NCBI GenBank assembly: GCA_029258835.1
Contig: JAPDJY010000061.1
Location: forward strand, 1 to 27,136
Source of the DNA: Thermoproteota archaeon
GTDB taxonomy: Archaea; Asgardarchaeota; Jordiarchaeia; Jordiarchaeales; Freyrarchaeaceae
Direction of reading: 5' to 3'
Length of the DNA: 27,136 nucleotides
Made by a program: the position numbers and the translations under genes. The notes under the pieces were generated by a model that searched no databases, was not told where the DNA came from, and saw nothing but the letters and a program-made list of their open reading frames with translations. Positions within the stretch are counted from its first letter, which is position 1, and every line of letters begins with the position of its first letter. This document shows positions 1-27,136 of the stretch, in pieces.

Positions 1-8226: not shown

Positions 8227-9923
8227 CCCGTCTGCCTTTTCTGTATTTCCTCCTCCCTTAGCACCCTTCTGAGGAGTTTCCCAACTATCGTTCTCGGAAG
8301 GGCGTCCCTGAACTCTACCTCTTTTGGTATCTTGTAGGCTGCCAGGTTCTTCTTGCACCATTCCAGGATGTCTGCCTCGGTCACCTTACCCCTGTACTCC
8401 GGCTTCAGCACGACGAATACCTTTATTATTTCGCCGACTGCCTCGTCTGGTATTCCCACGGCTGCAGCGTCCTGCACGGCCTCGTGCTTGAATAGAACCT
8501 CTTCAATCTCCCTTGGGAAAACCGAGTAGCCTTTATACTTTATGAGCTCCTTCTTCCTGTCCACCACGTAGAAGTATCCGTCCTCGTCCATCTTGGCTAT
8601 GTCGCCCGTTCTAAGCCATGTTTTCCCGTCGACCTCCACGAGCGTCTTAGCCGTCTCCTCAGGCCTGTTAAGGTACCCTTTCATGACCTGTGGGCCGCTT
8701 ACGACGAGCTCGCCTTCCTCTCCCGGCCCTAGGAACCTGTCCTCCTCGAGGTCCATTATGCCGGCGTCCGTGTTCGGGAATGGCAGACCTATGCTTCCAA
8801 CCCTTCTCAACTCCCTGTCGATCGGGTTGCAGTGGGTTACGGGTGAAGCCTCCGTTAGCCCGTAGCCTTCACATATTATGGCCCCCGTCAGCTTCTCGAA
8901 CGTTTCCTGTATGGCTAGTGGGAGAGGCCCCGCACCGCTTATTCCGGCCTTAAGGGAGGTGAGGTCGTACTTTTTAACGTTTGGATGGTTGTTTATCGCA
9001 TTGTAGATTACAGCCACGGCAGGGAAGAGGGTGACCCTGTGCTTCTGGATGGCTTTCATGACCTCTTCAGGGTCGAATCTTGGCAGAACTATGTTCTTCC
9101 CCTGAAGGGCTACGGTGGAGTTAAGGCAGACTGTTTGGCCGTAAACATGGTACCATGGGAGGACCGAGAGCATGACCTCCTTACCCTTTTCCCCTCCAAG
9201 CCAAGCGTTGCACTGGAGGGCGTTCGCCACGAGGTTGTGATGGGTCAGCATGGCCCCCTTAGGCAGGCCGGTTGTACCTCCTGTGTAGAGTAGGACTGCC
9301 GTGTCCTTCTTGGGTTTCACCTTCTTCTTTGGGGCGGGCGGGTTCGGCGGGTGGCTTTTAATCAGCTCTATCATTCGGTATATTCCCGGCTCGGGCTCCA
9401 CCTGGGCTACAGGAATCTTCTTCAGAAGTTTGCCGAGAGTCTTTTTGACGGCGGGCATGAAGTCTCCCAAGTTCGTTATTATCACTTTTTCGACGCCGGC
9501 CTTCTTGACCACTTCCTTCACGTTCGGGTAGAGGGCATCTAGGATGATTAGGGTTTTCGCTCCGCTGTCCGTTATCTGGTGCTCGACCTCTCTTGGGCTG
9601 TAGAGGGGGTTCATCGTCGTGGCTGTGGCACCTATCCTAGATATTGCATAGTATGCTATGGCGAACTGGGGGGAGTTGGGCAGCATTATGGCTACAACGT
9701 CTCCGGATGCCACCCCTAGGTCTGCGAGGGCCGTGGCAAACCTGTCTACTAACGTGTCGAGCTCCCTATACGTTAGGGTTTTCCCTAAGAAGTCCATTGC
9801 AACCCTATTTGGGGACTCCTCGGCTGCTTCACGTAGAAGCTCATCTATACGTATCTCGGGGATCTTTATCTTCTCGGGCACGTTTGGGGGATAGAACTTA
9901 AGCCAAGGCTTATCCGCGCTCAC
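8223..9923 (-). CDS. fadD: Long-chain-fatty-acid--CoA ligase (AMP-binding, FadD/LcfA family)
   Basis: YTGGTTGLPKG, EGYGLTEASP, WLRTGDIA, DRKKELIK and GKLLRR ANL-superfamily motifs. Confidence 0.93.
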   Translation of the reverse strand: MSADKPWLKFYPPNVPEKIKIPEIRIDELLREAAEESPNRVAMDFLGKTLTYRELDTLVDRFATALADLGVASGDVVAIMLPNSPQFAIAYYAISRIGATATTMNPLYSPREVEHQITDSGAKTLIILDALYPNVKEVVKKAGVEKVIITNLGDFMPAVKKTLGKLLKKIPVAQVEPEPGIYRMIELIKSHPPNPPAPKKKVKPKKDTAVLLYTGGTTGLPKGAMLTHHNLVANALQCNAWLGGEKGKEVMLSVLPWYHVYGQTVCLNSTVALQGKNIVLPRFDPEEVMKAIQKHRVTLFPAVAVIYNAINNHPNVKKYDLTSLKAGISGAGPLPLAIQETFEKLTGAIICEGYGLTEASPVTHCNPIDRELRRVGSIGLPFPNTDAGIMDLEEDRFLGPGEEGELVVSGPQVMKGYLNRPEETAKTLVEVDGKTWLRTGDIAKMDEDGYFYVVDRKKELIKYKGYSVFPREIEEVLFKHEAVQDAAAVGIPDEAVGEIIKVFVVLKPEYRGKVTEADILEWCKKNLAAYKIPKEVEFRDALPRTIVGKLLRRVLREEEIQKRQTG

Positions 9924-10102
9924 GCATTTCCCTCCTTACTCCATCGCCGACTCCTCAAAAGTTAACCACCCTTTTATATTTTGCCTTTCCAAGCTTCCAC
10001 GCTCAAGATTGTTCAAGGGGAGTGTTGCGGGAGAGGAGTCCCTAGAAAGTTTATAGAAGGTTTATAATTGCCCGTGTTGAAAGGATTATGTGGGGGTTTC
10101 CG

Positions 10103-10608
10103 TTGGATGGCAAGGTTCCAGCGGGGTATCGGAGGCTTCTAGACGAGTACGTTTCGCTTCTCTTAGATCACTTTGGGGGGAGGCTGATCTCAGCCTGTCT
10201 CTTCGGATCCGTTGTAGGGGGGAGGACGACGTTGAAAGCGACGTTGACGTCCTAGTTGTTGCGGAGGGGCTTCCCGAGGATGCAGGGTTGAGGACTAGGG
10301 AGACAAACTGGATCCACCTGAAGCTTAGGGAGACAGAGGCTTACCGTCTGCTGAGGGCCTCGGGGAGAAACTGCCTGATTTCGGATGTTTTCTTCACCCC
10401 GGAGGAGGTTGAGAGGCATCCGCCGGTCCTCCTCGACATGGTGGAGGACGGAGTGATCCTCTACGACAAAAACGGTTTTCTTAGAAACGTTTTAGAGGGG
10501 CTATCTGAAAAGCTGAGGAGGATGGGAGCGAGGAGAATCAAGGCGGGGAAGGGACGCTACTGGATTCTCAAGCCGGGCGCCGAGCCACCGGAGGTAGTCG
10601 AAATTTGA
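10103..10608 (+). pseudogene. Minimal nucleotidyltransferase (MNT) of an MNT-HEPN module, with a 1-bp frameshift
   Basis: TTG at 10103 gives MDGKVPAGYRRLLDEYVSLLLDHFGGRLISACLFGSV. Restoring one C at about 10215 gives the canonical FGSVARGE...ESDVDVLVV motif in the frame of the 10090 ORF. Confidence 0.85.
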
Positions 10609-11035
10609 GAAACATCGAAATGGCATCCGACTACGTTTACAGGGCGCGGAGATGCCTGAGGGAGGCTGAGCTAGCCTTATCGGAGAAGGACTACGCGGGA
10701 GCGGTGAGGAGGTCTCAGGAGGCGTGGAGATGGCGTTAAAGGCGGTTCTAAGGTTGTTAGCGGTCGAGTACCCCCGGGAACACGACGTTGGGGAAGTCCT
10801 AGTCCAAGTTAAGGGTAGGCTCCCGGCAGATCTCAGGGGAAGGCTTAATGGAATCGTGGAGCTCTCAGCCGAGCTTGCAAGGGTTCGGGAACCCGCACTA
10901 TACGGGTACGAGAGGGAGGGTATCCCGGCTAGGAGGGCGTTTAGCAGGGAGTACGCGGAGAACGTTCACGGTCGAGTTGAGGAGATCGTCAAGCTCTGCT
11001 CCAAGTTTGTTGGCTCAGCTACCTCAGACGGGTAG
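10605..11035 (+). pseudogene. HEPN-domain protein, with a 1-bp frameshift
   Basis: The TTGA start/stop overlaps MNT. MRNIEMASDYVYRARRCLREAELALSEKDYAGAVRRSQEA joins VEMALKAVLRLLAVEYPREHDV...REPALYG after restoring one base at about 10723. Confidence 0.85.
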
Positions 11036-11185
11036 AAACATTACTTTGCCGGCTGAGGCGAACAAGGATCTTTCGGAGACCGTTCGAAAACCTCCGAAAT
11101 GGGGGAATAGCTCCTTGGATGAGAAGGGTGTTTGCGGGTGGGCGAGGGCGCCGCAGGTAATCCTTCTTGGGGTTTCGCCTTTAAA

Positions 11186-11980
11186 TTACTTGCTTCTTGG
11201 AAATGGTTTGATCATCTTACGCATGATTAAACCGCTTTCCTTGAAGCCCAGTTTCTTGTAGAGGCTTATGGCTTCGATGTTCCCTGCTGAGACGTCTAGG
11301 CTTATCCTCTCCATTCCCCTCTCCTTAAACTGTTTAGAGGTTAGTGAGAGAAGGTGTTTTGCTATGCCTCTTCTCCTGTGGAGGGGGTGAACCCCTAGGA
11401 GCTTTATGAATCCTTCCCCCGCCGCAGGGTAGCACCACCCGCTTACCACCCCTACGATCTCGCCTTTATCGTTTTGGGCAACGAAGTGGAGGCTGGGGTC
11501 AAACTCCTTGTCCTTAAGCCAGTACTTTTCGAACTTGGCTGCCACCGACCCCGGCTTCCCCCCGAAGCACAGACCTACACATCTAATCCAGCCATCCATG
11601 TCGCCATCCATATAGTTTCTGAAGGAGTAGCCTTCGGGGGGAGGATGCCATATTTCGCCCGATGAGAGGTCGAAAACCATTTTTATCATGGATGACGTGA
11701 CGGTGAAGCCTAACCGTTCAAGTATGCGCCTGTAAACCGATTGGTGGGTGTCTAGGGGGAAGTAGATTAGGTCTAAGCCCAGCTTCCTAGCCTTCTCTTC
11801 GGCTTTAGAGACGAAGAGTTCGAACCCTCTTGAGAAGCGTGCCGGGTCGGGTTCTGCTTCAAGCAGGGGAAAGAAGAACACGCTTGCTTCACGCGGCCGG
11901 AGAACGACGATGACCCCGCAGAAGGCTCCACTCACTACAACGAACTCGCTGCCGGCCTCGGCCACCAAACCACCCTTCAA
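11186..11980 (-). CDS. GNAT-family N-acetyltransferase (degenerate N-terminal GNAT + intact C-terminal GNAT)
   Basis: LGVHPLHRRRGIAKHLL (motif A) and LDVSAGNIEAISLYKKLGF (motif B). The N-half ends in ILERLGF. Confidence 0.88.
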   Translation of the reverse strand: MKGGLVAEAGSEFVVVSGAFCGVIVVLRPREASVFFFPLLEAEPDPARFSRGFELFVSKAEEKARKLGLDLIYFPLDTHQSVYRRILERLGFTVTSSMIKMVFDLSSGEIWHPPPEGYSFRNYMDGDMDGWIRCVGLCFGGKPGSVAAKFEKYWLKDKEFDPSLHFVAQNDKGEIVGVVSGWCYPAAGEGFIKLLGVHPLHRRRGIAKHLLSLTSKQFKERGMERISLDVSAGNIEAISLYKKLGFKESGLIMRKMIKPFPRSK

Positions 11981-12054
11981 GCCTCTTAAAGATGATTAAC
12001 AATTTTAGCGGGTAACATAAAAAGATTGAGGATCTATTTAGGAGGTTGGTGGCG

Positions 12055-12684
12055 CTACCGTTCCGCTGCCTCTTTTAGCTTGTGGAGGAGCTCTGCAGGG
12101 GTTTTAACGGGGTATCCTATTTTGTCGAGTAGTTCTTCGATGCGTCTGCCCTTAATGGTTATTCCTGTAAGCCTTTCCTTAAGCTCGCCTTTCCCGGCGG
12201 GGAAGTCAAGCCCCTTTATTCTTCGTAGTGTTTGGATGGCCCAGAAGAACTCTATTTCCAGGCTTGATTCTATATCCCTCGCCTCCGCTTGTGTCACCTC
12301 TTCCGATTCCAGGCGTCCATCCGCTTTGAGTTTCTCGTAGGCTATCTTCGCTAGGCCGCCTGCCTTGTGCTCGTCGACCTTCTCCGCTACACCCTGCAGG
12401 TACTCAGCCACCTTCGACGTGTCGGCTTTAAGGATGTTCTTGACCGTCTGCTCGGTTATTCCAAGCTTCTCGGCTATCTGGTAGTCTGTCAGGGTTGCCT
12501 CGTTCTTGAGAACCACGACGTACGCCGCCTCGGCGAGGGAGGGAAGCCACGTCAGGTTCCGGTACTCTATGAGCTTCTTAAGCCCTCCAGCCGACGAGAT
12601 GGCCTCCATGAAGACTTTCAACGCCATCTGGTCGTAGTCCGGTAGGACGGGCTTAACAACCTCCAACCATACCACCCCCTTCAC
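12055..12684 (-). CDS. KaiC-associated regulatory/HTH protein with an extra small C-terminal domain
   Basis: GGLKKLIEYRNLTWLPSLAEAAYVVVLK...IAEKLGITEQTVKNIL...HKAGGLAK resembles the near-KaiC domain family (TIGR03879, from memory). It overlaps the KaiC gene by 4 nt. Confidence 0.75.
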   Translation of the reverse strand: MKGVVWLEVVKPVLPDYDQMALKVFMEAISSAGGLKKLIEYRNLTWLPSLAEAAYVVVLKNEATLTDYQIAEKLGITEQTVKNILKADTSKVAEYLQGVAEKVDEHKAGGLAKIAYEKLKADGRLESEEVTQAEARDIESSLEIEFFWAIQTLRRIKGLDFPAGKGELKERLTGITIKGRRIEELLDKIGYPVKTPAELLHKLKEAAER

Positions 12685-13613
12685 TTTATCCCGGATTTCC
12701 TCCTAACAAAGTCGCTCAGCTTTTCCTTTATTTCGATGAGCCCCATCTCGTTTATCTCCATGATGTAGGTGTCCGTATCATGCCCGGACATGCGGCACCC
12801 GTCTATCCTGATGGTTCTCAGGACGCTTCCTAGGGGGAGCCCGTAGAGGCTGACGTCAAACCTTGTTTCCATAAGCTTCTTATCCATAACCACCGTTCCG
12901 TCAACTATGTGGGCTACAGCTAGTCCGCCAGCCGCCTCAGCCGTCTCAGACCCTTGTGACGACCTTTTCTGGGACACCATAATGGTCGTCAAGTGGAACC
13001 TCTTAAGGAAGTTGTACACTATGCGAACTATCTGGCGTGCCATGACCTCCCTGTGCTCGTATAGGCCCGTAATGCTGTCTATGACCACCACGTCAACGTT
13101 CCTCGACCTTGCAGCATACTCCATGGTTTTAACCAGAGCAAACGTGTTCTCCCTTAAGGACTGCTCCTGGGAAGCGTCCACAACCACCACGTTTCTCTCC
13201 ACGTCCTTGAAGCTCAGGTCTAGGGCGGCTGCCTTCTGCTTAAGGGAGACGTAGAGGAACTCGGCGGGGTTCTCCGTAGTCACGAAGAGAACCCTGCTGC
13301 CGTTGCCAGCCTGGAAGGCGGCAAACTGCTCGGCGAAGACGCTTTTCCCCGTGTCGGGTATTCCAACAATGTTTATGACAGCCCCTTTCGGGACGCCTCC
13401 CAGGGGCTTCCTCACGATCCTACCCGTATCCTCGTCGTACACCACGGTGAAGAATAGCTCGTCCAGCCTGGTTCCTGTCGGAACGCCTGCAATCTCCGGA
13501 GCCTTCCCCTTAAGGTAGGCTAGATCGACAACGTAGCGAGAATAGTCTACCTCCTGCTGGCCTGCCCTCGCATCCTTCAACGCTGAACCCCCCTCATCCA
13601 GCTGTTTCCCCAC
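12681..13613 (-). CDS. KaiC/RecA-superfamily ATPase (single domain, AF_0795-like subfamily)
   Basis: Walker A GIPDTGKS, Walker B VVVIDSITG, AVAHIVDG, and RTIRIDGCRMSGH. Confidence 0.88.
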   Translation of the reverse strand: MGKQLDEGGSALKDARAGQQEVDYSRYVVDLAYLKGKAPEIAGVPTGTRLDELFFTVVYDEDTGRIVRKPLGGVPKGAVINIVGIPDTGKSVFAEQFAAFQAGNGSRVLFVTTENPAEFLYVSLKQKAAALDLSFKDVERNVVVVDASQEQSLRENTFALVKTMEYAARSRNVDVVVIDSITGLYEHREVMARQIVRIVYNFLKRFHLTTIMVSQKRSSQGSETAEAAGGLAVAHIVDGTVVMDKKLMETRFDVSLYGLPLGSVLRTIRIDGCRMSGHDTDTYIMEINEMGLIEIKEKLSDFVRRKSGIK

Positions 13614-13632
13614 ACTTAACTATGATACCGGC

Positions 13633-13660
13633 AACTTAAAGGTTTTCCACTTGGAACCTT
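13633..13660 (-). promoter_or_regulatory. BRE/TATA promoter of the KaiC operon, overlapped by a palindrome
   Basis: Minus strand GAAAAC-CTTTAAGT about 22 nt upstream of the GTG, suggesting a leaderless or short-leader mRNA. Palindrome TTCCA-CT-TGGAA (13645-13656) with outer AAGG/CCTT arms. Confidence 0.5.
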
Positions 13661-13685
13661 ACCACGTTAATTGTTTCGCCTATCT

Positions 13686-13914
13686 GCCGCGCTCTTCATC
13701 CGCCGCCCCATCAGGGGTCTAGCGGAGCTGGGCTGCACGCCGCCGCGACGATGGGAACGGGAGCCATGCACCGGGGATGGCGGCGGGCCGCCTTGACCCG
13801 TCAAAGAGGGTTTCCGGAGCTCTACCGGGAGAAGGAGGGAAAGCAAGTTGTAACCTTCAAGATGTACGGTAAAGTTAGAGAAGGGGTGAACTCCCCAAGT
13901 CCACCGGGGGTGGA
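13686..13914. other. GC-rich, hairpin-dense intergenic segment (possible structured RNA or element remnant)
   Basis: CCGCCGCC(13700-07)/GGCGGCGG(13779-86), TTGAC-CC-GTCAA(13793-804), TCCACC-GGG-GGTGGA(13900-14). No convincing ORF. Confidence 0.3.
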
Positions 13915-14182
13915 AGCACAACCCTTACAAGTTCCCTCAACTCTCTTTGGAGAAGTCTAACCTACCCAATAAAACCACCACAAAAAATAGGGAGAACAGA
14001 AGGATATAAGAGTTTCCCGCGTAACTACTTACTTGCCATAACCTTCGCTTTCCTTATTTTTGTCCTTTTTGTCCTTTGTTTAACAGGGAGAACACGGTTG
14101 GCTGTGTGTTTCAATAGGGTAGTTTACGACTTACAGATTAGTTTTTAAATGGTTGGAGGGTTACTTTAAACTGGCGGTGCGT

Positions 14183-15607
14183 ATGGTGCTACACGTGTAC
14201 AACACGCTCTCGGGCATGGAGGAGGTCTTTGAACCGTTCAACCCTCCGCTCGTCAAAATGTACGTCTGTGGCCCGACAGTTTATGATGAAACACATCTTG
14301 GGCACGCTAGGACGTATGTTGCCTTCGACGTGATAAGGAGGACGCTTGAATGCTTAGGGTACGATGTCTTCTACGTTCAGAACATAACGGACATCGACGA
14401 CAAGATAATCAACAGGGCTGAAAGGGACGGCGTAACAGCCGGCGAGGTGGCTGAGAGGTACACTGAAACCTACTTCAGGGACATGGACGCGCTGGGCGTC
14501 AGGAGGGCTGACGTCCACCCGAAGGTTACGGAGCACATAGAAGACATCATAGAGGCTGTAGCCAGACTCATAGACATGGGCTTCGCCTACGAGGCTGACG
14601 GAAACGTGTACTTCGATGTTTCAAAGTTTAAGGGTTACGGTAAGCTTTCAAAGGTGAGCGTGGAGGAGCTTAGGGCTGGAGCCAGGGTGGAGCCGGATCC
14701 CCTCAAGAGGAACCCTGCAGACTTCGCCCTGTGGAAGAGGGAGGAGAGGAAGGGTGTTAGCTGGAGGTCGCCGTGGGGTTACGGGAGGCCTGGATGGCAC
14801 ATAGAGTGCAGCGTCATGTCGATGAAGTACCTTGGCCTCCGCATAGACATTCACGGAGGAGGACAGGACCTCATTTTCCCACACCATGAAAATGAGATAG
14901 CGCAGTCGGAGAGTCTCACGGGCACGTCACCCTTCGTCAAGTACTGGCTTCACACTGGCTACCTGACCATTGAAGGAGAGAAGATGTCGAAGTCGCTAGG
15001 TAACTACGTAACGGTTCAGGAGGTTTTAAGAAGGCATAACGCTGGCGCTGTCCGGCTTTTCCTCCTCTCCACCCATTACAGGTCGCCCATCGACTTCACA
15101 TGGGAGAGGCTGGAGGCGGCGGAGAAAAACCTAGAGTACTTGCTGAACACTTTAGGTAGGATCGAGTCCGAGCTGCGTCAAGCCGAGGACAAGACCGGGG
15201 AGAGGGAGGTTGAAGTCCACGCCAAGCTTTCCAGCGCAGTCAGGGGGTTCATTTCATCCCTAGAAGACGATTTCTCAACTTCCACCGCTTTAAGATACGT
15301 TTACCAAGCGGCTAGAGACGTCAACTCGTACCTTAACGTGGAGGATAAGCCTGATAGAGGCGTCTTGGAGAGGGGGTTAAGGATGCTTGCCAGGGCGTGC
15401 GGGGTGATGGGCGTGGCTTGGGGAAGAGAGAGTGCCGCCGCGCCGGAGATGGTTGAGAAGCTGGTTAAGATAATAGTTGAGGTCAGGTCTGAGGCTAGGA
15501 GAAGGAAGGATTGGAAGCTGGCGGACGAGTTGAGGAGCAAGCTTAGGGATGCGGGTGTAATACTTGAGGATAGAGGAGACAAGACGACGTGGAGGATAAA
15601 CAGGTAA
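14183..15607 (+). CDS. cysS: Cysteine--tRNA ligase (class I)
   Basis: MYVCGPTVYDETHLGHAR (HIGH), GRPGWHIECS, DIHGGGQDLIFPHHENE, KMSKS, and ADELRSKL anticodon domain. The start is more likely the ATG at 14183 than the TTG at 14153. Confidence 0.97.
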   Translation: MVLHVYNTLSGMEEVFEPFNPPLVKMYVCGPTVYDETHLGHARTYVAFDVIRRTLECLGYDVFYVQNITDIDDKIINRAERDGVTAGEVAERYTETYFRDMDALGVRRADVHPKVTEHIEDIIEAVARLIDMGFAYEADGNVYFDVSKFKGYGKLSKVSVEELRAGARVEPDPLKRNPADFALWKREERKGVSWRSPWGYGRPGWHIECSVMSMKYLGLRIDIHGGGQDLIFPHHENEIAQSESLTGTSPFVKYWLHTGYLTIEGEKMSKSLGNYVTVQEVLRRHNAGAVRLFLLSTHYRSPIDFTWERLEAAEKNLEYLLNTLGRIESELRQAEDKTGEREVEVHAKLSSAVRGFISSLEDDFSTSTALRYVYQAARDVNSYLNVEDKPDRGVLERGLRMLARACGVMGVAWGRESAAAPEMVEKLVKIIVEVRSEARRRKDWKLADELRSKLRDAGVILEDRGDKTTWRINR

Positions 15608-15715
15608 GGGATGAGGAGGATGGGTTAACCGCCAAGCCGTCCGCCTACCAGTGGAACCATTCCATTTTTCGGCTTACCTTTCCATTTTTGCACGAAGTGT
15701 AAAGAATAAAAGAGC

Positions 15716-16627
15716 ATGTTGGGAAGATCGTTCCAAAGGGGAACAGCGGGGTTTTCGATGAAGGCTCCTAGAAGGTTAGACGTCCTAGTTGACGGGTCTA
15801 ACGTGGTGATGTACGTCACCGATAGTAGGGGTAGAGGTAAGACTTCAACGTTAAAGAGCGTGATTTCCGAGCTGGAGAAGGCAGGGTTAGGGTTCTTCGT
15901 GTTGTTCGATGGGGGGATAAGGAGGAAGTGTGACAACCCACGCTACATAGGGAGGGTTGAGGAGGAGTATGGGTTCGTTGTCCCCGGCCACAGGGAGGCT
16001 GACCTCTACCTGCTTTACATGGCGAGCAGGGTGTACGACTGCTACGTTCTGAGCAGGGACAAGTTTGCAGAGTACCAGCGCATCTACCCCTCCCTGAGGA
16101 GAAGGCGGATCAGCTACGTGATAGAAGATGGACGGTTAAAATTTACTCCAAGCCTAGAGGAGGTTAAGAGGATCCACGAGCGCCCCTCCAGCCTAACGGC
16201 TAGAGTCAACGTGGAGTGCAGCCTAAACCACCTAAAAGAGTTCCTTTCCCTAACCGTTAGGGAAAGGATGGTTGAAAGGCATTTACGTTCAAGACGTGAG
16301 GCCCTGATTGAGAGGGGGAAGGCGAAGAGCAAGGGTTTCATCAGGGTGGAGGCTAAGGATAAGAAGATGGTTGGGAAGGCTGGGAGAGGAAGAGGAAAGG
16401 TGATGCTCGTCGAAGCTAAAGGAGTCAAGCAGGTTAGCTACAGCTCCAAGAGCGGACTAACCAATCTAACCTGGACTCCCTACCCGCTTAATCCCGATCT
16501 TGGAAGACTTACAGGATACGCTTCCCCACGCACCATAGTCATGCTCACAGAGGCGGAGTGCATAAACGTTCCACAGCCGGTTAAGGGTAGGTGCATGGTG
16601 AAGCTGGTGCAGATGCCCCCGAACTGA
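15716..16627 (+). CDS. NYN/PIN-like ribonuclease of the Zc3h12a (Regnase) type with an unknown basic C-terminal domain
   Basis: VLVDGSNVV...VLFDG...READLYLLYMA...VLSRDKFAEY...RRISY matches the DGSNV...D...SND motifs. Start may be the ATG at 15758. Confidence 0.8.
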   Translation: MLGRSFQRGTAGFSMKAPRRLDVLVDGSNVVMYVTDSRGRGKTSTLKSVISELEKAGLGFFVLFDGGIRRKCDNPRYIGRVEEEYGFVVPGHREADLYLLYMASRVYDCYVLSRDKFAEYQRIYPSLRRRRISYVIEDGRLKFTPSLEEVKRIHERPSSLTARVNVECSLNHLKEFLSLTVRERMVERHLRSRREALIERGKAKSKGFIRVEAKDKKMVGKAGRGRGKVMLVEAKGVKQVSYSSKSGLTNLTWTPYPLNPDLGRLTGYASPRTIVMLTEAECINVPQPVKGRCMVKLVQMPPN

Positions 16628-16934
16628 GGTGCCTAGACCCCTTCAACTTGCCACAGGCATAGTTCCCCCTATCGTTTTAGCATTCGGAAGGCTCGACTAA
16701 AGCGAGGCGGCCTTTAAAGAGCATTTAAAGGAGGCAGCGGGGTATTAGCAGGTACCCGGACACCATGAACCTAGAGTTCCTAGAAGGAAACGACCTCCAA
16801 TTAACACGTTAAAACGATTTTTCATAAAAAAGTGTGGGAGAGGATCGTTCAGCCGGAGGCTGCATCCTCGTTTTCTGAAAAAGTGCTATTTTAAGGTTTT
16901 ATATCCAACTTAGTTGTTTTAACGTTTGGTGGGG

Positions 16935-17390
16935 CTAGTAGCGCCTACCTTTCCTGTATCCTCCTCTACCGTATCCTGAGGAGAAGTTTGGCCTATAGGT
17001 TCGTCTTTGCCGCTCGTAAACTCTGTCTGATAGGTTGTTTTCCGTGTTAACCTCGATCTCCTGTTCCTCGCCTGGCTCTTCAAGGCTTCCATACTTTCCA
17101 AGGTTTAGCCTTAGGGAGTTTCTGTATATTGTGGTGTAGGCGTTTCTGAGAATGTAGGTGTGGCCTGGCTCCATCCTGTCTATTTCATCATTCCAGAGTG
17201 TCATGTATATACATCCTGTCTCGTCGCCTACTAGGGCGTCGGCAACCCTTAACGTTTCACCTGTTCTCCTAGAAACCACCTCTCTTTCGTCGCCTACCGA
17301 ATCACACTTGACAATAACATTAACGTTTCTAAGGTTCGGTTTGAGGTCGGACACCTTACTAAAACTTGTTTCTTCCAATTTTTGTTCCAT
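16935..17390 (-). CDS. ssb: Single-OB-fold ssDNA-binding protein (crenarchaeal SSB/hSSB1-like)
   Basis: KVSDLKP...VADALVGDETGCIYMTLWN...LNLGKYG...NNLS followed by a Gly/Arg/Tyr-rich tail. BRE-TATA CAAAAGACTTAAAT upstream (about 17463-17476, minus strand). Confidence 0.9.
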   Translation of the reverse strand: MEQKLEETSFSKVSDLKPNLRNVNVIVKCDSVGDEREVVSRRTGETLRVADALVGDETGCIYMTLWNDEIDRMEPGHTYILRNAYTTIYRNSLRLNLGKYGSLEEPGEEQEIEVNTENNLSDRVYERQRRTYRPNFSSGYGRGGYRKGRRY

Positions 17391-17543
17391 CCATTTTTTG
17401 ATACGAGAAAAAGAGAGCTAAAGGCTATCCTTCTCCCGCCCTATAAACGTACATTCGGCGGCATTTAAGTCTTTTGGCCGCGACATGGCAGTGACACTAG
17501 TAAACACGCCTAGAAACGGGAATTGAGGCTGAGCTTTCACGTT

Positions 17544-18665
17544 TTAGCTGCTGGAGGCGGCTAGCTGAGCGCATCTTAAGCCGTTTTTCCTAGCTTCACT
17601 GAGGCATTGGTTGCATGAGATGCACGTCGACTTGGTGGAGGAGCCGTCCTTCCACTTGTTCGGCAGGTTTGGCTCCCTTATCAGGGGCCGGGACATTGAA
17701 ATGAAGTCGGCGTGCCCCTTTCCCAGTATTTCCTCGGCTACTTTTTTGGATCTGATTCCGCCAACCAGTATTAGAGGCGTACCCCCTATCGCCCTTTTAA
17801 CCTCTACTGCTTGGGGGAGAAAGTATGCTTCGTCCTCCTCCCTCGTTATGTTGAACCTTGTGGGTATGAGGTTCCCGTAAAGTGCAGACTCATATATTCC
17901 CCCTGAGACCTCTATCGCGTCGGCGCCAGCCTCAACGACCATCTTGGCGATCTCGGCTGATTCAGGGGTCTTTAACCGGTTCTCGTCGGCCACGCAGTCG
18001 TCCACTTGAAGCTTCACAAGCACCGGCCATTCTCCGCCGCACTCGGCCTTGACGCCATGCACTATTTCCAGCAGGATCCTCGCCCTGTTCTCCGTGCTCC
18101 CCCCATACTCGTCGTTTCTCCTGTTCGAGTAAGGGGAGATGAACTCGGATAGCAGGTATCCGTGGGCGGCGTGGATCTGCACCCCGTCGAAGCCGGCCTT
18201 CTTAACCCTCTTCGCAGCCTCAATAAACGACTCGATGACGGCTTTAACCTCGTCCAAGCTCATCTCCTTAGGGGTGGCATTCATGGTTTTGTCCGGGATA
18301 GGGGATGGTGCTATGAGAACCCCTCCAGTATACTTTGGGTTAGCCTGCCTTCCGCCGTGAGCTATCTGCATAACTATTTTAACTTCCGGGTCGGCCAAGT
18401 GAACCTCCTCAACGACCCTTCTGAGGGGTGGAACACACTCGTCGGAGTGTATTCCCGCTTGACCCTTCATGACGATCCCGTCCTCCCTAACGTAGGCGAA
18501 GCCTGTGATTATGAGGCCGGAGCCTCCTAGGGCAAGCTTCCTGTAAAGGTTGACGTAGCGTTCATCCACGATTCCATTCTCATCTGCAAACCCCTCGTAA
18601 GTAGCAGACCTGACAATCCTGTTCTTAACGGTCATTGAACCTATACTTCCAAGTTCAAAGAGCAA
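17544..18665 (-). CDS. NADH:flavin oxidoreductase (Old Yellow Enzyme family)
   Basis: KNRIVRSAT, QIAHGGRQ, AGFDGVQIHAAHGYLLSEFISP...NRRNDEYGGS, SRPLIREP, and C-terminal CISCNQC. Confidence 0.93.
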   Translation of the reverse strand: MLFELGSIGSMTVKNRIVRSATYEGFADENGIVDERYVNLYRKLALGGSGLIITGFAYVREDGIVMKGQAGIHSDECVPPLRRVVEEVHLADPEVKIVMQIAHGGRQANPKYTGGVLIAPSPIPDKTMNATPKEMSLDEVKAVIESFIEAAKRVKKAGFDGVQIHAAHGYLLSEFISPYSNRRNDEYGGSTENRARILLEIVHGVKAECGGEWPVLVKLQVDDCVADENRLKTPESAEIAKMVVEAGADAIEVSGGIYESALYGNLIPTRFNITREEDEAYFLPQAVEVKRAIGGTPLILVGGIRSKKVAEEILGKGHADFISMSRPLIREPNLPNKWKDGSSTKSTCISCNQCLSEARKNGLRCAQLAASSS

Positions 18666-18969
18666 GGCTCACTCCCCGGGAAGGCTACAGGAAATAATTA
18701 AAGGAAGGTCTTTTTAAGCGTTGCCAAGACGAACGAGGATGCGGCGGTGGAGCAGTACGTTTAAGCCGCACTGTGAGGAAGAAGGTGGAATGCGCCTTGA
18801 AGCAAGGGACTGGAGGAGGGTGCCTGTGCCATGATGCTTCAACGGTACCTGTCAACCTATGCTTATTTGTGATCGTTGCGGGAACGTTTTTTATGCAACT
18901 TTACTACTTTCCTACTTGGTGTAAGGATGAGGACGAGGATCCGAGGAAATGATTTTCCTCGCTTAGGAG

Positions 18970-19384
18970 GTGGCGGAGGGATTGGAGGCTAGAAGAGTCT
19001 GCCTGGGCTTCGACGTGCTCATAGACTATCCTAGAGGGCGGCGTGAAGCAGTCGACCACATACGTAGGCTGGAGGAGGCTGCAGTCTTGTCGACCATCTC
19101 GATAAACGCCTTTAAAGTTTATTATGGAGCCTGCAAGAGTGGGAGGGAAAAGAATGTTAGAACGCTAGGGGGCTACGGGGAAGCTTGTGATCCATGTTCA
19201 ACGATGAGGCAGCGGAGGCAGCTGGGAGAACCCTCCAGTTTAGAGTTGAAAGAGGAGGTTGTGTAGTTTAGGGACTTACTTAATATAGGGGCAATTGCAT
19301 GGTTAACAGGTACGCCATACTTACAAGAAACGCCAAGAACTTCAAGAGGATCCCGACCTTACCGTTATAGAGGTGAAACATTGA
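18970..19384 (+). pseudogene. Degraded PIN/VapC toxin gene
   Basis: VCLGFDVLIDY (cf. LDTDVLID) and STISINAFKVYYGA, then across several frameshifts and stops FRDLLNIGAIA, YAILTRNAKNFKRI and DLTVIEVKH*. Confidence 0.8.
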
Positions 19385-19528
19385 GGGGGGAGCATGACGC
19401 TGGACCCCGTTGGGGGAGCAGGAGGAAAAACGTTGAGGGGCCTCCGGTTGGGTCGCTGAGAGAGCTTCCTTCCGTTTCGAAAGTAATATTTTCGTGTTAT
19501 GGTTCTTTTAAGGTGAGAGGGGGAGCAG

Positions 19529-21229
19529 TTGTCGTCTGAGGTTCTGCGTAGGAAAGTGTTGGACGTGATTAACACCGTTGAAAGCCACGGGCTATTCGTA
19601 CACGACAGTAGACTTACTGTTAGGTGCAGGGTTGACGGGAGGGTTGAGACCTGGGAGATGCCCTTAGTTGTCACCCTAGCGGTCCTTAACGCCTTGGTTC
19701 CCAGGGGGGCCATGCTCCTCTACGGGGGGCATGGTGGGGGTAAGACCACTCTCGCGAAGGTCTTAGGGCGTATGATGACTGGGGCGTACCTTTCCGAGGT
19801 GGAGGAGGCAATTGTGCGGGGGCACCCTCAACTCACCGAGGAGAAGATGATTGCCACCCTTAAGCCTGGCAGGCTATTAAGGGATGGGGTTGAGGAGGTT
19901 GTCTGGCGAAGGTTCGTCACGAGCTTCTGGAAGATAGTGGACGAGGTCAACCGTCTCACACCTTACACCCAGAACATCCTCCTTTCGCTGCTCGCCGAGG
20001 GACGCGTCAAGTTTTACGATGCCGTTTACGAGTGTGACTACTTCGTCCTCTACGCCACCCTGAACCCTCAGGACCCGGGAACCTTCGAGATAGGGCTGCC
20101 ATTCCTCGACAGGTTTGGCCTGGCAGCACCCATAACCATGCCCACCATAACAGAGATACCCTTCATCCTTGGAGGACGGGATGAGAGGCTGTACGGATAC
20201 GACCAGTACTACCAGGTTCCCCAGATACTCAGCGTAGAGGAGCTCCTGTCCATTTGGAGGCTGGTGGACGAGGTTGCTGTCGACGACGAAGCTAAGCTTT
20301 TCATAGGGAACGTTATCTCGGAGTTCTCGGCGTGCGACAGGGTGGATAAGGAGAATGCCAGCGTCCTTAGACCTGACACCGGGCTCTGCGACGGATGCCA
20401 CTTTAACACTCCAAAGTCCGTCTGCAATAAGGTTGTTACCCCCCTCAGCGTCAGGGCCGCCAAGGACATGGTGAGGTACTCGAAGGCTTTAGCTTGGCTG
20501 CTTGGACTGGAAAGGGTGACTGTGGAGGTGGTGGACGCCATCGCACCGTTCACCGTATGGCACAGGGTTCGCTACCCCGAATCTATGCTTAGGGAGGCCC
20601 CATACTACGGGGACCCGCTGAAGTTCACGGTGGATTTGATGAGGCTGGTGAGGGAAAGGTACGCGGCGAGGAGGAAAGCCTTGGAGATCTACGAGAAGCT
20701 TAAGGTTGGAGAGGGGGACAGCAAGAACCTTAAAGTGCTGGAGGACTGGGGGAGAAGCGACGTGGTGGTTAAAAGGGAGCTGGCTCCCAAGGCGAAGCTG
20801 TTTGCCAGCGAGCGCTACCGCAAAATAGTTAAGATGCTCGGTAAGGCTGTAAGGTCGAAAAAGGCTGAGATGCTGGAGAAGGTTAGGGATGCCGTGTCTT
20901 CTGAGAGCAGGATTCCAAACAGGTTTGAACTGTTGAGGATGATAGACGAGGCGTTCTACGAGTACACCAGGAGGAGCTACAGGGTGACGTACTTCGACTG
21001 GGTTAACATGGTGTACCCTAAGATAGCCGCAAGGTTTCCAAGCCTTCAAGACCCCCTCAGGGAAACCTTTGACCCGCCGAAGTCAAGGTTCGTTAAAACA
21101 CGAGAGGTAGCCATAGCAGTCCACACGACAGGAAAGAGGGACGACGACCCGGTCTTCATAGAGGTGGCGGGAGGGCGTGCATCGGAGATAGCCGAGGTAG
21201 TCGAGGAGGCTAAGGCGAGGGAGGTGTGA
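19529..21229 (+). CDS. MoxR-family AAA+ ATPase with a Cys-rich insertion and long C-terminal extension
   Basis: Walker A GGHGGGKTT, Walker B KIVDEVNR, QNILLSLLAEG, sensor I ATLNPQD, FLDRF, PLSVRA. Insertion C...CDGCH...C. Confidence 0.9.
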   Translation: MSSEVLRRKVLDVINTVESHGLFVHDSRLTVRCRVDGRVETWEMPLVVTLAVLNALVPRGAMLLYGGHGGGKTTLAKVLGRMMTGAYLSEVEEAIVRGHPQLTEEKMIATLKPGRLLRDGVEEVVWRRFVTSFWKIVDEVNRLTPYTQNILLSLLAEGRVKFYDAVYECDYFVLYATLNPQDPGTFEIGLPFLDRFGLAAPITMPTITEIPFILGGRDERLYGYDQYYQVPQILSVEELLSIWRLVDEVAVDDEAKLFIGNVISEFSACDRVDKENASVLRPDTGLCDGCHFNTPKSVCNKVVTPLSVRAAKDMVRYSKALAWLLGLERVTVEVVDAIAPFTVWHRVRYPESMLREAPYYGDPLKFTVDLMRLVRERYAARRKALEIYEKLKVGEGDSKNLKVLEDWGRSDVVVKRELAPKAKLFASERYRKIVKMLGKAVRSKKAEMLEKVRDAVSSESRIPNRFELLRMIDEAFYEYTRRSYRVTYFDWVNMVYPKIAARFPSLQDPLRETFDPPKSRFVKTREVAIAVHTTGKRDDDPVFIEVAGGRASEIAEVVEEAKAREV

Positions 21230-22938
21230 ACGTGAGGAAGGGCGTAAAGCAGACGGCGTTCGAGGGCGACGTGAAGAGGGCCGTCGCCGGTGCCGCCAGG
21301 AGGGGGGTAATGCTGGCGTTCGAGGATTTCTACTATCCTCCGATTCCAGAGGCGAAGGTTAAGGTTGGCTCAAGGTGGACAAGGTTCTACATAACGGAGG
21401 GGGAGTGGAGGGTTCACTTGGAGGTTAGCGTCGAAGACGTACCATTCCTAGACTACGATGACTTAACCAGGTTTTTCCGCTCCGTCTGCAGGCACGAGGT
21501 CGCCCACTACACCGTCTGCCCCTACGACGTTGCCACGTCAACACTCCTCGTCAGCAGGGCTGCACGCGCAGTTGAACCTAGACATGCACCGTTTGTAGTC
21601 AACTTCTTCACCGACCTAATAGTCGACACGTACCTCTTCGAAAGATACCCGGAGGAAGCGTTATGGACGGAGAGGGTCATCGTAGATCACGTCCACAGGA
21701 AGTTTGGAGGGGGAAGCAAGGTTTGGAAGTTGTTCGTGAGATCATACGAGAAGATTTGGGGTAAACGTATCCTGACAGGTGTGAAGGTGGAGGTTCCCAG
21801 GGACGTGGAGGAGGCAGCTACAAGGATAAGCCGGGTTCTCAAGAGAGGGGGAGTGATGGACGAGAAGGCTTGGCCGGGGAAGGTTGAGAAGCTAGCCAAG
21901 ATCTTGAAGCCTTTCCTAGAGGAAGAGATGGGGGGAAACCCCCCTAAGGGTGTCAGGGGAACGCTCGTTAAAGCCCCGGACGGAGGGAGGGTTTTCCTCC
22001 CGGACGACGTGGCACACACCATGAGGGGAAACCCCGTGGATGCCCCTATGAGAGTTAGGGGTAGGAGGATGGAGGAGGGGGAGAAGGCTGCTAGAAGGTT
22101 TGCTGAGGAAGGGGGGCGCTTGGAAGAGTTCTTGGAGGCATCCAGGATCGCCGGCCTTTCCTCAAGCAGGAGGAAGGCGTTAAGGGCGTGGTACAGGGGT
22201 AAGGCAAACCTTAAAGTTGACGTCAGGGTCAGGTCTCGGAGGAGGGGAGGGCTTCCCGTTTACCCTGACGTTTGGAGGCTTGAGGACCCTATAGACGAGC
22301 TTGACGTCCCCCTCTCCCTTCAGGCTTTCCCGAGGCTGATACCAAACGTCACGACGAAGAAGTGGGTTAGGTTTTCAGGGGAGGGAGGGGAGGGGGAGAG
22401 GAGCCCTCCAGACATGCTGATAGTGCTTGACAGTTCGGGAAGCATGGGGGGAGTGGCGGAGGGAACCCCCTTCGACCTGGCCTTGACGGCTGCCTTCGCG
22501 GCGCTTAAGTTTGCCGTGAGCAGGTGCTGTAAGGTCGCAGCCGTAAACTTCTCGGATAGGACTTTAACCTGCGAGTGGACGCGGAGCAGGGTTCAGGTTG
22601 AAGACGTACTGTTAAGGTATCAGGGTGGCGGAACAGTCCTCCCTGTAAATGAGATCTCTTCCATCGTCAGGAGGAACTCCTGTGAAGTCCTCGTTCTGGT
22701 CATAACGGATGCTGAAATAGCCAACTGGGGTGAAGCAGTTAAGGAGCTTGAAAAGCTGATCGTGGCGGGGCACCACGTAGCCATGTTCTTCATAGGGGGA
22801 GGCATGGGGGGAAGGAAGGAGGAGAGGTACAGGAGGTTCCTGTCGGCTGGGGGAAGAATTTATCCTATCCCAAACGTTAAGAACCTTCCAGAGATCGTCA
22901 TAGGAGAGGTTGGGAAACACTACCATCAGGGCTGGTGA
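21226..22938 (+). CDS. HEXXH metallopeptidase-like N-domain + C-terminal VWA (MIDAS) protein
   Basis: RHEVAHY followed by NFFTDLIVD. MIDAS residues VLDSSGSM, QGGGT and VITDAE. GTGA overlap with the MoxR stop. Confidence 0.88.
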   Translation: MNVRKGVKQTAFEGDVKRAVAGAARRGVMLAFEDFYYPPIPEAKVKVGSRWTRFYITEGEWRVHLEVSVEDVPFLDYDDLTRFFRSVCRHEVAHYTVCPYDVATSTLLVSRAARAVEPRHAPFVVNFFTDLIVDTYLFERYPEEALWTERVIVDHVHRKFGGGSKVWKLFVRSYEKIWGKRILTGVKVEVPRDVEEAATRISRVLKRGGVMDEKAWPGKVEKLAKILKPFLEEEMGGNPPKGVRGTLVKAPDGGRVFLPDDVAHTMRGNPVDAPMRVRGRRMEEGEKAARRFAEEGGRLEEFLEASRIAGLSSSRRKALRAWYRGKANLKVDVRVRSRRRGGLPVYPDVWRLEDPIDELDVPLSLQAFPRLIPNVTTKKWVRFSGEGGEGERSPPDMLIVLDSSGSMGGVAEGTPFDLALTAAFAALKFAVSRCCKVAAVNFSDRTLTCEWTRSRVQVEDVLLRYQGGGTVLPVNEISSIVRRNSCEVLVLVITDAEIANWGEAVKELEKLIVAGHHVAMFFIGGGMGGRKEERYRRFLSAGGRIYPIPNVKNLPEIVIGEVGKHYHQGW

Positions 22939-22952
22939 AAGGTGGGTGACTG

Positions 22953-23791
22953 TTGAGCGAAGGCTGGGACGTGAAGGTTTCCAAGGCGGCTTTAGCCTGC
23001 TGTAGGAGAAGCCTCGAAGCGCTGAAAGTGGTCCTTCAGGCGTGGCTTAGTGGAAGGGAGAAGCTGGAGGAGAGGGGGGTGAAGCCTTTAAGCAGGGTGG
23101 CCATTCTTTCCAGCGAGGGCATGATGGCTAGGGAGGCCGTTGAGCAGCTTCTAAGGGAGATGGGGGTGAAGTTCAGGGAGGAAGGCGGAGGAGGAGGCGA
23201 GCCGGTCGTCTTATCCACTCGTGCAGCAGATCTGGGTGAGGGATACTTCACAATCCTCTTCCTGAGAGGGGGTTGGGGGAGGAGCTTGAAGGGGAATGGT
23301 TGACTATCAGGGTTGGAAAGCCAGGCCTCGCCGAGAGGATCGACGCCATAAAAGTTCTCTCCTCAGGGTTTCTGGGGGGCTTCGACGTTAAAGCGGTCGC
23401 CGAGGCATGCGAGGGCTTCTCCACCCTCGACATAGTGAGGCTTGTCCAGCTGGCTGCCTCCAAGAGTGCGGCTGAGGGGAGAGAGGAGGTTGTAATGGAG
23501 GACTTCCTGGAGAGCATAAGCGTCCTCGGAGGAGAGGGGAGGAGGGGGTTGGAGAGGGCTCCGGACGACTTCTCCGAGCAGCTTTACCTTATGGGGGTAA
23601 GCGAGGGGGAGAAGGATTTCTCAGAGCTAATTCACCGCTTAAACTCCGGCGAGAGGCTTGACAGGAGGCTTGAAAGGCTTCTCGCAAGGTACTCCTTCAT
23701 CCTCCTTGACGAGCCCGAGGAAAGGATAGTTAAGCTTGCGAGGGCTAGGGCAACCCTTGAGAGGATAAGGGGCATGTTTGGAGGGAGATAG
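22953..23791 (+). CDS. Degenerate Cdc48/Vps4-type (classic clade) AAA protein, split by a -1 frameshift at G5 runs (23268-23279)
   Basis: The first ORF (WDV...LEALKVVL...KLEERGVKPLSRVAILSSEGMMAREAVEQLLREMGVKF) follows the WDDI...GIKPPKGVLLYGPPGTGKT...F pattern with a destroyed Walker A. The second ORF (IRVGKPGLAERIDAIK...VKAVAEACEGFSTLDIVRLVQLAA...VVMEDFLESI) is a classic AAA lid. One extra G joins them. Confidence 0.65.
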
Positions 23792-26700
23792 TTGAGGCTT
23801 CGAAAGATAACCATGAAGAACTTCTTAGCCTACGAGTACGAGGAGGTGGAGGTGGCTGAGGAGGGGTTAATGGTTTTCGTAGGGGAGAACGGTGTCGGGA
23901 AGACCAGCATCGCCAGCGCCTTAAGGTTTTGCTTGGGTTCTAACCAGAAGGACCAGAGGTATAGGACCTGGGGGGACTTCATACATAACAGGAGGGGGGC
24001 GAGGAGGGGATGGGTTGAACTGGTGTTTGAGGGGGACGGTGAGAGGGTCGCGTTGAGGAGGGAGGTTAGGAGGGGGCTGCCTCCAAGGTTTTACGTCGAC
24101 GGAAGACGCGCCACCGCAGAGGAGGTTAGAGGGATCGTTCAGGGCAGGATCGGGGTAGACCCGGATAACCCCCTGGTTTTCATCCCCCAGGACAAGATAG
24201 ACGCCGTCGTCACGGAGAGGAGGCCTGAAGTGCTAAGGGACTTCGTGGAGGAGCTTATAGGGCTGGCCGAGAGCAGGAGGATCATAGGTTTAAGGGAGGG
24301 TGAGGTTAGGGAGCTCGTCGCAGCCGAGGAGAGGCTTAAGGCAGACCTTAAAACCATCCAAGAGAGGAAAGCTGCTTTAACCCCCGAGCTGGAGAGACTG
24401 GAGAAGAAGAGGAGGGTGGAGGAAAGGCTCAGGGTGCTTGAGGGGGAGACCCTTTGGAGCATGGTGGAGGAGGCGGAGGCCAGGCTCAAGTCGCTCTTGA
24501 AGCGTGAAGCCGAGGCTTCCGCCAGCGTGGAGGACGCTTACAGGCGATTCAAGGAGGAGGCGGGGAGGGTTGAGAAGGTGAAGGGGAGGGTTGAGGAGGC
24601 AAAGAGGAGGATAGATAAGCTGGAGGGGGAGATGAGGAGGGTTGAGGAGGAGGTAGCCGAGCTAAAGCTGCAGCTGAAAAACGTTATGGGGGAGAGGAGG
24701 AGCGCCGTGGAAACCTTGGAGAAGGGGGAGAGGAGGCTCGAGGAGGTAAGGAGGAGAGTCGAGGATTTAAGGAAGAAGATGGGTGGGGTTAAGGGTGAAG
24801 AGGAAAGGCTTGAGGCGGAGGTTGAGGAGCTTACGGCGAGGAGCAGCGAGCTACTGGAGTTGATAAAGAAGTGCTCTCAGGGTAAGAGGGAGTTCAGGTG
24901 GTGGGAGGAGGAGTGGATAAAGACCCGGGAGGCGTTGGCGAGGGCTGAGGAGGCGTTAAGGGAGGTGGAGGGGGAGGAGAGGAGGGTGGGAGAGGGGCTG
25001 GAAAGGATCAGGGTGGAAATTGCTCTTTGCAGCGAGAGGATAGCCAGGCTGGCTGAGAAGCTTGAGGGATACAGGGAGGAGGAGCTGAAGGGGAGGAGGG
25101 AGGAGTTGGAGGTGGAGAGGAAGACGCTGATGGGTGAGGAGCTAGAGGTGGCAAGGGAGGTAGAAATGGTTGACGCCGCCATAAGGGAGCTTGAGGGGAA
25201 GGTTAGAGACGTTGGCGCCAGGATACCCGAGCAGGTTAGAAGGCTGGAGGAGGAGGTTAGGGCGAGGGGGATGACCGTTGACGGCCCCCTCCTCAAGGTG
25301 ATAGACGTCCCTGAAGAATACGCTGAAGCGGTTGAGGCGGTCTTCGGGAGAAACCTTCTGGCTTTCGTGGCGTTCAGCAAGCCAGACTTCCAGGTTCTCA
25401 AGGAGCTGAGAAGAAGGCATGACGCCTGGTGTACGATTTACATGCCTAGGCAGGGAGGGGAGGAGGAGAGGATGAGCATCGAGGGGGAGGGAGTTATCGG
25501 CTGGCTCGACGAGGTGGTGAGGTTCCCAAGCAGGGTAAAGAACGTCGTTAGGGACATAGGGGGGAGGGCTCTCCTAGTGAGGGATTACAGGACGGCGCTG
25601 ATGCTCAGCGAGAGACACCGCGACGTCAAGTTCGTAACCCTTAAGGGGGAGGTCATCGAGTCAAGAAGGAACGTTGTCCGAAGCCCCTACAGGAAGCCAC
25701 TAAACCTCCTAGGGGTGAAAAGGATCGAGGAGGAGCTAGCTGCCGCCAGGAGGAGGAAGGAGGAGCTGGAGGGGAGGCTGAGGGGGATTAGGGAGAGGCT
25801 GGGCGAGGTGGAGAGGGAGGTCAAGCGAGTGGACGAGAAGCTCAGGATCCTCCCTGAATGGAGGAGGATGCTGGAGGAGAAGGTGAGTCTCGAGGAGGAG
25901 GAGAGGAGGATGAGGGGGGAGGCTGACAGGCTGGCTGCGAGGGCTGGCGAGGCTAGGAGGGAAGTTGAGGAGTGGAGGGAGAAGCTTAAGGAGGTTGAGG
26001 CGAGGAAGCCGGAGAGCTACGCTAAGCTTGAGGAGGAGGAGAGGAGGGCCCAAGACGAGCTGGGGGAGGTTAACGCTAGGCTACGCGCTCTGGAGAGGAA
26101 GCTGAGGAGAGTGAGGGGGGAAAGGGAGGGCATAGCCGTGAGGCTTAGGGAGGCTGAGCTGGAGGAGGAGGCTTTAGCGAGGAACCTCGAAGTTTTAAGG
26201 GATGCCATTAGGGGAAGCGACGAGAAGGCTAGGGTGATAACGGAGAGGATCGAGGAGTTGAGTGAGGAGAGGAGGATGCTGGATGAGGAGAGGAGGAGGT
26301 TGAAGGAGGAAAGGGAGGGGCTGCTCAGGGAGCTTGGAAGGCTGGATGAGAAGGTTAGGAGGATGGAGAGAGAGCTCGGGGACAGGAGAGGGGAGCTTGC
26401 AAGGCTTAGAGAGGAGGCCGAGGTGGTTAGGAAGGAGGTGGAACGGTGGAGGGGGGAGGCGGTGAGCAGGGGGATTAAGAGGCCAGAGGTGATCCGTCCT
26501 CTCCCGGAGATCGAGAGGGAGAGAGCCTTCTTGGAGGAGGAGCTCTCCAAGCTGGCTGATGTCGGCGAGGACGTTCTGGAGGAGTTCAGCGAGTTGGAGA
26601 GGAGGATGGCTGAGGTATCCGCCAAGCTGGAGGAGGTGAGGGGGGAAGTTCAGGAGGTGGTCAGGGTTTTGGAGGAGAAGAAAAGGGAGCACCTTGCCAT

Positions 26701-27136
26701 GCTTGTTGAGGGGGTTGGAAGGGTGGAGGAGGTTGTTAACGGCCTCCTCGAAAAGGTTAACATGAGGTGTAGGATCAGGGTTGTTGGGGGCTACGACGAC
26801 GCAGGGGTGGACGCTGAGATAAGCGTTAGAGGGGGGCCCATGGTCAGCTTGTGGGCTATCAGCGGGGGGGAGCGCAGCATTTTCGCCATAGCGCTCATCG
26901 CAGCCCTCCAGAGGGATTCACGCGTCCCACTAGCTGTTTTCGACGAACCGACGAAGCACCTCGACTTTGCACGCAGCGACCTTGCAGGCAGGATACTGAG
27001 GGAGGCGGCGAGGGGGGAAGTTCAGGAGGTGGTCAGGGTTTTGGAGGAGAAGAAAAGGGAGCACCTTGCCATGCTTGTTGAGGGGGTTGGAAGGGTGGAG
27101 GAGGTTGTTAACGGCCTCCTCGAAAAGGTTAACATG
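23792..27136 (+). CDS. SMC-family ATPase with SMC5/6-type motifs (hinge-containing), C-terminus missing or misassembled
   Basis: Open frame from TTG 23792 to the window end, read codon by codon. MRLRKITMKNF, Walker A GENGVGKT, Q-loop GVDPDNPLVFIPQDKI, coiled coil, hinge VDGPLLKVIDVPEEYAEAVEAVFGRNLLAF...VTLKGE, coiled coil, signature ISGGERS (26858-26878), Walker B/D-loop AVFDEPTKHLD. Confidence 0.92.
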   Translation, partial: MRLRKITMKNFLAYEYEEVEVAEEGLMVFVGENGVGKTSIASALRFCLGSNQKDQRYRTWGDFIHNRRGARRGWVELVFEGDGERVALRREVRRGLPPRFYVDGRRATAEEVRGIVQGRIGVDPDNPLVFIPQDKIDAVVTERRPEVLRDFVEELIGLAESRRIIGLREGEVRELVAAEERLKADLKTIQERKAALTPELERLEKKRRVEERLRVLEGETLWSMVEEAEARLKSLLKREAEASASVEDAYRRFKEEAGRVEKVKGRVEEAKRRIDKLEGEMRRVEEEVAELKLQLKNVMGERRSAVETLEKGERRLEEVRRRVEDLRKKMGGVKGEEERLEAEVEELTARSSELLELIKKCSQGKREFRWWEEEWIKTREALARAEEALREVEGEERRVGEGLERIRVEIALCSERIARLAEKLEGYREEELKGRREELEVERKTLMGEELEVAREVEMVDAAIRELEGKVRDVGARIPEQVRRLEEEVRARGMTVDGPLLKVIDVPEEYAEAVEAVFGRNLLAFVAFSKPDFQVLKELRRRHDAWCTIYMPRQGGEEERMSIEGEGVIGWLDEVVRFPSRVKNVVRDIGGRALLVRDYRTALMLSERHRDVKFVTLKGEVIESRRNVVRSPYRKPLNLLGVKRIEEELAAARRRKEELEGRLRGIRERLGEVEREVKRVDEKLRILPEWRRMLEEKVSLEEEERRMRGEADRLAARAGEARREVEEWREKLKEVEARKPESYAKLEEEERRAQDELGEVNARLRALERKLRRVRGEREGIAVRLREAELEEEALARNLEVLRDAIRGSDEKARVITERIEELSEERRMLDEERRRLKEEREGLLRELGRLDEKVRRMERELGDRRGELARLREEAEVVRKEVERWRGEAVSRGIKRPEVIRPLPEIERERAFLEEELSKLADVGEDVLEEFSELERRMAEVSAKLEEVRGEVQEVVRVLEEKKREHLAMLVEGVGRVEEVVNGLLEKVNMRCRIRVVGGYDDAGVDAEISVRGGPMVSLWAISGGERSIFAIALIAALQRDSRVPLAVFDEPTKHLDFARSDLAGRILREAARGEVQEVVRVLEEKKREHLAMLVEGVGRVEEVVNGLLEKVNM
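27010..27136 (+). repeat. Exact 127-bp direct repeat of 26638-26764 at the window end
   Basis: GAGGGGGGAAGTTCAGGAGG...AAGGTTAACATG is identical in both places. The offset is 372 bp, so the copy is in frame. Confidence 0.95.

Follow-up and report, generated by a model that had tools for sequence, protein, structure and literature searches.

A MoxR-VWA gene pair linked to a probable SMC5/6-related operon with a pseudo-AAA gene in Asgard archaea

The window analyzed here is one whole contig of 27,136 nucleotides, and it ends in four tightly packed genes on the same strand. These are the first four genes of a six-gene operon of Asgard archaea (Jordarchaeia-like), whose order is completed by a kleisin-like and a kite-like gene. 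The four encode a MoxR-type AAA+ ATPase, a two-domain adaptor with an HExxH motif and a VWA domain, a pseudo-AAA protein, and a paralogue of SMC (SMCp). The SMC complex is probably the archaeal counterpart of eukaryotic SMC5/6. Our preferred reading, to which we give a probability of roughly 0.55, is that the MoxR-VWA pair remodels this SMC5/6-related holo-complex in a housekeeping role. SMC complexes need loaders and unloaders, and to our knowledge almost nothing has been learned about either in archaea. The MoxR-VWA link may show how SMC rings load or release in the closest archaeal relatives of eukaryotes.

Gene organization at the contig end

The features of the cluster are as follows.

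19480..19528, + strand, candidate promoter and leader (by-eye reading of the sequence)
19529..21229, + strand, MoxR-type AAA+ ATPase, 566 aa (Pfam AAA_5 and AAA_lid_2)
21226..22938, + strand, two-domain HExxH/VWA adaptor, 570 aa (alignments and AF2 model)
22953..23791, + strand, pseudo-AAA, broken by a 1-nt frameshift near 23260-23262 (AAA_lid_3; single ORF in relatives)
23792..27016, + strand, SMC paralogue (SMCp), cut by the contig end (SMC_N and SMC_hinge)
27001..27136, no strand, terminal duplicate of 26629-26764, assembly artefact (134/136 identity)

The first-pass annotation had described a packed same-strand series of MoxR, HExxH-VWA, dead AAA and SMC genes; this observation was confirmed, with the junctions as stated. 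The stop codon of the MoxR gene and the start codon of the VWA gene share GTGA at 21226-21229. The VWA gene is separated from the pseudo-AAA gene by a spacer of 14 nt (22939-22952) with a GGTGGGTGA-type SD, and the TAG of the pseudo-AAA gene (23789-23791) directly abuts the TTG of the SMC gene at 23792, whose ORF runs to the contig end. The sole sizeable intergenic gap before the cluster, 19267-19528, houses the candidate promoter: a putative A/T-rich TATA-like box at 19483-19492, about 40 nt upstream of the MoxR start codon, and a putative SD-like purine-rich run at 19510-19525, both read by eye. The genes flanking the cluster are housekeeping genes, and its neighbors encode an SSB-like OB protein, an OYE oxidoreductase, CysRS and a KaiC-like ATPase.

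The SMC paralogue and its partners

By its sequence features, SMCp is an SMC protein with an ABC head, full-length coiled-coil arms and a hinge. It matches SMC_N at 91.7 bits (cut-off 40) over residues 3-1091 and SMC_hinge at 41.7 bits (cut-off 22.5) over residues 496-605, and its conserved motifs are Walker A, Q133 of the Q-loop, the signature SGGE and the Walker B DE. Orthologues in eight relatives are 1117-1161 aa long. When compared with eukaryotic SMCs, the SMCp profile reached 228 bits with SMC3, 218 with SMC2, 172 with SMC5 and 146 with SMC6, whereas that of canonical Asgard SMC reached 507 with SMC3, about 99 with SMC6 and below 95 with SMC5. The earlier label "SMC5/6-like" therefore stands in so far as SMCp appears to be a second-type paralogue that outscores the canonical profile on SMC5 and SMC6, and is by this measure nearer to SMC5/6 than canonical archaeal SMC is; it has to be softened in so far as the top raw scores still go to SMC1-4. 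Identification of SMCp as an ASRP, the kind of short archaea-specific SMC-related protein to which coalescin (ClsN) belongs (PMC11344861), was rejected, as the NCBIfam ASRP model gave 107.5 bits against a cut-off of 300 and covered residues 23-488 only. The suggestion that ClsN has AAA/VWA neighbors found no support either: the review that counts ClsN as an ASRP mentions none (PMC11344861), and SMCp fails the ASRP model.

Candidates for the kleisin and KITE genes, which the first-pass annotation proposed to seek downstream, are present in relatives and on another contig of the same genome. In every relative SMCp is followed by a kleisin-like gene (about 190-220 aa) and then by a winged-helix kite-like gene (about 155-180 aa), conserved in position and size, and contig C79 of the present genome begins with a kleisin-like C-terminal end and a kite-like gene. 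The C-terminal 55 columns of the kleisin-like alignment match the end of canonical Asgard ScpA weakly (hhalign probability 68.6%, E 4.6e-5), and the kleisin-like gene was unmatched in whole-genome searches with the ScpA and Nse4_C models. The kite-like proteins gave weak winged-helix matches (Lrs14-like, 0.0012; HVO_A0114 in 8/15 members) and an alignment to ScpB that is colinear but weak (hhalign probability 16.7%). Nothing past such weak winged-helix matches was obtained for either protein with Pfam and NCBIfam, using single proteins and 15-member alignments, or with PDB profiles, and a database search with the kite alignment returned only unannotated Asgard "hypothetical proteins." The two are thus called kleisin-like and kite-like from position, size, weak profile matches and the literature.

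By sequence, the pseudo-AAA protein is a pseudo-ATPase across the whole family. In all orthologues the Lys of Walker A and the DE of Walker B are missing; those of Thorarchaeota have GxxGTD[FL] without Lys and [ED]x instead of DE, and the motifs of the Jordarchaeia proteins are more degenerate still. The reading as a "dead AAA" was borne out by this motif loss, and the gene, frameshifted in this MAG, is one gene in relatives. Pfam recognizes AAA_lid_3 in the protein, and PF00004 matches the Thorarchaeota orthologue at 6.2e-8. In the AF2 model of an orthologue from genome G002 (pLDDT 92), the fold matches Pex1/6 (Z 14.0), i-AAA protease (Z 13.8) and p97 (Z 13.6), with FtsH within Z 12-14; Foldseek gave E values of about 1e-5 to PAN/Rpt, and the lid superposes on that of Rpt6 with an rmsd of 1.1 over 71 residues. 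According to this model, the protein has a classical-clade AAA module and a four-helix lid, and not the Walker motifs of that clade. Among 1.84 billion proteins, the family of its C-terminal domain amounts to no more than 109 representative clusters. Distant members of this family, too, are encoded directly upstream of an SMCp, with kleisin-like and kite-like genes behind it wherever the contig extends further. In two genomes of Promethearchaeum sp., the pseudo-AAA orthologue was not found at E 1e-30.

The MoxR-VWA pair

By sequence, the first gene product is a MoxR-class AAA+ ATPase with intact catalytic motifs. It matches Pfam AAA_5 at 39.2 bits (cut-off 22) and AAA_lid_2 at 25.5 bits (cut-off 22.7), and its closest solved relative by sequence is the MoxR protein 2r44 in the PDB. 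Across 13 orthologues there is no variation in Walker A (GGHGGGKT), in D138 and E139 of Walker B, or in N179, R195 and R309. The lid region carries a Cys-rich insert, and about 200 aa extend the protein at its C-terminus; C269, C287, C290, H291 and C299 are likewise invariant among the 13.

Its partner has two domains. The N-terminal one is helical and contains the HExxH motif (H90, E91 and H94); the C-terminal one is a VWA domain whose MIDAS is complete. These three residues, together with D402, S404, S406, T470 and D495, are the same in all of 30 aligned sequences (alignments A1 and A5). Pfam detects VWA_2/VWA_CoxE weakly, at 16 bits and under the cut-off; in the AF2 model (pLDDT 84), the VWA part matches ArnB (Z 16.1, rmsd 2.6 over 164 residues), NorD (Z 15.2) and the MIDAS domain of Rea1/MDN1 (Z 14). 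The predicted fold and the invariant metal-site residues together identify a VWA/MIDAS domain. In the same model, HExxH sits in a helix (77-96) after strands at 44-67, as in zincins, and the invariant D101 and D130 in the 30-sequence alignment are candidate zinc ligands. The N-terminal domain may thus be a zincin metallopeptidase whose protease motif is conserved. Fold searches with the whole model returned lists filled by the VWA domain, and are uninformative on the putative zincin domain. As leads only, Peptidase_M48 is annotated in 13% of the members of a look-alike cluster in the Atlas, and a feature search with the N-terminal domain scored 0.87-0.91, with a DUF2201_N cluster at 0.87.

Conservation across Asgard archaea

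A neighborhood survey, as recommended by the first-pass annotation, established that the four genes are a conserved Asgard module that recurs in dozens of genomes and is not a one-off. Eighty loci were retrieved with the VWA protein, 46 of them testable in the group of Jord, Baldr, Thor and Hermod types; genomes within one lineage are not independent, and the locus counts overstate the number of independent events. The MoxR gene adjoins the VWA gene in 70/80 loci, and most of the remaining loci have the VWA gene at a contig end. The pseudo-AAA, SMC, kleisin and kite genes form a fixed unit, which adjoins MoxR-VWA in 44 of the 46 testable loci (MAGs labelled Jord-, Baldr-, Thor- and Hermod-). 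Order and strand are the same in two genomes of the same family and in Baldrarchaeum. The idea of a single coupled operon fits Jord and Baldr, where the pair and the fixed unit are co-directional; in Thorarchaeota, however, the two are head-to-head, with MoxR-VWA divergent from pseudo-AAA-SMC-kleisin-kite. The arrangement is far beyond chance.

The same association was observed in a whole-genome sample of 150 Asgard genomes. Strong matches to the adaptor (the putative VWA-zincin) and pseudo-AAA orthologues share families f1, f7, f8, f9 and f26, and both are absent from most other families. The two genes are at most 3 kb apart in 21/22 genomes of f7. A second association was also found: in five loci of two other lineages, MoxR-VWA stands tail-to-tail with canonical SMC-ScpB. 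This suggests that the connection of MoxR-VWA with SMC may be general in Asgard archaea.

The adjacency might nevertheless mean little, if MoxR and the VWA-zincin work for a different client, for instance in inserting metal cofactors or in assembling complexes more generally, and the synteny is merely inherited. Genomes of the Loki-like family f9 that have both parts never carry them on one contig, so that linkage of MoxR-VWA and SMC is not obligatory. Group-B (Loki-like) pairs have a different conserved neighborhood with GatC, a HAD hydrolase and proteins of no known function. Families f23 and f19 have relatives of the VWA-zincin without pseudo-AAA and SMCp, and the two-domain shape of the adaptor is also seen in bacterial clusters of the Atlas (TM 0.68-0.75); the pair thus has other clients or a more general role. 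Against a merely inherited order, however, the neighborhood survives inversion and the insertion of unrelated genes between its parts, and is kept at the frequencies given above for the 46 loci and for f7. Moreover, pairs away from SMCp adjoin canonical SMC-ScpB in two lineages, which is unlikely for an unrelated pair. We regard adjacency without a shared function as an unlikely explanation.

Possible function

MoxR-VWA pairs such as CbbQ-CbbO, NorQ-NorD, RavA-ViaA and Rea1 bind a target complex via the MIDAS site and remodel it, and the MIDAS domains of NorD and Rea1/MDN1, which the VWA domain here resembles, work with rings of the MoxR class. In our reading, SMC, kleisin, kite and the dead AAA would assemble into a chromosomal, SMC5/6-related holo-complex, and the active MoxR hexamer would grip an acidic residue or peptide on it through the MIDAS of the adaptor. 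The likeliest targets would be the pseudo-AAA protein or the kleisin. ATP hydrolysis would then remodel the complex during assembly, DNA loading or DNA release, and the conserved HExxH domain may contribute a cleavage step. A complex prediction of the G002 adaptor with the pseudo-AAA and kleisin-like proteins scored 0.00, a value that speaks neither for nor against binding.

A bolder version, which we consider rather improbable, is that MoxR and the HExxH/VWA adaptor are an ATP-driven unloader of SMC rings combined with a protease: MIDAS would grip the kleisin or the pseudo-AAA protein, MoxR would pull, and the zincin would cut. If so, ring opening would be functionally analogous to that by separase, or to the action of p97-SPRTN on chromatin-bound complexes, and a regulated SMC-release machine would exist in the archaeal lineage closest to eukaryotes. 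Such a machine might also act on canonical Smc-ScpB where MoxR-VWA adjoins that operon.

The first-pass annotation also raised a role in defence against foreign DNA, conceptually like that of Wadjet or Lamassu. An anti-plasmid or anti-phage SMC sensor would then be gated by the MoxR-vWA "thresholding" pair and an inactive NTPase, as in the ternary conflict systems of Kaur et al. (2020). The third component of these bacterial MoxR-vWA systems can be an inactive NTPase or a classical AAA of the FtsH type (PMC7159879), the SMC gave partial PADLOC matches to LmuB, mad3 and JetC, and the pseudo-AAA of Thorarchaeota weakly matches models of the anti-phage IetA/IteA. The PADLOC matches of the SMC, however, reflect generic similarity in the ABC head and coiled coil and are far below those to chromosomal SMC models, and the other five of the six products (MoxR, VWA, G002 pseudo-AAA, kleisin-like and kite-like) were unmatched. 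The cluster has no nuclease of the JetD/MksG type, no peptidase-effector and no variable module. Entire families carry the cluster, in a single copy, its sequence divergence tracks the steps from family to order to phylum in the sample, and its flanks are housekeeping genes. A defence role is thus disfavored and, in our estimation, quite unlikely. At none of the loci examined did the cluster contain or adjoin a nuclease or variable effector, and no defence-island surroundings were observed; housekeeping remodelling of SMC is thus the best reading.

State of the cluster in this genome

In this MAG the pseudo-AAA gene is split into two ORFs, 22953-23303 and 23273-23791, whereas in relatives it is a single ORF of 271-315 aa. 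Two independent environmental metagenome assemblies (X1 and X2), from strains about 99% identical, have one extra C behind 23260, which restores a single ORF of 279 aa. A frameshift at tandem G5 runs was ruled out, as the intact alleles differ by the C missing here at 23260-23262. At the other end, 27001-27136 matches 26629-26764 at 134/136 positions, and the X1 and X2 contigs track the window to 27016 only and then continue with 450-500 nt of different sequence. The terminal 120-136 nt or so are a duplicated assembly artefact and not the true 3′ end of the SMC gene, and thus the last 40 or so residues of the printed SMC ORF are an artefact. With orthologues of 1117-1131 aa as a yardstick, the SMC is short of roughly 45-55 C-terminal residues. 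Metatranscriptome contigs X17 and X18 are 100% identical to short stretches of MoxR, VWA and SMC, and are uninformative on transcription, strand and co-transcription.

That the system has decayed and is non-functional in this genome, as a frameshift at 23260-23262 and an open 3′ end might suggest, is very improbable, because the pseudo-AAA gene is intact in two near-identical populations, the SMC truncation is a contig break beyond which C79 opens with the kleisin-like end and the kite-like gene, the remaining ORFs are all intact, and a 1-nt homopolymer miscall is the simpler account.

Comparison with known systems

Like Wadjet (JetABCD)/MksBEFG and Lamassu, the cluster has an SMC-family ATPase that shares its operon with kleisin-like and kite-like partners. 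Unlike them, it is without a JetD/MksG nuclease or LmuA effector and has a housekeeping setting, and its SMC has a canonical hinge and best matches to chromosomal SMC models. The cluster shares with the MoxR-vWA ternary conflict systems of the FtsH and iSTAND types (Kaur, Burroughs, Iyer and Aravind, 2020; PMC7159879) a pair accompanied by a third protein with a dead NTPase, which in the FtsH type belongs to the classical AAA clade. Those systems are, however, bacterial, enriched in multicellular forms, and equipped with effectors, EAD adaptor domains and Ubl/peptide-processing modules, none of which is present here; SMC is not mentioned in the text of that paper.

As in CbbQ-CbbO, NorQ-NorD, RavA-ViaA, CoxD-CoxE and Rea1/Midasin, an AAA_5-type ATPase with intact motifs adjoins a VWA protein with a full MIDAS. 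In the Asgard pair, by contrast, the adaptor begins with an HExxH domain, the ATPase is enlarged by a Cys/His insert and by a long extension at its C-terminus, and the presumed client is an SMC complex, not a metalloenzyme, Rubisco or the pre-ribosome.

SMC5/6-related operons with SMC, kleisin and kite genes have already been described in TACK and Asgard archaea, with Jordarchaeia in a table (van Hooff, Raas, Tromer and Eme, bioRxiv 10.1101/2024.01.07.573240), and SMC5/6-related archaeal SMCs were also reported by Yoshinaga and Inagaki (2021; PMC8665677). The present operon agrees with those of van Hooff et al. in having a second hinge-bearing SMC beside canonical Smc-ScpA-ScpB, genes of about 190-220 and 155-180 aa behind it in the order SMC, kleisin, kite, and a kite that is not ScpB-like. 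It differs in that pseudo-AAA always precedes SMC and that a pair of MoxR and the VWA-zincin is linked to the SMC in four lineages. The main text of that study mentions no MoxR, VWA or AAA and its supplements no VWA, and our literature search found no paper describing a link of MoxR-VWA and pseudo-AAA to an SMC complex. The SMC complex here would have a dedicated dead-AAA subunit and, in several Asgard lineages, is genomically tied to a MoxR motor with a MIDAS adaptor that carries a protease motif. If this link is functional, it would represent a new class of SMC regulator and give MoxR-VWA a DNA-organizing client; the archaea most closely related to eukaryotes would then provide six proteins, a small and thermostable set, for reconstitution.

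Layout and assembly of the gene cluster

Four reading frames follow one another on the plus strand from position 19529 to the end of the window. The first-pass annotation had described them as same-strand genes joined by a GTGA overlap, a 14-nt gap and a TAG/TTG junction, and all of these were recovered in our ORF reading.

Genes of the cluster
19529-21229, plus strand: gene 1, MoxR (Pfam AAA_5 and AAA_lid_2)
21226-22938, plus strand: gene 2, VWA protein (weak Pfam VWA_2/VWA_CoxE), with a GTGA overlap onto gene 1
22953-23791, plus strand: gene 3, pseudo-AAA (Pfam AAA_lid_3), after a 14-nt purine-rich spacer
23792 onward, plus strand: gene 4, the SMC paralogue SMCp (SMC_N 91.7 bits, SMC_hinge 41.7 bits), whose TTG start abuts the TAG stop

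The window is an entire contig (C35, 27,136 nt) of a MAG of 2.72 Mb in 91 contigs, with 94.7% completeness and 6% contamination. For comparison, public sequencing runs gave a hydrothermal-vent and a sediment metagenome assembly, both of strains that are ~99% identical to the window. Gene 3 of the window is split into two overlapping ORFs in different frames. Both environmental assemblies have one extra C behind 23260, so that the CC run at 23260-23262 reads CCC and gene 3 becomes a single ORF of 279 aa; in relatives, pseudo-AAA is likewise encoded by single ORFs of 271-315 aa. Nearby G5 runs were rejected as the frameshift site, the allele difference being the missing C at 23260-23262. Gene 4 is open at its 3' side, as the contig ends inside it. 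The terminal 136 nt (27001-27136) are a copy of 26629-26764, identical at 134 of 136 positions. Since the vent and sediment assemblies depart from the window after 27016, with 450-500 nt of other sequence, this repeat is an assembly artefact, and it lengthens the SMC ORF by about 40 spurious residues. Short metatranscriptome contigs overlap three of the cluster genes, which does not by itself indicate co-transcription. The genes upstream, at 16935-19266, are syntenic with two same-family genomes.

Upstream genes
16935-17390, minus strand: SSB-like OB-fold protein
17544-18665, minus strand: OYE-type NADH:flavin oxidoreductase
18970-19266: small unannotated ORF

Downstream genes and conservation of the linkage

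The closest named relative is a Candidatus Jordarchaeales MAG, and further relatives are found in Baldrarchaeum, many Thorarchaeota, Hermodarchaeota and the Loki-like 'Promethearchaeota'. Baldrarchaeum and two genomes of the same family as ours have MoxR, VWA, pseudo-AAA and SMC followed by a gene of ~190 aa and one of ~155 aa; all six share a strand and overlap or lie a few nt apart. The kleisin and KITE genes that the first-pass annotation had proposed to look for downstream thus have candidates, since kleisin-like and kite-like genes follow SMC in these relatives and are present in our genome on another contig, C79. At the start of this contig, the first small gene is represented by its C-terminal end and the second is complete, and therefore the six-gene operon spans the assembly gap between C35 and C79. 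Convergent with the kite-like gene on C79 (745-3000, L118) is a gene for an apolipoprotein-like helical repeat protein of at least 751 aa, the C-terminal part of which shares ~80% identity with the gene that occupies the equivalent place in the relative G002.

In Thorarchaeota, the unit of pseudo-AAA, SMC and the two small genes lies head-to-head with the MoxR-VWA pair; adjacency of the pair to the SMC unit survived this inversion. In some Thorarchaeota loci it also outlasted the insertion of unrelated genes: an MFS-type transporter separates the kleisin-like from the kite-like gene, and a membrane protein of ~325 aa lies between pseudo-AAA and MoxR. A protein of ~120 aa follows the kite-like gene in Thorarchaeota (L034:1-301, L035:1701-2069, L039:1263-1622 and L070:1570-1929), and its CxxC...CxxC motif has, by eye, the look of a TFIIB-type zinc ribbon.

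The survey of gene neighbourhoods suggested by the first-pass annotation was carried out in Asgard genomes, and the linkage was found to be kept in four lineages. HMMs built from the first eight loci were used to scan 80 loci retrieved via the VWA protein. Among loci labelled Jord, Baldr, Thor or Hermod (VWA score of at least 600 bits), 46 had enough flank, and pseudo-AAA and SMCp lie beside MoxR in 44 of them. Strong matches to the VWA protein and pseudo-AAA orthologues are common to five families in a sample of 150 Asgard genomes, and both are absent from most others. The two genes are at most 3 kb apart in 21 of the 22 genomes of Thorarchaeota family f7; because genomes of one lineage are related, such linkage counts overstate the number of independent events. 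Both are present in the Loki-like family f9, always on different contigs, and relatives of the VWA protein occur without the SMC unit in families f19 and f23. In family f2, of the same order as our genome, a pseudo-AAA relative of 463-480 aa (E about 1e-27) is encoded directly upstream of a shortened SMC-like protein of ~851 aa (G006:C1:1915104-1918390 and other f2 genomes); the VWA protein was not found in the six f2 genomes.

The MoxR, VWA and pseudo-AAA proteins

In the orthologue alignment of MoxR, Walker A, Walker B, the arginine finger and the sensor residues are invariant, and the lid region has a conserved Cys/His cluster. The model of the VWA protein (pLDDT 84) has a C-terminal VWA fold, with Z scores of 16.1 to ArnB, 15.2 to NorD and 14 to the MIDAS domain of Rea1/MDN1, and all residues of its MIDAS site are invariant. 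The N-terminal domain (residues 1-335) is helical, and an HExxH motif, likewise invariant, lies in it on a helix after a small sheet. This two-domain shape is also found in bacterial clusters, one of which is partly annotated as Peptidase_M48.

The model of the G002 pseudo-AAA orthologue (pLDDT 92) has the fold of a classical-clade AAA module, with Z scores of 12-14 to Pex1/6, i-AAA, p97 and FtsH and a Foldseek E value of ~1e-5 to PAN/Rpt. The Walker A lysine and the DE of Walker B are absent from every orthologue. The best-conserved part is a helical C-terminal domain of ~80 aa. Its family is small, with 109 representative clusters in a set of 1.84 billion proteins. Even remote members lie directly upstream of an SMCp, on contigs that range from 26 to 64% GC, and the two small genes come next where the contig goes on. 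In one GC-rich remote lineage, a Peptidase_M6 metalloprotease of the immune inhibitor A type (L129:3-1772), not MoxR, is encoded divergently upstream of the pseudo-AAA-like gene, which is probably a coincidence.

Identity of the SMC and its candidate partners

The full set of ABC motifs is found in SMCp, together with a hinge. Two more SMC operons (C4:4974-9771 and C25:4588-9352), each with ScpA-like and ScpB-like genes, bring the total in the genome to three; the C25 copy is provisional because of the 6% contamination of the MAG, and the relative G001 has only two hinge-bearing SMCs. The window SMC is a paralogue distinct from those on C4 and C25. The SMCp profile scores 228 bits against SMC3, 218 against SMC2, 172 against SMC5 and 146 against SMC6, and a profile of canonical Asgard SMC scores 507 against SMC3, about 99 against SMC6 and below 95 against SMC5. 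By this crude test of profile scores, SMCp is closer to SMC5/6 than canonical SMC is. For the first small protein, hhalign matches the C-terminus to the winged helix at the end of canonical ScpA (probability 68.6%), and the second is a probable winged-helix protein, weakly ScpB-like.

A second association was found at five loci, four of a Loki-like lineage and one of family f23, where the MoxR-VWA pair is tail-to-tail with a canonical SMC-ScpB pair (L064:8141-15836 and L131:5043-12981; also L057, L066 and L107). The SMC is 1195-1205 aa there, and ScpB was recognized by PF04079 at 3.8e-17 and 2.4e-21. In G153, one of these five genomes, the SMCp unit is located elsewhere. These loci support a general link of the MoxR-VWA pair to SMC complexes, and the arrangement with canonical SMC-ScpB may trace to a single ancestral one.

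Possible function and comparison with known systems

The most likely mechanism is one analogous to that of CbbQ-CbbO, NorQ-NorD and Rea1: the VWA protein would use its MIDAS site to bind an acidic residue of the SMC holo-complex, the MoxR ring would exert force through the VWA protein, and the outcome would be assembly, loading or release of the SMC complex. Cleavage may be contributed by the HExxH domain.

The first-pass annotation had also considered a sensor-effector system against foreign DNA. In concept, the bacterial ternary conflict systems come nearest to a MoxR-vWA pair with an inactive NTPase; they combine these with effectors and adaptor modules (PMC7159879). No such effectors or adaptor modules are present in this cluster. 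Among the cluster proteins, PADLOC matched SMC partially and the Thorarchaeota pseudo-AAA weakly, to IetA, and gave no other match. The cluster is single-copy and found throughout whole families, and its neighbours encode an SSB-like OB protein, an OYE-type oxidoreductase, CysRS, an NYN RNase and a KaiC-like ATPase. For these reasons, we favour a housekeeping role over defence.

A full-text literature search returned nothing relevant on MoxR or von Willebrand proteins with SMC in Asgard archaea. A second SMC-kleisin-kite operon, SMC5/6-related and with a kite that is not ScpB, has been described in TACK and Asgard archaea (10.1101/2024.01.07.573240); MoxR, VWA and AAA are unmentioned in the main text of that paper, and VWA in its supplements as well. 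The cluster resembles this published operon in that SMC is followed by kleisin-like and non-ScpB kite-like genes.
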